A stretch of DNA of 64,000 nucleotides from Candidatus Bathyarchaeia archaeon (GCA_038870975.1 JAVZJD010000002.1:288001-352000); one strand, 5' to 3'. Positions 1 to 64,000 are shown, counted from the first letter of the stretch. Notes: a model not told the origin generated them from the letters alone. Made by a program: numbers and translations.

Positions 1-154
1 TGGATATTACACCACGCTCTATGAGCCCCTTAATATCTTCTCTTGTTATAGCAGACATTACCTCCTCCGACTTAGATGGGTCTATCCAAATTCTATTGAT
101 TCCAACTCCAAGTATTTCAGCAGCCATCCTTCTCTGAACGGTCAAATCCATCAT
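1..154 (-). CDS. rpl19e: 50S ribosomal protein eL19 (5' part, runs off window edge)
   Basis: Manual translation [50 protein letters not shown]; follows rpl32e as expected. Confidence 0.95.
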
Positions 155-631
155 CTAACCCCCGCTAGATGGGTTTAACACTCGTATATGTAATTCCCTG
201 GCCTTCTCCAATATTGCAAGTCTCTTCTTCCTACCGACGGTGTGAGCTATGCGTGCAGCTTGAGTTGCTGGGTCTAACTTCTCAATGTCTTCTGGATTAT
301 AGACGAGGACTTCCTTAAAACCTGATGGATGTAGATTACGGACAGCTTTAGGCGTACCATAACCAGATTTAACTCTTGCAGGCCAACCTTTTACTTCAAG
401 CCTCATCTTGTTAGAATGGCTCATAGGTGCCCTCCAATTTTCCTTAACTCTAACGAGCCTCCAACTCTCACATCTTGCAAAGTCGGGCCTCTTCAGGTCG
501 AGTCTTACTCTAAGCTTTAAAAGTCTTGCTATTTCAGCGGATAGTTTAGGTTTAATCTTTGCCAACGCCTCCTCAGTTTTCTCGGCAATAACCTCCTCAG
601 AGGATTTTTCTTGGACTTCTTCAGCCGTCAC
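155..631 (-). CDS. rpl32e: 50S ribosomal protein eL32
   Basis: RPDFARCESWR..WRAP..GYGTPKAVRNLHPSGFKEVLVYN motifs; synteny. Confidence 0.95.
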   Translation of the reverse strand: MTAEEVQEKSSEEVIAEKTEEALAKIKPKLSAEIARLLKLRVRLDLKRPDFARCESWRLVRVKENWRAPMSHSNKMRLEVKGWPARVKSGYGTPKAVRNLHPSGFKEVLVYNPEDIEKLDPATQAARIAHTVGRKKRLAILEKARELHIRVLNPSSGG

Positions 632-1167
632 ATCCCCACCTCCCTGTTGTATATGAAGATTCCATCTAAGAAGATTCTAGGATCTCTATCAGTCACTCTA
701 GTGGCATTTTCGATGTTTGCCGCCGTCTGCCCTACTTCTTCAATGTCAATCCCCTTAACTACTACATCGTCCTGTTTGACCTCTACCTTTGCATTTCCAA
801 CTATTTTCGCATATCTTGGTGAACGTTCACCTATAAAGTTTTCAATGACTACATAGTTGCCTTTAACTTTAACGCTCATAGGGAAGTGAGCATACACTAT
901 TTTTAAACGGTATGTAAAGCCCTTTGAAACACCTGTTACCATGTTTCTTATATGAGCGGCTATAGTGCCTACCAGAGCTAGTTTATTTCTTCTAGGTTTT
1001 CCAACAACTTCAACAACAACGCTGTTACCCTCGCTTCTAATAACGATCTGACCCATGGTATGTGAGAAGTCTTTTTGAAGCTCACCTAGAGGCCCCTTAA
1101 CTCTAACTTTCAAGCCGTCTACTTCAACACTGACTCCATCTGGAATTTCAACGATTCTAGAGCTCAA
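628..1167 (-). CDS. rpl6: 50S ribosomal protein uL6
   Basis: VKGPLGEL, YAHFPMSV, ENFIGER, DPRIFLDGIFI motifs. Confidence 0.97.
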   Translation of the reverse strand: MSSRIVEIPDGVSVEVDGLKVRVKGPLGELQKDFSHTMGQIVIRSEGNSVVVEVVGKPRRNKLALVGTIAAHIRNMVTGVSKGFTYRLKIVYAHFPMSVKVKGNYVVIENFIGERSPRYAKIVGNAKVEVKQDDVVVKGIDIEEVGQTAANIENATRVTDRDPRIFLDGIFIYNREVGM

Positions 1168-1186
1168 AAATCTAAACCTCCACGTT

Positions 1187-1588
1187 TCAGTATACGTAGG
1201 CTAGAAGTTTTCCACCAACATGTTTTGCTTCAGCCTCTTTATGAGACAATACTCCTAAAGGAGTTGAAAGAATTAAAATCCCAATGTTTCGAGATGGAAG
1301 AAACATACGTTTATACTCTTCGAACTCCTCAAGTTTAACTGAAAATCTGGGCTTAATAGCTTTACATGCGTTTATATTGCCTAAAAGTTGAATTCTAAAT
1401 TTACCCCCTCTTCCATCGTCTATGAGTTCGAATTCGCCTATATATCCGTGAGACTGCATAACTCTCAAAACGTTGCCTATTAACTTAGAAGCAGGGTATA
1501 CTATACACTCCTTATTCCGCCTAGCTTCACTGTTTGCGATTATTGCAAGAGCATTTGCAAGGGTATCATTCATAACCATGATGCCCAC
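1187..1588 (-). CDS. rps8: 30S ribosomal protein uS8
   Basis: [46 protein letters not shown]. Confidence 0.97.
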
Positions 1589-1590
1589 CT

Positions 1591-1755
1591 TTAACTGTAC
1601 TTCTTAAAACCTAGCTTAGGAGCAACCTCTCTGAAACATTGACGACATAGCGAAAGCCCATACTGATGTATAATTGGACCGTATGAGCCACACCTAGAGC
1701 AGGGTTTAGAACCCTTACCGAATTTTCGTTCTTTCTTAGGCTTCTGTTTAGCCAT
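1591..1755 (-). CDS. rps14: 30S ribosomal protein uS14 (Zn-binding)
   Basis: Below ORF-track cutoff; manual translation [54 protein letters not shown]. Confidence 0.96.
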
Positions 1756-2270
1756 CATAACACCTCCACACCTAACGTCTCCTTAACGAATGCTATAGAC
1801 TCTTCTTTTGTAAGTCTATGTTTCTTTCCGATGCTACTACGCTTCCATTTTTTTCTAGCTACTCTATAGCCTGGTCTCTCTATATTTACACATACGTCCA
1901 TACCTATTATACCCAGCGCGGGATCATAGGTTGTATTAGGAAGATCCAAATGACTTTTTAATCCTATTGAGAAGTTTCCATATTCATTAAAGCGACTCGA
2001 AGGTATTCTATAGCCTACTGCGTCGAGAACCCTCTTTAGGAATTCCATAGCCTTGCTTCCTCTCAAAGTCACTTTAGCAGCTATCGGTTCACCCTTATGT
2101 ATATTGAAGTCCCTGATTGTTCTTTTTGCTCTGCATATGCACGGTTTCCCGTTAGTTATCGATTCAAGAATTTTTAAAGCCTTTTCAAGTTGTTCACCAC
2201 TTTTTCCAACGCAAGTGTTCACGGTAACTTTGGTTATTCTAGGTTTAAGCATAGGGTTAGCATGGCTCAA
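1755..2270 (-). CDS. rpl5: 50S ribosomal protein uL5
   Basis: [38 protein letters not shown]; likely TTG start at 2270 after GGAGG. Confidence 0.96.
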
Positions 2271-2274
2271 AATT

Positions 2275-3033
2275 TCAACCTCCGGGTAGAGAGATGCATG
2301 GCTTATCATATCCAATTGGGAAAATGTAGTCGAGAATAGTGGAGATTTTTAAACCGTTTCCAACTTCTACAATAGCGAATGCATCGGAAGTTAAAGACCC
2401 TGGCACTACTTCAACAAGCCTACCCCACTGACCGATGTTACGGCCACCAGTAATAAGGACACATATTTCTTTTTCAAGTTTAAAGTGTTCTAAGATGACG
2501 GGTTTGTAAAGATCCATCTTTAAAACATCATGAACTCTAAACTGATCTTCAACGGGGTTTTTTGGGTCTGAAATCCGTATCATCAAATTATAACCATCAT
2601 GCATGTTGAGTTGAATATGCCCACCTCTTAATGAAGTTTTACCTACTATTTTACGAAGCTTAAACTGTGCCTCTTCAAGCGGAATCGGATGTGGAAGTAA
2701 CCCCTTGCTTGAGGGAAGTATACGGTAGTATTTGTCTAACTTTTCTACGTATACCACATCCATAAGACCAATTGGAAAACCACGGTCTCGGATAGTCCTA
2801 CCGTCGACTTTAACATACCCCCTACTCAGGATAAATTTAACCTCTTTCGATTTATGAGCCAAATTGAGATAATCCCTTAGCAGTATTTGAAGAGGAATAC
2901 AATCATCTATTGCATGAGGCCCAGGACTAGGCTTAACAACCCATTTAAAAGTCTTCCTAGGTATATTCCAAGACTCAGGTGCTGCCAAGCGCTTTAAATG
3001 CTTTGAGCCGCTAATCTTTCCCAATGTGAACAC
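2275..3033 (-). CDS. rps4e: 30S ribosomal protein eS4
   Basis: KHLKRLAAPESWNIPRK..KPSPGPH..FPIGLMDVV. Confidence 0.97.
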   Translation of the reverse strand: MFTLGKISGSKHLKRLAAPESWNIPRKTFKWVVKPSPGPHAIDDCIPLQILLRDYLNLAHKSKEVKFILSRGYVKVDGRTIRDRGFPIGLMDVVYVEKLDKYYRILPSSKGLLPHPIPLEEAQFKLRKIVGKTSLRGGHIQLNMHDGYNLMIRISDPKNPVEDQFRVHDVLKMDLYKPVILEHFKLEKEICVLITGGRNIGQWGRLVEVVPGSLTSDAFAIVEVGNGLKISTILDYIFPIGYDKPCISLPGG

Positions 3034-3035
3034 CT

Positions 3036-3425
3036 CTATGTTTTTACCACCTCAGGTGTTTGCACCTTGATTTTTCGTTCTAATGCTTCAACTCTCCTCT
3101 TATCATCTAAATTAAGCTTTGTTATTACAACTTTAGAGGGGTGTAGAGGTATAAGGACTTTTGAACCGTCAACCTTCTCCCGAGTAACACCTTCCACGTA
3201 GATACGCATCTTCTTACGATCTATCCTTAAAATAGCGCCTGAGAAACCCTTAAAATCACCTCTGACGACTTTAACCGTGTCTCCTCTACGTATCGGAAAC
3301 GACCTACGTTTATACTTCTCTCTAAGCTCATCTGATAAGTGAGCGGAAAGTATTTTAACCATAACATGCTTAGGAGCGTTAAAGAGTTTACGCCTTTGCT
3401 TTCTAGGCTGTTTAGACATAATCAA
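3036..3425 (-). CDS. rpl24: 50S ribosomal protein uL24
   Basis: SKQPRKQRRKLFNAP..RRGDTVKVVRG..HPSKVVITKL. Confidence 0.97.
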   Translation of the reverse strand: MIMSKQPRKQRRKLFNAPKHVMVKILSAHLSDELREKYKRRSFPIRRGDTVKVVRGDFKGFSGAILRIDRKKMRIYVEGVTREKVDGSKVLIPLHPSKVVITKLNLDDKRRVEALERKIKVQTPEVVKT

Positions 3426-3431
3426 TTCCTC

Positions 3432-3890
3432 CTACACGATCATACTGGCTAACGCTGCAATTCTAGGCCATCTTTCAGCAGCCTCCATTGCAACAGAGCC
3501 CCTTATCTCAGTACCCCGTAGATCTCCCTCGGGAGTTAAGAGAACCGCTGCATTATCTTCAAAACATATCCAGGTTCCATCGGCTCTCCTATAGGGCTTC
3601 TTCTGGCGAACTATGACAGCGTGCATGACCTGCCCTTTCAATTCGGCTATACCTCTTCTAACACTTACAACAACCATGTCTCCTACGGCTGCCGAGGGAA
3701 ATCGCTTAAGTCTACCCTTATACCCTATTACTCCAATGAGCTTAAGAAGCTTAGCTCCAGTATTATCAGTACACTCTAAGTATGCACCCACCGGTAGACA
3801 ACGCGGTATGTGAGGTTTATACTCTACAACCGCTACAGCTGATACAGCTCTGGTTTTAGGTCCACCCTTTGGAGGCTCTCTGCGAGACAA
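3432..3890 (-). CDS. rpl14: 50S ribosomal protein uL14
   Basis: DNTGAK..AAVGDMVVVSV..FEDNAAV..EAAERWPRIA. Confidence 0.97.
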   Translation of the reverse strand: MSRREPPKGGPKTRAVSAVAVVEYKPHIPRCLPVGAYLECTDNTGAKLLKLIGVIGYKGRLKRFPSAAVGDMVVVSVRRGIAELKGQVMHAVIVRQKKPYRRADGTWICFEDNAAVLLTPEGDLRGTEIRGSVAMEAAERWPRIAALASMIV

Positions 3891-3892
3891 TT

Positions 3893-4198
3893 TTACTCAC
3901 CCTTCAATTTTTCAACAACTACGAAATGCACGGTCTTGCTTATAGGTCTGCATTCAACAATGCGAACTCTATCGCCCTCTTTAACAGTTAAGCATGGTGG
4001 GCAGTGTGCGGGTATTCGGCTTCTCCTACGTTCATACCTTCGATATTTTGAGATATAATGGAAGTATTCTCTAACGACAATTACAGTGTTTTTAGCTTTA
4101 GCACTAGCGACCGTTCCTTCGAAAACCTGCCCTCTTAGAGACAGGATTCCATGAAAGGGACAGTTTTTATCTCCACAGTTGACCTCAGTCAAAATCAA
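3893..4198 (-). CDS. rps17: 30S ribosomal protein uS17
   Basis: [33 protein letters not shown]. Confidence 0.97.
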
Positions 4199-4199
4199 A

Positions 4200-4469
4200 T
4201 CACCTCTTAACCCTATCTTCTGGTCTTCCTACGAGTTTTATGCCATCTACTTCGACTTTAACACCGTTGCTAAGCGTAAATACGAATTTACATACGGCTT
4301 TTGGAATAGCTTTGATACGGAGACCAGATTCAATGTAAAGCATGTTTCTAGTCTCGTCCACAACTTCACCCTCTATACATACGTATGATTTACACGGAGA
4401 TTTTTCAACGTGAACATTGAGCCCTATAAGCTCATGCTTCAAAATGTTGAATGGAGTGATCGGGTTCAT
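4200..4469 (-). CDS. rnp1: Ribonuclease P protein component 1 (Rpp29/POP4)
   Basis: [23 protein letters not shown]; canonical position between uL29 and uS17. Confidence 0.94.
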
Positions 4470-4690
4470 TTAGACACCGCCTTACGAAGCTTAAGCTCTT
4501 CTTCTCTTTGAACCGTTAAAATACGGGCAATAGTTCGTTTTATCTCTCTTACTCTGGAGTAGTTTTCAATAGTTCCACCAGCTTTAATAATGGCATTAAG
4601 CTTCATTAGCTCCATCTTCAGCTCGATAAGACGACGGGCTCTATCTTCAGGGCTCATAGACCTTATTTCACTCACTCTGAGGATTGGCAT
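4466..4690 (-). CDS. rpl29: 50S ribosomal protein uL29
   Basis: ILRVSEIRSMS..EIKRTIARILTV; ATG overlaps rps3 stop (TGATG). Confidence 0.95.
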   Translation of the reverse strand: MPILRVSEIRSMSPEDRARRLIELKMELMKLNAIIKAGGTIENYSRVREIKRTIARILTVQREEELKLRKAVSK

Positions 4691-5346
4691 CAACCACCAC
4701 CTTCTTCAGCCTCTTCCTCAGCTCCTTCCTCAAATTCAACCTTCTGAGTTGATTCTTTTAGTGAAATCTTGTCTGGAAATTCTACACCAGGTGGTAAAAT
4801 CGTAACTTTTATCCCAAATAATCCAGGTTTAAGAAGTAGAGGATATACGGCTGACTTCACATATTTCATAGCTGGGTCTCCAGATTTAGGAAGATATCCA
4901 ACCTTGTACTTTTCAAACCTAGACCTTTCAGATGTAAGCTTACCACTTATCTTAACCTCTGCACCTAATGCTCCCGCTTTCATAATACGCTCTAAAGCCC
5001 AGAAAGCAGCTCTCCGAAAATGTATACCCTTCTGCATGGCTAAAGCTATCCTACTAGCCATTATAAATGGGTTAAGCTCTGGAACAGGTATATCGGTTAC
5101 AGCAATCTGTGGGTTATAAATGTTGAATTTATCTTGAAGTTCTTTACTTAGGGCTTTGATTATCTCTCCACCTCTTCCTATGACGAGACCGGGTCTTAAA
5201 GCGTAAATTGTAATTCTAACACCTAGAGGTGTTTTCGATATCTCAGCACCTCCATAGCCAGCATCTTTCAACTGCTCCATTAGAAATTCATCTAGCTTAA
5301 ACATATCCATATATTGTTTTATGAAGTGTTTTCTAATCGCAGACAT
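4690..5346 (-). CDS. rps3: 30S ribosomal protein uS3
   Basis: AGYGG..KTPLG..RPGLVIGRGG (KH)..GAEVKISGKL. Confidence 0.97.
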   Translation of the reverse strand: MSAIRKHFIKQYMDMFKLDEFLMEQLKDAGYGGAEISKTPLGVRITIYALRPGLVIGRGGEIIKALSKELQDKFNIYNPQIAVTDIPVPELNPFIMASRIALAMQKGIHFRRAAFWALERIMKAGALGAEVKISGKLTSERSRFEKYKVGYLPKSGDPAMKYVKSAVYPLLLKPGLFGIKVTILPPGVEFPDKISLKESTQKVEFEEGAEEEAEEGGG

Positions 5347-5638
5347 CCACAGCACCAAGTAGATTTAATCGTGTAAAGCTGGCTAATCTTAGATTAGACG
5401 ACTTATTAATAAGGTTTACGAAAAATTGCCTCGGCAGTTTTTCGAATTTAGATAGTTTTAATGCTCAAGAGGTATTTCATCATCCTGTTAAACCGTTCTC
5501 CATAGAGCCAGTAGGATAAACCATCCTATGTAGAAGCTTATAAGCTTAGAATTGAATGATTAAAAACCCTTAGCGATACGGTGGATGTCTATCTCATGCA
5601 GTAGATGGATACTTAAATAGATAAGATTCGGTGAAATA

Positions 5639-6100
5639 CTAAAGCTCTGCTAAAGCTATTTCAATATGGGTTAAAACTCTAAAGTTGGGAGTCGCACGAG
5701 CGAAGGCTCTAGGGGTGTAGCGTTTAAGTATGGTGCCTTTTTGAGCGGCTGCATGTATAACTTTAAGGTTCTCGACGCTTAATCCTTTATACTCAGCGTT
5801 AGCTTCAGCATTCTCTAAAACTTTGAGAATAGCTTTACACGTCTTAACAGGATACCTACCTGCATACCACTTTTGTAAATCTCTTCTATGTGGAACTTTC
5901 TTCTTGTGACGCCTGTAGGGGATACTCCTTTTGAGGTTGATCACATCTTCTAGAAGACGTTTCGCATCGTCAAGGGATAATCCCCTTATAGCTTTACAAA
6001 CCTCTACGGCGGCTTTATGGGAAATCCTCAAATCTCTACCGGAGGCTAGGACAGTTTTCTCAGGGTCTAAGTCCTTTACCGAATATCTCCAATTCGGCAT
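5639..6100 (-). CDS. rpl22: 50S ribosomal protein uL22
   Basis: LRISHKAAVEVC..AGRYPVK..NAEANAEYKGL..PRAFARAT. Confidence 0.96.
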   Translation of the reverse strand: MPNWRYSVKDLDPEKTVLASGRDLRISHKAAVEVCKAIRGLSLDDAKRLLEDVINLKRSIPYRRHKKKVPHRRDLQKWYAGRYPVKTCKAILKVLENAEANAEYKGLSVENLKVIHAAAQKGTILKRYTPRAFARATPNFRVLTHIEIALAEL

Positions 6101-6191
6101 TTTTATTCACCCATGTGGTTTAATATCAAGTCTTTAAACATCACGGGTTATAAAGTTTGCTGATGAGCTTTTGATTTATCCTAGATGGATA

Positions 6192-6449
6192 CTATTCGTA
6201 TGTTACAGGCTCCATGTATGCGCTTAGTTTTCCTATTATTCTCTTAAAAAGTCTTATTGTTATAAGTCTCCATAAAGTCAGCCATAGGAGAAACATTACA
6301 ACAGCCATTAAAACTTCAAATACATTTATAAATATAGAGCCGTTAAACTGCCTCGTGTAGTTTACTAGGATGGATAGTAGATAAAAACCGATTAAAATAC
6401 TAAACCAAGCGATAAACAGGTTCATGTAAATCCAGTAAGTATCCCTCAA
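6192..6449 (-). CDS. Small two-TM membrane protein, unknown function
   Basis: Two hydrophobic segments; 3 nt downstream of the GPT gene. Confidence 0.6.
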   Translation of the reverse strand: MRDTYWIYMNLFIAWFSILIGFYLLSILVNYTRQFNGSIFINVFEVLMAVVMFLLWLTLWRLITIRLFKRIIGKLSAYMEPVTYE

Positions 6450-6452
6450 GTT

Positions 6453-7445
6453 TTAACCACCCGGTTGCAAAATTAGAGCTGTTACCAGACTTAATATGGA
6501 TGAAAACAACGTCAAAGCTAAAAATTCATTGGCGATTTCACTCTCATGTTTAGCAGAACCTGCTAGTATCATCCTTACAAGCGTCAGCGGAGCTCTTTGG
6601 TCTTTAACAGCTTCTATCAGTCCGTTTTCTAAAGGCCTAGTGGGTCTTACCGTAATGGCTTTCTTCCCTTTAAATCCGCCACCAGTAGAAAGTATCATAT
6701 AGGAATTTAAAATCTGAGGAAGCATAGCTACGACTCCTACTACCTCTAAGCCATTTGTAACAACAAAGCTTCCAATTGCGGCACCAACGGCGAAGCTCCC
6801 TACATTTCCAGAGAATACTCTAGCTGGGTATCTATTATAGAAGTAGAATGCTAAAGTCGCTCCTAAAAGGGCTAAACCAACAAGAGACGCTGAGTATTTC
6901 CCAGTTAATGCGTATGCAACAGTCAATGAGGCTAAAATTATTGAGGCTGAACCACTCATAGCCCCGTTGACGGGGTCTGACATATTCATGGCGTTTGATG
7001 TTACACTGAGGGCGAGCGGTATGGCTAACGGATAGGCTATGGTAAGTCTAACTCTACCGATAAATGGTATCATGGGTCTAGGATTGTAAGCCCTTAAGAA
7101 GATTATTGGAATGCCGCTCAGCGTCGCTAGAAGCACTTTACAGAGGGGGGATAAATCTCTAAAATCATCCAGTAATCCAACAAGTGAAGCTATCGCTATA
7201 GAGGCGAGGATTGCTAGACAGGTATTGCTCAACTCAGGTATGGTTAGAAAAAGAAAAACTAAAGATGTAAAGAACCCGATTAACATAGATACCCCAACCA
7301 TTTCTGGAACATTAGGCTTATTGGGCTTATGTACATCAATGCCTATAATACCTTTACCGTTCATGAATAACGCTATTCTTGGAATGGATATTAATGTCGT
7401 CAAAAAGCTTATTGCAAAAACCACTAGTGCGTTTATAATTAACAA
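6453..7445 (-). CDS. UDP-GlcNAc:polyprenyl-phosphate GlcNAc-1-P transferase (AglH/GPT, MraY family)
   Basis: GIDVHKPNKP, GLLDD, NAMNMSDPVNG, NRYPARVFSG motifs; multi-TM. Confidence 0.88.
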   Translation of the reverse strand: MLIINALVVFAISFLTTLISIPRIALFMNGKGIIGIDVHKPNKPNVPEMVGVSMLIGFFTSLVFLFLTIPELSNTCLAILASIAIASLVGLLDDFRDLSPLCKVLLATLSGIPIIFLRAYNPRPMIPFIGRVRLTIAYPLAIPLALSVTSNAMNMSDPVNGAMSGSASIILASLTVAYALTGKYSASLVGLALLGATLAFYFYNRYPARVFSGNVGSFAVGAAIGSFVVTNGLEVVGVVAMLPQILNSYMILSTGGGFKGKKAITVRPTRPLENGLIEAVKDQRAPLTLVRMILAGSAKHESEIANEFLALTLFSSILSLVTALILQPGG

Positions 7446-7744
7446 GTAATCATCCCCATAGTGTATGAGAAGTGTGATTGTTTTATTTAAACTGTTTATT
7501 CAAAAATCCATCATAACAGTTTTTGAATAGTCTACTTTAAGGAGGAGTTGAATCTCTATACAAGCTTACTTCTCGGCTTTCCTTCAGGAATGCTTAAGCT
7601 GTTTGTTTAAAGTTTAGAGTAGAATCATACAATGTTCTTACCTCTTCTGAAGTATAAAGGTGCAAGTGGATTTGGAAATAGTTGAAGCTTTAAACATAAA
7701 GTTTATTAGATGAAGCTTTTGAATCTAGCCTTTGGTAGAGGGCT

Positions 7745-8287
7745 ATGGTCAGCTTAGCGCCCTTTGTGGCTTCTCCTCCAGAAGTCGTTCGTGCAATGCT
7801 TGAATTGGCTCAAGTTACTAAGGATGATGTTGTATGCGACATGGGTTGTGGTGATGGACGTATTTTATTTATGGCAGTTTCAGAATTTGGAGCGAAGAAG
7901 GCTGTGGGTTATGAAATTAGAAGGGACCTGTACAATATGGTGCTAGACAAGATCCTCACCGAAGAATTATCCGATAGGATAGTTGTCTATAATAGAGACT
8001 GTATAACAGCAGACCTTTCAGAAGTCACTGTGATAACCCTTTATCTCACAACTTCTGGCAACGATAGACTTAGACCTAAGTTTGAAAAAGAGGCCAAACC
8101 AGGCACTAGAATAGTCAGCCACGACTTTAGTATAACAGGTTGGAAAGCGGCTAAAATCGAGAGATTTGGTGGACATACGCTGTACCTCTACGTAGTTCCA
8201 GACGCATTTCAAGGTAAGGCTTACGAGAGTGAGGCTAAAGAGAGGAAGAGTACGCGAAGCTTCTGGCCATTTGGAAGGGACTGGTAA
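7745..8287 (+). CDS. SAM-dependent protein-lysine methyltransferase (aKMT/FAM173-like)
   Basis: APFVASPPEVVRAML, DMGCGDGR (motif I), VITLYL, PGTRIVSHDF. Confidence 0.85.
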   Translation: MVSLAPFVASPPEVVRAMLELAQVTKDDVVCDMGCGDGRILFMAVSEFGAKKAVGYEIRRDLYNMVLDKILTEELSDRIVVYNRDCITADLSEVTVITLYLTTSGNDRLRPKFEKEAKPGTRIVSHDFSITGWKAAKIERFGGHTLYLYVVPDAFQGKAYESEAKERKSTRSFWPFGRDW

Positions 8288-8290
8288 ATT

Positions 8291-8974
8291 GTGAACATTC
8301 GATTGAGCTGGTTAGATTTAACTTCGAAGTTTGAAAACCTCATACTGTTATACGTGGGTGCTGAAGCAGAAGTTTATAGGGCTAAATGGTATGGAATAGA
8401 TGTGGTAGTTAAACGTAGAATCCCTAAGTCGTATAGAATTGAAAAGTTGGATGAAGAAATAAGGTCTAAGAGGACTGCGCGTGAAGCTAAAATACTACAT
8501 TATGCAAAAAAAGCTGGAGTACCTACACCCACAGTATACTTCTTAGATCTTGCAAATTCTACAATAGTTATGAGTTTTATCGAAGGAATGAGAATCAGAG
8601 AAATATTGAGTAAACTCAACGTGGAGGAACGCGTTAGAAACGTTGAAATTGTAGGGGTATACACAGGTAAACTTCACGAGGCTGGAATACAGCATGGTGA
8701 TTTAACCACTTCCAACATGATTCTAACAGGAGATGGAAGGATATTCCTACTAGACTTTGGCTTAAGCACATTTACAAATGATGTTGAAGATATGGCTATA
8801 GATATTATTCTATTCCGGAGAGCCTTATTGAGTACACACTTCATGTTTGCAGAAGAATGCTTTAAAGCATTCCTCAAAGGTTATGCAAGCGTCAGAGGTA
8901 TAGATGTAACTGAGAAAACCTTGGGAAAAGTCAGAGAAGTGGAAAGGAGAGGGCGTTACATCATTAGGAGCTAG
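8291..8974 (+). CDS. bud32: KEOPS complex kinase Bud32
   Basis: GAEAEVY, KRRIPKSYR..LD, RTAREA, HGDLTTSN, DFGL. Confidence 0.95.
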   Translation: MNIRLSWLDLTSKFENLILLYVGAEAEVYRAKWYGIDVVVKRRIPKSYRIEKLDEEIRSKRTAREAKILHYAKKAGVPTPTVYFLDLANSTIVMSFIEGMRIREILSKLNVEERVRNVEIVGVYTGKLHEAGIQHGDLTTSNMILTGDGRIFLLDFGLSTFTNDVEDMAIDIILFRRALLSTHFMFAEECFKAFLKGYASVRGIDVTEKTLGKVREVERRGRYIIRS

Positions 8975-9893
8975 GTTGCGCTTCCAATCTTACAAATGCC
9001 CTGAATACTTTTGAAGACCTACCGATGGTTAACTCTACGATATCGCCAACCCGCTTACCCCGTAGAGACTTAGTTATATCGCCCATAGATGAAATATTGA
9101 ATTCGTCAATACTTAAAATGACATCTCCAGGTCTAATTCCAGCCTTAAACGCAGGACTATTTTCAAATACACTCACAACTAAAACCCCTCTCATGAACGA
9201 TATGCCATAGTAGGATGCTATTGCCCTATTAAGGTCTATGCCAGCTATGCCGATCCATGGTCTAGCAAGGCCGTAGAGCCGTATGTCTTCAAAGATCCTT
9301 CTGACAGTATCTGCTGGCACTGCGAAACCTATGCCTTGAGCAAATGGTACGATAGCTGTACTCATACCGACCATTTCAGCCTTCATGTTGATTAGAGGAC
9401 CTCCGCTATTACCTGGATTTATAGCTGCATCGGTCTGAATAATACGGCTCATTACGCCTATAGGGGTTTGTAGTGTACGGTTCAATGCACTTATAACACC
9501 TATTGTAACCGTAGGACCTCCAGGAAGCCCCAATGGGTTACCAATAGCAACTACAAGTTGACCGACTTTAAGATCTTCGTAGTTACAGAATTTGATTGGT
9601 TTCAAATTTGAGGCGTTTACTTTTAGAATGGCCACATCCATCAGTCTATCTACGCCTATGAGTAATGCCTCAAACCTCTCGCCTGTATATAGTGTTACCT
9701 CTATCTGTTCGGCTCCTTCTACAACATGGTAACTAGTGGCTATGTAGCCGTTTTCATCTATTATCGTCCCTGAGCCTACACCTTTTACGGGTGTAGCTTG
9801 AAGGAGCAGGTCTCTACGTAATGCTATTGTACTGACGTTTACAACACTTGGAAGGGCTTCGTCTACGACTTTAACTATTCTTTCTTCTTCCAT
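8964..9893 (-). CDS. HtrA/DegP-family serine protease with PDZ domain, no signal peptide
   Basis: GSG..SYHVV, DVAIL, IQTDAAINPGNSGGPL, C-terminal PDZ (SPAFKAGIRPGDVI). Confidence 0.93.
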   Translation of the reverse strand: MEEERIVKVVDEALPSVVNVSTIALRRDLLLQATPVKGVGSGTIIDENGYIATSYHVVEGAEQIEVTLYTGERFEALLIGVDRLMDVAILKVNASNLKPIKFCNYEDLKVGQLVVAIGNPLGLPGGPTVTIGVISALNRTLQTPIGVMSRIIQTDAAINPGNSGGPLINMKAEMVGMSTAIVPFAQGIGFAVPADTVRRIFEDIRLYGLARPWIGIAGIDLNRAIASYYGISFMRGVLVVSVFENSPAFKAGIRPGDVILSIDEFNISSMGDITKSLRGKRVGDIVELTIGRSSKVFRAFVRLEAQPSS

Positions 9894-10732
9894 TTTAGAT
9901 CAACCATGATACTCCTCATCTTAACAGCATCTAGGTCTAGAATTGGAGATTCACTTATCACTACTGGTTTATATCCGTTTTCAACAACTACTTCAGCCAA
10001 GGTTTTGAAGTCTGGGCTAAACGGCTCATCTAAAGTCCTATGTTTAACCTCTCCTCTGTCACTATACTCAACTTTTGTAAAGTGGAAGTGAAGCTTCTCA
10101 ATACCTCTGGAACCGAGAGTTTTTTCAATTTTTTCAAAGACCCTTAAATAATCATCTTTAGAATGGAGGCAACCCCTGCATCTAGCATGGATATGAGCCC
10201 AATCTATCGTAGGATATACCAAGTCAAATCTTTCACACATAGCCAGAATTTCATCTAAACTGCCGACCTGGCTTAGTTTTCCCGTTGTTTCAGGGCGAAG
10301 ATAAACTTTAGACCTTTTGGTGTTCATGTTCTCGACTATCTGACCCAGTGCTTTTAGACAAGTTTCAAAAGCCTCCCTAGGTGAGCCTTTTCCATAGAAT
10401 CCAGGGTGGAAGACAACGCTTTCAGCTCCAAGCCACTCAGCAGCCTCCAAGCAAACTTTAATCCTTTCAATGCTTTTCTCTACAACACTTTCATCTCCTG
10501 CAAGGTTGATGAAGTAAGACCCATGCATTGTAACCCAAATGTCGTTCTTCAACGCTTCAGATTTAAACTTCTCAGCAAGCTCACGTTTAATTTGAGGTTT
10601 AATCCCCCAGCGTACAGCCTGATATTCAAAAGCATCCAACTCTTCGTTCTTAAGATACTGTGGCACAAGCGTAAGTGGCCCGTTATATCCCACTGGGAGT
10701 CCAGCAGGTCCAAATCTGATTCTATCTGCCAA
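9875..10732 (-). CDS. nfo: Endonuclease IV / AP endonuclease family 2 (TIM barrel)
   Basis: FGPAG, HGSYFINL, FHPGFY, PETTGK, DWAHIHAR, ISESP. Confidence 0.9.
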   Translation of the reverse strand: MADRIRFGPAGLPVGYNGPLTLVPQYLKNEELDAFEYQAVRWGIKPQIKRELAEKFKSEALKNDIWVTMHGSYFINLAGDESVVEKSIERIKVCLEAAEWLGAESVVFHPGFYGKGSPREAFETCLKALGQIVENMNTKRSKVYLRPETTGKLSQVGSLDEILAMCERFDLVYPTIDWAHIHARCRGCLHSKDDYLRVFEKIEKTLGSRGIEKLHFHFTKVEYSDRGEVKHRTLDEPFSPDFKTLAEVVVENGYKPVVISESPILDLDAVKMRSIMVDLKWKKKE

Positions 10733-10835
10733 GAAAACACCTGTGATGAATAATAAGATTTATGAATTTAATTAAATTTTCGTATAGGAGGAAAAGGTAA
10801 TTAAGTGGATTTCGATAATTTAACTCGGTTAAAAA

Positions 10836-11039
10836 ATGCCTAAGTATTGTCCTGAATGTGGTGGTGAACTGTTCTACGACCCATCTACGAAATGCTACAT
10901 GTGTAAGAGCTGTGGTGCTACGTATAATCAACAGGAGCTAGTAGACGCATGGAAAAAGACGAGAAAACATTTAGATGAAGAAGACGACAGGAAAAAACTT
11001 CGAAAGGAATATTTAAGATGGTGGCTTTCGAGGAAGTGA
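10836..11039 (+). CDS. Small Zn-ribbon protein
   Basis: CPECGG..CKSCG; basic C-terminus. Confidence 0.8.
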   Translation: MPKYCPECGGELFYDPSTKCYMCKSCGATYNQQELVDAWKKTRKHLDEEDDRKKLRKEYLRWWLSRK

Positions 11040-11347
11040 TCTTAATTTTCCTCCCTAGCTCCGTATGGAACTACTGATGCTATTACGGCTACCCCTAGGC
11101 CTATCATAATTTCTCCACATTGTATCCATGGTATTCCCAGCTTCTCAAAAACCATTCAAATTAAATGGATTAACCTTGAAGTTAAACTTGAAAAATCGTA
11201 GAAGTTATTTTGTGGCTTGGCGTAGGAATCATCTTTCTTTATCCCCCTTTAACGTCCAATATCTTTAAGCATAATCCATTTATTCTTGTCAAGTTCATAC
11301 TTTTAAGTGTATTAAACCCATTTTCAAGCTAGTGAATATCGTATAGG

Positions 11348-12196
11348 GTGACTGATATGGCTGATCAGCTTAAATTTGAAATATTGACCATAGGGAATGA
11401 ATTGCTTATAGGTAAAATTCTGAATACAAATGCCCAGTGGCTTAGTAGACGTATAACAAGTTTAGGTGGGCGGGTTACTAGGATAATTACGATAGGAGAT
11501 GATGTCAATGAAATATCGACGACTATAAGAGACTGCTTATCTAGAAAACCGGACTTCATAATAACTGTAGGTGGATTGGGGCCGACGTTTGATGATAAAA
11601 CTCTTGAAGGAGTTGCATATGCAGTGAATGTGAAGCTTGAAGTCAATGAGGAAGCTTTGAAAATGGTTAAGATGAAATACGAGAGTTTGGGGAGAGCGAG
11701 AGGTGAAAAAATCGAACTTACACCCCCTAGGATTAAGATGGCTACTCTACCTAGGAGTGCTAAACCTTTAAGAAATCCAGTTGGAACAGCTCCAGGCGTT
11801 TTACTGGAAGCCGATGGCGTAACGATTATATGTCTACCCGGCGTTCCTGAGGAGATGAAGGCTATATTCGAAGACTCCATAAGCCCAATTATCCGAGGGA
11901 GGTCTAAACTCGTCTTCTGCGAGAAAAGTTTAAGACTTGAGGGGATATACGAGTCCGACCTTGCACCTATAATAGACCAAGTTCTAAAGATGAACCCTAA
12001 GGTCTATATTAAGTCGCATCCAAAGAGGGAAGAGGGGGGAGCTTACATAGAGTTGCACTTTTCAACGTCTGATGAAAGCCTTGATAAATGCCTCAGACTT
12101 ATAGAACTCTCAGCGTCAGAAATCAAGAGACATGTAGTTGAACGGGGGGGTAAAGTTACTGAAATATCGGCTGAGGGAAATGTTAGCCTACAATAG
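11348..12196 (+). CDS. CinA-like molybdopterin-binding domain protein (COG1058)
   Basis: IGNELLIG..NTNAQWL..GGLGPTFDDKT..NPVGTAPG..LPGVPEEM..YIKSHP. Confidence 0.9.
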   Translation: MTDMADQLKFEILTIGNELLIGKILNTNAQWLSRRITSLGGRVTRIITIGDDVNEISTTIRDCLSRKPDFIITVGGLGPTFDDKTLEGVAYAVNVKLEVNEEALKMVKMKYESLGRARGEKIELTPPRIKMATLPRSAKPLRNPVGTAPGVLLEADGVTIICLPGVPEEMKAIFEDSISPIIRGRSKLVFCEKSLRLEGIYESDLAPIIDQVLKMNPKVYIKSHPKREEGGAYIELHFSTSDESLDKCLRLIELSASEIKRHVVERGGKVTEISAEGNVSLQ

Positions 12197-13760
12197 CTGT
12201 AACCAAGCCGATCCCCCTAGTTCTACCTTCCCTAAAGACGAACCAATCTCCAGCTCTAATATGGACTGGTCTATATTTGAAGCTGAATTTTACATAAGAT
12301 GTTACACCTGTTCTTAATGGTTCACGGCTAGACTCTATGAGTTCAGCCGTCTGTCTTATCGTATGAATATGTATCACGGCGTTGTATCCTCTCCATATAG
12401 TTGTGGGGTGGTGTAAGATTGTTACTTTAGCTTCAAAAATCCTGACGGGCCTTAAAACCTCAGACTTATCGAGAATACACATACCCTTTAAGACTTCATC
12501 GTATTCTATACTCGATAAGGCTAAACAGACATTTTGACCTGGGAAAACCCTTTGAACGGGTGTTCTGTGTAGGTGTATGGATTTAATCTTTACGAGTCTA
12601 GAGCTCCCATCATCGAATGGACCTATTTGAACGTAGTCGTCGACGCCTATACTACCCTGGAGGACAACGCCACTTACGACAACACCTACGCCTTTAACGT
12701 TAAACTTATCCTCTACGTACATCATAAATGGTTTATCTAACTTCTCCTCCCATCTCATCCTCGGAGGAAGCAGGTTTAAGAACAACTTCAACAGGTTTAA
12801 GCCTTCACCAGTCTTATTTGAAACGAGGAATACCGGGGTTACCCTCCCAGACTGTATTGTTTTAACTGCTACAGATATGTCGTCCACCCCTCGAATCATT
12901 AATGGGATCTTGTCTACGCCAGGCATTTTCAAAAGTTTGAATACATCGTTTAAAACTTGTTCGATTTTCTCACTGCTTACCATGTCGATTTTAGTAATTA
13001 TCATTATTATGGGGATTTTTAAAGCGGTAGCTATTCCTAAGTGTTCCTTCGTAGTGCCTATAACGCCTGCGTTAGCACCTACGAGTAGTAAAGCGTAGTC
13101 CGGTGTCCTCCCCATTATCCCTTTAAGTGTCGTTCGTAGATATTTCTCATGACCCCCAAGGTCTATTAGATTTATAATCTTAGAACTCTTCAAGAAGACT
13201 TGAGACTCATCTAAAGGTGAAGTAAGGCTATGATTCACTACATCTCCATCCTCCGAGAAACCGATTGGATGAATCGATATGGAGGATGTCCTACCAGTTT
13301 TAATTTCGTGTATGTACCTGGCGACTTTCCTCATAGCTAGACCTCTACCATCATCCATTTCACCAGTCGACAATACACCAACGAGGCTGGATTTGCCTGC
13401 GTCAACATTTCCGAGCAACGGAATCTCCAGAAATATTGGAAGATTGCCCTCCCTAGAAACTCTAATGTGGACTTCAGCTATTTTACCTACTCTACCTGTT
13501 CCAATCCTTAGAAGTCTACATTTAGCCCCCACTAGTTTTGCAGCTTTCTCCAGAACGTTTAGGGAGAGTTCGAGTTCTCTGTCGTCGAGGCCTATAAGAT
13601 CCCCGTCATCTGAAACGCCTATTTCGTAAAATGCTTCACCACCACCTTCATTAAGTCTATAACGCATTTGGGTAGCCAGGTGTTCAATGGTCTTCTGATC
13701 ATCCCTTAAAAGAACGAGTTTATACTCTATGTTGCCATCGTCTTTCTCAGCTTCGTTTAA
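12183..13760 (-). CDS. Archaeal GTPBP1/2-family translational GTPase (start uncertain)
   Basis: GNVDAGKSS, HEIKTGRTSSI, DLGGHEKY, TKID, LHHPTTI; frame stays open upstream of ATG 13667 with the family motif EKDDGNIEYKL. Confidence 0.9.
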   Translation of the reverse strand, partial: LNEAEKDDGNIEYKLVLLRDDQKTIEHLATQMRYRLNEGGGEAFYEIGVSDDGDLIGLDDRELELSLNVLEKAAKLVGAKCRLLRIGTGRVGKIAEVHIRVSREGNLPIFLEIPLLGNVDAGKSSLVGVLSTGEMDDGRGLAMRKVARYIHEIKTGRTSSISIHPIGFSEDGDVVNHSLTSPLDESQVFLKSSKIINLIDLGGHEKYLRTTLKGIMGRTPDYALLLVGANAGVIGTTKEHLGIATALKIPIIMIITKIDMVSSEKIEQVLNDVFKLLKMPGVDKIPLMIRGVDDISVAVKTIQSGRVTPVFLVSNKTGEGLNLLKLFLNLLPPRMRWEEKLDKPFMMYVEDKFNVKGVGVVVSGVVLQGSIGVDDYVQIGPFDDGSSRLVKIKSIHLHRTPVQRVFPGQNVCLALSSIEYDEVLKGMCILDKSEVLRPVRIFEAKVTILHHPTTIWRGYNAVIHIHTIRQTAELIESSREPLRTGVTSYVKFSFKYRPVHIRAGDWFVFREGRTRGIGLVTAIVG

Positions 13761-13862
13761 TCCACCCCTAAATTGTAGACACCTCTCAAACGTAAATCTT
13801 TAACAGGTCGGATTTAAACATTTTATCTAGGTTTACTCTTAGAGCATTTAGAGGGGGTTTTT

Positions 13863-14624
13863 CTGTATACGACGTACATATTAGGTACTGCTGGTTCAGG
13901 AAAATCTCAGCTGACGCAAGCCCTAGTAGACTTTCTAAGGGCTAAAGATCAGAGTGTAGCGTCCATAAATCTAGACCCGGGTGTTATAGACCTACCCTAC
14001 GTTCCAGATGTAGACGTTAGAGATTACATAGATGTATATGATATCATGGAAAGGTATGGACTTGGACCTAATGGAGCTTTAATACTCGCAGCAGACATGA
14101 TAGCTACTCACATAGATGACTTGAGAAGGGATGTTGAAGACTTAAAAGTCGACTATTTGATAGTAGATACGCCTGGGCAACTTGAACTATTCGCCTTTAG
14201 AGCAAGTGGCCCTTTAATAGCTTCAACGCTTACAGATGGCTCTAAAGCCATAGTGTACCTTTTTGAGTCGACGTTTTCAAGTGACCCATTTAACTACATG
14301 TCGAACATGTTTCTATCTGCGGCAATCTACTCTAGGTTTCTCCTGCCTCAAATCCATGTGATATCAAAGATAGACCTCGTGTCTAATGAAACTGTGGAGG
14401 AAATGATTTCATGGTATGAGGATGAAGAGGCTTTAGAGAATGCTATCGAAGGCAGGTTGACGGGTGAACGCTACATTTTCACAAGACGACTCAGCTCGTC
14501 GCTGAAAGACTTATGCTCAGTATCCGCGTTAATACCAGTATCATCCAAGACTGGCTTAGGACTTACAGAGCTTTCAGCCGCTTTAACGAGAATATTTACT
14601 GGTGGAGAAGAACTTCTAATTTAA
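13863..14624 (+). CDS. GPN-loop GTPase (probable CTG start)
   Basis: Upstream of ORF-track ATG the frame reads LYTTYILGTAGSGKS..NLDPG..DVRDY, then GLGPNG and DTPGQLELF; CTG 13863 follows GAGGGGG. Confidence 0.92.
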   Translation: MYTTYILGTAGSGKSQLTQALVDFLRAKDQSVASINLDPGVIDLPYVPDVDVRDYIDVYDIMERYGLGPNGALILAADMIATHIDDLRRDVEDLKVDYLIVDTPGQLELFAFRASGPLIASTLTDGSKAIVYLFESTFSSDPFNYMSNMFLSAAIYSRFLLPQIHVISKIDLVSNETVEEMISWYEDEEALENAIEGRLTGERYIFTRRLSSSLKDLCSVSALIPVSSKTGLGLTELSAALTRIFTGGEELLI

Positions 14625-14683
14625 GCTTTAGAGCCCAAGTGATTTTTAACCTTTATCTTTCCCTTAGGGATATTTTCACTATA

Positions 14684-15286
14684 ATGCGTGGGATTAGTTT
14701 GAAAGATGGAAAATGGTTCAAAGAAACACTGCTTCTATACGCTTTAAGCCGTTTTGAACCATTAGGTAGGAAAACATTAACAAGAATACTTAGAGTTAAT
14801 GAAGGGACTGTTAGAGGGCTACTTAATGGATTGAAAGAACATGGCTACATATGTGTGGATAAAACTGGAGTTAGAATAACGCCGGAGGGAGGTGTAGAAC
14901 TTAAAGAGAGGCTGGAAAGAATGCATATAAAGAGCGTGAAGGATTTCCCACAAGAAGGGCTTAAAATAGGTCCAAGTTCAGTAGCAGTTTTAATATGTGG
15001 CGTTACACGTAGAGAAACACTGGGTTTAGAAGAGAGGGATCAAGCTGTTAGAGCTGGTGCAATTGGAGCCGTCACAATAACGTATTACAACAGTGTATAT
15101 ACCATGCCTGGGGTATATGGAAATCTTGAAGTCGAGGCCCCAGAATGGTATAGAGCCGTTTCAAACACGTTTAAACCTGAGGATGGGTCTTACATAGTAG
15201 TGGTTTTTGGAGAAAACCACTGGGTTGCAGTTGAAGCTGCTTTCTCAGTAGCCGTTAAAATATTGACCACTCAAAACTTACCATAG
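14684..15286 (+). CDS. Winged-HTH regulator-like protein (DUF4443-like)
   Basis: PLGRKTL..L..EGTVRGLL..L; GLEERDQAVRAGAIGA motif. Confidence 0.75.
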   Translation: MRGISLKDGKWFKETLLLYALSRFEPLGRKTLTRILRVNEGTVRGLLNGLKEHGYICVDKTGVRITPEGGVELKERLERMHIKSVKDFPQEGLKIGPSSVAVLICGVTRRETLGLEERDQAVRAGAIGAVTITYYNSVYTMPGVYGNLEVEAPEWYRAVSNTFKPEDGSYIVVVFGENHWVAVEAAFSVAVKILTTQNLP

Positions 15287-15351
15287 ACTCGATTAGAGTA
15301 CTTACTTCTACGGTATAGTAGAACTAAAATTAAAAGGGGGGAAATTATTTA

Positions 15352-16179
15352 GTGAGTAGAATGCTCCAAAAAGCCGTTCTTCTCGGTAGGTCTGATAGCT
15401 CTGAGGCATTGACGCTAATAGGTGAGCTTAGGCAGAGGCTTGTAGAATTAGGCTTAAGTGTTGAAGTGGAAGAGAGTGTAGCTTCAAAGCTTGGATTACA
15501 AGGGAGGCCTATAGGAGAGCTGGACGGCGATTTCGCTGTCGTAGTAGGTGGGGATGGTACGATTCTTAGAGCTGTACACGGCTTAAGACGAGATATTCCT
15601 CTATTGACTGTGAGATTGGGTAGAGTTGGATTTCTCGCTGAAGTTGAAAAAGAAGAAGTTTCTGAGGCATTAAGCCGGTTTATTTCTGGAGATTTTATGA
15701 TTGAAGAGTGTTCTACCCTTACCAATGATAAGAATCTACCTGAAGCATTAAATGAAATCATGGTGGGTGCTGAGCTACCACTTAAAACGATTGATGTTGA
15801 GGTTTACGTAGATGGGTGGCTTATAGCTAGGGATAGGGTTGATGCGATTATAGTTTCGACAACAACTGGCGCTACTGGATACTCTCTAAGTGCCGGGGGA
15901 TGTCTTGTTGACAGTAGGGTTAAAGCAATTATGCTTGTTCCAGTGTGTCCACTTTCAACAAACTTTAAACCCTACGTCTTACCGGAGGACTCTGAAGTAC
16001 GGGTGGATGTAGCTACGGGAGATAGTATCGTTGTTCTAGTGGATGGGCAAATTATGAGTCGATATAAACCACCGTTTAACATAATTATTAGAAAGGGTAA
16101 ACGCACCGTTAAATTCGTAAGGTTTGAGTCAAACTTCTACAAGAGAATCAGAAGGAGACTTGAATTAAGCTCTATCTAG
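15352..16179 (+). CDS. nadK: NAD(+) kinase
   Basis: GGDGTILR, GRVGFL, ALNE, STTTGATGYSLSAGG. Confidence 0.94.
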   Translation: MSRMLQKAVLLGRSDSSEALTLIGELRQRLVELGLSVEVEESVASKLGLQGRPIGELDGDFAVVVGGDGTILRAVHGLRRDIPLLTVRLGRVGFLAEVEKEEVSEALSRFISGDFMIEECSTLTNDKNLPEALNEIMVGAELPLKTIDVEVYVDGWLIARDRVDAIIVSTTTGATGYSLSAGGCLVDSRVKAIMLVPVCPLSTNFKPYVLPEDSEVRVDVATGDSIVVLVDGQIMSRYKPPFNIIIRKGKRTVKFVRFESNFYKRIRRRLELSSI

Positions 16180-17442
16180 CTACTGACTGTACTTAAGAAT
16201 GGCTGCAACGCCTCCAAAGCTTTTCAGAAGCATTTCACCTTCCTCTGTTTTCGAAGAGATTACTTCCACTTTAACGCCAAAGTTTTCAGCCATATCAATA
16301 AGTTCATCTATTAAGTCTCTACGGTCTTTGACTCTAAATGTTTGGAGGCCGCATTTTACACATTTACGTGTTGCAAGCTCATTCTCAAGCATAGGTATAT
16401 CTATCGGTTGAACTGTAACCCATTCAGAGTATCCGCAGTTTGAACACTCAATTTGAACCCTCTGAGTCTGTAGATCCTCAGATATAAGTAGAACGTCTAT
16501 AGTGCCTTTTTCAAGATGGCGTTTCACGTCTTTCTCACCGTATGCTGCTAATCCTGTGTCTTTAGATACTTGGTCTAGAAAACTTTGAACAAGCTTCTTC
16601 TCTTCTATTCTTCTAACCTCCTTCAGAGCATCTGAAACTCTGTCGATTATATCTCTTAAACCAGACTCGTCTGCATAAGCCGTGTCTACGACGGCAATCA
16701 CTTTCTTCTTAAGCATGTAATTCATGTAATCTCCCTCTAGAAAGTCTCTCTTAGTCGGGCCTGGACCTCCTACTATTATCCCTCTTAATTCATTCAAGTT
16801 TAAGAATAGCGAGTCCGCATGTTTACCAGCTCTTCTAAAGAAATCGTTGAGCTCCATTTCTCTAAGCCTCTCAAATCGCCTAGCCGATTGACCACCAGCT
16901 CTATGTTTACCTGGTATTCCAGAGGTTATTTCCTGCAGAACCTCGAGGCGGTTGCCAGCTAAAGTTGCAAATGTCGCCCTACTTGAATCGATAAGTATTA
17001 TTCCGTAAACCTCCTTCTCTCTAAGCATTTCTAACAGAGGCTCCACGTAAAATTTAGAACCGCAACCATAATAATATACGTCTACTGGCTCAGGAGGGAT
17101 TATCACGTAGGTCTCCATTCTTTCAGACCCTGGACCATTCTGCGGAATTGCTCCGCAGAAAATTATCAACCCATTTGGAGGAGTCTGTTTAAACAGCCTG
17201 AGCCTCTGCATAACCCTCTCTAAAGCCGATTGAACATTTTTACGAGTCCTATCAGATTTTATATTCATAGCCGTACTGTACTCTTGTCTAAGATTATTCA
17301 TAACATCAGATATAGGTCTACCTGAAGGCACGTAGAGTGAAACTAGCTCCGTACCCCTACCCTCCTTAGACGCAAGCAATTTAATCGTCTTCCTAAGTTT
17401 GTAAAGCTCAACAGAGCTATACTTGTCTCTAACTCTAGCCAT
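16180..17442 (-). CDS. prf1: Peptide chain release factor aRF1
   Basis: GRGTELVSLY, NIKS, GGQSARRF, FGGVAAILKY. Confidence 0.97.
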   Translation of the reverse strand: MARVRDKYSSVELYKLRKTIKLLASKEGRGTELVSLYVPSGRPISDVMNNLRQEYSTAMNIKSDRTRKNVQSALERVMQRLRLFKQTPPNGLIIFCGAIPQNGPGSERMETYVIIPPEPVDVYYYGCGSKFYVEPLLEMLREKEVYGIILIDSSRATFATLAGNRLEVLQEITSGIPGKHRAGGQSARRFERLREMELNDFFRRAGKHADSLFLNLNELRGIIVGGPGPTKRDFLEGDYMNYMLKKKVIAVVDTAYADESGLRDIIDRVSDALKEVRRIEEKKLVQSFLDQVSKDTGLAAYGEKDVKRHLEKGTIDVLLISEDLQTQRVQIECSNCGYSEWVTVQPIDIPMLENELATRKCVKCGLQTFRVKDRRDLIDELIDMAENFGVKVEVISSKTEEGEMLLKSFGGVAAILKYSQ

Positions 17443-17703
17443 GACCCGCTAGATACAAGAAGGCAAGAGTTATTTAAACCCTATTTATAAAATCTACTAC
17501 ATCGTCTAGTGTCTTCACTCATTACATTGGACTTTTTACCATAAGGATCCTTCGTGAAAACATGTACGTCGTACTTTTACAAGCTTTACTTCTCTCAAAC
17601 TCTTCTGAGAATAAACTAAAATTCCAAAACGCTTCTATAGACGACGAGAAAGACACAACTAAAGCTTTAAATGATGAAAAATCGTAGTAATAGCGGAAGA
17701 TAG

Positions 17704-17788
17704 GCGGGGGTAGCCAAGCCTGGTCTAAGGCGCAGGGCTTAGGACCCTGTGGGGTAGCCCTTCGTGGGTTCAAATCCCACCCCCCGCA
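17704..17788 (+). tRNA. tRNA-Leu(TAG)
   Basis: Acceptor GCGGGGG/CCCCCGC, anticodon arm CAGGG-CT TAG GA-CCCTG, long variable arm, GGTTCAAATCC T-loop; CCA not encoded. Confidence 0.96.
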
Positions 17789-18389
17789 CTACTCGAAAAT
17801 AACAGAAATCCTTATTTTTAGGATTTTCATTAAATAATCCCAAATTATCCAGTTTTTAACATTGCTTTCATTTCGGAAGAAAGTTTAAATTCTCGATTTT
17901 CATTTTTCTGCAAAACTTCTACTATTCTTCTTTTTCCGTAAATTATAAAAACTGAAGTAGAAGACTCAGTAAATTGCAGAAGCTGTTGGCGAAAGTAATT
18001 ATTGTTTATGGGTCAAGATATAGTACACACTAAGCGTGTAGTGGGTGCAATCGTAGATAGTATTGAAGAACTTGGAGGTGTAGAAATTTCCATTAACAAG
18101 CTTAAGGAAGTAGGCCTTGACACACTTACCAAAATTAGAAATCATTAAATGAAAAACGGTTGCTTTATATGCAACTACTTCAACAGCCCTCAAGATAATA
18201 ACCAATATAAAACTCAAACTTGCAAGTGTATATGTTGTGTAGGTTGAGTATATGGATGTACTGTCGATTTCTTTATTTTTGAGGAACATCTATTCTCTTT
18301 TCTCGACGAACTGCAGAATAGTGAAAACACTATGGAGAAGTTTGATTCTATAAAAGATTTAAAATAGATACAAATGAAATGCCTTATAC

Positions 18390-18938
18390 CTACTGCTTTA
18401 CGTTTATTTTTCTACGTTTCATGAGAAGATCCGAAAGAACATCGTAAGCTATGAGTATTATGAGGAATACTGCGATGCTTAATCTAACCCACATCTCTTG
18501 GAAAATCATCGGTATGAATCCTACAAATCTGACCCAGAAGAATACTTTCCCAACCACATATCTTGCGTCGAAGTCTTTCTCCCAATACCAAGATGAAAGA
18601 TTGTTATCGCCCTTTGTCGTCACTAAAATCCTCCCATTAACCCTCTTCAAGTCGATAATCCTGTGGACTATGTATTCGCCTTTACCAACGGGTTTTACGA
18701 AGACTATTATATCTCCCTTTTTTAACTCCTCTGGTTTGACGCCTCTTACGAAGAGTAGATCTCCCACTTTTAACGTCGGATACATACTACCCGATGCTAC
18801 GTAAACAATTGGGTTCTCTGTAAGGAAGACGTATTTGGCGAGAGTCCATAACGAGTAAACACTAAGGAATATTAAAACAGCTAATATGACAAGCTTAATC
18901 GAGGGGTCTAACATTTTAATCTTGTCTTTAAGCTTCAA
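18390..18938 (-). CDS. Signal peptidase I (Sec11-type)
   Basis: VASGSMYPTL..GDL, GDIIVF, IVHR, TKGDNN. Confidence 0.93.
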   Translation of the reverse strand: MKLKDKIKMLDPSIKLVILAVLIFLSVYSLWTLAKYVFLTENPIVYVASGSMYPTLKVGDLLFVRGVKPEELKKGDIIVFVKPVGKGEYIVHRIIDLKRVNGRILVTTKGDNNLSSWYWEKDFDARYVVGKVFFWVRFVGFIPMIFQEMWVRLSIAVFLIILIAYDVLSDLLMKRRKINVKQ

Positions 18939-19134
18939 CCTTCAACTGAAGATACCTAGTGAGGATATATAAAACTATAGATGCGAGGGCTGGTATGTGA
19001 ATACAGAAAAGCTCAAACGACTCATCAAGTATTCGGAACCCAGTAATCCTAGTGGCAATGAAGAACAGCGATAATAACGTTAAAGTTACCGTGGAAAACT
19101 TTAAAGTTTTAGAATTTTCACTCGACATACTCAT
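18928..19134 (-). CDS. Small two-TM membrane protein
   Basis: Two hydrophobic helices; lies between rpoK and signal peptidase in one apparent operon. Confidence 0.55.
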   Translation of the reverse strand: MSMSSENSKTLKFSTVTLTLLSLFFIATRITGFRILDESFELFCIHIPALASIVLYILTRYLQLKVEA

Positions 19135-19150
19135 GTACCTTCTCAGGTTT

Positions 19151-19360
19151 TTACAGAAGCCACTTCAGCGGAATGTCCTGGTAAGTTCCGTCTGGAAGCC
19201 TCCTACGGACTGTTATAGGTAGAACACCCTTCTCCAATTCGTAGAGAGCTATTTCCACTGGGTCTTTAATATTCTCTGGAAGCTTTACGAGAATAGGAGC
19301 ACCCATAGATATTTGAAGAGCTCTAGCTCCAACAATCCTAGCCCTTTCATACTTAGTCAA
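19151..19360 (-). CDS. rpoK: RNA polymerase subunit Rpo6/K (frame probably extends 5' of the TTG)
   Basis: [28 protein letters not shown]; in-frame upstream VSIGPPRL. Confidence 0.95.
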
Positions 19361-19880
19361 CCTAGGAGGACCGATTGAAACCTTTCCCGAGGGTTTTGAA
19401 AAACCCTCTTCACTTTTCTCAACAACTGTCCTATTGATTCCCCCCTTAGGTCTACCGTCAAAGTAGCTTATCTTAAAAGCGATATGGAAACGCTATAAAG
19501 ACCCATATAAATCTTTTCATTTTTCAGCAAACCTTTACATTTTAACGAGCCCTCTTTTTGGAAACGATTACTTCGTTAAAAGTCATGGAATAGTTCTCCT
19601 ATGAATACATCAGACTTAGAGAACCGAGGACGGTAGGCTTGGATAATATACCGTTGGTTTTCAATTTCCTAGCTATTCAAAGTTTGCCTAAAGTCCCTTC
19701 CACGTAGACACTACACATAGAAGCGTTTGATTAGAAAACCTAAGACGGTTTTTGGCTTCGGTCTGTACTTTCTCCATCTAATTTCCATAGATTTATGAGT
19801 TTTTGACCAACCCTTCCCCCCTTAACCTTCATGCTTTGCTTTCTCCCAGCCACATCTTCGTTAGTGTCTTAGATACCTCA

Positions 19881-20279
19881 CGGGCAAGCAGGGCTAAAGC
19901 CTTCTACAGTCTTAGGCTTTGGAGGAATAATTGTTATTCCTGGGCTTCGCTCCAAAGAGGAGTAGAGTAGGCCGTTCAAGTAGCGGATGGCTTCGACGGT
20001 CTTACCATAGATGAGAAGGAGCTTACAAATTTGGAAAACTCCCTCCTAAACCCTTCTGTAGGGATTGCGAATTGTGTATGCCGTGCTCTGAGGGTATCGA
20101 TATACCTACGATCCTGAGGCGGGACGTTTATCGCACTTTTTACGGTATAAAGAGGCGGACTAGGGATCAGTACCAGAAGTTACGGACAAAGGTAGAGGAT
20201 TGTACTGAATGTGAGAAAAGTTCTATATCGTCTCCCGGTCATCCATATGCTAAAAGAAGCAGATAGGAGACTAGGATAG
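19881..20279 (+). pseudogene. 3' remnant of aldo/keto reductase with 4Fe-4S dicluster domain
   Basis: Fragments across frames: VIPGLRSKEE / AVQVADGFDGLTIDEKE / YKFGKLPPKPFCRDCELCMPCSEGIDIPTILR..CTECEK / YRLPVIHMLKEADRRLG*. Confidence 0.7.
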
Positions 20280-20379
20280 GTTATTCAAGTAGAAGCCATA
20301 CCTAGGACTTTAATTTCCAAACTTTTTATCTACTATTGAGTCATATAAGGAGTAGGAGAGGCTTTTTTCATAGATTACG

Positions 20380-20673
20380 TTACTCCTCCTTTTTGAATTC
20401 TCTTAGAGCCATAATCCATGGATAGATTGCTGTTATTGCAAATCCAACCATTGGACTGTAGTCGTAGAGTATATAACCAGTCTTATAAAGAAGAAGCCAT
20501 ATAAGGTAGGATATGAACGTCGCCATGAACAACCCTGAGGAAAACCTCAGCATTCTTATCTTCTTAGACTTTTCACCCTTATACGTTACGGCGTAGTGAC
20601 TAACAGATAGAGAACACGCTACAACCAACCACCATGTTACAAACCAAAACAGCGGATCCACAGCTATAGACAA
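20380..20673 (-). CDS. Small three-TM membrane protein
   Basis: Three hydrophobic segments, SD-like GGGGG upstream. Confidence 0.65.
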   Translation of the reverse strand: MSIAVDPLFWFVTWWLVVACSLSVSHYAVTYKGEKSKKIRMLRFSSGLFMATFISYLIWLLLYKTGYILYDYSPMVGFAITAIYPWIMALREFKKEE

Positions 20674-20679
20674 GCCCCC

Positions 20680-20898
20680 TTAATCGCTAACTCCGAGTAA
20701 GAATTTAAGTTGCGTAATCCTATCCATAACTTCAACTATTTGACGCTCCACATCGTATCGACTTCTCTTATAGGCTTCTTCGTCAAGCTCACCACTTTCA
20801 TAGCGTTTTTTAAGCTTCTGCAATTCATCAACAAGCCGATCTCTCTCTTTTAAAAGCCTCCTATACTCCCTTTCAACATTCTTATCTCCAGCCATCAA
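20680..20898 (-). CDS. Small coiled-coil protein with SHOCT-like motif
   Basis: LKKRYESGELDEEAY motif, heptad pattern. Confidence 0.65.
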   Translation of the reverse strand: MMAGDKNVEREYRRLLKERDRLVDELQKLKKRYESGELDEEAYKRSRYDVERQIVEVMDRITQLKFLLGVSD

Positions 20899-20948
20899 GA
20901 GGATAACACCTAAATTCTTTATTACCGGAAACCGTTATAAGTTTATAT

Positions 20949-21311
20949 GTGAAAGACTCGACATACAAGATTGTCTTTGAATTCGAGGGAGGGGTTAAAG
21001 TCCACGGTGAATTTTCAAGAATATACGCCCCTATTACAGTTAGTCGCTTAGTGTCAAGTTTACCTTTGAATGGCAGAGTAGAGGCTTTGAAAGGATGGCT
21101 CTACTTCACAGTGGATATAAGCCTAAGACCTGAGAAGCCAAAATTCAACTGCGAACCCAGATGGATAGGATACTGGCCTCTAGCTAAAGCCATCTGTCTA
21201 TTCTACGAGAAAACGAGTTTAAAATCTCCGGTGAATAGGATAGGCTCTATTTCAGATTTCGCACTGACACGTATACCTTCAGGTGTAAGAGTGAGAATTA
21301 GACCCGTCTAA
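20949..21311 (+). CDS. Cyclophilin-like fold protein (DUF369-like)
   Basis: APITV..LPL..LYF..IGYWPLAKAICLFY..SPVNRIG. Confidence 0.8.
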   Translation: MKDSTYKIVFEFEGGVKVHGEFSRIYAPITVSRLVSSLPLNGRVEALKGWLYFTVDISLRPEKPKFNCEPRWIGYWPLAKAICLFYEKTSLKSPVNRIGSISDFALTRIPSGVRVRIRPV

Positions 21312-21634
21312 ACCCCAGCAAACTTGAATACTCTTATCCGATTATTGCCTGAAACTGGCGTAATATACCCCTTCTTCCAAAGCTCCTCCAAAATATCCTT
21401 AGCAACACTTATCTTTACTTTAAACTTTGAAGCTACTTCAAACGGCGTTATCACCTTCATCGTTGAAACCTCTTTAACAAGTCTATCACCATCCATATCT
21501 ATGAATAGCCCCTTAGTAGAGACATCTGTCACTCTAGCCCTTTCCGAGGGCTTTTCTTTTTTAACTTCTTTCTTCTCTTTCACAGTCTGAGATTTAGCCA
21601 TTTGAGAAATAGATTTTTTCTTAACGCCACCCAC
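21308..21634 (-). CDS. rps25e: 30S ribosomal protein eS25
   Basis: MGGVKKKSISQMAK..KVITPFEVASKFKVKISVAKDILEEL. Confidence 0.9.
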   Translation of the reverse strand: MGGVKKKSISQMAKSQTVKEKKEVKKEKPSERARVTDVSTKGLFIDMDGDRLVKEVSTMKVITPFEVASKFKVKISVAKDILEELWKKGYITPVSGNNRIRVFKFAGV

Positions 21635-21822
21635 GCCAAATTAAGGATAAACGTTTCATTAATAAACTTTTCAGTTGCCTTTACGCAGAGGATGTTTGAC
21701 TCATAAAAAGGGCTAACCCAGCTTGCCGAGGTTATTCGCAGAGGCTGAAAAATAGTAATATTTTTTAGGTGTAAATTCGACTCTAAATTCACGTCAAGTT
21801 AAATAGGTAGGTTGAGAATGAC

Positions 21823-22806
21823 TTGTTCGAAGAATGGGGATTACTGGGAAATACATTAATTCTTCTGGCTTCTTTTGTTATTCTCGATAAGGCAAGCGAT
21901 TGGACAATAACCAATGCCGTTAGAGTGTCAGATATAACTGGTGTTGGAAAAACGACGACGGGCTTCATCTTGGTGGCCTTTTCTACGTCTCTGCCAGAAC
22001 TCTTCATCTCCATTTTCGCAACATTAGATGAAAAACTCATAGGAATTGCTATTGGAAATGTCTTAGGTTCAAATATCGTAAACATTAGCCTTATACTGGG
22101 TATGTGCTTCCTTTTGATTGCCTTAAAAAGCTCAGATATCTTAAAAATTCTACCAGTAATGGTAGAGGAGGAGGTTGGAAAGCTACATTTTGGACTTTTC
22201 ATTTCTTCAATCATCCCATTGTCATTGATCTACATTGGCTATGCGAGTAGGTTCGTTGGAGCTATTTTACTTATCATTTTTATATACTATGTGTATAAGC
22301 TTTCAGAAGTTAAACGTATAAAAGAAGAGGGTTCTCTTGGTGAAGAAAGACAAAGAGTTCCCAAGTACGTACTTTTAACGGTTACAGGCGCTGTGATTGT
22401 GGTTGTAAGTTCTCATCTTATTGTGAGCGCCTCTTCTTACATAGCCGAAGTCTTAGGGATACCAAAGGTTGTCATAGGTGCTACAATAATTGCCTTTGGC
22501 ACTAGTTTACCAGAACTAATGACGAGTATAGATTCTACTCTAAAGGGGCATATAGACCTGGCTCTAGGTAATATTATCGGAAGTTGCTTTACAAACATAA
22601 CGTGTATTCTAGGTGTCGCTCTTCTTGGTTCAAATTTAAGGGTTAATATGGCTGCTTTTTCCAACTTAGTTACATTTTCACTCATGACAAACCTTTTACT
22701 ATGGTACTTTCTATCAAGTGGGAGAATAGGCTGGAGGGAGGGGGTAATTCTGATTTTCATGTATACTGTATTCATTTTAGTAAGCTATGGCGGTTATAGG
22801 GCTTAA
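21823..22806 (+). CDS. Sodium/calcium (CaCA, YrbG-like) antiporter
   Basis: Two alpha repeats: AFSTSLPEL..GNVLGSNIVN and AFGTSLPEL..GNIIGSCFTN. Confidence 0.93.
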   Translation: MFEEWGLLGNTLILLASFVILDKASDWTITNAVRVSDITGVGKTTTGFILVAFSTSLPELFISIFATLDEKLIGIAIGNVLGSNIVNISLILGMCFLLIALKSSDILKILPVMVEEEVGKLHFGLFISSIIPLSLIYIGYASRFVGAILLIIFIYYVYKLSEVKRIKEEGSLGEERQRVPKYVLLTVTGAVIVVVSSHLIVSASSYIAEVLGIPKVVIGATIIAFGTSLPELMTSIDSTLKGHIDLALGNIIGSCFTNITCILGVALLGSNLRVNMAAFSNLVTFSLMTNLLLWYFLSSGRIGWREGVILIFMYTVFILVSYGGYRA

Positions 22807-23120
22807 AACATCCATGACAATGAACGTTTATAATGATTCGTAAATGGTAAAGGTCTTTAATTGGAAATCCATGTTAATCCAACAAGGTTCTTCAACAGGA
22901 CGTTATACGGCGTTTACAAAAGAAATATAAATCTCTTTAACTTATAGAGGGATTAAACCATGATGTTTTTAAACATTTACCGAGTCTACTCGCTTTAAAC
23001 GCATTAATTGAAAGAGTAGTATTTCACGAGATGAGTTAATAGTGATTAGGGAATACTACAAGCTTTCAAAAGACAACTGTAAAAACCTTGATTAATGTAG
23101 GTAGTCTTCTAAAGAAACGC

Positions 23121-23309
23121 ATGAGGCTCGTAACAGTTAAAATACCAGAGGCTCTTCTAGAAGACATAGATGAACTAGTTAGAGTAGGACTATATCCAAA
23201 TAGAAGCTCTGTTATAAGAGCGGCTGTAAGAGACCTTGTTAGGAGGGAACTTTGGGATAGAGGTGGTGGAAGCTACAGAAGGGCTTTAAACAGCAGTAGA
23301 TCTCAATAG
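23121..23309 (+). CDS. Ribbon-helix-helix (CopG/Arc/MetJ) regulator
   Basis: [40 protein letters not shown]. Confidence 0.9.
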
Positions 23310-23320
23310 CTCTTAAACGT

Positions 23321-24076
23321 TCAAACACTAAATGAGGATATTTCTTTAAATTTTAAAGATGCACTCCAAGGGTTTTCACTTAAGCATATAGCTCTACCAA
23401 TTATAAGGTATGTAGCCCCTGCATTTAAAGCATCTTTAGGAGAGCCCCCTTGAAAAACTACGCCTGGTGAGAATATTGGCATATCCGGTCCAACGATTTC
23501 ACGTACTTCACGTATTATGCTTGGTCTGGTAGCACCTACTATTAAGCCGTCAACCCTCCAACTTTTAGCCTTCTCAACTAATGAAAGGTACTGTTTTCTT
23601 GTCGTTTTATCCACTTCCACTATGAGTTGCCCAAATGTTTCTTCAGCCCCCATATTACTCATATATATTAACGGCAGTACTCCTCTACCCCTCTTCTTCG
23701 CCTCCTCCAAAACTGAATCCAAACCATCCTTGAAACCTACGAATGGATTTACTGTTAAAGCGTCAAAGCCAGCGTCGAAGTAGAGTTTAGCAATGATTCT
23801 ATTAACATGACCAACGTCGCTCAATTTACAATCCATTATGACGGGTAAGCCTATCTCATGTGATTTCTTAACGAGTTTAGATACACCATCCTGCAGCCCA
23901 AGAATCAGTATTGTTGGCATTCCTATTTTAAAGGCACAAACGTTTTCAGATGTCTCCATCATAATCCACAGTGTTTTCTCGTAAAGCTTTTCTTTAGAAA
24001 ATTCAGGTATGTCTAGGGCGAGTACAACCCTGGATTTTCTCTCTCTACTGCTTTTCTCAATTTCGAGGTTGAACAT
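23321..24076 (-). CDS. pyrF: Orotidine 5'-phosphate decarboxylase
   Basis: VLALD, FKIG, DCKLSDVGH (DxKxxD), VGAT, SPGV..QGG, IIGR. Confidence 0.93.
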   Translation of the reverse strand: MFNLEIEKSSRERKSRVVLALDIPEFSKEKLYEKTLWIMMETSENVCAFKIGMPTILILGLQDGVSKLVKKSHEIGLPVIMDCKLSDVGHVNRIIAKLYFDAGFDALTVNPFVGFKDGLDSVLEEAKKRGRGVLPLIYMSNMGAEETFGQLIVEVDKTTRKQYLSLVEKAKSWRVDGLIVGATRPSIIREVREIVGPDMPIFSPGVVFQGGSPKDALNAGATYLIIGRAICLSENPWSASLKFKEISSFSV

Positions 24077-24203
24077 TCCAACTATAAATCGACGAAGTGA
24101 GATTTAAGTTTCTAGTGTTGAAAAACCATGTAACTCTAGCATAGCGACTGTTTTAAGAGGAAACTGCAACTTTAAAAAGGCCTCCTTCAAAGAAATCTTC
24201 TAT

Positions 24204-24956
24204 ATGGGGTATGTAAAAGTCGGTTGTTGCGGCTTCCCACTTAAGGGTGGGATGAAAGCTTATTTCGAGAAATTCAATCTCGTAGAACTCCAGTCAACCT
24301 TCTACAGACTACCTAGATTGAATACTGCTAAGAATTGGAGGGCTCAGGCCCCAGAAGGATTCGAGTTTTCTATGAAAGGCTTCCAAGGTTTAACCCATCC
24401 AACTAGCAGTCCAACCTGGAGGAGGAGTGGTTTAAAACTTAACTCTGAAGAGTCTAAAGAAGCTGGTTTTCTAAGACCGACTAAGGTCAATTTCGAGTAT
24501 TGGAAACAGACGAGAAGTGTAGCCGAAGCCTTAAACGCTAGAGTCGTAGTTCTTCAGTGCCCACCATCATTCACGTGTACAGATGAAAACATCGAATCTA
24601 TGATAATGTTCTTTAAGACTATTGATCGTGGAAAACTCGTAATTGGATGGGAGCCTAGACACGGCTCTTGGAGCTCAGACGTAATAAGAGAACTATGTAT
24701 GAAGCTTAATCTGATACACGTAGTGGACCCGTTTAAATCTGAAACGCAGACATGCGATTTAAACCCAATCTACTATAGGTTGCATGGTTTAGGACCCAGA
24801 CCATATAACTACAGGTATACAGATGAGGATCTAAAAGTACTATATGAACGTTATGTTAAACCACTTCAAAACCGTGGGTTAGACGTCTACATACTCTGGA
24901 ACAACATATACATGGGAGAAGACGCTTTGAGGTTTAAACAAATGTACTTAATCTAG
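24204..24956 (+). CDS. DUF72 (YecE-like) TIM-barrel protein
   Basis: VGCCGF, VELQSTFYRLP, QCPPSF, WEPRH, YYRLHG, WNN. Confidence 0.9.
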   Translation: MGYVKVGCCGFPLKGGMKAYFEKFNLVELQSTFYRLPRLNTAKNWRAQAPEGFEFSMKGFQGLTHPTSSPTWRRSGLKLNSEESKEAGFLRPTKVNFEYWKQTRSVAEALNARVVVLQCPPSFTCTDENIESMIMFFKTIDRGKLVIGWEPRHGSWSSDVIRELCMKLNLIHVVDPFKSETQTCDLNPIYYRLHGLGPRPYNYRYTDEDLKVLYERYVKPLQNRGLDVYILWNNIYMGEDALRFKQMYLI

Positions 24957-25378
24957 CTCTATGCATTTAAGCCAAGGATTGACCACGTTCTCACCGGCGT
25001 TCAGACTTCTAATGATTTATAAGCTTCTCAACTTCCACAGATTACATGGAAGTTTCACATCTAATGGACTCGTCCTATAGCGGTCATTCTCCTGACCTCT
25101 AATCCAATTGGGTCAACAGAGTATTTGCAGAGCAGATTTATTGGAGCACCTGGACGACGTTCGGTTGAAATCTCCATATAATCGTGCATTTTTACAATTA
25201 CCTCCTCTTCCTCTTTTAGAAAGAGAAATAATTATAGTTTCTCTACGACACCATACAACCTTACAACGATTCGCATTGAAATACCATCAAAATATGTAAT
25301 CTAGAGTTTAAAACATTGAAGATACTTTATTGGAAATCTCAAGAAACTATTTATTCCCCTGTAGCATTATTTAAAATT

Positions 25379-26515
25379 GTGGATTTCCAACGAGTTGGAG
25401 TGGCAGATCTAATTCTCCACAACGGTAAAGCTCCTTCATGGTTAACGAGGCGAATGATCAAATTAGGCAGTATTGTGGTTAAGTTGATCATAGATGAGCA
25501 GGGCCATCGAGAATTTCTACGAAGACTTTCCAACCCGGTTTGGTTTCAAGCTTTATCTTGTGCACTTGCCTATGATTGGGATAGTAGCGGTACTACAACG
25601 GTGCTTTGCGGCGTTTTAAAGAACGTACTTAATGGGCAGGATTTGGGTGTTAAAGCTGTTGGAGGAAAGGGGAAACTTTCACAATTAAGCCTCAATGAGA
25701 TAGATGAGTTGAGTAGAACTTACGATTTCTCTGAGGAGGAAAGTAAACGGCTTAAGTATGCGAGTAGAATGACTGCGAAGATCGATAATGTAGCTGTTCA
25801 AGCAGGTTATAGGCTCTATCACCACATGATGTTTATATCAAACGATGGGGATTGGACTGTTGTCCAACAAGGTATGAATCCCAATTTGAAGACGGCTAGA
25901 AGGTTTCACTGGCTTTCGGGAAGTTTTAAGAGCTTCGTCGTTGAACCACACAGCGGAATAATGGGCAGTATGGTACATAAAAACGTCCTCAATACTATAG
26001 CCAAAGATTCTGAAGACTTCAGGAGGTTGGTAGTAGACCTTGTTAAAGACGGGGCTGAAAAACTAAGAAGAACACTTCTATCGATTCGAGTAGAGGGGCA
26101 GGAGACGCTCTCTAAATGGATGTTTGGTGTAACGGAAACATCCATTATAAAGGCGTATAGAGTAGATCCTAAAAGCGTAAATTGGGATGCTCTTAAGAAA
26201 GCCTATGAAGCCACTCCGAACAACTATGAAGAACTTTTAGCGGTCAGAGGAATAGGTCCATCAACTGTTAAAGCTCTTGCGCTAATTTCAGAGCTTGTTT
26301 ACGGTGTTGAACCCAGCTGGAAAGACCCTGTTAAGTATACTTTTGCATTCGGAGGGAAGGATGGTATTCCATTCCCCGTGAAGCGACGAGAGTACGATGA
26401 AGCTATAAGTTTCCTTGAAGATGCAATATTTAAAGCCAAACTTGGAGATAGGGATAAGATTGAAGCCCTTAAAAGACTTAAAAACTACGCCTCAAAAATT
26501 CAACTCGTATTATGA
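25379..26515 (+). CDS. DUF763 domain protein
   Basis: ADL.LHNGKAPSWL, WFQAL..YDWDSSGTTT, AKIDNVAVQAG, FAFGGKDG. Confidence 0.88.
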   Translation: MDFQRVGVADLILHNGKAPSWLTRRMIKLGSIVVKLIIDEQGHREFLRRLSNPVWFQALSCALAYDWDSSGTTTVLCGVLKNVLNGQDLGVKAVGGKGKLSQLSLNEIDELSRTYDFSEEESKRLKYASRMTAKIDNVAVQAGYRLYHHMMFISNDGDWTVVQQGMNPNLKTARRFHWLSGSFKSFVVEPHSGIMGSMVHKNVLNTIAKDSEDFRRLVVDLVKDGAEKLRRTLLSIRVEGQETLSKWMFGVTETSIIKAYRVDPKSVNWDALKKAYEATPNNYEELLAVRGIGPSTVKALALISELVYGVEPSWKDPVKYTFAFGGKDGIPFPVKRREYDEAISFLEDAIFKAKLGDRDKIEALKRLKNYASKIQLVL

Positions 26516-26558
26516 ATAGATTTTACATGAGAAGTGAAGCGTAATCCACTTTGACTAC

Positions 26559-27308
26559 TTATTGAAAGTATTGGATATTGAGCCTATCTACAACGTTAGA
26601 TAAATTCAATCCTCTATCTTCAGCTATCATTGTTAGGTGGCGCACAGTTGTAGGCTCTATACTTAGAAGTCTACACACAGCCAAGTCTACTGTGAATGGA
26701 TCTACGCCGAATAGGACTTCATCCTTTACTTCAGCTATATGTAAACCTTTAGGGACTACTTTAACGAGGTCTGCCAAAACTTTATCAACACCCTTCGCAT
26801 GATAATTTAAAAACTTAGATTTAACAATCAAAAGTCCAAACATGTTCTTAACGCAGCACGTCAATCTTGTCGTTGGATGGCTTCCAGCTCTGGCGAGGTT
26901 TATGAATAACCCTGTTTCCATCAAAACTGATGGAAGAGGGAGAGAAGCACATGCTCTATGTTTTATTACGTTGACGTTAACTTTACCGTACTCAGAGAAA
27001 TCTACGAGTTTAACACCTTGAATATCCCTCAATTTCTCATAAAGAGATAGGCTTTTAAACCTCTCTTTGGGTGAATGCATGGTGCTTGCTGTATCACCTA
27101 CGTAAATAGTTTTCGCATAATTCCCAGCGTATAACATCGTAGCCTTTAATAGGTCGGGGTTGGGAGGGTAGAAGCCGCAGATATTGGGTTTAACTACGGC
27201 TACATCGCATCGACTTGGCTTAAAGCCAGTTGCTTCAGCTAATTGGTTGAAAGACTTTATGGCTGAATCGATGTCTGCGATAACTATTGTGAAAATTTCA
27301 CCAGACAT
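26559..27308 (-). CDS. DUF362 domain protein
   Basis: VVKPN, INL..SH..LTCCVKNMFG, DPFTVD. Confidence 0.8.
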   Translation of the reverse strand: MSGEIFTIVIADIDSAIKSFNQLAEATGFKPSRCDVAVVKPNICGFYPPNPDLLKATMLYAGNYAKTIYVGDTASTMHSPKERFKSLSLYEKLRDIQGVKLVDFSEYGKVNVNVIKHRACASLPLPSVLMETGLFINLARAGSHPTTRLTCCVKNMFGLLIVKSKFLNYHAKGVDKVLADLVKVVPKGLHIAEVKDEVLFGVDPFTVDLAVCRLLSIEPTTVRHLTMIAEDRGLNLSNVVDRLNIQYFQ

Positions 27309-27393
27309 CTAACTATTTAATAGCTCGATGTCTTTTTTTAAGTTTCCCAAGAGGATAAAACTTTATCTCAACTTATCTCGAAGACTAATAGAT

Positions 27394-28308
27394 ATGGATA
27401 AACCCGTAGTAGCGGTATCTAAAGGAGCCAACAGGTATGATACGGTTAGGAAAACCCTAGAACTCATATATGACGATATAGCTGAAAGTATTAAAGGAAA
27501 ACGTAAAATCCTCATAAAACCTAACTTCGTATCGGATAGCATACAACTAGCCGCTACGCATGTAGACGTCGTTAAGGCAATCCTCGATACGATCACACCT
27601 CTAACCACTGGAGAAGTTCTAATAGGAGAGGGGTCTTACGGAGATACATTTAAAGGGTTCAGAAGCTTCGGCTACTTGAAGCTTAGAAGCGAGTATGGAG
27701 TAGAACTAATAGATTTAAACAGCGACGAATACGTCGAAGTTAGTATCTTCGACGGGAAGTTTAGAGAATTCCCAATAAGAATTTCTAAAACCGTCTATGA
27801 GAGTGATTACAGAATATCAGCCGCAGTCATGAAAACACACGACTTTGTCATCGCAACATTATCCATAAAAAACATGGCTGTTGGAAGCATAATTAAACCT
27901 TTTAAAAGTAGAATTCATCAAGGCTACCCAGCTATAAACCTGAACATATACAAAATAGCCAAATTCATACCTATACATTTAGCAGTCGTAGATGCTTTCA
28001 AAGCTATGGAGGGGGATGGGCCGGTTTGGGGTAGTGAAGTTTCAATGGGGGTGGCATTAGCTGGTTTAGACCCTGTAGCAGTGGACTCAGTAGCCGCTTA
28101 TATTATGGGGTTTGATCCAATGAACATAGGGTATATATACTATTGCCACAAGTTTGGGCTTGGAAACGCAAACATCGAAAACATAAAAATAATCGGTGAA
28201 AACATTGAAACAGTAAAGAGGAGGTTTAAACCTCATAGGAGCATCGATAAACAGCTCAATTGGAGGATCCCTCAAGAACTACTATCCCAATTAGATCTAG
28301 ATCCCTAG
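27394..28308 (+). CDS. DUF362 domain protein
   Basis: ILIKPNFV, IGEGS, MKTHD..TLSIKNM, MEGDGP, DPVAVD. Confidence 0.88.
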   Translation: MDKPVVAVSKGANRYDTVRKTLELIYDDIAESIKGKRKILIKPNFVSDSIQLAATHVDVVKAILDTITPLTTGEVLIGEGSYGDTFKGFRSFGYLKLRSEYGVELIDLNSDEYVEVSIFDGKFREFPIRISKTVYESDYRISAAVMKTHDFVIATLSIKNMAVGSIIKPFKSRIHQGYPAINLNIYKIAKFIPIHLAVVDAFKAMEGDGPVWGSEVSMGVALAGLDPVAVDSVAAYIMGFDPMNIGYIYYCHKFGLGNANIENIKIIGENIETVKRRFKPHRSIDKQLNWRIPQELLSQLDLDP

Positions 28309-28955
28309 GTTGAATTTCTCCATTTGTACTCCCACGGGTTTATATTCCACTCTCTAAGCCTTCTTTTAATGGTTTTAGAACTTACACCCAGAATTTTAGC
28401 TATAGCCGACATCGACAATCCCTTTTCTAAATAGCTTACAACGGTTTTTTTATCAATCGTCTTCATAGGTCTACCGATACGTTTCCCTTCAAGCTTAACT
28501 CTCTTCATTCCCTCCTTAGTCCTCTGACTAAGTAACTCCCGTTCTCTTTCAGCAACCCAGCTGAATATGGCGAGTACAAGCTTACGAATCGACGGGTCTA
28601 ACGTCTGTAGAAAACTCTCTTTAGGACTTATACTGACAAGGGGGATTTCAAGTGTTTCAAGCGATTTTACAGCTTCTAGGGTTTCATAGAAACTTCTACC
28701 TATCCTTGAAAGCTCGTATACGATTGTGACCCTGGGTTTAGGTTTTAAATTTACAACCTCTTCTACAAGCCTTTTAAATCCCTGTCTTCTAAGAGGCGGA
28801 ATTTTACCGCTTATAGCCTCATCTTCATAATACTTGATAACCAAATAGCCGTTATTATGAGCCCATTCATCGATAGCTATTTTCTGATTTTCTACAGTCT
28901 GTTCACCAGTACTAACGCGCACATAGGCTATAGCTGGCTTAAACTCACTAGACAA
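28305..28955 (-). CDS. Serine recombinase (resolvase/invertase) with C-terminal HTH
   Basis: AYVRVST (catalytic Ser)..Q..SG..R.GF..LSRIGRS..AERERELLSQRTKEG..GRP, C-terminal HTH (SMSAIAKILGVS). Confidence 0.93.
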   Translation of the reverse strand: MSSEFKPAIAYVRVSTGEQTVENQKIAIDEWAHNNGYLVIKYYEDEAISGKIPPLRRQGFKRLVEEVVNLKPKPRVTIVYELSRIGRSFYETLEAVKSLETLEIPLVSISPKESFLQTLDPSIRKLVLAIFSWVAERERELLSQRTKEGMKRVKLEGKRIGRPMKTIDKKTVVSYLEKGLSMSAIAKILGVSSKTIKRRLREWNINPWEYKWRNST

Positions 28956-29139
28956 AATAAACTACCCCTTTTATTCCACAAAAATAGGACGTATAAATTG
29001 ATTAAGCACTTTTCGCCGTTAATTTCTTAAGGGCACCTTAATGTCCATACACTTATTCACAGCAATTAAATGCAACTACATAAAATCAAAACTAATTTTG
29101 AAAGTGTATACTTTTAGTTAAAGTCTATATATTTTAAAA

Positions 29140-29793
29140 TCATAGACTTAAGTTTATGAATACTAAGTAAAAACCAACTGATATAACAATTAAGGCTTCA
29201 ATTTTCCCAATATATGGAAGTATGATTTTAAGTTTATTCATTAATATATTTCCAATAAAAGAAGAAGAAACTACTAATAAAAACATTGGGACAACCATAC
29301 CTGTTGAAAATAGCGTGAAAAGAATCAAAGTTTCCCCAGTAATTAGAGAAGCAGAAAGAATCATAAGTAGAATTGGTAGAGAGCAAGTTAAAGAGTTGAA
29401 TGCGTATATTGATCCATAGAGGAATTGTTCGATGCAGAGGTTTCTTATTCTTCCCAAACCTTTAAATCGTATTTGAATTGACATTACATTCTTACCGCTT
29501 AAAGCGATTAATCCAAAAAATAATAGTGAAACTCCAAGAATGATGCCTACAATCGGAATGAGGGAAATGACTTTTTCAACTAAAGAGATAGGTAGTAAAA
29601 GAAAGATAAACAATGTTGATTCAATACCTAAGATAAACATTAAACCTGTTTTTAAACCATCAATCAGTGAATTCTTCATCCGTCCCCCATCAATCCACCG
29701 TGTAATATACGCTGGAAGCAATGGAAATGCACATGGCGATAGGAACGATGAAAAACCACCTAAAAAAGCCAAAGTTGCTAAAGCCAGATTCAA
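29140..29793 (-). CDS. ccdA: CcdA/DsbD-beta type membrane disulfide reductase
   Basis: FLSPCAFPLLPAYI and SLTCSLPI (two conserved Cys), six TM. Confidence 0.88.
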   Translation of the reverse strand: MNLALATLAFLGGFSSFLSPCAFPLLPAYITRWIDGGRMKNSLIDGLKTGLMFILGIESTLFIFLLLPISLVEKVISLIPIVGIILGVSLLFFGLIALSGKNVMSIQIRFKGLGRIRNLCIEQFLYGSIYAFNSLTCSLPILLMILSASLITGETLILFTLFSTGMVVPMFLLVVSSSFIGNILMNKLKIILPYIGKIEALIVISVGFYLVFINLSL

Positions 29794-29800
29794 AGCCTCA

Positions 29801-30307
29801 CTACTCCATCTCGTTTAACAATTGAGAAATTTCAAATATCAATTCTGACGCTTCAACTACGCCTTCATGTCGAAATCTAATCCTACCTTTATAGTCTATG
29901 ATAACGGTTGTCGGCAATACTTTAACACTGTAGTTCAGACCGACTTCATAGCTTTGAGCAAATATCCAAGTAGCTCCAAGTTCATCTCTATAGTCTCTAA
30001 GCGTATTCGAGATGTCTGACGGGTCAATACTTATGGACACTATTATAATCGATGGGTTTCTAAATTGTTCATGAACTTTCTTAAGTTCTTCAACTTGAGC
30101 CTTGCAATGTCTACACCATGTTGCCATAAACTCTAACACGACGATTTTTCCTTTACATTCGCTTAGTCTAAAGGTTGCGCCGTCTACATCTGTAATTGTG
30201 AACGAAGGAGCATCTGCAAACTTCCCCTCCTCTAAGAATGCTGATAGTAGGATTGCTCCAGCAACTGAAGGCAGAATTATCAATAAGATTAAGACCTTGG
30301 CGTCCAC
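29801..30307 (-). CDS. Membrane-anchored TlpA/ResA thioredoxin-like protein
   Basis: N-terminal TM, APSFT..GKIVVLEFMATWCRHC, LPTTVIID. Confidence 0.9.
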   Translation of the reverse strand: MDAKVLILLIILPSVAGAILLSAFLEEGKFADAPSFTITDVDGATFRLSECKGKIVVLEFMATWCRHCKAQVEELKKVHEQFRNPSIIIVSISIDPSDISNTLRDYRDELGATWIFAQSYEVGLNYSVKVLPTTVIIDYKGRIRFRHEGVVEASELIFEISQLLNEME

Positions 30308-30541
30308 ACATCCTGTAGTAGTAAATTGAAATTTAAAGATATTTCTTGCAGAGAATTCTTACTAGAGAATTATGCTATTAGAGCCCGATCTCAAAATCTC
30401 CATACGGATTCATAAAAATAATACGTTGAAAAGCTACTGCATTAAACAATGTAATAGTGGCTGTTGAAGCGTTTTTAACTTTGGAATTGATAAAAATTTA
30501 AAAAAGAGAAGATGTTCTTTTAGCTGTCAGAGATTCTATAC

Positions 30542-33500
30542 ATGGGGTCTATAAGATTCAGGACAGTTTTAAACATGACATTACTACTGTTAGCTACTGC
30601 TTCATCCTTACCATTAAAGATTCTATGCAACTTTGTCCAAAACTCATGGGGAGGTTTAGCGTCTATAGAAATGGATAATGTCATGAGACATGTCGAGTTC
30701 TTTTCATCAGTTGAAAGCAGGATGACAGGCTACCTCGGTTTCTACAAGGCTTCAGAGTATATAACTGAGGAATTTAATAAAACGTTAGGAAATGTTGTTA
30801 TAGAGGAATTTGAAGTAACAGCTCCTATTCAACATTTTGCAGAAATCTATATAGAATCTCCAGAACGTAGAGTTTTAAAGGCTTATACCTTCTGGCCAAA
30901 TTTAGCTGAGTCGTGCTCTACGTCAGAGGATGGATTAAGAGGTCCACTATACTATGTAGGCTATGGAACTCTGAGTGAAATGAATGGGAAGCCGATAGAT
31001 GGTTCTATCGTTCTAATGGAGCTGAACAATAGGTGGTTCTGGAGAATAGCTCTCAATATGGGTGCTAAAGCAGCTATCTTCATAGAGCCTGAAGACTCCT
31101 TCCGAGGTGACTACTGGGCGAAGACTCTGCAAATACCGATAAATTTCCCTAGACTTTACATAACACGGGAAGATGGAGAATATTTGAAGAAGCTCGTTGA
31201 GAACTATGGAAATCTAACGGTAACAGTAAAGTCTTATACAACTTGGGAGAAAGTTAAAGCCTATAATATATTAGCTGAAGTTAAAGGTACTGACCCTGAG
31301 CTATCTAAGGAATACATAGTCCTTGCGGCATACTACGACTCACTTTCAATAGTCCCAGCTCTAGCCCCCGGAGCATCAGAATCATTAGGAATATCGCTTC
31401 TACTAGAGCTGGGTAGAGTTTTCAAGGAAAATCCTCCTAAGAGGAGCATACTTTTCGTAGCTTTAGGAGGACACGGTCTGGGATTGGCTGGTGCTAGAGA
31501 ATTCGTGTGGAAGCATTTCCAAGAAATAGGCGAGAAGTACAAGCTATTTATAAGCTTAGACCTCTCTACTGAAAGCTCAGACTTAGCCGTACAGTTTTAC
31601 GGAGGCTTCTACGCGCTCCAGGGGAGCGTGCCAGGATATGAGACAAAATTTCAGTGGTTGAGAGATAAAATCTTCAATGAATACCTTAAACTCTATAGAG
31701 CCTATGGAGGAAGTATTAGGCTTTTCGACTCGCTCGCCTTAACAAATATTTACTATGAGCCTACTCCATTATACGTCGACAGCGAACCTTTCGTATTAGC
31801 CGGAGGCATTGGATTCACTTTCAAAACGTTCAACGTTTTCAGAAGACACCTTTTTACACCTTTGGATAGGCTAGAGGACGTAGAAATAGACAGATTGAAA
31901 CCACAAGCTGAGTTTATAGCTCTAACCCTTAGGATGCTCTGCGAAGAGGCTAGACTCGCAGTACACTCCAAGCCTACAGTGATAGGGGTGGGGTATGGAT
32001 TCGTCACTTTAAGCGGTTATGTTCAAGAGTATAACTTGACGAAAGGATGGTATCAGAAAGTCTCCAATGCACTCGTACAACTACCCTTCTGGCCTACATT
32101 AATAGTTGAAAAAACAGATGAAAACGGATATTTTCAAGTTAAAGGCCTCAGGGCAGGAGCATACTACTGGTTTAACGGTTTCATAGTCGACCAATATGGA
32201 CACGTAATAGGCACAAACGAATATGGAGGCTTTGCCCCCCCACTGCCTAATCTTTTCGGAATAACACTGTACAGACCAGATGCGTTTGTAAATATCAAGG
32301 TGTTCCGATGTGGAAGTATACATATATCCTACGTAGTAGACCCGAGAACCTTTTACACACCCTACGGTTCATACACTGTGTTAAACAATTTCAAAACCCA
32401 CGTGACTTTAATCACCTATGGTCCCGTCTACACAGACGGATATGACTTTCAGATATTCATACCTCCAGATACTCCCGTGGAGGTATTCCTAAGGACAGGA
32501 GGAACTCAAGAAAATTACGCAATTTTACTTAACATAACAGAGTCCAATAAAGATGGTACAGGATACGTAGTTAAACCCGGAGAGACCCTAAGAATAAGAA
32601 ACCTAGTTTTAGAGGCTCCCAGAAGCTTCTACATTTTAAACGAAGAAAGACTGAAAACCCTCCACAGCTTCAACGCCTTCAGCATAAGACCTGAAGAATA
32701 CCACAGGCAAGCCCAAGTCTTGTTGCAAGAAGCCTATGACGCGTTTAAGAGTATGCGTTATAGTGAAGGCTACTATAAAGCTATACATGCCTGGTGTTTA
32801 GAAGCCCATGCTTACAGCGCCATAAAAGACTTCATTATAGACCTAGCCTATAATTCATCCCTAACATACATTTTTACGCTACCTCTGATTATAATGGTAA
32901 CAATGGGGCTTTTAAAGGGGAAAAGCGGAGGGTTGAAGATTTTAACATTCCAATTGATACTCTCGTTATTCTTCATGATGCTCCTATACTTATACAGCCC
33001 TGGTTTCAACGTCGCAACAAACATCTATGTGATGCTGGGCTCCCTTTTCATAGTCACTCTGATAGTTCTTGTCTTAATAGTTCTATGGAGGGAGTTTCTG
33101 ACAACGTTAAACTTTATCAGGAGAAAGTTCATGAGAATCCCCCATGAGGAAAGCGACGCTAGATTAGGTGTTAAAGAGCTAGCGTTTAGAATAAAAAGGT
33201 TTCTTGAAGAAGATAAGGCCAGGTTTTTAACGATAATTATTATCTCCTCTCTAGCTACATGCACTTTCCTACTAACGTCATTCTGCTCAAGTTGTACTTA
33301 CGTTTTTGAAACGCCTGTGAGTTTTAAAGCTGAAGAGTGTAGAATTCTTCTTAGAAAATGGCCTTGGGATGCATTTGCCGAAAGACATGTAGATCTTTTA
33401 CGCATAGAGTTTGCAGATAATGCATTAATTTCTTGCAGAGTGTGGATGTATCCCTCCTATCAAGAACTTAGGATGGATGGAAATTGTACGGTCAAAGGGT

Positions 33501-34807
33501 TTCTAGGACTGTCTTATGAAGAGTTTCTAGTGACGCAGATAAACGGCACTATTGAGCAGGGTGGATGGTTTGAAAGAAACGACCTATTTGCATGCATAGT
33601 AAGCGATGAAATTGCAAAGGCTTTAAACGTTAAACCTGGTGATAGAATTGAAATCTGGGGAATCCCTCTAAAGCTCAGAGGGATATTCAACAGCTCAAAA
33701 ATGGATTCTTTAAGGGATTTAGATGGGGAACCTATAACGCCTAAAGACCTATTTGCTCCATATGGTGAAGAGAGAGCAGTACATCTACCAGCTTCCTCAG
33801 TCGTTATAGTTCCCTATGAGCTGGCTATGAAGATGGGTGGTACCATATATAGTGTAACGATAAAACCCTATGATTTAGACCTCATACACCACATCGCAAG
33901 GTCTCTAGCTTACAGATCTCTTGGAGTTTATGTGTATGCTTCCAGTTCGGAATATGTAAAGCTTTACTGGTCAAGGATGGGTTATAGAATTATATTCCTA
34001 GATGAGTCTTTAACCGTCTTTCTGAGTTTAAGCTTCATAGTGGTAGGGTTCTACACAAGCTATAGAGTAAGATCTCGATACGTAGATGTGAGGGCGAGAA
34101 CAATACTGATTAAAGCAGTTTTACTCGGGCTTACAGCATATCCAGTAGGTCTATTCTTCGGACAATTATTATCCATATTTTTCTACAGAATTGGGATTCT
34201 ACCTGGGGATGTAAAGCCTAACTTTTCCACCTTTTCACTACTAGTTGCTCTACTTCCAGCAATAGCAACTTCTCTCTCATTTTACGGAAGTTCCTTCCTC
34301 TCTTTCGTGGAGAAGGCATTGTTGGAAACGTTGAGGATGAGGGAAGTTTTGAGACATGGTAGAGAATACCGATTAAGCAAAAAGGTCCTAAGTGGTTTAG
34401 AAGAGAGGAGTGTTTTAGGAATCATGGCTTTCATAGGTGAGCAGTTCAAATTATACATGGAAGAGCGCTATGAAGGCTTTCAAACTTTAGATATAGGTTT
34501 CTTTAGCGTAGAAAATTTAAAGAGGCTTAAACTGGTTGTGCAGATGGCTCCATGGGAGTTTGGCATAATCTCAAACACAACGCTTGAAGCGATCAAAGGT
34601 GAAAATGAACTGTACGATTTAGTAATATCTGTAAGGTGTAGGGGCGGTCTTGAGGATAGACATTTAGGAGGAATTTTTAATAAAATCTTAACCATGTTGA
34701 ATCAATGGAGCCGTTTGGATAAGTCTTCACAGAAATACTACATTGAAAATGCTTTGACGATTTTAGGAGAGCATGTTATGAGGAGGGATCTGCATGAGAG
34801 GCTTTAG
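30542..34807 (+). CDS. Large membrane protein: PA/M28-like ectodomain fused to MacB/FtsX-type permease
   Basis: Signal peptide; SRMTGY.G, NILAEVKG..IVLAAYYDS..APGA (M28 fold); TM bundle; MacB-like extracellular domain (IVSDEIAKALNVKPGD, DLDGEPITP); further TMs. Confidence 0.85.
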   Translation: MGSIRFRTVLNMTLLLLATASSLPLKILCNFVQNSWGGLASIEMDNVMRHVEFFSSVESRMTGYLGFYKASEYITEEFNKTLGNVVIEEFEVTAPIQHFAEIYIESPERRVLKAYTFWPNLAESCSTSEDGLRGPLYYVGYGTLSEMNGKPIDGSIVLMELNNRWFWRIALNMGAKAAIFIEPEDSFRGDYWAKTLQIPINFPRLYITREDGEYLKKLVENYGNLTVTVKSYTTWEKVKAYNILAEVKGTDPELSKEYIVLAAYYDSLSIVPALAPGASESLGISLLLELGRVFKENPPKRSILFVALGGHGLGLAGAREFVWKHFQEIGEKYKLFISLDLSTESSDLAVQFYGGFYALQGSVPGYETKFQWLRDKIFNEYLKLYRAYGGSIRLFDSLALTNIYYEPTPLYVDSEPFVLAGGIGFTFKTFNVFRRHLFTPLDRLEDVEIDRLKPQAEFIALTLRMLCEEARLAVHSKPTVIGVGYGFVTLSGYVQEYNLTKGWYQKVSNALVQLPFWPTLIVEKTDENGYFQVKGLRAGAYYWFNGFIVDQYGHVIGTNEYGGFAPPLPNLFGITLYRPDAFVNIKVFRCGSIHISYVVDPRTFYTPYGSYTVLNNFKTHVTLITYGPVYTDGYDFQIFIPPDTPVEVFLRTGGTQENYAILLNITESNKDGTGYVVKPGETLRIRNLVLEAPRSFYILNEERLKTLHSFNAFSIRPEEYHRQAQVLLQEAYDAFKSMRYSEGYYKAIHAWCLEAHAYSAIKDFIIDLAYNSSLTYIFTLPLIIMVTMGLLKGKSGGLKILTFQLILSLFFMMLLYLYSPGFNVATNIYVMLGSLFIVTLIVLVLIVLWREFLTTLNFIRRKFMRIPHEESDARLGVKELAFRIKRFLEEDKARFLTIIIISSLATCTFLLTSFCSSCTYVFETPVSFKAEECRILLRKWPWDAFAERHVDLLRIEFADNALISCRVWMYPSYQELRMDGNCTVKGFLGLSYEEFLVTQINGTIEQGGWFERNDLFACIVSDEIAKALNVKPGDRIEIWGIPLKLRGIFNSSKMDSLRDLDGEPITPKDLFAPYGEERAVHLPASSVVIVPYELAMKMGGTIYSVTIKPYDLDLIHHIARSLAYRSLGVYVYASSSEYVKLYWSRMGYRIIFLDESLTVFLSLSFIVVGFYTSYRVRSRYVDVRARTILIKAVLLGLTAYPVGLFFGQLLSIFFYRIGILPGDVKPNFSTFSLLVALLPAIATSLSFYGSSFLSFVEKALLETLRMREVLRHGREYRLSKKVLSGLEERSVLGIMAFIGEQFKLYMEERYEGFQTLDIGFFSVENLKRLKLVVQMAPWEFGIISNTTLEAIKGENELYDLVISVRCRGGLEDRHLGGIFNKILTMLNQWSRLDKSSQKYYIENALTILGEHVMRRDLHERL

Positions 34808-36695
34808 AGGCCTCAGCCCTAGAGTATTGGTTATAATGCTTTTCACAGCCTTTGTAGTAGAGCCGATCGTAATATATAACTACCTCATAGGCGGTGCCTT
34901 TGGAGGCTTAGAGGCTTGGATTATAACGATACTTCTCGTTGAGATAACAAGTATAACTGGGAATGTTTTGACTATGCAAGAGGCGTTTATGATAAATACA
35001 GTTGTTGGGTTGATATTAGCTAGGTCTCTATTGTTTCCAACGACGCTCCTTTATGATATGTTCTATGCCTTTCACCAGGTGACGAGGGATTTCGGATATG
35101 CTAGTCAATTGCCTTACTGGTTTACAGTGCCTCCTGAATCCCTAGTTGCGAAGGGTCTTCTTAGGACATTTTTCACGATTGAATGGGCTATTCCATTAAC
35201 GGTACTGCTAACACAGATCACAATAAACTTGGTAATGGCATTATCTATGGGGATTATATGCTATGAGATATACGTGGTTGTCGAAAAATTGGAGTTCCCA
35301 CTTCAAGCAGCGGCAGCTGAAGGTATAATTACGGTTACAGGAGGAGACCCAGAGAGAAGTAGAGTTTTTGCAATATCGGCTTTCATAGGAGGGATATATG
35401 CGCTTTTAAGCTGGTTCATTCCCGTGGTCGTAAACTGGCAGATTCCATCTCTAGTCTACATATTTGACTGGGAGTTTACAAATTTAATAGAATATTGGCG
35501 TAATATACCCATTCTTCCGGGTGCGTCGCTCGCCATAAACGTAAACCTTTTAACTTTTGCATCTGGGCTTGTAATTCCTCTAGATGTATGTATCTGGATG
35601 TTTATAGGCTCTCAAATCCTATACTTCATAGGGAATGCTCTCCTAGTTAGATGGAACCTCTGGACTCAGGTTGAGGTTGGAGCATGGTACCAAGGAGCAG
35701 GAGTATACTATAACGTTAGATGGTCTCAGTTCAACTATTGGGCTGCTTTAGGCTTAGGTTTTGCATTGGCAGGTTCCATTATTCCAATCATAATGCGGCC
35801 TAGTGGAATAGCTAAGGCATTTAAATCCTTGTATAGGCTGGTTGAGTCTGAACGAACTGGAGATATCGTACCCTTATGGCTAGTCTTAACGATGTTTATT
35901 TCAGCATCTATAACCTACGTTGTTCTACTTGTATTTCTTCTTCCAAAAATCACTTACGGACAGTTACTGCTCTTAGCATTGACATTCATAGGTGGGAGCT
36001 TTTTCATAACACTTATATCTGCTACTACGACTGGTGTAACAAGTTATGGATTTAACATCCCATATTTAAGGGAGGGCATCATCTTAACTACTAGATACCC
36101 AGGACTTGAAATATGGTTTTCACCTGTTGGAATAAATATTGACGGTGCAGGCATAGCCGCCTCCATGAAGACAGCTACGATGACTGGTGTAAAATTAAAA
36201 GAGTTTTTAACGGCATATCTTATCTCCATTATTCTAGGACTTCTATCTAGTCTTATATTCACACAGGTGTTCTGGAGTTTAAATCCAATACCCTCATGGG
36301 CCTACCCAAATACAGCCTATGGATGGCACTTCTCAGTCTACGACCGAAACTTAAATCTTAAATGGTTTATGTCGGGTCAAATACTTAAACCGCCTCTAAT
36401 TCTCGGCGGCTTCATAGCCGGAGCCGGACTTTACTTGTTATTCAACTTTTTGGGTGTTACAAACTGGTTTTTTGCGATGCTCTCAGGCTTTGTTACGTAT
36501 CCCAATGTAGCATTATCAATTATGCTGAGCGCTTTCATCAGCAGGTATGTTTTTGCTAGAATTTTTGGATTAGAAACTTGGAGAAAATATGCGCCAAATG
36601 TGACAGTAGGATTATCGGCGGGATGGGGAATTGTAACTACACTAGGTGGAATAATAAATCTGATTTCAAGAAGCGCATGGATATTGCCATATTAG
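34794..36695 (+). CDS. OPT/YSL-superfamily transporter
   Basis: About 14+ TM; LTMQE, EKLEFP motif, PIPSWAYP; overlaps upstream gene. Confidence 0.75.
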   Translation: MRGFRGLSPRVLVIMLFTAFVVEPIVIYNYLIGGAFGGLEAWIITILLVEITSITGNVLTMQEAFMINTVVGLILARSLLFPTTLLYDMFYAFHQVTRDFGYASQLPYWFTVPPESLVAKGLLRTFFTIEWAIPLTVLLTQITINLVMALSMGIICYEIYVVVEKLEFPLQAAAAEGIITVTGGDPERSRVFAISAFIGGIYALLSWFIPVVVNWQIPSLVYIFDWEFTNLIEYWRNIPILPGASLAINVNLLTFASGLVIPLDVCIWMFIGSQILYFIGNALLVRWNLWTQVEVGAWYQGAGVYYNVRWSQFNYWAALGLGFALAGSIIPIIMRPSGIAKAFKSLYRLVESERTGDIVPLWLVLTMFISASITYVVLLVFLLPKITYGQLLLLALTFIGGSFFITLISATTTGVTSYGFNIPYLREGIILTTRYPGLEIWFSPVGINIDGAGIAASMKTATMTGVKLKEFLTAYLISIILGLLSSLIFTQVFWSLNPIPSWAYPNTAYGWHFSVYDRNLNLKWFMSGQILKPPLILGGFIAGAGLYLLFNFLGVTNWFFAMLSGFVTYPNVALSIMLSAFISRYVFARIFGLETWRKYAPNVTVGLSAGWGIVTTLGGIINLISRSAWILPY

Positions 36696-36704
36696 GAGGA
36701 GGAG

Positions 36705-38639
36705 ATGTTGAAGAAAGGAGGTATTCAATTAAATACGCCGAGAATACTGTTAGCACTAACGCTAACGGCTTTTTGGAGTGTCTTTGGAGCTATTTTAACA
36801 ATAGTATTAGGAAGCTCACATGGATATACTTCTTACGATGGATTTGCTCTATCCACTACTACCACTCTACTAGCATTACATGCTGTAGGCTTATATAAGA
36901 AGGAACCTATTAGTGTTGAAACATACGCTTCGGTTTTGATAGCCCTCTCCTCCTCCACAATTGTATGTAGTTTCTGGAGTTTTAGTAGCACCTTCATAAG
37001 AAGCTTCTATATTAGGGTCATGGAGCCGTATAGAACGCTCTTTGGAATACATATGCCATACTTCTGGGCTCCAGAGACAGAAACTATAAACTATATACTT
37101 CTTGGGGGGAAAGAATTTCCGGTTTTAGAATTAACTCCCTCCATAATCTTCTGGATTTGTCTAACAGTTTTCTCCTACATATTCTTCATAGGATCTGCTT
37201 TAATATTTAGAGATGCTTTCTTAGAGGTCGAAAAACTCCCATTCCCCCATACTCAAGTTTACTTAGAATTAACTCCGTACTCTTCCATGCGGCGATTTTC
37301 GAAGGGAACATTTAAGGCAGGGCTAATATTCGTATTAATCCTTCAAGTACCCTATATAATTAGGCAGGCTATACCATGGTTTCCAGTTGTACCAATAAAT
37401 TGGGGGCAGGTTTTCCCATTTACTGTAGACTTCTCTGAGGTTAAAGAGGTCAGAGAAATATATTTACCCAATTCCGTTTTAACGTTCGGATATAATCCAT
37501 GGCATATAGCTCTGGCTTATCTAGCACCTATGGATACGACTCTATCGGTATGGCTTTCATTTTTACTTCTCCAAGTGATCTACCCCGCTCTAGCCACATG
37601 GATGGGAATAATACCTATGAATACTTCTAGGGTTACTTTTCAATCTGCTAGAAACTGGCGTTGGATTAACCTTATGTACGGACCACTTAAACCCTATATA
37701 ACTATAGGATTAGGTGGGCTTATAGGTATAGGTGTTTGGCCTATAATACTCGACTTAGCATTTAGAGGGGGACGAAGAGTTTTCTTTGAAAGAACTGGAG
37801 TGATTTCGATATTACTAGGCTTAGCTGGCTTATCATACCTAGCTTATTTGAACAATTCCCCTATACCTCAGACACTAGTTGGGTTTTTAATTCTACTGAG
37901 TATTGCTTTAGGCTTAATAAGAATCCGGGGCGAGGCGGGGCTTTTAATACCACCCATTTCAAAGCCTCTAAATACCGCGTTCTGGTATAGGCTTTATACT
38001 TGGAAAACCATGGACTCAACCTACTTTGCATACTTGCACACTTTTGGGGGAATTTATAGCTCTGAAGCTGGAATTAGCTTTATGTCAATACCATCTCTAT
38101 CGATGGAGACACTTAAGACAATGAAGAGTTGGAAGATAGAAGATATGGGTGGGTTTTACATTCTCTCTCTAGCGTCGATAATAGTAGCGTCCTCTGTATA
38201 CTTTCTATGCTCACTAGAGCTCTTCAATGCATACGGAGTTTCCGCATTCCCAGGGTCGAAAAGACTATTCTATGAAACGGTAAAAGATGAATCAGACTTC
38301 CTTATAACAGCTGTTTCAACGTACCCACCTTGGCCCTGGTGGCAAAACATAGTATCTGGCTTATTAGGCGTAGGCATAATAATGATATTGGGATTTACAT
38401 TTCCATGGTTTCCCATAACACCAGAGGGGTTGGTAATATCATCTACGGAGGTTGCAATGCAAGGATTCTGGAGTAGCTGTTTAATAGCTTGGATTCTGAA
38501 GAAACTGACTTTCGCTGTAGGAGGGGCCTATCTTTACGAGCGCGATGGAAAATCTATGGCTATAGGGATAATACTTGGCTACATTTTAACAACGGTATTA
38601 AGTATACTGGTATCTTTAATCTTAGTAGTCTACCATTAA
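36705..38639 (+). CDS. OPT-like multi-pass membrane protein (DUF6785/DUF6784-like)
   Basis: Many TM; EKLPFP motif shared with neighbour; WILKKL..GG..LY C-terminal motif; SD GGAGGAGG. Confidence 0.7.
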   Translation: MLKKGGIQLNTPRILLALTLTAFWSVFGAILTIVLGSSHGYTSYDGFALSTTTTLLALHAVGLYKKEPISVETYASVLIALSSSTIVCSFWSFSSTFIRSFYIRVMEPYRTLFGIHMPYFWAPETETINYILLGGKEFPVLELTPSIIFWICLTVFSYIFFIGSALIFRDAFLEVEKLPFPHTQVYLELTPYSSMRRFSKGTFKAGLIFVLILQVPYIIRQAIPWFPVVPINWGQVFPFTVDFSEVKEVREIYLPNSVLTFGYNPWHIALAYLAPMDTTLSVWLSFLLLQVIYPALATWMGIIPMNTSRVTFQSARNWRWINLMYGPLKPYITIGLGGLIGIGVWPIILDLAFRGGRRVFFERTGVISILLGLAGLSYLAYLNNSPIPQTLVGFLILLSIALGLIRIRGEAGLLIPPISKPLNTAFWYRLYTWKTMDSTYFAYLHTFGGIYSSEAGISFMSIPSLSMETLKTMKSWKIEDMGGFYILSLASIIVASSVYFLCSLELFNAYGVSAFPGSKRLFYETVKDESDFLITAVSTYPPWPWWQNIVSGLLGVGIIMILGFTFPWFPITPEGLVISSTEVAMQGFWSSCLIAWILKKLTFAVGGAYLYERDGKSMAIGIILGYILTTVLSILVSLILVVYH

Positions 38640-38808
38640 CCTCTTACTGCTCTCAAAAATAGGGGAATCGTCAATCGCCTATAGCTCGATTGAATATAAT
38701 TTCTGTACCTTCCATTTAAGCCATAAATATATAATCAACGTCTTTTCAAAATCAGTATGAAGATTGGGACTTTAAAGTTTTATCTAAGCTCTAAGTAGAG
38801 TTAATGGG

Positions 38809-39099
38809 ATGTCAAAAGTCGAAGGGACCTTGGTGAAACCCGAACAATTAAAAAAGATTTTTGAAGGAATTGTATTAATGGTAATTTCTACTTTGGCAGT
38901 CATATCAGCCGTAGCTTCATATGCGTCCACCACTGAAGAGAATTTTACATCGATATTTACTTATTCTCTACTATCGTCAATAGGGTTAACAGTTGTACTT
39001 CTATTTCTGAATAAAAATAGGTTAAAAGAACTATTAGATTTAAGAAAAACTGTTCTAAAAACAATATTATGGATTAAGAGAATCTTTAGAATAATTTAG
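38809..39099 (+). CDS. Small two-TM membrane protein
   Basis: Two hydrophobic helices, basic tail. Confidence 0.55.
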   Translation: MSKVEGTLVKPEQLKKIFEGIVLMVISTLAVISAVASYASTTEENFTSIFTYSLLSSIGLTVVLLFLNKNRLKELLDLRKTVLKTILWIKRIFRII

Positions 39100-39192
39100 T
39101 AGAAGACGATGCTTTTTTAATTCTATTCAGATTAGAACGACCGAGACTAGGCTCTATAAACATACGATAGCTTACACTTTCAAGTGAAACAA

Positions 39193-39500
39193 TCATGGAA
39201 TTATCTCCGTGTTTAAATTCAGCCAACATCTATCCTTGCACTTTTTAAACCCGATCTTTACGTATACGTGTTTTGCAGGAGCATTATCGCACGGAGTCCC
39301 AAACCTACGTATTTTACATTTTTTTCATATTTAAGAGTCTCTTCTACGGCCTTTAAGACCTATGAAGCGGCGAAACCCATACCTCTGTACTTCTGACTTG
39401 TGAATACTTTTCCAATCCAGCACACCTCAGGTATATGAAACAGTAGTTTCTCCAGTTGAACCACTGAAACAAGCCGCCCATCCATGAAAGATTCCACTGG
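39193..39500 (-). pseudogene. GNAT acetyltransferase remnant
   Basis: IGKVFTSQKYRGMGFA (motif A), internal stop, VLKAVEETLK..VGLG, frameshift to DNAPAKHVYVKIGFKK..IIP*. Confidence 0.7.
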
Positions 39501-39576
39501 TAATATTGTTAAGTGCGTAAGCTTCGAAGTCTTATCGAGTCCTCCATCGTCAGGATAGATTAAAGTCTGCAAATGA

Positions 39577-39812
39577 TTGCTCTGCATTCGTAAGGCAGAA
39601 GTTAAGGATGCCTTAGAAGTTTTATCTATCTATTATAATATCGAAGCAATACTGATGCTTATCGTAAAATCATTCCAGCAGAATACTTTAAAGAGAGTGA
39701 GGAAATGCAATTTTATGTTTACGATTTGGAAGGCACTATTTTGGGTGTTGCTGCTCCGTAGGTTGAGAAAGGTCATGCTAACGTTCGTTGTGTCTACGTT
39801 CTACTGGAGAGT
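39577..39812 (+). pseudogene. Second GNAT acetyltransferase remnant (N-terminal part)
   Basis: IRKAEVKDALEVLSI / SNTDAYRKIIPAEYFKE..FYVYDLEGTILGVAAP*VEKGHANVRCVYVL, truncated at the PaREP1 3' end. Confidence 0.6.
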
Positions 39813-40279
39813 TTTTCGCCGAGGGATGAGACCAGCTTATTCACTTCTTCCAGCGCATCTTTAACGTCTTCTTTTGTTGCAAGGTTCTCGTAGAAATTTT
39901 TATGCATTGAGTCTGCCTTCATGAAGGCTGTTCTAACCCATTCGCCAAGCTCCTTTACAACTTCATTCTTATATGTCCAGAGGTCTGCGTGGCTCTCAAT
40001 CTTTCTGCCTCCCTTGTAGAGAGCGTGGGCCTTTATTGCTAGGGCACATGCACCCCAAATCTTCTCTGAGGCTTGTTTAAGATCCTCCCTCTCAAACTCT
40101 AAGCGAGCCTGATGAATTAAGTCTGCTGCACCCTCAATATATTTTCTGAAGGATACTGAAGGATCTAAGTCGCCGACGGCTATTTCAAGTATATACTCGC
40201 ATAAACTTATCCCCCTCTCTTCAGCTTTCCTTCTTAGCTCCTTAAGCGCAACTTCAGGCACAAATACTTGGATACTCAT
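39794..40279 (-). CDS. PaREP1-family (HEPN-like) protein with N-terminal RHH-like segment
   Basis: EDLKQASEKIWGACALAIKA, SHADLW, ADSMHKNFYE. Confidence 0.9.
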   Translation of the reverse strand: MSIQVFVPEVALKELRRKAEERGISLCEYILEIAVGDLDPSVSFRKYIEGAADLIHQARLEFEREDLKQASEKIWGACALAIKAHALYKGGRKIESHADLWTYKNEVVKELGEWVRTAFMKADSMHKNFYENLATKEDVKDALEEVNKLVSSLGEKLSSRT

Positions 40280-40928
40280 AATATTTCATCCACCTTAAAC
40301 TAATATGAATAATCCATTAATAAAGTTGTCTTTCGCCTCTCAAGTATAAAGTAATTAACAAGGCCATTAGAAGCAGTTAAATCAATCCTAGTTTGCACTA
40401 TTTGGTAAACTTTTACATGGTTGAATATTCAGAAACGTACAACTGAAATGATTAATGATAGGGCTATTTACGTTTATTTGCCGTCGCTTGAGATGAGTGA
40501 TGATTAGAAGGCGATGAGAGAGGAAAATACCGATAGATATCTTCCTTGAGGGAGAGCTGCTTGATGAGCCTGAGGAACTCGAAAGGTACGGAAAGCGCTT
40601 GTACAGCTCTATAAGAGGGGCTTCACGGTCAAGTTCATGGAGGCTTAGACTCAGCGTAGGAGGATGCCCTCCAGCAACCTTAAACGAAGCATTGTTGGGG
40701 CATTTCACGAACTGGACGTAGTACATCTCAAAACTTTGAAGTCAGGTAAAGAGAAAAGCGTTTTCAACTTTACATCTACTCTAGGGCTTTAGACGCACAA
40801 GCATGCCAATGAATTGTAAAACGCTCGAATCTAAACTGCGTCTTCTACCCATAAGCTTCAAAGAAGGGATGAAAGGTAAAATATGCTGAACTTAAATTTC
40901 TGTTAACGTCGTCAGAAATAGAGTGGAG

Positions 40929-41216
40929 TTACATTCCATGCATGAGCAGGTACAATAAGTTATATGTCAATGTCAGGTCGTTTTTGGCGCCTTCCACGCT
41001 TTTAGCACCAACACTTATCATCTCGCCAGAACCGAACAACGTAGCCCTACCCTTCATACCTTCGATTTTCACGTAAGCACACTTGTACTTGGGATATCTT
41101 CTATTGAGCTTAACGCATTCTGGGAAATCGCGGGCTAGACGTTTAAGGTCTATTTTAAACGATAAGCTACACGTAGCCACGACGCTCACTATTTTGACGT
41201 CTACTATGTTCGCTAT
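40929..41216 (-). CDS. Single-repeat TATA-binding-protein (TBP) domain protein
   Basis: VKIVSVVATCSLSFKIDLKRLA..ATLFGSGEMISVGAKSVE matches one TBP repeat; GTG 41189 or ATA 41216 start. Confidence 0.7.
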   Translation of the reverse strand: MANIVDVKIVSVVATCSLSFKIDLKRLARDFPECVKLNRRYPKYKCAYVKIEGMKGRATLFGSGEMISVGAKSVEGAKNDLTLTYNLLYLLMHGM

Positions 41217-41324
41217 TCACAGATGCTCCCCTTGGCCTTAAATTTAAACGTTAAATCGAACTTTGCGTTATAGTAGACTTTAAGTATTCAACTCTCATCA
41301 GTATGTCTATAGTCCTAGAAGAGA

Positions 41325-41508
41325 CTAGGGTAGACAGGTCCTACAACCTTCGAGCATTTCCTCGGCAGAAGACCAGTACCGTTTCCCTTAACTCACTCAA
41401 GGTACTTGAGAAAATAGTAAACATAGTTCTTAGCGGTCTTAGGGTTTAGGTCTGAAGCCACTTTCTGACATAATCTTCACCATCTCCAAGCTCTCTCAAC
41501 TTCTGTAA
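41325..41508 (-). pseudogene. Possible tyrosine-integrase N-terminal remnant
   Basis: Frameshifted pieces DYVRKWLQT / LNPKTAKNYVYYFLKYLE*VKG / RYWSSAEEMLE directly 3' of tRNA-Lys. Confidence 0.4.
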
Positions 41509-41572
41509 GGCAAATCAAGCACCGAGAAAAGGAAAACAAGCCTTATTCAAATTCGTCTAACCCGTGGTATAG

Positions 41573-41646
41573 CGGGCCCGGGGGGAATCGAACCCCCGAC
41601 CAACAGGTTAAGAGCCTGCCGCTCTACCGTTCTGAGCTACGGGCCC
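41573..41646 (-). tRNA. tRNA-Lys(CTT)
   Basis: GGGCCCGTAGCTCAGAACGGTAGAGCGGCAGGCT CTT AACCTGTTGGTCGGGGGTTCGATTCCCCCCGGGCCCG. Confidence 0.97.
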
Positions 41647-41772
41647 TCGACTCTATTGAGAGAATGTTTCTTATTTTAAATTTTCGGTTTTAGTATTCAG
41701 TGGGAGGATTTTAGGTGGTTGATAACATTTAAATTCTTGGTCAAGCCATTAGATTAGGCTTGAGGGGACTTC

Positions 41773-43053
41773 TTGGGCACCTTGATCGATGCTACTAGAA
41801 GAGGAGTTATTACGGAAGAGGTTAGAGCCGTCGCTGAAGCTGAGCGTATCACTGCTGAAAAGATTAGAGATCGTGTTGCAAGAGGTCTTATAGTAATACC
41901 GAGAAACGTTTCTCATAGAGCTAGACCTGTAGGTATTGGACAAGGCTTAACTGTCAAAATCAATACGAATATTGGTACATCGCAGGACTTTTGTGATCCA
42001 GATCTTGAATTAAGAAAGGCGAAACTTGCAATTAAACTCGGCTCCGACACATTGATGGATCTATCCACCGGGGAAGACCTAAACATTGTAAGGAATAGAA
42101 TATTAAAAGAAGTGGATGCACCTCTAGGTACAGTCCCCATATATCAAGCATTTATAGAAGCTCTTAGAAAGAATAAGAGCATTCCAGATGTAACTGAAGA
42201 TGATATGTTTAACACAATAGAGAGACACCTTAGAGATGGTGTTGATTTCATAACTGTACACTGTGGGGTCACATTAGAGGCTGTTAAACTTTTAACTAAA
42301 AGCAGAAGAATTATGCCGATGGTTAGTAGGGGTGGATGTTTCCATAGTGCATGGGTTATGTCTAGAGGTGAGGAAAACCCACTTTATAAGAATTTTCAAT
42401 ATCTGCTTGAGCTTGCTAGGGAGTATGATGCATGCTTAAGTTTAGGTGATGCGTTGAGGCCGGGTTGTATTGCAGACTCCTTCGATAACCTAATGAATAT
42501 GGAGCTTCTAACAGTAGCTAGACTTGTGGAAGAAGCTAGGGAGAAGGGAGTTCAATGTATGGTTGAAGGGCCTGGACATATGCCTCTAGATCAAATACCA
42601 ATCAACGTGAAAATGGAGAAGTACCTGTGTAAAGGAGCCCCGTATTACGTTCTAGGGCCAATACCGACAGATACAGCAACATCTTACGACCATATAGCAG
42701 CTGCAATAGGTGGAGCCGTAGCAGCCATTGCTGGCGCAGATTTTCTATGCGTAGTAACACCTGCGGAACATTTAGCACTTCCAAAACTTGAAGACATAGA
42801 GGAAGGAGTTATCTCCGCTAAAATAGCTGGGCATGTTGCGGATATCGTTAGACTTGGTGAAAGAGCATCGAATATAGATTTGGACATGGCTCGGGCTAGG
42901 TCTAGACTAGATTGGAAAACTCAGATAAAATTGTCAGTGAATCCCGAAAAGGCTGAAGCCATCCATGAGTCTGGTAAATCCTCTTCAGGTGCATGTAGCA
43001 TGTGTGGGCCCTATTGTGCCTTAAAAATAATGAGTAGATACATGGAGCGGTGA
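41773..43053 (+). CDS. thiC: Phosphomethylpyrimidine synthase ThiC
   Basis: KINTNIGTS, MDLSTG, TVHCG, SRGG, LSLGDALRPG, EGPGH, CSMCGPYC; adjacent to thiDN. Confidence 0.94.
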   Translation: MGTLIDATRRGVITEEVRAVAEAERITAEKIRDRVARGLIVIPRNVSHRARPVGIGQGLTVKINTNIGTSQDFCDPDLELRKAKLAIKLGSDTLMDLSTGEDLNIVRNRILKEVDAPLGTVPIYQAFIEALRKNKSIPDVTEDDMFNTIERHLRDGVDFITVHCGVTLEAVKLLTKSRRIMPMVSRGGCFHSAWVMSRGEENPLYKNFQYLLELAREYDACLSLGDALRPGCIADSFDNLMNMELLTVARLVEEAREKGVQCMVEGPGHMPLDQIPINVKMEKYLCKGAPYYVLGPIPTDTATSYDHIAAAIGGAVAAIAGADFLCVVTPAEHLALPKLEDIEEGVISAKIAGHVADIVRLGERASNIDLDMARARSRLDWKTQIKLSVNPEKAEAIHESGKSSSGACSMCGPYCALKIMSRYMER

Positions 43054-43059
43054 AAAATA

Positions 43060-44433
43060 TTGGCTGAGCTGAAGGTAGAGCATAGGGCTTTAAGTATAGC
43101 GGGTTCTGACAGTTCAGCTGGCGCTGGGGTACAGGCTGATTTAAAGACTTTCTCAGCTTTAGGGGTTTACGGTTTAACGGTTATTACGTGTGTAACCGCT
43201 CAGAACACACAAGGCGTCTACAGAGTTTGTCCTCTACCGTCAAAATTAATTGAAGCCCAGTATAGAGCAGTATTCGAAGATATCGGTTTTGATTCTGTTA
43301 AAACAGGGCTACTACCTTCAAAGCCTATCGTGGAGAAGGTCGTTAAGCTACTTGAGAAAAACGATAAGCCTATCGTGGTAGACCCTGTATACGTGGCTGG
43401 GACGGGGTTTAAACTTACATCAGAAGACGCTTATAAGGCTATTATTGAAAAACTCATACCGATAGCCACAGTTGTAACACCGAATGTTAACGAAGCATCT
43501 AAAATAGTCGGTTTTAAAATTGAAAGTGTCGATTATGCTGAGAAAGCCGCTAAAGTGATAGCATCCTATGGTCCAAAGGCTGTGGTTGTTAAAGGTGGAC
43601 ATTTAAAAGAGGGGCCCATAGATGTAGTTTTTTGCGACGGGGAAATTATTAAACTCATCGGCTCTAGGGTTGAAGGGACATTTCACGGGGCGGGATGTTG
43701 TTTTTCAGCCGCTATAGCAGCTTGGCTTGCTAAGGGACAAAATCTTCAAGAAGCTATTAAGAAGGCTAAAAGCTTCGTAGAGAATGCTATAGTTCACCAT
43801 CATTCTATTGGTTTAGGCATTAAACCAGTCAATCCTACAGCGTTCCTGCATATGGATGCTGAAAAGTGGGATGTCATTATGAATGTTAAATCTGCTGTTA
43901 AACTTTTGGAGGAAAAACCCATTGTTTCAAAACTTATACCTGAAACTTCATCAAACTTAGTTATGGCATTAAGTTATGCGAGGAGCCTTTCCGAAGTGGC
44001 TGGAATACCTGGTAGAATAGTTAGAATCCAAGATAGAGTTAAAGCGGTTATGGAGCCCAGCTTCGGTGTTTCACGACATGTGGCCTCGACTGTTCTAACG
44101 GCTATGAGGTTTAATCCAGCTGTAAGAGCTGGTATGAACATAAGGATGGAGAGACGTATACTTGAGGTATGTCAAAAACTTGGATTCAAAATTTCAAGTT
44201 ACGATAGGAGACTTGAGCCTATTGAAATTAAAACAAGAGAAGGACTAACGACGAGTTGGGGCGCTGAGCAGGCGATCAAAGCCTTGAGTGGAAAAGTTCC
44301 AGATATTATATACCATGATGGAGATTGGGGTAAAGAGCCCATGATAACTGTCTTAGGTGTAGATGCTTTAGACGTAGCATTAAAGGTAATTAAGATTGCT
44401 GAAGCTTTAGAATCCCATTTTAGTGTAGAATAG
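43060..44433 (+). CDS. thiD: Bifunctional HMP/HMP-P kinase / thiamine-phosphate synthase ThiDN
   Basis: IAGSDSSAGAGVQADLKT, TPNVNEA, HGAGC; ThiN domain LIPE..SN, SRHVA, GDWGKEPM. Confidence 0.94.
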   Translation: MAELKVEHRALSIAGSDSSAGAGVQADLKTFSALGVYGLTVITCVTAQNTQGVYRVCPLPSKLIEAQYRAVFEDIGFDSVKTGLLPSKPIVEKVVKLLEKNDKPIVVDPVYVAGTGFKLTSEDAYKAIIEKLIPIATVVTPNVNEASKIVGFKIESVDYAEKAAKVIASYGPKAVVVKGGHLKEGPIDVVFCDGEIIKLIGSRVEGTFHGAGCCFSAAIAAWLAKGQNLQEAIKKAKSFVENAIVHHHSIGLGIKPVNPTAFLHMDAEKWDVIMNVKSAVKLLEEKPIVSKLIPETSSNLVMALSYARSLSEVAGIPGRIVRIQDRVKAVMEPSFGVSRHVASTVLTAMRFNPAVRAGMNIRMERRILEVCQKLGFKISSYDRRLEPIEIKTREGLTTSWGAEQAIKALSGKVPDIIYHDGDWGKEPMITVLGVDALDVALKVIKIAEALESHFSVE

Positions 44434-46149
44434 ACCCACAGATTCTTCTACAAATTCACTATCTATGTAGCCTAGAGGAGAAACCGTTTCACATATTCTC
44501 TTAGCCAGTTTTAAACCGCTGATCTTAAATCCCTCTCTCATTTTAAACCTATTCTTATCTCTAAGAATATCCAACCCCAATCTTATGAGTTCAGCAGAAC
44601 TAAATCCATAGCCAACCGATTTTAACGTCTCCTCCACCAATGTCGGATTATATATTCCTCTAGCGAAAAAGCAGACTACTAGACTTGAAAGAATTTGACG
44701 CCACGATTCTTCCTCCAGCAGGTAGTCGGCAACTTCTTCCACAGATGGTTTTCTTTTCTCCTTTAGAAGCTTTTGATCCAAGCTATAGCCAGCTGAATCT
44801 AAATGACTATGTCTAGCACCAGTTAGAAATCCTATATGAGTTGCTGGACCAGTATGATAACCTGGCATTTCATTTCCACCGAATGATAGAGCGTAGTCGC
44901 TCCCGCCGTATTTATTCGAAGCATAGAATACACCCATTGAAAGATCCCTGTAGAACTCCGTCGGTTGCTCTACAATAGCCCTCATTAATCTGAGGTATGT
45001 TCCCCAATCACCCCATTTAGGCTTTAAACCTGCTGTTTCAGTTTCAGAAATCAAATTTTTCTCAAATGCCTCAGTCATCCATGCTAAAACTACGCCGGTG
45101 GATATCGCGTCGATTCCTAAAACCTCAACCTCATGGAAGAGTTTGAGCATACCCTTCGTGTCGGATATACCGAGCATAGAGCCTAGAGCATAAATTAATT
45201 CGTAATCGTAGGATATCATGGTAGTCTTGTAGAAGTACGGCTCATCTTCATATGGTTCTCTCAAAGCTGCTAAATGTATACAAGCAACAGGGCAGTGACT
45301 ACATGCAACTCTACGCCCCAGATAGTTCTCAGCAAGAAATTCACCTGAGATTTTTTCAGCGCCTTCGAACTTAGCCTCTTTAAGGTTTCTAGTTGGGAGT
45401 CCTCCTATTTCATTTAATGGAGAAACATTCATAGAGGTTCCAATATCGTGGTACTTACGCATAATCGCAGTTTTAGTAGCTGCATTGAATATTTCGTCGT
45501 ATAGAGTTCTATAAAGTTTAGCGTCTTTAACCAGTATTACGCCTCTTCCTGATACTACCAACGCTTTTAACTTCTTACTACCGAAGACTGCGCCAAGACC
45601 CAATCTACCGAAGTGTCTATAAGTTTCTGTTGTCACACATGCATATCTAACCAATTTTTCGCCAGCAACTCCTATACGCATTATAGATCTAATACCAGCA
45701 TCAGGTTCTCTCTCCCGTATAACTCTTCCAACCGTAAGACTACTTCCAACACCCCACAAACCTGAGGCATCTCTGAAGAAGACCCTTTCACCGTGAACTG
45801 CTACGTAGATCGGAGTTTCACTAGCCCCTTTAATAACTATAGCATCGTATCCTGCTGACCTTATCGCGATAGCGCTTCTACCGCCTGCATGACTTTCGCC
45901 GAGATTTCCGGTTAAAGGCGACTTAAATAACGCAATTGTCTTAGAAGCCATAGGGTATAAACCTGTGAGAGGACCAACAGCGAAAATTATGACGTTTTCA
46001 GGTCCAAGAGGGTCTGCACCCTTTGGCAACTCTTCCTCTAAGAGTTTTATACCAACGCCGACCCCTCCAATTCTATCGGCGAATAGTTCACATTTATCAA
46101 TCCAGCTTCGTTTTCTAGATAGGTCTATGTAGAGAATCCTTCCATTCAT
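44407..46149 (-). CDS. Aldehyde:ferredoxin oxidoreductase family (W/Mo) catalytic subunit
   Basis: KSPLTG..ESHAGG, GYDAIVIKG, GRLGLGAVFGSKKLKA, CSHCPVAC. Confidence 0.92.
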   Translation of the reverse strand: MNGRILYIDLSRKRSWIDKCELFADRIGGVGVGIKLLEEELPKGADPLGPENVIIFAVGPLTGLYPMASKTIALFKSPLTGNLGESHAGGRSAIAIRSAGYDAIVIKGASETPIYVAVHGERVFFRDASGLWGVGSSLTVGRVIREREPDAGIRSIMRIGVAGEKLVRYACVTTETYRHFGRLGLGAVFGSKKLKALVVSGRGVILVKDAKLYRTLYDEIFNAATKTAIMRKYHDIGTSMNVSPLNEIGGLPTRNLKEAKFEGAEKISGEFLAENYLGRRVACSHCPVACIHLAALREPYEDEPYFYKTTMISYDYELIYALGSMLGISDTKGMLKLFHEVEVLGIDAISTGVVLAWMTEAFEKNLISETETAGLKPKWGDWGTYLRLMRAIVEQPTEFYRDLSMGVFYASNKYGGSDYALSFGGNEMPGYHTGPATHIGFLTGARHSHLDSAGYSLDQKLLKEKRKPSVEEVADYLLEEESWRQILSSLVVCFFARGIYNPTLVEETLKSVGYGFSSAELIRLGLDILRDKNRFKMREGFKISGLKLAKRICETVSPLGYIDSEFVEESVGLFYTKMGF

Positions 46150-46559
46150 TATTTTCCCACCTCTTCGAACGCAAGAATCCTATAGGGGCAGTAGTTCACA
46201 CAATAGCCACAATATAGACATACTATAGGCTTATTAAGCTCATAGTTCCAGAATATTGCTCCAAATGGACATGCATCTCTGCAGTGTCCACATCCGATAC
46301 ATTTATCTGTGTTTAGTCTAACTCCACCCCCCTCCCGAACGATTAAAGCGCCAGTAGGACAGACCTTCTGACAGGGTGGGTCTGGACAGGCTCTACATAC
46401 GATGACAGTAAAGCCCCTTTCGATCCCACCAGTCGATTTAACGAGTATTGCTGAAAAACCTAAGCCTCCATATCCAAGCCTCCTAGTACATGCAAACATA
46501 CAAAGCTGACAACCTACGCAACGCTCACTATCGATTACGGATATTCTTTTAGCACACAT
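46149..46559 (-). CDS. Multi-4Fe-4S ferredoxin subunit of the AOR-family enzyme
   Basis: CVGCQLC..C, CRAC..PC..VCP, CIGCGHCRDACP, CLYCGYCVNYCP. Confidence 0.92.
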   Translation of the reverse strand: MCAKRISVIDSERCVGCQLCMFACTRRLGYGGLGFSAILVKSTGGIERGFTVIVCRACPDPPCQKVCPTGALIVREGGGVRLNTDKCIGCGHCRDACPFGAIFWNYELNKPIVCLYCGYCVNYCPYRILAFEEVGK

Positions 46560-46671
46560 ACTGCAGATTTTCCTGAGGAACGTATTATTAAGCCTTTGCA
46601 TGGTTTATTGAAAAAACAGGTGGAGGATAAAATTCATAAACTTCCTTCTATGTAGCATATATTCGAGTCCC

Positions 46672-46902
46672 ATGAATATTGCTTTCGTACTTATAAATAC
46701 TGAAATCGGTCTCGAAGAAACTACTCTTAAAAGATTGAGGAAAATAAAGAATGTAAAAGAGGCGTTTATTGTGTACGGCGTATACGACATAATTGCAAAA
46801 GTAGAGGCGAAGGATTTAGAGGAATTGAGGGAGATAGTATCCACCCATATAAGGCGAGTTGAAGGCATAAGGTCAACTGTAACGCTTATAGTTATCTCTT
46901 AA
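46672..46902 (+). CDS. Stand-alone Lrp/AsnC ligand-binding domain protein
   Basis: AFVLIN..VYGVYDIIAKV..IRRVEGIRSTVTLI. Confidence 0.92.
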   Translation: MNIAFVLINTEIGLEETTLKRLRKIKNVKEAFIVYGVYDIIAKVEAKDLEELREIVSTHIRRVEGIRSTVTLIVIS

Positions 46903-46929
46903 AGTCTTTTCTTATAGACTGGTGTTTAA

Positions 46930-48192
46930 ATGGCAAAGCGAATTATAAGTACCTACTACGGTGATAAAAGGAGAAGTTTTAAAGTAGATGAAGGTAGAAT
47001 TCTGGATATCATAGAACCACGTCGCATAAAACCTAGTAAATCTCTAGATGCCATGATTATTGAGTCTCTAAAGAAGGCCAGAGGAGGAATGAGGATCAAA
47101 GACTACGTTAAACCAGATACAACTGTCACCATAATTTCCGAGGACAATACAAGGGTATGTCCCGTAAGTAGAATACTTCCCTATGTATTAGCCGAATTGA
47201 AAGAAGCGGGTGTAAAAGCTGAAAACATTAAGATAGTAATGGCTTTGGGGACTCATAGACCTATGACCAAGGAAGAACTTGAGAATAAACTTGGAAAAGA
47301 AATAGTGGAAGAATATGAGGTGATAAACCATATTTGGAAGAATGAAGATGATCTTATCGAGATAGGTCTATCAAATTCAGGAACACCCGTGAAAGTCAAT
47401 AAGCACGTACTAAACGCAGAGTTTAAGATAGGTATTGGCAATGTTATTCCACATAGAGTTTCCGGATACTCTGGTGGCGCTAAGATTATTCAACCAGGTA
47501 TATGTGGAGCTGAGATCACTGGAGAAACACATTGGAAGGCCGCTTTGACACCCATAGAAAAGATGCTGGGGGTTGTTGAAAACCCCGTGCGATGGGAAAT
47601 GGAAAACATTGCCGCTAAAGTTGGTTTAAATGCTATAGTAAACACGGTATTGAATGGAAATAAAGAAGTCGTCTCCGTTGTATTCGGAAATTATGTTAAA
47701 GCCCACAGGGAGGCAGTCAATATTGCAGATTCGATTTACAAATTTAAATCAATGGAGGCCGATATAGTCGTAGTAGATAGCCATCCGGCAGATTTGGATA
47801 TGTGGCAAGCTGTTAAAGCTCTCTTCCCAGCGGCTTTAGCCGTCAAAAGAGGAGGAATCATAATCTTTCTAACACCATGCCCTGAAGGTGTTGCAAAGGA
47901 ACATCCTGAAGTTGAAAAGCTCGGTTATATACCCATATCCACTATGAAGAAGATGGTTGAAGATGGAACGATGGACGACCTTATAGCTGCCGCGCACATT
48001 GTTATGGTTAGAGAGGTCTTAGATAAAGCTAAGTGCATATTAGTTTCAGATGGTATAAGTAGAAGTTTAGCATATGGGCTTGGTTTCGATTATGCTGATG
48101 ATCTGCAAGAAGCAGTGGATGAAGCTTTGAGGGAAAAACCAGATGGCAAAATGCTAATCATGCGTATGGGCGCTGAACTCACCCTAGGTTAA
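46930..48192 (+). CDS. larA: LarA-family nickel-pincer-dependent racemase/epimerase
   Basis: DNTR..P, ALGTHRP, NH, PH..SGYSGGAK..PG, QAVKAL, CPEG. Confidence 0.88.
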   Translation: MAKRIISTYYGDKRRSFKVDEGRILDIIEPRRIKPSKSLDAMIIESLKKARGGMRIKDYVKPDTTVTIISEDNTRVCPVSRILPYVLAELKEAGVKAENIKIVMALGTHRPMTKEELENKLGKEIVEEYEVINHIWKNEDDLIEIGLSNSGTPVKVNKHVLNAEFKIGIGNVIPHRVSGYSGGAKIIQPGICGAEITGETHWKAALTPIEKMLGVVENPVRWEMENIAAKVGLNAIVNTVLNGNKEVVSVVFGNYVKAHREAVNIADSIYKFKSMEADIVVVDSHPADLDMWQAVKALFPAALAVKRGGIIIFLTPCPEGVAKEHPEVEKLGYIPISTMKKMVEDGTMDDLIAAAHIVMVREVLDKAKCILVSDGISRSLAYGLGFDYADDLQEAVDEALREKPDGKMLIMRMGAELTLG

Positions 48193-48213
48193 ATCAAACT
48201 TTATGCTTTTATT

Positions 48214-49374
48214 TCACTTACTGTGGATTTCAACAACATAGCCATCTTCAACTGAGTAGTTTAAACCTACTTTTAAGCCCTTAATACTTTCACTCCAAAT
48301 TCTAGCGTATTTAAACTTATCAAATAATTCTCTATGGATGCTTTTAGCAACATCGCCGACCGTAGCACCCTTTCTTAAAACTATGGGCTTGGGATCTGGT
48401 TTAGCACGTCCAGGAGGCTTGGTGTATATTCTTATTAGACCCAGCGTTTCAATTAACGCGGGTCCAATATTATCCAATCCAATCCCTGAAACGCATGAAA
48501 CTGGTACGACTTTAAATCCGTCCACGTGTTTTAGGAGAGTATTAAGGTTTTCTTGAGACCCTGAAACGTCCATCTTGTTAACTACTATGATGGTAGGCTT
48601 GTAAATGGTAGCGCCGAAAATAGCATCTTCAATATCTTCTATTGATACCTCACCATTGAGTTTTACGAAGACGGATTTAAAACCATAATCTGTTAGAAGC
48701 AGTTTAACGTCTTCAAATGAGCAATCGATGAGTTTTCCTCCCCCGCCTATAGTTATGACTCCAGTGGATTTGCGTACAATTTCTACACGTCCTTTGGGCT
48801 TTCTTAACGATATTTTCGAATTTTCAAGCTCTCTGGTGAGAGCTTGTAACTGCTCAATTGGGTTTCTAGATGCATCTATTACTAACATTAAACCATCGGC
48901 ATTTCTGATGATATTCATCGTCTTTAAACCGTAACGTTTTCCCTCGAATCCACCCTCCGGTAAAGCTGGTAGTTCTACTAGTTGAAAATCTACTCCCTCG
49001 TAATGGAAAGTCCCTACCAGTGGAAAAGTAGTTGTGTATGGAATATCGCTGATAAGAGGTTTGGCATTCGTTAAAACGGATAATAGGCTACTTTTACCTA
49101 CATTAGTTAAACCGAAAATCCCGATTTGTACATCACCAGTCTTTTCAACGGTAAACATGTCTTTAACGGTCTTCTTCCTTCTCTTCTTAGCTTCAAGCTC
49201 CTCTTCTAAAGACAGAATTTTTCTTTTAACATTGACTATGAGTTTAGCTGTACCCTTATGCTTAGGACAAATCGATAAAAACTCCTTCATAAGTCTGATC
49301 TTATCTTCGATGCTTCTAGCAGCTACGACTTCAGCCCACTTGCTCTTAGCTTTGTCCGGGAGGTTAGTAACCAT
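48214..49374 (-). CDS. DRG/OBG-family GTPase with TGS domain
   Basis: MVTNLP, PKHKGT, GLTNVGKSSL, PYTT, NKMD, IRIYTK..FKYARIW. Confidence 0.92.
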   Translation of the reverse strand: MVTNLPDKAKSKWAEVVAARSIEDKIRLMKEFLSICPKHKGTAKLIVNVKRKILSLEEELEAKKRRKKTVKDMFTVEKTGDVQIGIFGLTNVGKSSLLSVLTNAKPLISDIPYTTTFPLVGTFHYEGVDFQLVELPALPEGGFEGKRYGLKTMNIIRNADGLMLVIDASRNPIEQLQALTRELENSKISLRKPKGRVEIVRKSTGVITIGGGGKLIDCSFEDVKLLLTDYGFKSVFVKLNGEVSIEDIEDAIFGATIYKPTIIVVNKMDVSGSQENLNTLLKHVDGFKVVPVSCVSGIGLDNIGPALIETLGLIRIYTKPPGRAKPDPKPIVLRKGATVGDVAKSIHRELFDKFKYARIWSESIKGLKVGLNYSVEDGYVVEIHSK

Positions 49375-49524
49375 CTAATTATCAAAGGAAGATAGCATCT
49401 ATAAAAGTTTCAAAAGCTAAACTTGGCTTAAAAATCCATTAATTAATAGATGAGCGGAGTAAAATTTTGGAAAAACTTAAATGTTGCACACTTCTGAAAT
49501 TAACCTCGAATTCAGTGACCGTCA

Positions 49525-50718
49525 ATGGACAAAAGAGCTTTCCACATAGCATTACCGCAGGAGATTAAGAAGGGGCTTACCACCGACGTGTACTTTATAC
49601 GTACGAAGAAGATTCTAGATGCACTTAAAATGGATAAAATAAGGGTGGTAATGGAAGTTACAACCGGAAAGCTACCGAAAGATTGGCCTTGGGCAGTGTT
49701 CTGCGGTTTAGACGACGTTTTAACACTTTTAGAAGGTCTTCCAGTAAACCTCTTCTCTTTTCCAGAGGGAACAATATTCAAACCATTTGACGCCGACGGT
49801 TTAAGAATACCTGTTATGGTTGTTGAAGGACCATATGGGGATTTTTGCATATATGAGACGCCTCTACTCGGCCTCGTATGTCAAGCCTCTGGTATAGCTA
49901 CTATGGCTGCGAGAATCAGAAAGGTGGCTAAAGATAAAATCGTGATGGGGTTTGGTATACGTAGAATGCATCCAGCTTTAGCCCCAATGATAGATAGAGC
50001 AAGCTACATAGGTGGTGTAGACGGCGTATCGAGTGTAATAGGGGCTGAGACCATAGGCAAGAGACCAATGGGAACTATGCCTCATGCACTTATAATAGTT
50101 TTAGGAGATCAAGTAAGGGCTTGGAAGAGCTTCGATGAACTTATTGAAGAAGACGTCCCTAGAATAGCTTTAGTAGATACTTTTTACGATGAAAAAGCAG
50201 AAGCTGTTATGGCTGCGGAGGCGTTAGGCAATAAGCTTTACGGTGTAAGGCTAGATACTCCTGGGTCTAGGAAGGGAGATTTCGCAGCAATAGTTAGAGA
50301 AGTAAAATGGGAGCTAAAGACAAGGGGATATGGTCATGTTAAAGTCATAGTATCGGGAGGACTTGATGATGAAAATATCCCTGGTCTCGTGGAGGCTGGA
50401 GCTGATGGTTTCGGAGTTGGTACATCTATAAGTAATGCACCCACCATAGACTTTGCAATGGACATAGTATGCGTTGAAGATAAACCAATTGCTAAAAGGG
50501 GGAAACTCTCTGGTAGAAAACAAGTTTGGAGATGTGAAAATTGCCTAATAGATTACGTTAGACTTGTAGGGGAAGAAGAACCCAAGTGTAGATTTTGCGG
50601 TGGAGAAACCGTGCCTATGCTTAGAAAGTACATAGATAATGGTAGCGTATTGATTAGGGAGGATGTTGAGGATATACGTAGACGGACGCTATCCCAGCTT
50701 GAGAAGGTTCAAGTTTAG
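49525..50718 (+). CDS. pncB: Nicotinate phosphoribosyltransferase
   Basis: TDVYF, FGIRRMHP, GTMPH, VDTF, VRLDT, SGGL, GFGVGT, AKRGK. Confidence 0.94.
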   Translation: MDKRAFHIALPQEIKKGLTTDVYFIRTKKILDALKMDKIRVVMEVTTGKLPKDWPWAVFCGLDDVLTLLEGLPVNLFSFPEGTIFKPFDADGLRIPVMVVEGPYGDFCIYETPLLGLVCQASGIATMAARIRKVAKDKIVMGFGIRRMHPALAPMIDRASYIGGVDGVSSVIGAETIGKRPMGTMPHALIIVLGDQVRAWKSFDELIEEDVPRIALVDTFYDEKAEAVMAAEALGNKLYGVRLDTPGSRKGDFAAIVREVKWELKTRGYGHVKVIVSGGLDDENIPGLVEAGADGFGVGTSISNAPTIDFAMDIVCVEDKPIAKRGKLSGRKQVWRCENCLIDYVRLVGEEEPKCRFCGGETVPMLRKYIDNGSVLIREDVEDIRRRTLSQLEKVQV

Positions 50719-51126
50719 GCTCGTTAAATATGTCTACTAATAAATAGAGGTTTCTCCTACAAATCCTCCATTTTTATTGAATCACTACGAATTAATTTCC
50801 CCCTCATAGTGGGGTATTTTTATATTTTTGTATTTATCCGTAAGTGCCTGAAAGACGACTCCATACACTGGACTACTCAAGCTAAGTTAGATGACTATAC
50901 ATCCAAATTTTGGAGGCCGTTTTCTCTTCTCACGAAAGATTGAAAGAAACATTTAAACAACACATCAGCGAAGAACACTATACACACAGCCCACTTTCAC
51001 ACTCTTTCCGACAATCCTATCGAGTGGCATGGTCTACAGCAAGATAATCTACTCAAGCGACTCAGACACCGTATACGTCTTCTACGCCGATGAGCCTTAG
51101 CGGAAGAGGATAACCCGTTTGTCCTC

Positions 51127-51507
51127 ATGCATGATGGAGGACTGGACATTCGATACGAGGAAGGAGTGCCGGACATAATGATAGTAGTACACAAGCTAGA
51201 CCCCGAAGCCATGGCCAGCTATGTGAACACAGAGGAAGTTGCTAGAAGTTACGCTGAAAAACACAATCTTACCCTTCGGATGGTCGACGATATAGCTGTA
51301 TTCAGCTACGGCTCCATGGAGTGCATACTTTGGAACGAGTCGATAGGCACGGTCTTCTACGTAGATGACCTGATCTACGATATCATGCGCATCGTCATTT
51401 GTGCCATTGGTTTCTGGTATAACTCTGTCAACCTCAACAACCAGATGCTAGGGGTATATGGAAGAATCACAGTCTACTATAACAAGATAAAGGGTACTGG
51501 AATCTAA
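51127..51507 (+). pseudogene. Fragment of a decayed gene of unknown function
   Basis: 126-aa ORF with coding-like sequence continuing past stops on both sides; C-ending codon bias unlike neighbours. Confidence 0.4.
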
Positions 51508-51870
51508 GTATTGGGGCCTGTGCAAACACTGTTCTACGACGAGCCCGTGGCTACAAATAGGGTATCTAAAGAAGAGCTGTACTGGTGAGTTAAAGTATTA
51601 CTGGGAATACCGCATCTATGTGTAGTCAGATCCCTATGACGAAGACCTTTTCGAAAATGCAACAGTCAGTTTCGTTCCGGATTCTAAAGTATAGAACTAC
51701 TACGTGTGAGAGAACTATACCTCAAACCCCTAGAGAATTTAAATCCAATCAACTCATTCGATTATGTGGCAACCTCAACTATATGATACTCTTCAGAAGA
51801 CGTGGGTAAAAAGTTAAAGGTTTCTGTAAAATTTTAAATGTCTCTACTAGAACCGTTTATAATGATTTAT

Positions 51871-52917
51871 ATGAAGACCGTGGGAGTTGGAATTATAGGT
51901 TGCGGTTCCATAGGGAAATACCATATAGATAGATGTCTTAAACTTAGCGAGGCTAAAGTTGTAGCCGTCTGTGACATAGATAAACAGGCTTTAAAAGAAG
52001 TGAAAGAGAAGTTTAAGATAGAGAATCTCTACGTTGACTACCATGATCTATTAGATAGGAAGGATGTTGAGGCTGTTATCGTAAGTCTACCGAATTATCT
52101 TCATGCACCTGTGACCATTGACGCTTTAAAGTCTGGGAAGCATGTTCTCTGTGAGAAGCCTCCGGCCTTAAACGCTAGGCAAGTTGAAGAAATGTTTGCA
52201 ACATCTAGAAAAGCTGGTAGGAAGTTGGTTATAGGATTGACTAGGAGATTCTCTAATACGACAAGAGTTTTAAAGAAGTATGTTGGAGATGGGGTATTAG
52301 GTGAAGTGTATCTAGCTAAATGCGGATACCTCAGGAGAACAGGCATACCAGGTATGGGAAGCTGGTTTACTACTAAATCTCTAGCTGGATCAGGGGCTGT
52401 ATTCGATATAGGGGTCCACGCATTGGATATGACTTTTTGGATTATGGATGATTTTAAAGTCAAATCCGTATACGCTTCAACATATGCCAAATTTGGGCCT
52501 AAAGGTAAAGCCGCTGGAGATTGGGGTAAGCCAGTCCCAGGAGGCCCATTTGATGTAGAAGACCTCGGAGTAAGCCTCATAAAAATGGAAAGTGGGGCTA
52601 CAATCTACTTAGAAGCAGCATGGGCTAGTTTTGCGCCTAAAGCCGAATTTTACGTCCACCTCTTAGGCGATGCTGGTGGATTAGAGTACCCAGCTATGAA
52701 CTTGATAACGGAAGAAGAGGGGAAGATCGTCACTAAGAAGATTGAGTGTGAAGAAAGAGAAGATCCATACTTGGTAGAGATGAGACATTTCATTGTAGAT
52801 TGTATATTAAAAGATGAAGAGCCCATCACTAAACCTGAAGAGATGATACTGTTACAGAAGACGCTCGACGCAATCTTAGAATCGGCTGAAGAAGGAGAAG
52901 AAGTTAAAGTCTGTTGA
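51871..52917 (+). CDS. Gfo/Idh/MocA family oxidoreductase
   Basis: GIIGCGSIG, GKHVLCEKP, GSWFT..AGSGAVFDIGVH, DVED. Confidence 0.94.
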   Translation: MKTVGVGIIGCGSIGKYHIDRCLKLSEAKVVAVCDIDKQALKEVKEKFKIENLYVDYHDLLDRKDVEAVIVSLPNYLHAPVTIDALKSGKHVLCEKPPALNARQVEEMFATSRKAGRKLVIGLTRRFSNTTRVLKKYVGDGVLGEVYLAKCGYLRRTGIPGMGSWFTTKSLAGSGAVFDIGVHALDMTFWIMDDFKVKSVYASTYAKFGPKGKAAGDWGKPVPGGPFDVEDLGVSLIKMESGATIYLEAAWASFAPKAEFYVHLLGDAGGLEYPAMNLITEEEGKIVTKKIECEEREDPYLVEMRHFIVDCILKDEEPITKPEEMILLQKTLDAILESAEEGEEVKVC

Positions 52918-53039
52918 AGCATCTGGACTCGGCCGTCTCTAGCTTTTACCTATTAAAAGTCTCCCCCTTCTTTTCATCCATTTAAATTTTCATACTATCG
53001 AAGGATTTATTAATTGTGTCTAGTTTTTGAATTTAAAAC

Positions 53040-53261
53040 TTAACGTTTTAGTTCTTTAAGTATTGTAACTGCCGCGACGTGAGAACATACATGTCTTCTC
53101 TGGAAGCCTTCACAAGTACAGGTCAATCTCCCGTCTGGGAGTTGTTGGACGACGTAAGTTCCGTGGTTTCCAATAACGTTGAATCTTCCTCCTCCGAGAT
53201 ACACCACTCTTCTCTGTCTTACGAGTTTTTCTGCTTTCTCAACCATCTTCTCTAAACCCAT
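53040..53261 (-). CDS. SWIM zinc-finger protein
   Basis: CTC..F....CSH (CxCxnCxH). Confidence 0.85.
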   Translation of the reverse strand: MGLEKMVEKAEKLVRQRRVVYLGGGRFNVIGNHGTYVVQQLPDGRLTCTCEGFQRRHVCSHVAAVTILKELKR

Positions 53262-53318
53262 CTGAAAAATTTGATAGAAAGGAACTAGGTAAATATTTCC
53301 CTTTAATACAGAGCATTT

Positions 53319-54569
53319 CTAGAAATACCTATAGGCTTTAGCATCGTCGTTAAAACAGTAGTATATTTTTTGATAGCCCTCCATGAACTCTGAAATTCGT
53401 CTACGGGTCTCTTCTACTGTTTCCTTATCGAGAAGTACGTTCGCTATCCTATCGGCTATGAATTCCATTTCAGGTTCACACATACCTAGCCTAGTGACTT
53501 CTTGAACACCCAGTCTAATACCAGAGCATTTGTCTTCCTGCGGGTCCCAGGGTAAAGGCATTGGATTTACTATTATATTTGCCTCCTCGAGTTTGAGACT
53601 AGCATCAACTCCACGGTTACTGCCCACATCCACTATGACCTGGTGGGATTCAGTAAAGCCTTTATCGATGCATAGAGGCTTTAGTCCTTTATCATAGAGA
53701 CTCTCAGCTAGAGACTTTGCATTTTTAACAACCTGATCTGCATATTTTTCACCAAATGCTAGAAATTCGCATAGAGTTATAGCTAGACCTGCAACTCTAT
53801 GAATGTGATGGTTATTAACCATCTGCCAAGCTGAAAAATCTATAGCTGAGCTGTGTTTCCTACGGCACAATATAATGCCGCCCTGAGGCCCAAAGAAGGT
53901 CTTATGCGTACTACCTGTAACTACTTCTGCACCTTCCCTTAAAGGGTCTTGGAATCTTCCACCCGCGATCAATCCCAAAACGTGAGCCGCGTCATATGCT
54001 AAGATCCCTCCATATTCATCAACCACTTCTTTAAGCTCTTTAACAGGATGTGGAAATAGTATGTCTGATGCACCTAGAAGGACTATTTTAGGTCTGACTC
54101 TCCTTATGAGTTTCTCAGATTCTGCAACGTCTACATTGTACTCCTTCTGGTTAAACGGTAGGGGGATCATAGCCACACCTCTTACGCGACTACACTCTTT
54201 AAAACTACTATGCCCACCGTCTAGAACCGTTAAAGCCATCACAGAGTCACCAGGGTTTGTTAATGCATTAAACATAACCAAATTTGCTACCGTTCCACTT
54301 ATTGGAATGTAGTTAACATGCTCTACTTTGAAAAGTTTCTGAGCTAGATAACTAGTTAACTCCTCGATCGAATCTATAAACTTGCATCCTCTATACATTC
54401 GCATGTATAGGAAGCCTATGGCATATCTATGCCCTAGGTCCGAACTCATGACTAGTCTTACTTGTGGACTTGTGATGTTTTCACTCGCTATCAAATTTAT
54501 GCATTTAGACCTATAGTCATGGTGTTTCCTAACATATTCTATCAAATCGTTGATTATCTTATCATACAA
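53319..54569 (-). CDS. glyA: Serine hydroxymethyltransferase-family PLP enzyme (atypical active site)
   Basis: NLIASEN, YDAAHVLGLIAG, STHKTFFGPQGG, NHH, SGIRLG. Confidence 0.85.
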   Translation of the reverse strand: MYDKIINDLIEYVRKHHDYRSKCINLIASENITSPQVRLVMSSDLGHRYAIGFLYMRMYRGCKFIDSIEELTSYLAQKLFKVEHVNYIPISGTVANLVMFNALTNPGDSVMALTVLDGGHSSFKECSRVRGVAMIPLPFNQKEYNVDVAESEKLIRRVRPKIVLLGASDILFPHPVKELKEVVDEYGGILAYDAAHVLGLIAGGRFQDPLREGAEVVTGSTHKTFFGPQGGIILCRRKHSSAIDFSAWQMVNNHHIHRVAGLAITLCEFLAFGEKYADQVVKNAKSLAESLYDKGLKPLCIDKGFTESHQVIVDVGSNRGVDASLKLEEANIIVNPMPLPWDPQEDKCSGIRLGVQEVTRLGMCEPEMEFIADRIANVLLDKETVEETRRRISEFMEGYQKIYYCFNDDAKAYRYF

Positions 54570-54654
54570 TACTAAACCTCCTCAAACCAGACAGAAGGAA
54601 AAGATAATTATCTACCTTAAATAAATCTTACGTAAACTTCAGGGAGGCATTTGC

Positions 54655-55566
54655 ATGAACCTAGTAAGGTTAAAATGCCCTGCAACAGTCGCCAACTTAG
54701 GAGCTGGATTTGACGTATTCGGTTTAGCCTTAAAAGAACCCTACGATATAGTCGTTGTGGAAAAATCCGATAGGGGAGTTGAAGTTGAAGTTGAGGGCTA
54801 CAACGTCCCTAAAAACCCAGAAGAGAATTCTGGAGGTTATGTAGCTTTAAAGATGATGAGAGATTTTGCAATAGATTCTGGCATAAGGCTCAAAATAATC
54901 AAGCGCATAAAACCAGGCAGTGGACTTGGCAGTTCAGCCGCTACAGCCGCTGGAGTTGCGTATGCCCTCAACGAGATTTTCAACTTGAACTTAGGTTTAG
55001 AAGCTTTAGTGGAATATGCCTCTCTTGGTGAGACCGTTTCAGCTGGCACTGCACACGCAGATAATGTTGCACCAGCACTATATGGGGGATTTACAATAAT
55101 AGCTTCTCATAATCCCTTGAAAGTTTTAAATTTTAAACCACCAGAAGTTGGAATTGTAGTAGCTTTACCGCACATCGAAAAAGGTTCCACCCGGGTGGCT
55201 AGAGAGGTTCTTCCAAAGTATGTTCCGCTTGAATATATGGTCAGAAACATTGCTTACGCTTCTACACTCGTTGCTGGGTTTGTCACTGGAAACACCGACC
55301 TTATAAAAATGGGTATGAATGATTGCGTAGTTGAACCAGCTAGAGCTAATGCCGGGATACTGAGAGGATTTATACAGTTTAAAGAAGCGGGTGTTAGAAT
55401 CGGAGCAGGTGTTGCAGCAAGTGGGGCAGGGCCCGCAGTAATTGGACTGATTGAGAAACATTTAGTCGACACGTTATATAACGCTTTTGAAAGAGTGTGT
55501 AAAGCTCTAGGTGTGAGCTATACGATTTATAAGACTGAGCCCGGAGATGGTATATGCATGTTTTAG
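54655..55566 (+). CDS. thrB: Homoserine kinase
   Basis: PATVANLGAGFDVFG, PGSGLGSSAA, HADNVAP, SGAGP. Confidence 0.95.
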   Translation: MNLVRLKCPATVANLGAGFDVFGLALKEPYDIVVVEKSDRGVEVEVEGYNVPKNPEENSGGYVALKMMRDFAIDSGIRLKIIKRIKPGSGLGSSAATAAGVAYALNEIFNLNLGLEALVEYASLGETVSAGTAHADNVAPALYGGFTIIASHNPLKVLNFKPPEVGIVVALPHIEKGSTRVAREVLPKYVPLEYMVRNIAYASTLVAGFVTGNTDLIKMGMNDCVVEPARANAGILRGFIQFKEAGVRIGAGVAASGAGPAVIGLIEKHLVDTLYNAFERVCKALGVSYTIYKTEPGDGICMF

Positions 55567-55578
55567 GGGGATGCTCAT

Positions 55579-56796
55579 ATGAGGATACATTGTATAGAGT
55601 GCGGTAGCTCTATAGGTATTATGGATAAAGCTTACGCTTGTCCAAAGTGTGGTGGTCTACTGGATGTAGAGTATGACTACGATACTTTGACCGAAATCGC
55701 TCCGAAGGCATGGCCCAATAGACCCATAGGCGTTTGGAGGTACGGGGAACTCCTACCCATTTTAAATAAATCGCTCAGAGTATCGATGAATGAGGGCGGT
55801 ACAAGACTCATACACTGTAGAAGACTAGGTGAAAAACTCAAACTTAAAAACCTATATGTCAAAGATGAGGGGAGCAATCCAACAGGCTCCTTCAAAGATA
55901 GAGGGATGACTATTGGTGTTACTAAGGCTCTTGAGTTTGGAGTTAAGAACCTCATATGTGCTTCAACAGGGAATACCGCTAGCTCTCTAGCAGCTTATGC
56001 TGCTAGAGCTGGGTTAAACTGTATAGTATTGATACCATCGGGTAAGATTGCACTCGGCAAACTCGCTCAGGCCATAGTATATGGCGCTAAAGTATTAGCA
56101 GTTAAAGGGAATTTCGATGATGCCCTCAGAATAGTCGTAGAGCTCAGCAGTAGGCCAGACTTCTACCTCTTGAATTCATTAAACCCTTATAGGCTTGAGG
56201 GGCAGAAAACAGCCGCATTTGAAATATATGAGCAACTGGGGAATCGAGTACCTGACTGGCTGATAATCCCAGTTGGAAACGCTGGCAACATTTCGGCTTA
56301 TTGGAAGGGGTTTGAAGAACTCTCACTAATAGGCTTATCAAATCTTAAGCCTAAGATGATTGGTGTTCAATCTAAAGGAGCTAACCCTCTCGTCAGAGCT
56401 TTCAGAGAAAATAGAGACTTAGTCCCTCTAACGGAAATAGAAACTATTGCGACGGCCATTAGAATAGGTAATCCTGTCAATTGGAGGAAGGCCATGAGAG
56501 CTGTTAAAACCTCTAACGGCTTATTCGAAGATGTAAGTGACGAAGATATATTGGAAGCTCAGAAAAACTTAGCTAAGATGGAGGGTATATTCACAGAGCC
56601 CGCCGGAGCTACGCCTATCGCATACCTTATGAGACACCGCGACGATGGCTTAATCGATAAAGATGATACCGTAGTATGTGTGGCTACTGGCAGTGGTTTG
56701 AAAGACCCAGATAGTGTTATAAAGTTCTCTGACAAGCCAGTAGAGATCGAAGCCGATGCTAAAAGTGTTCTCAGCTACATTAGGAGTTTGAGCTGA
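55579..56796 (+). CDS. thrC: Threonine synthase
   Basis: N-terminal Zn ribbon, NPTGSFKDRG, ASTGNT, PVGNAGN, TGSGLKD. Confidence 0.95.
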   Translation: MRIHCIECGSSIGIMDKAYACPKCGGLLDVEYDYDTLTEIAPKAWPNRPIGVWRYGELLPILNKSLRVSMNEGGTRLIHCRRLGEKLKLKNLYVKDEGSNPTGSFKDRGMTIGVTKALEFGVKNLICASTGNTASSLAAYAARAGLNCIVLIPSGKIALGKLAQAIVYGAKVLAVKGNFDDALRIVVELSSRPDFYLLNSLNPYRLEGQKTAAFEIYEQLGNRVPDWLIIPVGNAGNISAYWKGFEELSLIGLSNLKPKMIGVQSKGANPLVRAFRENRDLVPLTEIETIATAIRIGNPVNWRKAMRAVKTSNGLFEDVSDEDILEAQKNLAKMEGIFTEPAGATPIAYLMRHRDDGLIDKDDTVVCVATGSGLKDPDSVIKFSDKPVEIEADAKSVLSYIRSLS

Positions 56797-56797
56797 T

Positions 56798-57829
56798 ATG
56801 AGGATTTTCATGATAGGCTTTGGTGTAGTTGGCAGAGCCTTAGCAGAGAGAATAATAAGCGAAAGAGATAGGTTGGCCTCGAAATTTGGACTTAAACCCA
56901 GAGTAGTAGTTGTAGCCGACAGTTCAGGAGCTTTAGTTGACGAGAGGGGCATTAATATTAGAGAGGTACTTGAAGCTAAGAAGAAGAGCGGATATCTAGC
57001 TAGAGCCATGCCAGATAACGTTGTAAAGATACCGTTAGAAGATTTGCTCGAAAAATTCGATTACGATGTTTTAGTAGAAACTACTCCCACCAACATAATT
57101 GATGGAGAACCTGGGCTAACATACATAAGGAAAGCCTTATCTATGGGCAAAAGCGTCGTAACTACGAATAAAGGGCCCTTGGCATTAGCCCTACCTGCTC
57201 TCACTGAAATAGCCGATAGAAGTGGAGCCATTTTAAGATTTAGTGGAGCAGTCGGTGGGGGAACACCAGTACTCGATTTTGGAAGAATGTGTCAGTCTGG
57301 AGATGATATTATTAAAGTGGAGGGAATCTTAAACGGAACCACGAACTACATTCTAACTAGAATGTATAAAGAAGGATTAGATTTTAATGGGGCGTTAACT
57401 GAGGCTCAAAGAGCTGGATATGCTGAAAAAGATCCATCCATGGACATAGATGGGTTTGATACAGCGTGTAAACTCGTAATTATAGCCAACTATGTTATGA
57501 ATTTGAGGGTTACACTTAAAGATGTTAACATCAGAGGGATAAGGGGAGTAACCTGCAGTCAAATTAAAAAGCTCGCAAAATCCGGTAAAACGATTAAACT
57601 TCTGGGCGTTATCGATAAAGAAAATGGTCTTCTAGAGGTTCAACCTAGGGAAGTTGAATTAACGAATCCTCTATGTGTCTGGGGCACGTTAAATGCCGTA
57701 ACATTTCACATGGAGAAATTAGGGCCGGAGACAATAGTTGGTAAAGGTGCTGGAGGAGTGGAAACAGCTGTGGCTGTAGTAAGAGATTTAATATCCGTCA
57801 AGAGATTTTTAATGGATAGATTGGGGTGA
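56798..57829 (+). CDS. hom: Homoserine dehydrogenase
   Basis: GFGVVG, VVTTNKGP, GILNGTTNYIL, GYAEKDPSMDIDGFD, GKGAGG.ETA. Confidence 0.95.
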   Translation: MRIFMIGFGVVGRALAERIISERDRLASKFGLKPRVVVVADSSGALVDERGINIREVLEAKKKSGYLARAMPDNVVKIPLEDLLEKFDYDVLVETTPTNIIDGEPGLTYIRKALSMGKSVVTTNKGPLALALPALTEIADRSGAILRFSGAVGGGTPVLDFGRMCQSGDDIIKVEGILNGTTNYILTRMYKEGLDFNGALTEAQRAGYAEKDPSMDIDGFDTACKLVIIANYVMNLRVTLKDVNIRGIRGVTCSQIKKLAKSGKTIKLLGVIDKENGLLEVQPREVELTNPLCVWGTLNAVTFHMEKLGPETIVGKGAGGVETAVAVVRDLISVKRFLMDRLG

Positions 57830-59241
57830 TTGCCTTTAAAATCGTTATGAAGTTTGGAGGGACATCACTAGGCGATGCTTCTAGTGTTAGACATGTAGCA
57901 GATTTAATTTGTAGATACTTTCAAATGGGCTACAAAGTGGTTGTAGTATCTTCAGCCTCCTCAGGTGTTACTGACGAGCTTTTAAACATGTGTGAAGAGT
58001 CTCTTAAAGACGAGACACTTATAGCTGATAGAGTGGGTGAGCTGTTTGAGAGACATATACGTATGGCTGAGAAGTCTATTGAAAACGGCGAATATCTAAA
58101 TAGCGTACTTAAAATTCTTAATTCCTTCAAGGGACAATTGGAGAAGCTTTTACATGGAATACATTACGTTAAAGAAGTTACACCGAGGGTCAGAGACCAT
58201 GTGGCATCCTTCGGAGAAGTTATCTCTACACCAATACTATGGGGTTGTCTAAACAGCATTGGCGTTAAAGCCGAGTGGCTCACTGGTTGGGATGCAGGGA
58301 TAGTCACAGATTCAAATTATGGAGAAGCTAGACCCTTCATCGAATTAAGTAAACTTCAACTTAGGAATAAACTTCTACCGATGATTGATAAAGGGGTTGT
58401 CCCATTGGTTACTGGCTACATAGCCAAAAGCCAAGATGGTTCAATTACAACGTTAGGAAGAGGGGGTTCGGATTACACAGCTACTTTAATTGCCGCAGCT
58501 TTAAAAGCAGATGAAGTTTGGCTTTGGACAGATGTGGACGGTCTTATGACAGCAGACCCGAAGATAGAGCCATCTGCTAAAACCATAGAAGAACTCAGTT
58601 TTGAAGAGGCAGTTGAAATGGCTATTTTGGGAGCTAAGAGGATGCACCCGAGGGCTCTAGAGCCAGCTATTGCAGAAAATATACCAGTTAGAATTAGGAA
58701 TACATTTAATCCTGAGAACCCAGGGACTCTTATAACGTCAAAACCGTCTAAAAGTAAAGATGTTGTTAGAGCTATTACAGTAGCTAGAGACGTAGGCTTA
58801 ATAAACGTGCAGGGCTTCGGTATGGTTGGGACTCCTGGAACCGCTGCTAGAATCTTTCAGATCCTTGGAAGAGCAAATATAAATGTAATGATGATTGCTC
58901 AGACTGTTAGTGAAAGTAATATATCAATAGTTATTCCAAGGAAAATGCTTATGAAAGCCGTTTCCCTTCTTGAGACAGCGCTACTCGGTACAGACTTAGT
59001 GAGAAGTGTGAGTTATGAGTCGGATGTAGCAGTCGTAGCGGCTATTGGAAGTGGAATGAGAGGTAAACCAGGGACAGCTGCTAGAATATTCAAAGCAGTA
59101 GCAAACGAAGGAGTTAACATTATAATGATAGCTCAGGGTTCATCCGAATTAAACATATCGATTGTAGTTAAGAATAGTGAATGCGAAAAAGCTGTAAGGG
59201 CAATACATAGAGAATTCGACCTGGGAAGACAAGTTATTTAA
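57826..59241 (+). CDS. lysC: Aspartate kinase with two ACT domains
   Basis: MKFGGTS, TLGRGGSDYTA, TDVDG..TADP, QGSSELNIS. Confidence 0.95.
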   Translation: MIAFKIVMKFGGTSLGDASSVRHVADLICRYFQMGYKVVVVSSASSGVTDELLNMCEESLKDETLIADRVGELFERHIRMAEKSIENGEYLNSVLKILNSFKGQLEKLLHGIHYVKEVTPRVRDHVASFGEVISTPILWGCLNSIGVKAEWLTGWDAGIVTDSNYGEARPFIELSKLQLRNKLLPMIDKGVVPLVTGYIAKSQDGSITTLGRGGSDYTATLIAAALKADEVWLWTDVDGLMTADPKIEPSAKTIEELSFEEAVEMAILGAKRMHPRALEPAIAENIPVRIRNTFNPENPGTLITSKPSKSKDVVRAITVARDVGLINVQGFGMVGTPGTAARIFQILGRANINVMMIAQTVSESNISIVIPRKMLMKAVSLLETALLGTDLVRSVSYESDVAVVAAIGSGMRGKPGTAARIFKAVANEGVNIIMIAQGSSELNISIVVKNSECEKAVRAIHREFDLGRQVI

Positions 59242-59776
59242 AGAGAAGCTTATAAGCGGTTAGAATCATTTCAGCTACATCTTCCATTTTCTTAAAGCTT
59301 GTATTAACCACCAGATGGTAGTTTTTGGGGTTCAACCAGTTTAAACCGTAAAATCTTTTGACGAGATTACCTCTTTCATCATCACTATGTTTAATTTCCT
59401 CTTCTGCTTTCTCAAGCGATATCTTTCGCCTCTCTGCAATCCTAGATATCCTAAACTTATCATCAGCAACTAGAAGAACCTTGAAAATATCCCACCTCTT
59501 CAATAAGAAGAGAGCGGACCTACCTTCAATTATCGCTCTATCTTCTAGATTGACGACATCTAAAACTAAGCTTTCAAAAATACGGTCTATTCGCACTTCT
59601 CCAGATGATATATACTCTTCGAAATTGCTGAATTTCATAGCAGTTTCCGCTAAAAACTTTCTCATCAAGCTTTCACTATTGAACATCTTAATACCAGTTT
59701 TTCTGGATATAATTTCTGCTACCTCAGTACATCCAGCCCCGAGTTGACCTGCAAGAGCTATCTTCAGAAGAACCAC
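59234..59776 (-). CDS. Cytidylate-kinase-like family protein
   Basis: GQLGAG P-loop variant, IIEGR, R..RIAER, D.ER, YHLVVNT. Confidence 0.8.
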   Translation of the reverse strand: MVLLKIALAGQLGAGCTEVAEIISRKTGIKMFNSESLMRKFLAETAMKFSNFEEYISSGEVRIDRIFESLVLDVVNLEDRAIIEGRSALFLLKRWDIFKVLLVADDKFRISRIAERRKISLEKAEEEIKHSDDERGNLVKRFYGLNWLNPKNYHLVVNTSFKKMEDVAEMILTAYKLLFK

Positions 59777-59793
59777 CTACAGTTTAGTTAAAA

Positions 59794-61053
59794 TTACCCC
59801 CTTATTTTAAGTTTCGCAAGTTCATCCGCAAGAATAGGCAAGAATGTTCCAATATCAGAAACAACGCCCAGAGCTTGAGCCGAACCTCTATCTAAAAGTT
59901 TAATTAAAGTAGCTGGGTTAATGTCCACACAGACAACTTTAACAGTCGAAGGTAGCATATTGCCCACGGCTATTGAATGTAGCATAGTTGCAAGCATAAG
60001 AACCATATTAGCATCTTTAAGGTAGGCCCTGTAAAGCTTCTGAGCCTCGACTACATCTGTGATTACGTCTGGTAATGGACCGTCGTCTCTTATGGACCCA
60101 GCTAATACATATGGAACATTATTTACGATACACTCGTAGAAGATTCCGGATTTTATGACACCTTTAGCGACGGCATCTCTTATGGACCCGGCTTTCATAA
60201 CTTCGTTTATAGCGGCGAGGTGATTCCTATTGCTTCCAACAATGGTTTTACCGTTTTTCACAGACACCCCAAGGGATGTACCGAAAAGATTATACTCAAT
60301 GTCATGAACTGCTAGGGCGTTGCCAGATAAAAGAACGTCTACAAACCCCATTCGTATGATTTTAGCCAAAGCTTCATCGGAACCTGTATGCACAACAGCT
60401 GGGCCGGCCACTACGACTATTTTACCACCAGACTTCTTGATTTTCACCATATCTTCTGCTATTACTTTGATTATCGACGTTGAGGGTTTCTCAGGTGAAC
60501 TTCTACTACTCATAAACTCAAATATTCCAGAACCCTCTCTAGGGTACTCTGGAGGTTTAACTCTAACTCCCTTCTCACCTACCACTATTAAATCTCCGGC
60601 TTTTACATCTCTTATAGACTTGCAGTATGCTCTATTTGATGAAGGGTCTATTGAGATTACTTTATCCATACATATTCCTTCGACTTCAAGCCAATTGCCT
60701 CTATAGTATACGTAGGTAGGATGGTTGGTAGTTACGTAGAACCCGTCCGGTAATACCATATCGGTTGGGGCTTTTTCAAGTTTAACTTCTTCTGGGATAG
60801 GCGTGATTGCACCCAGACGATAGACTTCTTTCAAAATCATTTCAAGATGACGCCTGCTTCTACCTTTAATTAACAGTTTCGCGTAACTTGTCTCCGTTTT
60901 ACGCCTACCTATTCGAAATTCCAATACTTCAAAATCGCCGCCGAGGTCCATTATTATGTCAAAGACTTTTGGAAGAATTAGAGAATCTATGAGATGACCT
61001 TCTAGTTCAACTTCTTGAGAAACTTCTTCATTATTATTCTGGAAAACGGTCAC
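59794..61053 (-). CDS. TIGR00300 / LOR-SDH domain protein (ArgZ C-terminal-like, putative ornithine cyclodeaminase)
   Basis: LEGHLIDS, PDGFYVTTNHPT, FEFMSS..SPEK, GNALAVHDIE, LAGSIRDDGPLP, MLHSIAVGNM, KLLDRGS. Confidence 0.88.
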   Translation of the reverse strand: MTVFQNNNEEVSQEVELEGHLIDSLILPKVFDIIMDLGGDFEVLEFRIGRRKTETSYAKLLIKGRSRRHLEMILKEVYRLGAITPIPEEVKLEKAPTDMVLPDGFYVTTNHPTYVYYRGNWLEVEGICMDKVISIDPSSNRAYCKSIRDVKAGDLIVVGEKGVRVKPPEYPREGSGIFEFMSSRSSPEKPSTSIIKVIAEDMVKIKKSGGKIVVVAGPAVVHTGSDEALAKIIRMGFVDVLLSGNALAVHDIEYNLFGTSLGVSVKNGKTIVGSNRNHLAAINEVMKAGSIRDAVAKGVIKSGIFYECIVNNVPYVLAGSIRDDGPLPDVITDVVEAQKLYRAYLKDANMVLMLATMLHSIAVGNMLPSTVKVVCVDINPATLIKLLDRGSAQALGVVSDIGTFLPILADELAKLKIRG

Positions 61054-61143
61054 CTCTCACTATCGACCACCATGAAACATCATATGAATAGCATCGAGGG
61101 ATATTTAACTTTTACAATTTCGTAGTTGGAAAAAAATGAGGGT

Positions 61144-61893
61144 TTAACTTACGTAGAATACCACATAAATGGTGACTGTAATTTCTACCTCACCCGGATA
61201 TATGGGAGTTGTCTGAAGTAGCATATCTGAAGTTTCATATCGTGCTATTGCCCACCTTGATGTGTCTAACACTTCTATGCTCTTAACTCCGATAATTGAC
61301 ATATTTAGTGGTTTTAAAGCGGCCTCAGCTTTACGTCTAGCGTCTTCAACCGCCAAAGATATGAGGAACAGCTTAGTACTATTCATAAGTTCGTCTGAGA
61401 CAGAAAACCATATACCATCAATACGGTTGATCCCGTTTGCTACGGCTACATCTATCAATAGTCCTATTATTTCAAGCTTTTTAGTTGTAACAGTAACTGT
61501 ATTGACAGCTCTGTATCCTCTTAAAACAGGCGGTTCATCCTTTGGATAATAGTATTGAGGATATATGGCTAGAGTTGTCGTTTTGAGTTCTCTATCATCT
61601 AAACCGAGTTGCTTCATTGCCTCTATGACTCTATTCATAAGTTCGGTGTTTTTAGATAAGGCTTCGGAGGCAGTTTCAGCCTCCGTTTCAATCGTAAGAC
61701 TTACTGAGACTTGATCTGGTCTGACTGTTATAAGACTAATACCGCTGACGGACAATGTGGATTTATTTTCCTCTACAACTCCAGTAGCTGTCTTCAAATT
61801 TTTAGGAGGAGAGAGTGTTAAGAATGCTAATGCCACTAAAAGCACCAATGTCGCCGACGATAGAAAGGCTATTTTAAATTCTCTATCTTTCAT
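61144..61893 (-). CDS. SIMPL (DUF541) domain protein
   Basis: N-terminal TM, SVSG..PD, IYPQY, GYRAVN, AVEDARRKA, PGEVEI. Confidence 0.9.
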   Translation of the reverse strand: MKDREFKIAFLSSATLVLLVALAFLTLSPPKNLKTATGVVEENKSTLSVSGISLITVRPDQVSVSLTIETEAETASEALSKNTELMNRVIEAMKQLGLDDRELKTTTLAIYPQYYYPKDEPPVLRGYRAVNTVTVTTKKLEIIGLLIDVAVANGINRIDGIWFSVSDELMNSTKLFLISLAVEDARRKAEAALKPLNMSIIGVKSIEVLDTSRWAIARYETSDMLLQTTPIYPGEVEITVTIYVVFYVS

Positions 61894-62096
61894 TTCCAAA
61901 AACCAACATCTATAGAGAAAGATTCGAAATAAAGAATCTATCTTTTGAAACAGGTCGTTTAAGGAAGTAGAACGTTCTAGTATGGAACTATACAAGTTAA
62001 AATAAGTAAAAAGATTCCATCATCGAATCTTGAAAAGTGTTAGAAGATAGAACCTCTTATATATTGACTATTTCTTTTCTTAAAGTTGGTGTTTCT

Positions 62097-63089
62097 ATGC
62101 CGTGTACGGTTGTAGTCGGAGGCTTCTTCGGAGACGAAGGTAAGGGTAAGATAGTAGCCTATTTGGCTTTAAAGGATGAAGTAGATGCTTGTGCTAGAAC
62201 AGGCTCTGTTAATGCTGGACACACCGTGGTGTGGAAGAATGTAAAGTATGGGCTAAGAATGGTTCCCTCGGCGTTTGTTTACGAGAACTGTAAACTGTAT
62301 ATTGCTCCAGGTGCAAATGTAAATGTAGACATATTCCTTAAGGAGGCGGCTGAAACAAACGTTAAAGGTAGAATATGGGTTGATAGACGTAGCTCGATAA
62401 TAGAAGCTAAACATATCGAACTAGATCGAGCTACAGGCGGACAGATAGGGACGACAGGTCAAGGTGTTGGACCAGCCATAGCAGATAGAGTTAGACGTGT
62501 AGCTAAACTCGCTGAAGAGGTTGAAGAACTAAAAGAGTATTTAACAGATGTCCCCCTAGAGTTAAACGAAATACTTGATAGGAATGGTAAGGTTATCTTG
62601 GAAGGCACTCAAGGGACCTTTTTATCACTCATTCACGGGACATATCCATACGTTACAAGTAGGGACACGACGGCCTCAGCTATATGTAGTGAAGCTGGCA
62701 TAGGACCTAAGAGGGTCGATGAGGTCTTACTAGTCTTCAAAGCCTACGTTACAAGAGTCGGTAAAGGTCCTCTTGAGGGGGAGGTTGATCGTGAAGAAGC
62801 CCTGAGAAAAGGATGGTTGGAGAAGGCCACAGTAACTGGTAGAGAACGTAGAGCGGCACCATTTAATTTTAATCTAGCCCAAAGAGCGGTTATGCTCAAT
62901 GCACCTACACAACTCGCAATAACGAAGTTAGATGTTCTATACCCCGAGTGCGCAGGTGCTCGCTCTTTTAGCGAGTTGTCCTTGGAAGCTAAACAGTTTA
63001 TAAGAGGGATAGAGGAGAAACTTAAAGTTCCAGTAATGTTGATCGGTACTGGTCCTGGCGTCGAAGACGTAGTCGATAGGAGGTTTTAA
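62097..63089 (+). CDS. purA: Adenylosuccinate synthetase (short archaeal form)
   Basis: FFGDEGKGK, NAGHT, IGTTGQGVGP, EGTQG, YPYVTS, TVTGRERR, TKLD. Confidence 0.96.
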   Translation: MPCTVVVGGFFGDEGKGKIVAYLALKDEVDACARTGSVNAGHTVVWKNVKYGLRMVPSAFVYENCKLYIAPGANVNVDIFLKEAAETNVKGRIWVDRRSSIIEAKHIELDRATGGQIGTTGQGVGPAIADRVRRVAKLAEEVEELKEYLTDVPLELNEILDRNGKVILEGTQGTFLSLIHGTYPYVTSRDTTASAICSEAGIGPKRVDEVLLVFKAYVTRVGKGPLEGEVDREEALRKGWLEKATVTGRERRAAPFNFNLAQRAVMLNAPTQLAITKLDVLYPECAGARSFSELSLEAKQFIRGIEEKLKVPVMLIGTGPGVEDVVDRRF

Positions 63090-63094
63090 AAACG

Positions 63095-64000
63095 TTAGAT
63101 TTCAACCATAAGCTCCCTTTCAATACCCTTTTCTGGATATGGATATACGAGAACCGATTCGGGGTTTAAACGTATTCTAACCTTTTCACCTATTTTTTTA
63201 ACATTTTTATCTATCGGATAATTTACAACTATTGTCTCATCCGTTTCGGTTTTTATGTCGTAGCGGTAGTATTCACCCATGAATCTAGCTCTTATTACTG
63301 TCCCGGTTAGAGAGTCGCTTTGCTCAATATTGCTGTCCATGGAAAACTCGAAATTTTCAGGTCTTACTGCTAAAACTACACTATCTCCCTCTGAAAAACC
63401 TTTAGCGTGTAATTCGATCGACTTTCCACTAGTTAGGGTGATTAAGATCTTCTCTCCCATTACTTTTCTAACGACTCCTTTAATTATGTTGACTTTCCCT
63501 ATGAAGTCTGCTATAAAGAGGTTTTTTGGACGCCAATAGAGATTTTCCGGCGTATCAAAGTCTTCAACGATACCACTTCGCATAACGACTATCCTGTCAG
63601 CGACTGTTAATGCTTCTTCCTGGTTATGCGTTACGTGTATCGCAGTCAAATTCAAGCCTTTGACTATTCTTCTAAGCTCGTACCTAAGGTTTACTCTTAT
63701 TCTAGGGTCTAAAGCTCCCAAAGGTTCATCCAAAAGGAGGAGTTTAGCTCCAGCGGCTAAAGCCCTGGCTATGGCAACCATTTGAGCGACTCCTCCACTC
63801 AACTCATACGGGTAAAGTCCTCCATATTTGGCGATATTGAGAATATTCATTAGCTCTTTAACTACTTTATCCGATGTACTCCTATCCATACATTTAACTA
63901 TTGGACCATACATAATGTTACCACAACTATCCATGTGAGGAAATAGAGCAATATTTTGAAAAACAAAGCCAACTCGTCTTTCTTCAGGAGGTTCATATGT
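63095..64000 (-). CDS. ABC transporter ATPase with TOBE domain (5' end beyond window)
   Basis: Frame open to window edge (..PEERRVGFVFQNIALFPHM), LSGG, LLLDEPLGALD, HVTH. Confidence 0.9.
   Translation of the reverse strand, partial: TYEPPEERRVGFVFQNIALFPHMDSCGNIMYGPIVKCMDRSTSDKVVKELMNILNIAKYGGLYPYELSGGVAQMVAIARALAAGAKLLLLDEPLGALDPRIRVNLRYELRRIVKGLNLTAIHVTHNQEEALTVADRIVVMRSGIVEDFDTPENLYWRPKNLFIADFIGKVNIIKGVVRKVMGEKILITLTSGKSIELHAKGFSEGDSVVLAVRPENFEFSMDSNIEQSDSLTGTVIRARFMGEYYRYDIKTETDETIVVNYPIDKNVKKIGEKVRIRLNPESVLVYPYPEKGIERELMVEI

Follow-up and report, generated by a model that had tools for sequence, protein, structure and literature searches.

The stretch of Candidatus Bathyarchaeia archaeon DNA analyzed here (64,000 nucleotides, referred to as the window) contains a triad of co-directional genes on the plus strand. 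Gene 1 (30542..34807) encodes a giant protein of 1,421 aa (P0001) that has a Pfam M28 match and full-length homologs carrying PF02687 (FtsX) and PF12704; gene 2 (34794..36695) encodes a predicted OPT/YSL-fold permease of 633 aa (P0002) from a family without a Pfam model; and gene 3 (36705..38639) encodes a 644-aa DUF6785 and DUF6784 protein (P0003), also with a predicted OPT/YSL fold. ORF calls reproduce the tight coupling described in an earlier sequence-only reading, with genes 1 and 2 overlapping by 14 nt and genes 2 and 3 separated by 9 nt. The AT-rich, divergent intergenic region of 234 bp on the 5′ side of gene 1 (30308..30541), seen in the sequence and bounded by the flanking ORFs, is a likely promoter region. 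In comparisons with species-level relatives (dS of ~1), dN/dS is 0.04 to 0.09 for the three genes and 0.065 for gene 1 overall, and they are therefore not chance ORFs; by this pattern of substitution, all three are under strong purifying selection. The triad's own neighbors in the window include no catabolic genes.

Hydropathy analysis shows that the N-terminal half of gene 1 consists of an anchor (residues 14 to 32), ~740 residues without transmembrane segments (TMs), and three TMs at residues 773 to 848, while the C-terminal half consists of one TM (895 to 913), a loop of ~235 aa, three TMs (1150 to 1246), and a tail of ~170 aa. The anchor and the first three-TM cluster (TM cluster A; 32858..33085, plus strand), which was also placed by the family alignment, flank ectodomain 1 on both sides. 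This ectodomain includes a PA and M28-like domain (residues ~41 to 480; 30662..31981, plus strand). The FtsX-type unit (residues 895 to 1246; 33224..34279, plus strand) comprises a TM, a MacB_PCD-like ectodomain 2, and three TMs, and the predicted cytoplasmic C-terminal domain (residues 1251 to 1421; 34292..34804, plus strand) is family specific, with the family motifs LAPFD and RKQxLxWRxL, and is strongly diverged in the window copy. The order of TM1, an extracytoplasmic MacB_PCD-like domain, and TM2 to -4 is that of type VII ABC permeases. FtsX (PF02687) was not detected by Pfam in P0001 itself, and the MacB_PCD match at residues 981 to 1055 is below the Pfam threshold (E value of 0.02) and is stronger in homologs. 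The FtsX assignment is based on the full-length homologs (21 to 29% identity) and the in-genome paralog (E value of 5.2e-14), all of which carry this domain; judged against these relatives, the homology of gene 1 to the FtsX family is clear, with a domain that has degenerated in the window copy. The long ectodomain and the MacB/FtsX-type base previously proposed for gene 1 are thus borne out, apart from the missing FtsX signal in P0001.

The Pfam M28 (PF04389) match of P0001 (residues 242 to 347; E value of 6.5e-11; 42.8 bits against a cutoff of 21.3) spans only the first half of the model. The best matches of the PA and M28-like domain are bacterial PA-domain aminopeptidases, and it aligns to 2ek8 and 6hc6 as well as to AAP, GCPII, TfR, and nicalin. 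At the M28 site of P0001, the His of the HxD motif is replaced by Tyr, the Glu-Glu pair by Gly-His, and the equivalent of H256 by Phe. Similar replacements run through the family: of 14 aligned members, 12 have Gly-His and 2 have Gly-Tyr at the Glu-Glu position, the HxD His position is variable, and the last His is Phe or Trp in most members. Across the aligned family, neither the two-zinc site (His, Asp, Glu, Asp, His) nor the catalytic Glu was found, and only the Asp positions among the metal ligands are partly kept. A conserved His stands in place of Glu152, and the equivalent of Asp179 is mostly kept, so the domain may hold a remodeled single-metal site. Because the canonical catalytic residues are missing, this domain plausibly serves in binding and not in hydrolysis, which agrees with the earlier suggestion that a peptidase-fold ectodomain catches substrate; the substrate and its uptake are still conjectural parts of that suggestion.

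Pfam assigns P0003 to DUF6785 (PF20581; 53.1 bits against a cutoff of 25) and DUF6784 (PF20580; 48.7 bits against 26.4), and it finds no family for P0002 and no OPT (PF03169) match at an E value of ≤1 for either protein. A profile search with gene 2 recovered 700 cluster representatives. The AF2 model of P0002 (pLDDT of 90.3) has a sole strong structural match, HvYS1 (Foldseek E value of 6.8e-10; TM score of 0.62 to 0.66), for which VIA gives a Z score of 24.1 and an rmsd of 3.8 Å over 540 aligned residues, the next match having a Z score of 5.8. HvYS1 is also the only Foldseek match of the P0003 model (pLDDT of 67; pTM of 0.77), with an E value of 5.4e-06 and a TM score of 0.63 to 0.69. To our knowledge, HvYS1 is the only solved structure of the OPT superfamily, with core and scaffold domains and inverted repeats. 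The identity of the two proteins to HvYS1 is only 10 to 16%. In the predicted models, both proteins have the OPT/YSL fold, as had been supposed for these ~640-aa proteins. Sequence also offers a link to the OPT family, as PF03169 is matched by 1 of 24 DUF6785 sequences, 21 of them from the window genome, with an E value of 2.2e-8, and it is carried by 15 to 21% of the members of the nearest Atlas clusters. BLASTP detects no similarity between genes 2 and 3, and a comparison of their profiles aligns 530 columns (hhalign, 99.2%; E value of 6.8e-20). Genes 2 and 3 are remote paralogs on the evidence of profile comparison and predicted fold, the only levels at which the relationship is seen; the paralogy suggested earlier stands in this remote form. 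The common EKL[E/P]FP motif pointed out previously is present as EKLEFP in gene 2 (35283..35300, plus strand), where it lies in a loop between two helices (residues 164 to 168 in the model), and as EKLPFP in gene 3 (37230..37247, plus strand). The gene 2 family shows little or no variation at E164, L166, F168, and P169, and among the 24 DUF6785 sequences, E176 is invariant and P179 and P181 are nearly invariant.

The three genes form a conserved module, as was confirmed by a neighborhood survey across Archaea and Bacteria in which genes 1 and 2 are neighbors at 66 of 67 loci and are accompanied by a third gene of DUF6785 type at 47 of 54. The gene 2 family is found almost only next to gene 1. 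The gene order is shuffled (g1-g2-g3, g3-g1-g2, g3-g2-g1, and divergent), but the linkage is kept. Carriers are found in the archaeal Bathyarchaeia, Thermoproteales/Thermofilaceae, Brockarchaeota, and Nitrososphaerota and in the bacterial Planctomycetota and Desulfobacterota. The third gene is missing at a few loci (L001, L035, and L080), and a heteromeric OPT pair is therefore not obligatory. DUF6785 occurs in 21 copies in the window genome, 19 of which are solo genes beside sugar-catabolic genes. Solo DUF6785 genes, as well as the triads of other genomes, adjoin glycoside hydrolases and GFO/IDH/MocA oxidoreductases, together with sugar isomerase-like genes and some peptidases, and the bacterial loci adjoin glycosyltransferases and PqqD-like genes; the commonest neighbor family is present in only 8 of 71 loci. 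A literature search found no publication on this membrane system, in line with the earlier statement that no functional description was known, and no OPT protein described as being encoded with a type VII ABC component.

Neither an ATPase nor a small FtsX gene is present inside the 64-kb window. In 9 of 11 bacterial loci, however, both lie next to the triad inside the operon, and they are also near the triad in two archaea (G046 and G098). In the window genome, the best matches to the small FtsX and the ATPase (E values of 1e-33 and 7e-102) are adjacent and form an orphan two-gene unit (C1:804654-806081) between an Lhr helicase gene and ThrRS, with the candidate ATPase ortholog at C1:805359-806081; a second related ATPase candidate is at C2:380213-380953. 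The small FtsX has four TMs and keeps the canonical coupling-helix motif, and the candidate ATPases keep the Walker A, signature, and Walker B motifs. Among 301 Thermoproteota genomes, in which kin genomes are not independent samples, a small-FtsX ortholog is present in 53 of 54 gene 2-positive and 14 of 247 gene 2-negative genomes, a strong phyletic association. The sole exception among the positives has only gene 2 fragments, one with in-frame stops, and in the two mixed families (f7 and f27), the small FtsX occurs only in gene 2-positive genera. The 14 genomes with the small FtsX and without gene 2 imply that the motor also exists apart from the triad. As part of the best overall explanation, the candidate ATPase and small FtsX are somewhat more probably members of the same system as the triad than not. 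The claim that the system has no ATPase therefore holds locally but not beyond the locus, and since the motor genes are dispersed, an operon without an ATPase is not evidence for ATPase independence.

The window triad is one of two copies in this genome. Its clade is sister to the triad 2 clade (support of 0.999) and has a long stem branch (0.99 to 1.01 substitutions/site); from this placement, it is an old, fast-evolved paralog. In most family members, the coupling-helix motif reads VYERxREI...GLxP, with the variant YYRTREI in triad 2 and a divergent form in L003, whereas P0001 reads SYRVRSRYVDVRAR. P0001 and P0163, which are closely related, have both lost the motif (ERxxEI...G) and show a 6-aa deletion; P0001 has also lost the basic TM1 motif. 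The FtsX-type unit of P0001 scores 0.22 bits/residue versus 1.12 in other members, and the C-terminal domain scores 0.19 versus 1.00; the linker with TM5, FtsX TM6 to -8, and the C-terminal domain together range from 0.06 to 0.22 versus 0.94 to 1.12, while the ectodomains score normally. In this region-wise comparison, the window copy has conserved outer domains and remodeled cytoplasmic parts of the kind predicted to couple to the ATPase. Every gene 1 region nevertheless has a dN/dS of 0.04 to 0.17 against relatives with a dS of ~1, including the C-terminal domain, which is constrained within the clade (~0.07), and the permease core motifs are retained. The notion that the triad is a decaying, nonfunctional duplicate, to which the long stem branch, the lowest DUF6785 score among the 21 genome copies (that of P0003), and the lost FtsX signal of P0001 could be attributed, is contradicted by these values and by the three intact ORFs, and we give it almost no credence.

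The window copy probably either couples to the motor indirectly or in an altered way or has lost this coupling, and the remodeled coupling helix and cytoplasmic face make an ATPase-uncoupled mode possible for this paralog; the ATP-driven part of the model given below is weaker for the window locus on account of the degenerate helix. The model of the sequence-only reading may thus be retained for the window paralog, with the giant protein acting as a membrane-anchored receptor or scaffold and the OPT-fold carriers running on an ion gradient alone. This would fit the lack of local motor genes, the lost coupling-helix and basic TM1 motifs, and low region scores in parts that are still under purifying selection. 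However, every sampled genome of the genus keeps the small-FtsX ortholog, the window copy descends from a coupled ancestor, conservation of the remodeled cytoplasmic parts among clade members points to a partner that still binds there, and a loss of ATPase binding cannot be read from sequence divergence alone. We therefore regard ATPase independence of the window copy as unlikely.

The explanation that we favor, with confidence a little above even, is a conserved multicomponent system for ATP-assisted, receptor-mediated uptake, of which the window copy is a paralog rebuilt on the motor side. It would have five parts: the giant protein, a small four-TM FtsX, one or two MacB-type ABC ATPases, and two OPT-fold permeases. 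The giant protein would place outside both a noncatalytic, PA and M28-like receptor head and a periplasmic core domain of MacB type, with a MacB/FtsX unit in the membrane, and its ectodomain would bind an extracellular oligomeric substrate, such as a peptide, glycan, or glycopeptide. Type VII ABC systems work by mechanotransmission, and here, as in other such systems, ATP hydrolysis would be passed through the FtsX helices to move the ectodomain, which would thereby capture or extract substrate and deliver it to the permeases for import. Translocation itself would run through the OPT-fold proteins, working as ion-coupled elevators and perhaps paired in a heterodimer; HvYS1 is an importer of the elevator type that forms homodimers (PMC9691689). 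The uptake direction and the substrate class are suggested by family precedent and a loose gene context. Of the tripartite, receptor-assisted machine first envisaged, the conserved module is upheld and the ATPase-free form as stated is not, the choice between uptake and sensing being a matter of interpretation.

The opposite direction has also been considered, in which the OPT-fold proteins would move a glycoconjugate, lipid-linked glycan, or modified peptide outward during envelope assembly, and the type VII ABC part would extract or expel it at the outer face, like MacB and LolCDE. Type VII ABC systems typically act on outer-face substrates, two Desulfobacterota loci have GT28_C/GT4 glycosyltransferases upstream and PqqD or GT2 genes downstream, and genes of the PMT-type glycosyltransferase, B12-radical SAM, and PqqD-like kinds are found in the vicinity of some archaeal loci. 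Export is rather improbable, however, since the characterized OPT/YSL proteins known to us, HvYS1 among them, are importers, the glycosyltransferase and radical SAM neighbors are not conserved across loci, the most frequent recurrent neighbors are of catabolic type (GFO/IDH/MocA, glycoside hydrolases, and peptidases), and no adaptor or outer membrane partner is annotated in the bacterial loci examined. Regulatory type VII ABC systems exist (FtsEX and BceAB), and this precedent, together with an ectodomain without the canonical catalytic set and a PAS histidine kinase and sigma-54 regulator downstream of one bacterial locus, would fit a sensor in which the giant FtsX ectodomain senses a surface ligand or governs an enzyme outside the cell, with the OPT-fold proteins as targets of regulation and not as members of a shared transport path. 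No signaling gene is conserved beside the module, and the near-obligate linkage to a dedicated permease family argues for one physical machine, making a sensor quite improbable.

Within the favored uptake system, a physical coupling of OPT-fold elevator carriers to an ATP-driven mechanotransducer of the type VII ABC kind, bearing a receptor-like pseudopeptidase head, would make a hybrid transporter; this is conceivable but short of an even chance. If it exists, primary and secondary energization would act together in one uptake machine, and the window copy, with its rebuilt motor side, would be a naturally derived form that lets coupled and uncoupled versions be compared within one genome. Type VII ABC systems are not known to move substrates across the membrane in which they sit, and OPT transporters are generally regarded as ion-coupled carriers that act on their own. 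An obligate ABC/OPT partnership across several archaeal and bacterial phyla, if true, would be a new way to build an uptake (or export) machine and would assign a role to two large families that have lacked one, DUF6785/DUF6784 and the Pfam-less gene 2 family (~700 cluster representatives). Bathyarchaeia are abundant archaea of sediments and hot springs, and the 21 OPT-fold genes of this 1.85-Mb genome point to these carriers as a main route of organic substrate acquisition. Two of the bacteria that carry the system, Desulfovibrio sp. UCD-KL4C and Desulfacinum hydrothermale, are in culture, which opens it to experiment. As a practical warning, the lack of an ATPase gene in an operon misleads when motor genes are dispersed.

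Among known systems, the gene 1 family resembles the type VII ABC systems (MacB, LolCDE, FtsEX, BceAB, and HrtBA) in the PF02687 domain, the MacB_PCD-like domain between TM1 and TM2, a conserved coupling-helix motif, the dedicated MacB-type ATPase, and the smaller second FtsX subunit, comparable to LolC/LolE-type heterodimers. Gene 1 differs in the added ~740-aa PA and M28-like ectodomain flanked by four extra TMs, the conserved cytoplasmic tail of ~170 aa, the near-obligate link to OPT-fold permeases, the dispersal of ATPase genes in most archaea, and the degenerate coupling motifs of the window copy. The window permeases share with OPT/YSL proteins (TC 2.A.67, PF03169; HvYS1, PDB 7WSR/7WST) the whole-chain fold, a similar length, and conserved loop motifs between helix pairs, and since HvYS1 is a dimer, a gene 2/gene 3 heterodimer is conceivable; unlike those proteins, they miss PF03169, are distant in sequence, and have a type VII ABC component encoded beside them. 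Gene 3 belongs to DUF6785/DUF6784 (PF20581/PF20580), which is listed without a function and to which the OPT fold is assigned here from the predicted gene 3 model, and gene 2 is a remote relative by hhalign. The PA and M28 architecture with lost metal ligands and catalytic Glu recalls nicastrin, nicalin, and the transferrin receptor, but the gene 1 matches to nicalin and TfR are weak and stand beside those to active aminopeptidases, the best matches being bacterial PA-domain aminopeptidases. TRAP and TTT systems are binding-protein-dependent secondary transporters, and the likeness to them is conceptual only, in that an extracytoplasmic receptor serves a secondary carrier; there is no sequence or fold relation, and the receptor of the present system would instead be membrane anchored and part of an ABC mechanotransducer.

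The three genes of the window triad lie on the forward strand and comprise gene 1 (30542-34807), which encodes the giant FtsX-type protein P0001 (1421 aa), gene 2 (34794-36695; P0002, 633 aa), and gene 3 (36705-38639; P0003, 644 aa). ORF calls and translations confirm the arrangement described by the sequence-only reading, with three co-directional ORFs joined by a 14-nt overlap and a 9-nt gap, and the motif that it had noticed in both smaller proteins is located at 35283-35300 in gene 2 (EKLEFP) and at 37230-37247 in gene 3 (EKLPFP), both on the forward strand. Compared with relatives of 83-93 % identity, all three genes show dN/dS values of 0.04-0.09, which are approximate because dS is about 1 and indicate strong purifying selection. 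An NCBIfam search of the window proteins returned nothing useful. Upstream, positions 25316-28308 carry the gene of an HhH-containing DUF763 protein and then two divergently arranged DUF362 genes, all belonging to uncharacterised families; a serine recombinase (resolvase) gene lies at 28305-28955, and positions 29140-30307, upstream of gene 1 and divergent from it, contain a 168-aa gene of the AhpC/TSA type with a thioredoxin fold and an unknown gene of 217 aa. Several of the upstream genes cluster with counterparts in genus-level relatives (loci L038-L040), so an island, if any, is not recent. Genes matching the last two in size and order are found upstream of gene 1 in L038-L040 and cluster with one another in a comparison among these relatives. 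A PaREP1/HEPN gene (39794-40279) and tRNA-Lys(CTT) (41572-41646) lie downstream of the triad.

The co-occurrence of the three genes is conserved, as a neighbourhood survey established. The survey covered 65 genomic loci, collected with a gene-2 profile from a 6-sequence alignment, and six loci from metagenome or isolate assemblies, all annotated with local HMMs; the loci come from Bathyarchaeia, Thermoproteales/Thermofilaceae, Brockarchaeota, Nitrososphaerota, Planctomycetota/Phycisphaerae, and two Desulfobacterota. Gene 1 adjoins gene 2 in 66 of the 67 testable loci, and a DUF6785-type gene adjoins this pair in 47 of 54. The gene order differs among loci (g1-g2-g3, g3-g1-g2, g3-g2-g1, or divergent), and the persistence of linkage despite this variation indicates that the genes are tied by function and not merely inherited together as one operon. 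The third gene is absent from a few loci (L001, L035, and L080), and therefore the heteromeric OPT pair proposed earlier is common but not obligatory. No further gene is conserved across the triad loci, the best neighbour family being present in 8 of 71. Recurrent neighbours include GFO/IDH/MocA oxidoreductases, URO-D-like, B12-radical SAM, fucose-isomerase-like, and DegT proteins, and M1 and C25-like peptidases. At least four archaeal loci (L001:11154-12965, L079, L087, and L089) have B12-binding radical SAM genes close to the triad; L001 also has a PqqD-like gene, and one bacterial locus (L033:18891-19283) has a PqqD gene. These radical SAM and PqqD genes, which are not conserved across triad loci, may point to a link with a modified peptide.

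The products of genes 2 and 3 share the fold of the OPT/YSL transporters. P0002 has no Pfam match, P0003 matches DUF6785 and DUF6784, and BLASTP finds no similarity between the two proteins; a comparison of the two family profiles, by contrast, yields an alignment of 530 columns (99.2 % probability, E 6.8e-20). An AlphaFold2 model of P0002 built from 84 homologues (pLDDT 90.3, pTM 0.91) has a sole Foldseek match in the PDB, the solved OPT/YSL transporter barley Yellow Stripe 1 (HvYS1), at E 6.8e-10 and TM 0.62-0.66, with the next hit at E 0.11 and TM 0.1. By VIA-align, the model superposes on HvYS1 over 540 residues (Z 24.1, rmsd 3.8 Å; next match Z 5.8). The weaker model of P0003 (pLDDT 67) again has HvYS1 as its single match (TM 0.63-0.69). 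In the Atlas resource, these families have 'peptide transporter', OPT-bearing, and DUF6785 clusters as neighbours, and one of 24 DUF6785 sequences scanned matches PF03169 directly (E 2.2e-8). A PDB sequence-profile search with the DUF6785 alignment found nothing, and DUF6785 is connected to HvYS1 by fold comparison only. The description of the two proteins as OPT-superfamily paralogues thus holds for the fold and for remote homology, although neither P0002 nor P0003 matches the PF03169 profile. HvYS1 imports its substrates as a homodimer of the elevator type and has helical-hairpin substrate sites (PMC9691689). EKLxFP and PIPSxxYP, the two most conserved motifs, are located in loops between long helices of the P0002 model and may form a conserved substrate site. 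Word-based homologue searches returned 4-5 matches (four for gene 2), whereas an exhaustive profile search found 700 cluster representatives of the gene-2 family at E<=1e-3 and 295 at E<=1e-30; word-based searches thus grossly under-report the gene families of the triad.

According to hydropathy, P0001 consists of two TM-ectodomain-3TM units: an N-terminal anchor, a ~740-aa ectodomain, and three TMs are followed by a cytoplasmic linker, a single TM, a second ectodomain of ~235 aa, three TMs, and a tail of ~170 aa. Pfam identifies a partial M28 match at residues 242-347 (E 6.5e-11). The MacB/FtsX-type base attributed to gene 1 is supported by its full-length homologues, which occur in Bathyarchaeia and in the cultured Desulfovibrio sp. 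UCD-KL4C and Desulfacinum hydrothermale and carry PF02687 (FtsX) and PF12704, while P0001 itself has only a sub-threshold MacB_PCD match. Shorter gene-1 relatives of ~1000-1300 aa are encoded in the same genome, on its contigs C2 (760110-763298, or L103:4111-7299, with FtsX as the only Pfam match) and C1 (851083-854700), and also in L058, L067, L075, L080, and L099; several directly adjoin triads in other genomes. The canonical M28 catalytic set is gone from gene 1, as is seen when the protein is aligned with M28 enzymes of solved structure and with members of its own family. The His of HxD is Tyr in P0001 and variable across the family; of 14 aligned members, 12 have Gly-His and two have Gly-Tyr in place of the Glu-Glu pair; and the last His is Phe or Trp in most members. 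A conserved His and the equivalent of Asp179 are retained, so the head could possibly hold a remodelled metal site.

The window copy is distinguished by its cytoplasmic face. In most aligned gene-1 members, the coupling region is of the canonical FtsX form (VYERxREI...GLxP) and TM1 bears a basic motif; gene 1 of the second triad in the genome has the variant coupling motif YYRTREI, and the L003 member diverges. Neither motif survives in P0001 or in P0163, a near relative, and both proteins show a 6-aa deletion. When scored with HMMs built from 21 other gene-1 members, the outer domains of P0001 are as conserved as those of the other members (1.11 versus 1.06 bits/residue for the PA/M28 part of ectodomain 1, 0.77 versus 0.81 for its remainder, and 0.83 versus 0.78 for ectodomain 2), whereas the cytoplasm-facing parts are almost unrecognisable (0.06 versus 0.94 for the linker and TM5, 0.22 versus 1.12 for FtsX TM6-8, and 0.19 versus 1.00 for the C-terminal domain). 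Within the window clade these parts are constrained (dN/dS 0.04-0.17), which indicates that they are remodelled and not decaying; together with the gene-wide values, this leads to rejection of the reading as a decaying paralogue. An Atlas feature search with the C-terminal domain of the second triad's gene 1 gave no usable match, and a complex prediction of P0001 residues 885-1260 with the small FtsX protein scored 0.00, which is uninformative either way.

The sequence-only reading had proposed a system lacking an ATPase, which does not hold for the family as a whole. The five-gene operons of the two Desulfobacterota (Desulfovibrio sp. UCD-KL4C and Desulfacinum hydrothermale DSM 13146) contain, in order, a small FtsX gene (~220 aa), an ABC ATPase gene, gene 1, a DUF6785 gene, and gene 2. 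A small FtsX or ATPase gene is present in 9 of 11 bacterial loci, whereas of 59 archaeal loci 2 have one within 10 kb. The genes that best match the bacterial small FtsX and ATPase genes in the window's genome are adjacent to each other: a small FtsX gene (209 aa; C1:804654-805283; E 1e-33), which is among just three phmmer matches in the genome, and an ABC ATPase gene (C1:805359-806081; E 7e-102 and 5e-110). This pair (L036:6655-8082) is flanked by an Lhr helicase gene and ThrRS, and its annotated neighbours include no other permease gene. Among 301 Thermoproteota genomes, gene 2 is present in 54 and a full-length small-FtsX orthologue in 67, the latter in 53 of the 54 gene-2 carriers versus 14 of the 247 non-carriers. 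The lone exception, G101, has gene-2 fragments only, one with in-frame stops, which fits a combined loss of triad and motor. Small FtsX occurs in exactly the gene-2-positive genera of the mixed families f7 and f27, and in families f29 and f7 a distance of 5-10 kb separates it from gene 2. Because kin are not independent, this association is strong but not statistical evidence. In the complete genome G046 (L104), a small FtsX gene and then two ATPase genes are located ~4 kb from the triad. The window's genome has a second orphan MacB-type ATPase gene (C2:380213-380953, or L102:3214-3954), and both orphans lie among housekeeping genes. In a small tree, the two ATPases fall in two archaeal clades that are triad-linked elsewhere, and the Walker and signature motifs are intact in all of these ATPases; together with the gene order in G046, the tree, read without support values, suggests heterodimeric NBDs with dispersed genes.

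ATP-driven mechanotransmission is established for MacB, LolCDE, and FtsEX. The OPT-fold proteins would provide the path of translocation, perhaps as a heterodimer that parallels the homodimer of HvYS1, and the gene-1 ectodomain would bind substrate. Small FtsX would pair with the gene-1 FtsX unit beneath an ATPase dimer, and ATP-driven movement of the ectodomain would feed the permeases. Import is the favoured direction, because of the OPT precedent and the catabolic gene context, over the rival reading of an export or envelope assembly system; a sensing or regulation module is a further rival to this importer. Peptides, glycans, or glycopeptides are the candidate substrate class. Full ATPase independence is a rival for the window copy only, where the loss of the coupling motifs speaks for it and the small FtsX orthologue kept in every sampled genome of the genus against it. 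What survives of the earlier idea is that this copy may be coupled to the motor in an altered way or no longer be coupled at all.

The 1.85-Mb genome contains 21 DUF6785 genes (e.g., in L016-L032), with 36705-38639 the only one inside the window, and a second complete triad with canonical FtsX features at C1:540508-549297. The 19 solo DUF6785 copies lie beside GH4, GH38 alpha-mannosidase, GFO/IDH/MocA, DegT, URO-D-like, and PA14 genes. In a tree they form one clade with gene 3 of the second triad, which suggests that they expanded within this lineage from an ancestor linked to a triad. The expanded genes probably constitute a carbohydrate or oligomer importer family. The window triad is placed on a long stem of ~1 substitution/site. 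A bacterial origin, as suggested by the gene-3 tree, is rejected because the gene-2 tree makes the window clade sister to the second-triad clade inside an all-Bathyarchaeia group (support 0.999); a long branch probably explains its position in the gene-3 tree. The gene-2 placement and the long stem therefore identify the window triad as an old, fast-evolved paralogue rather than a bacterial import.

A literature search found no paper on DUF6785/DUF6784 (PF20581/PF20580) or on an FtsX-OPT(-M28) pairing. The components belong to known superfamilies, and what is new is their combination and the remodelled copy found here.
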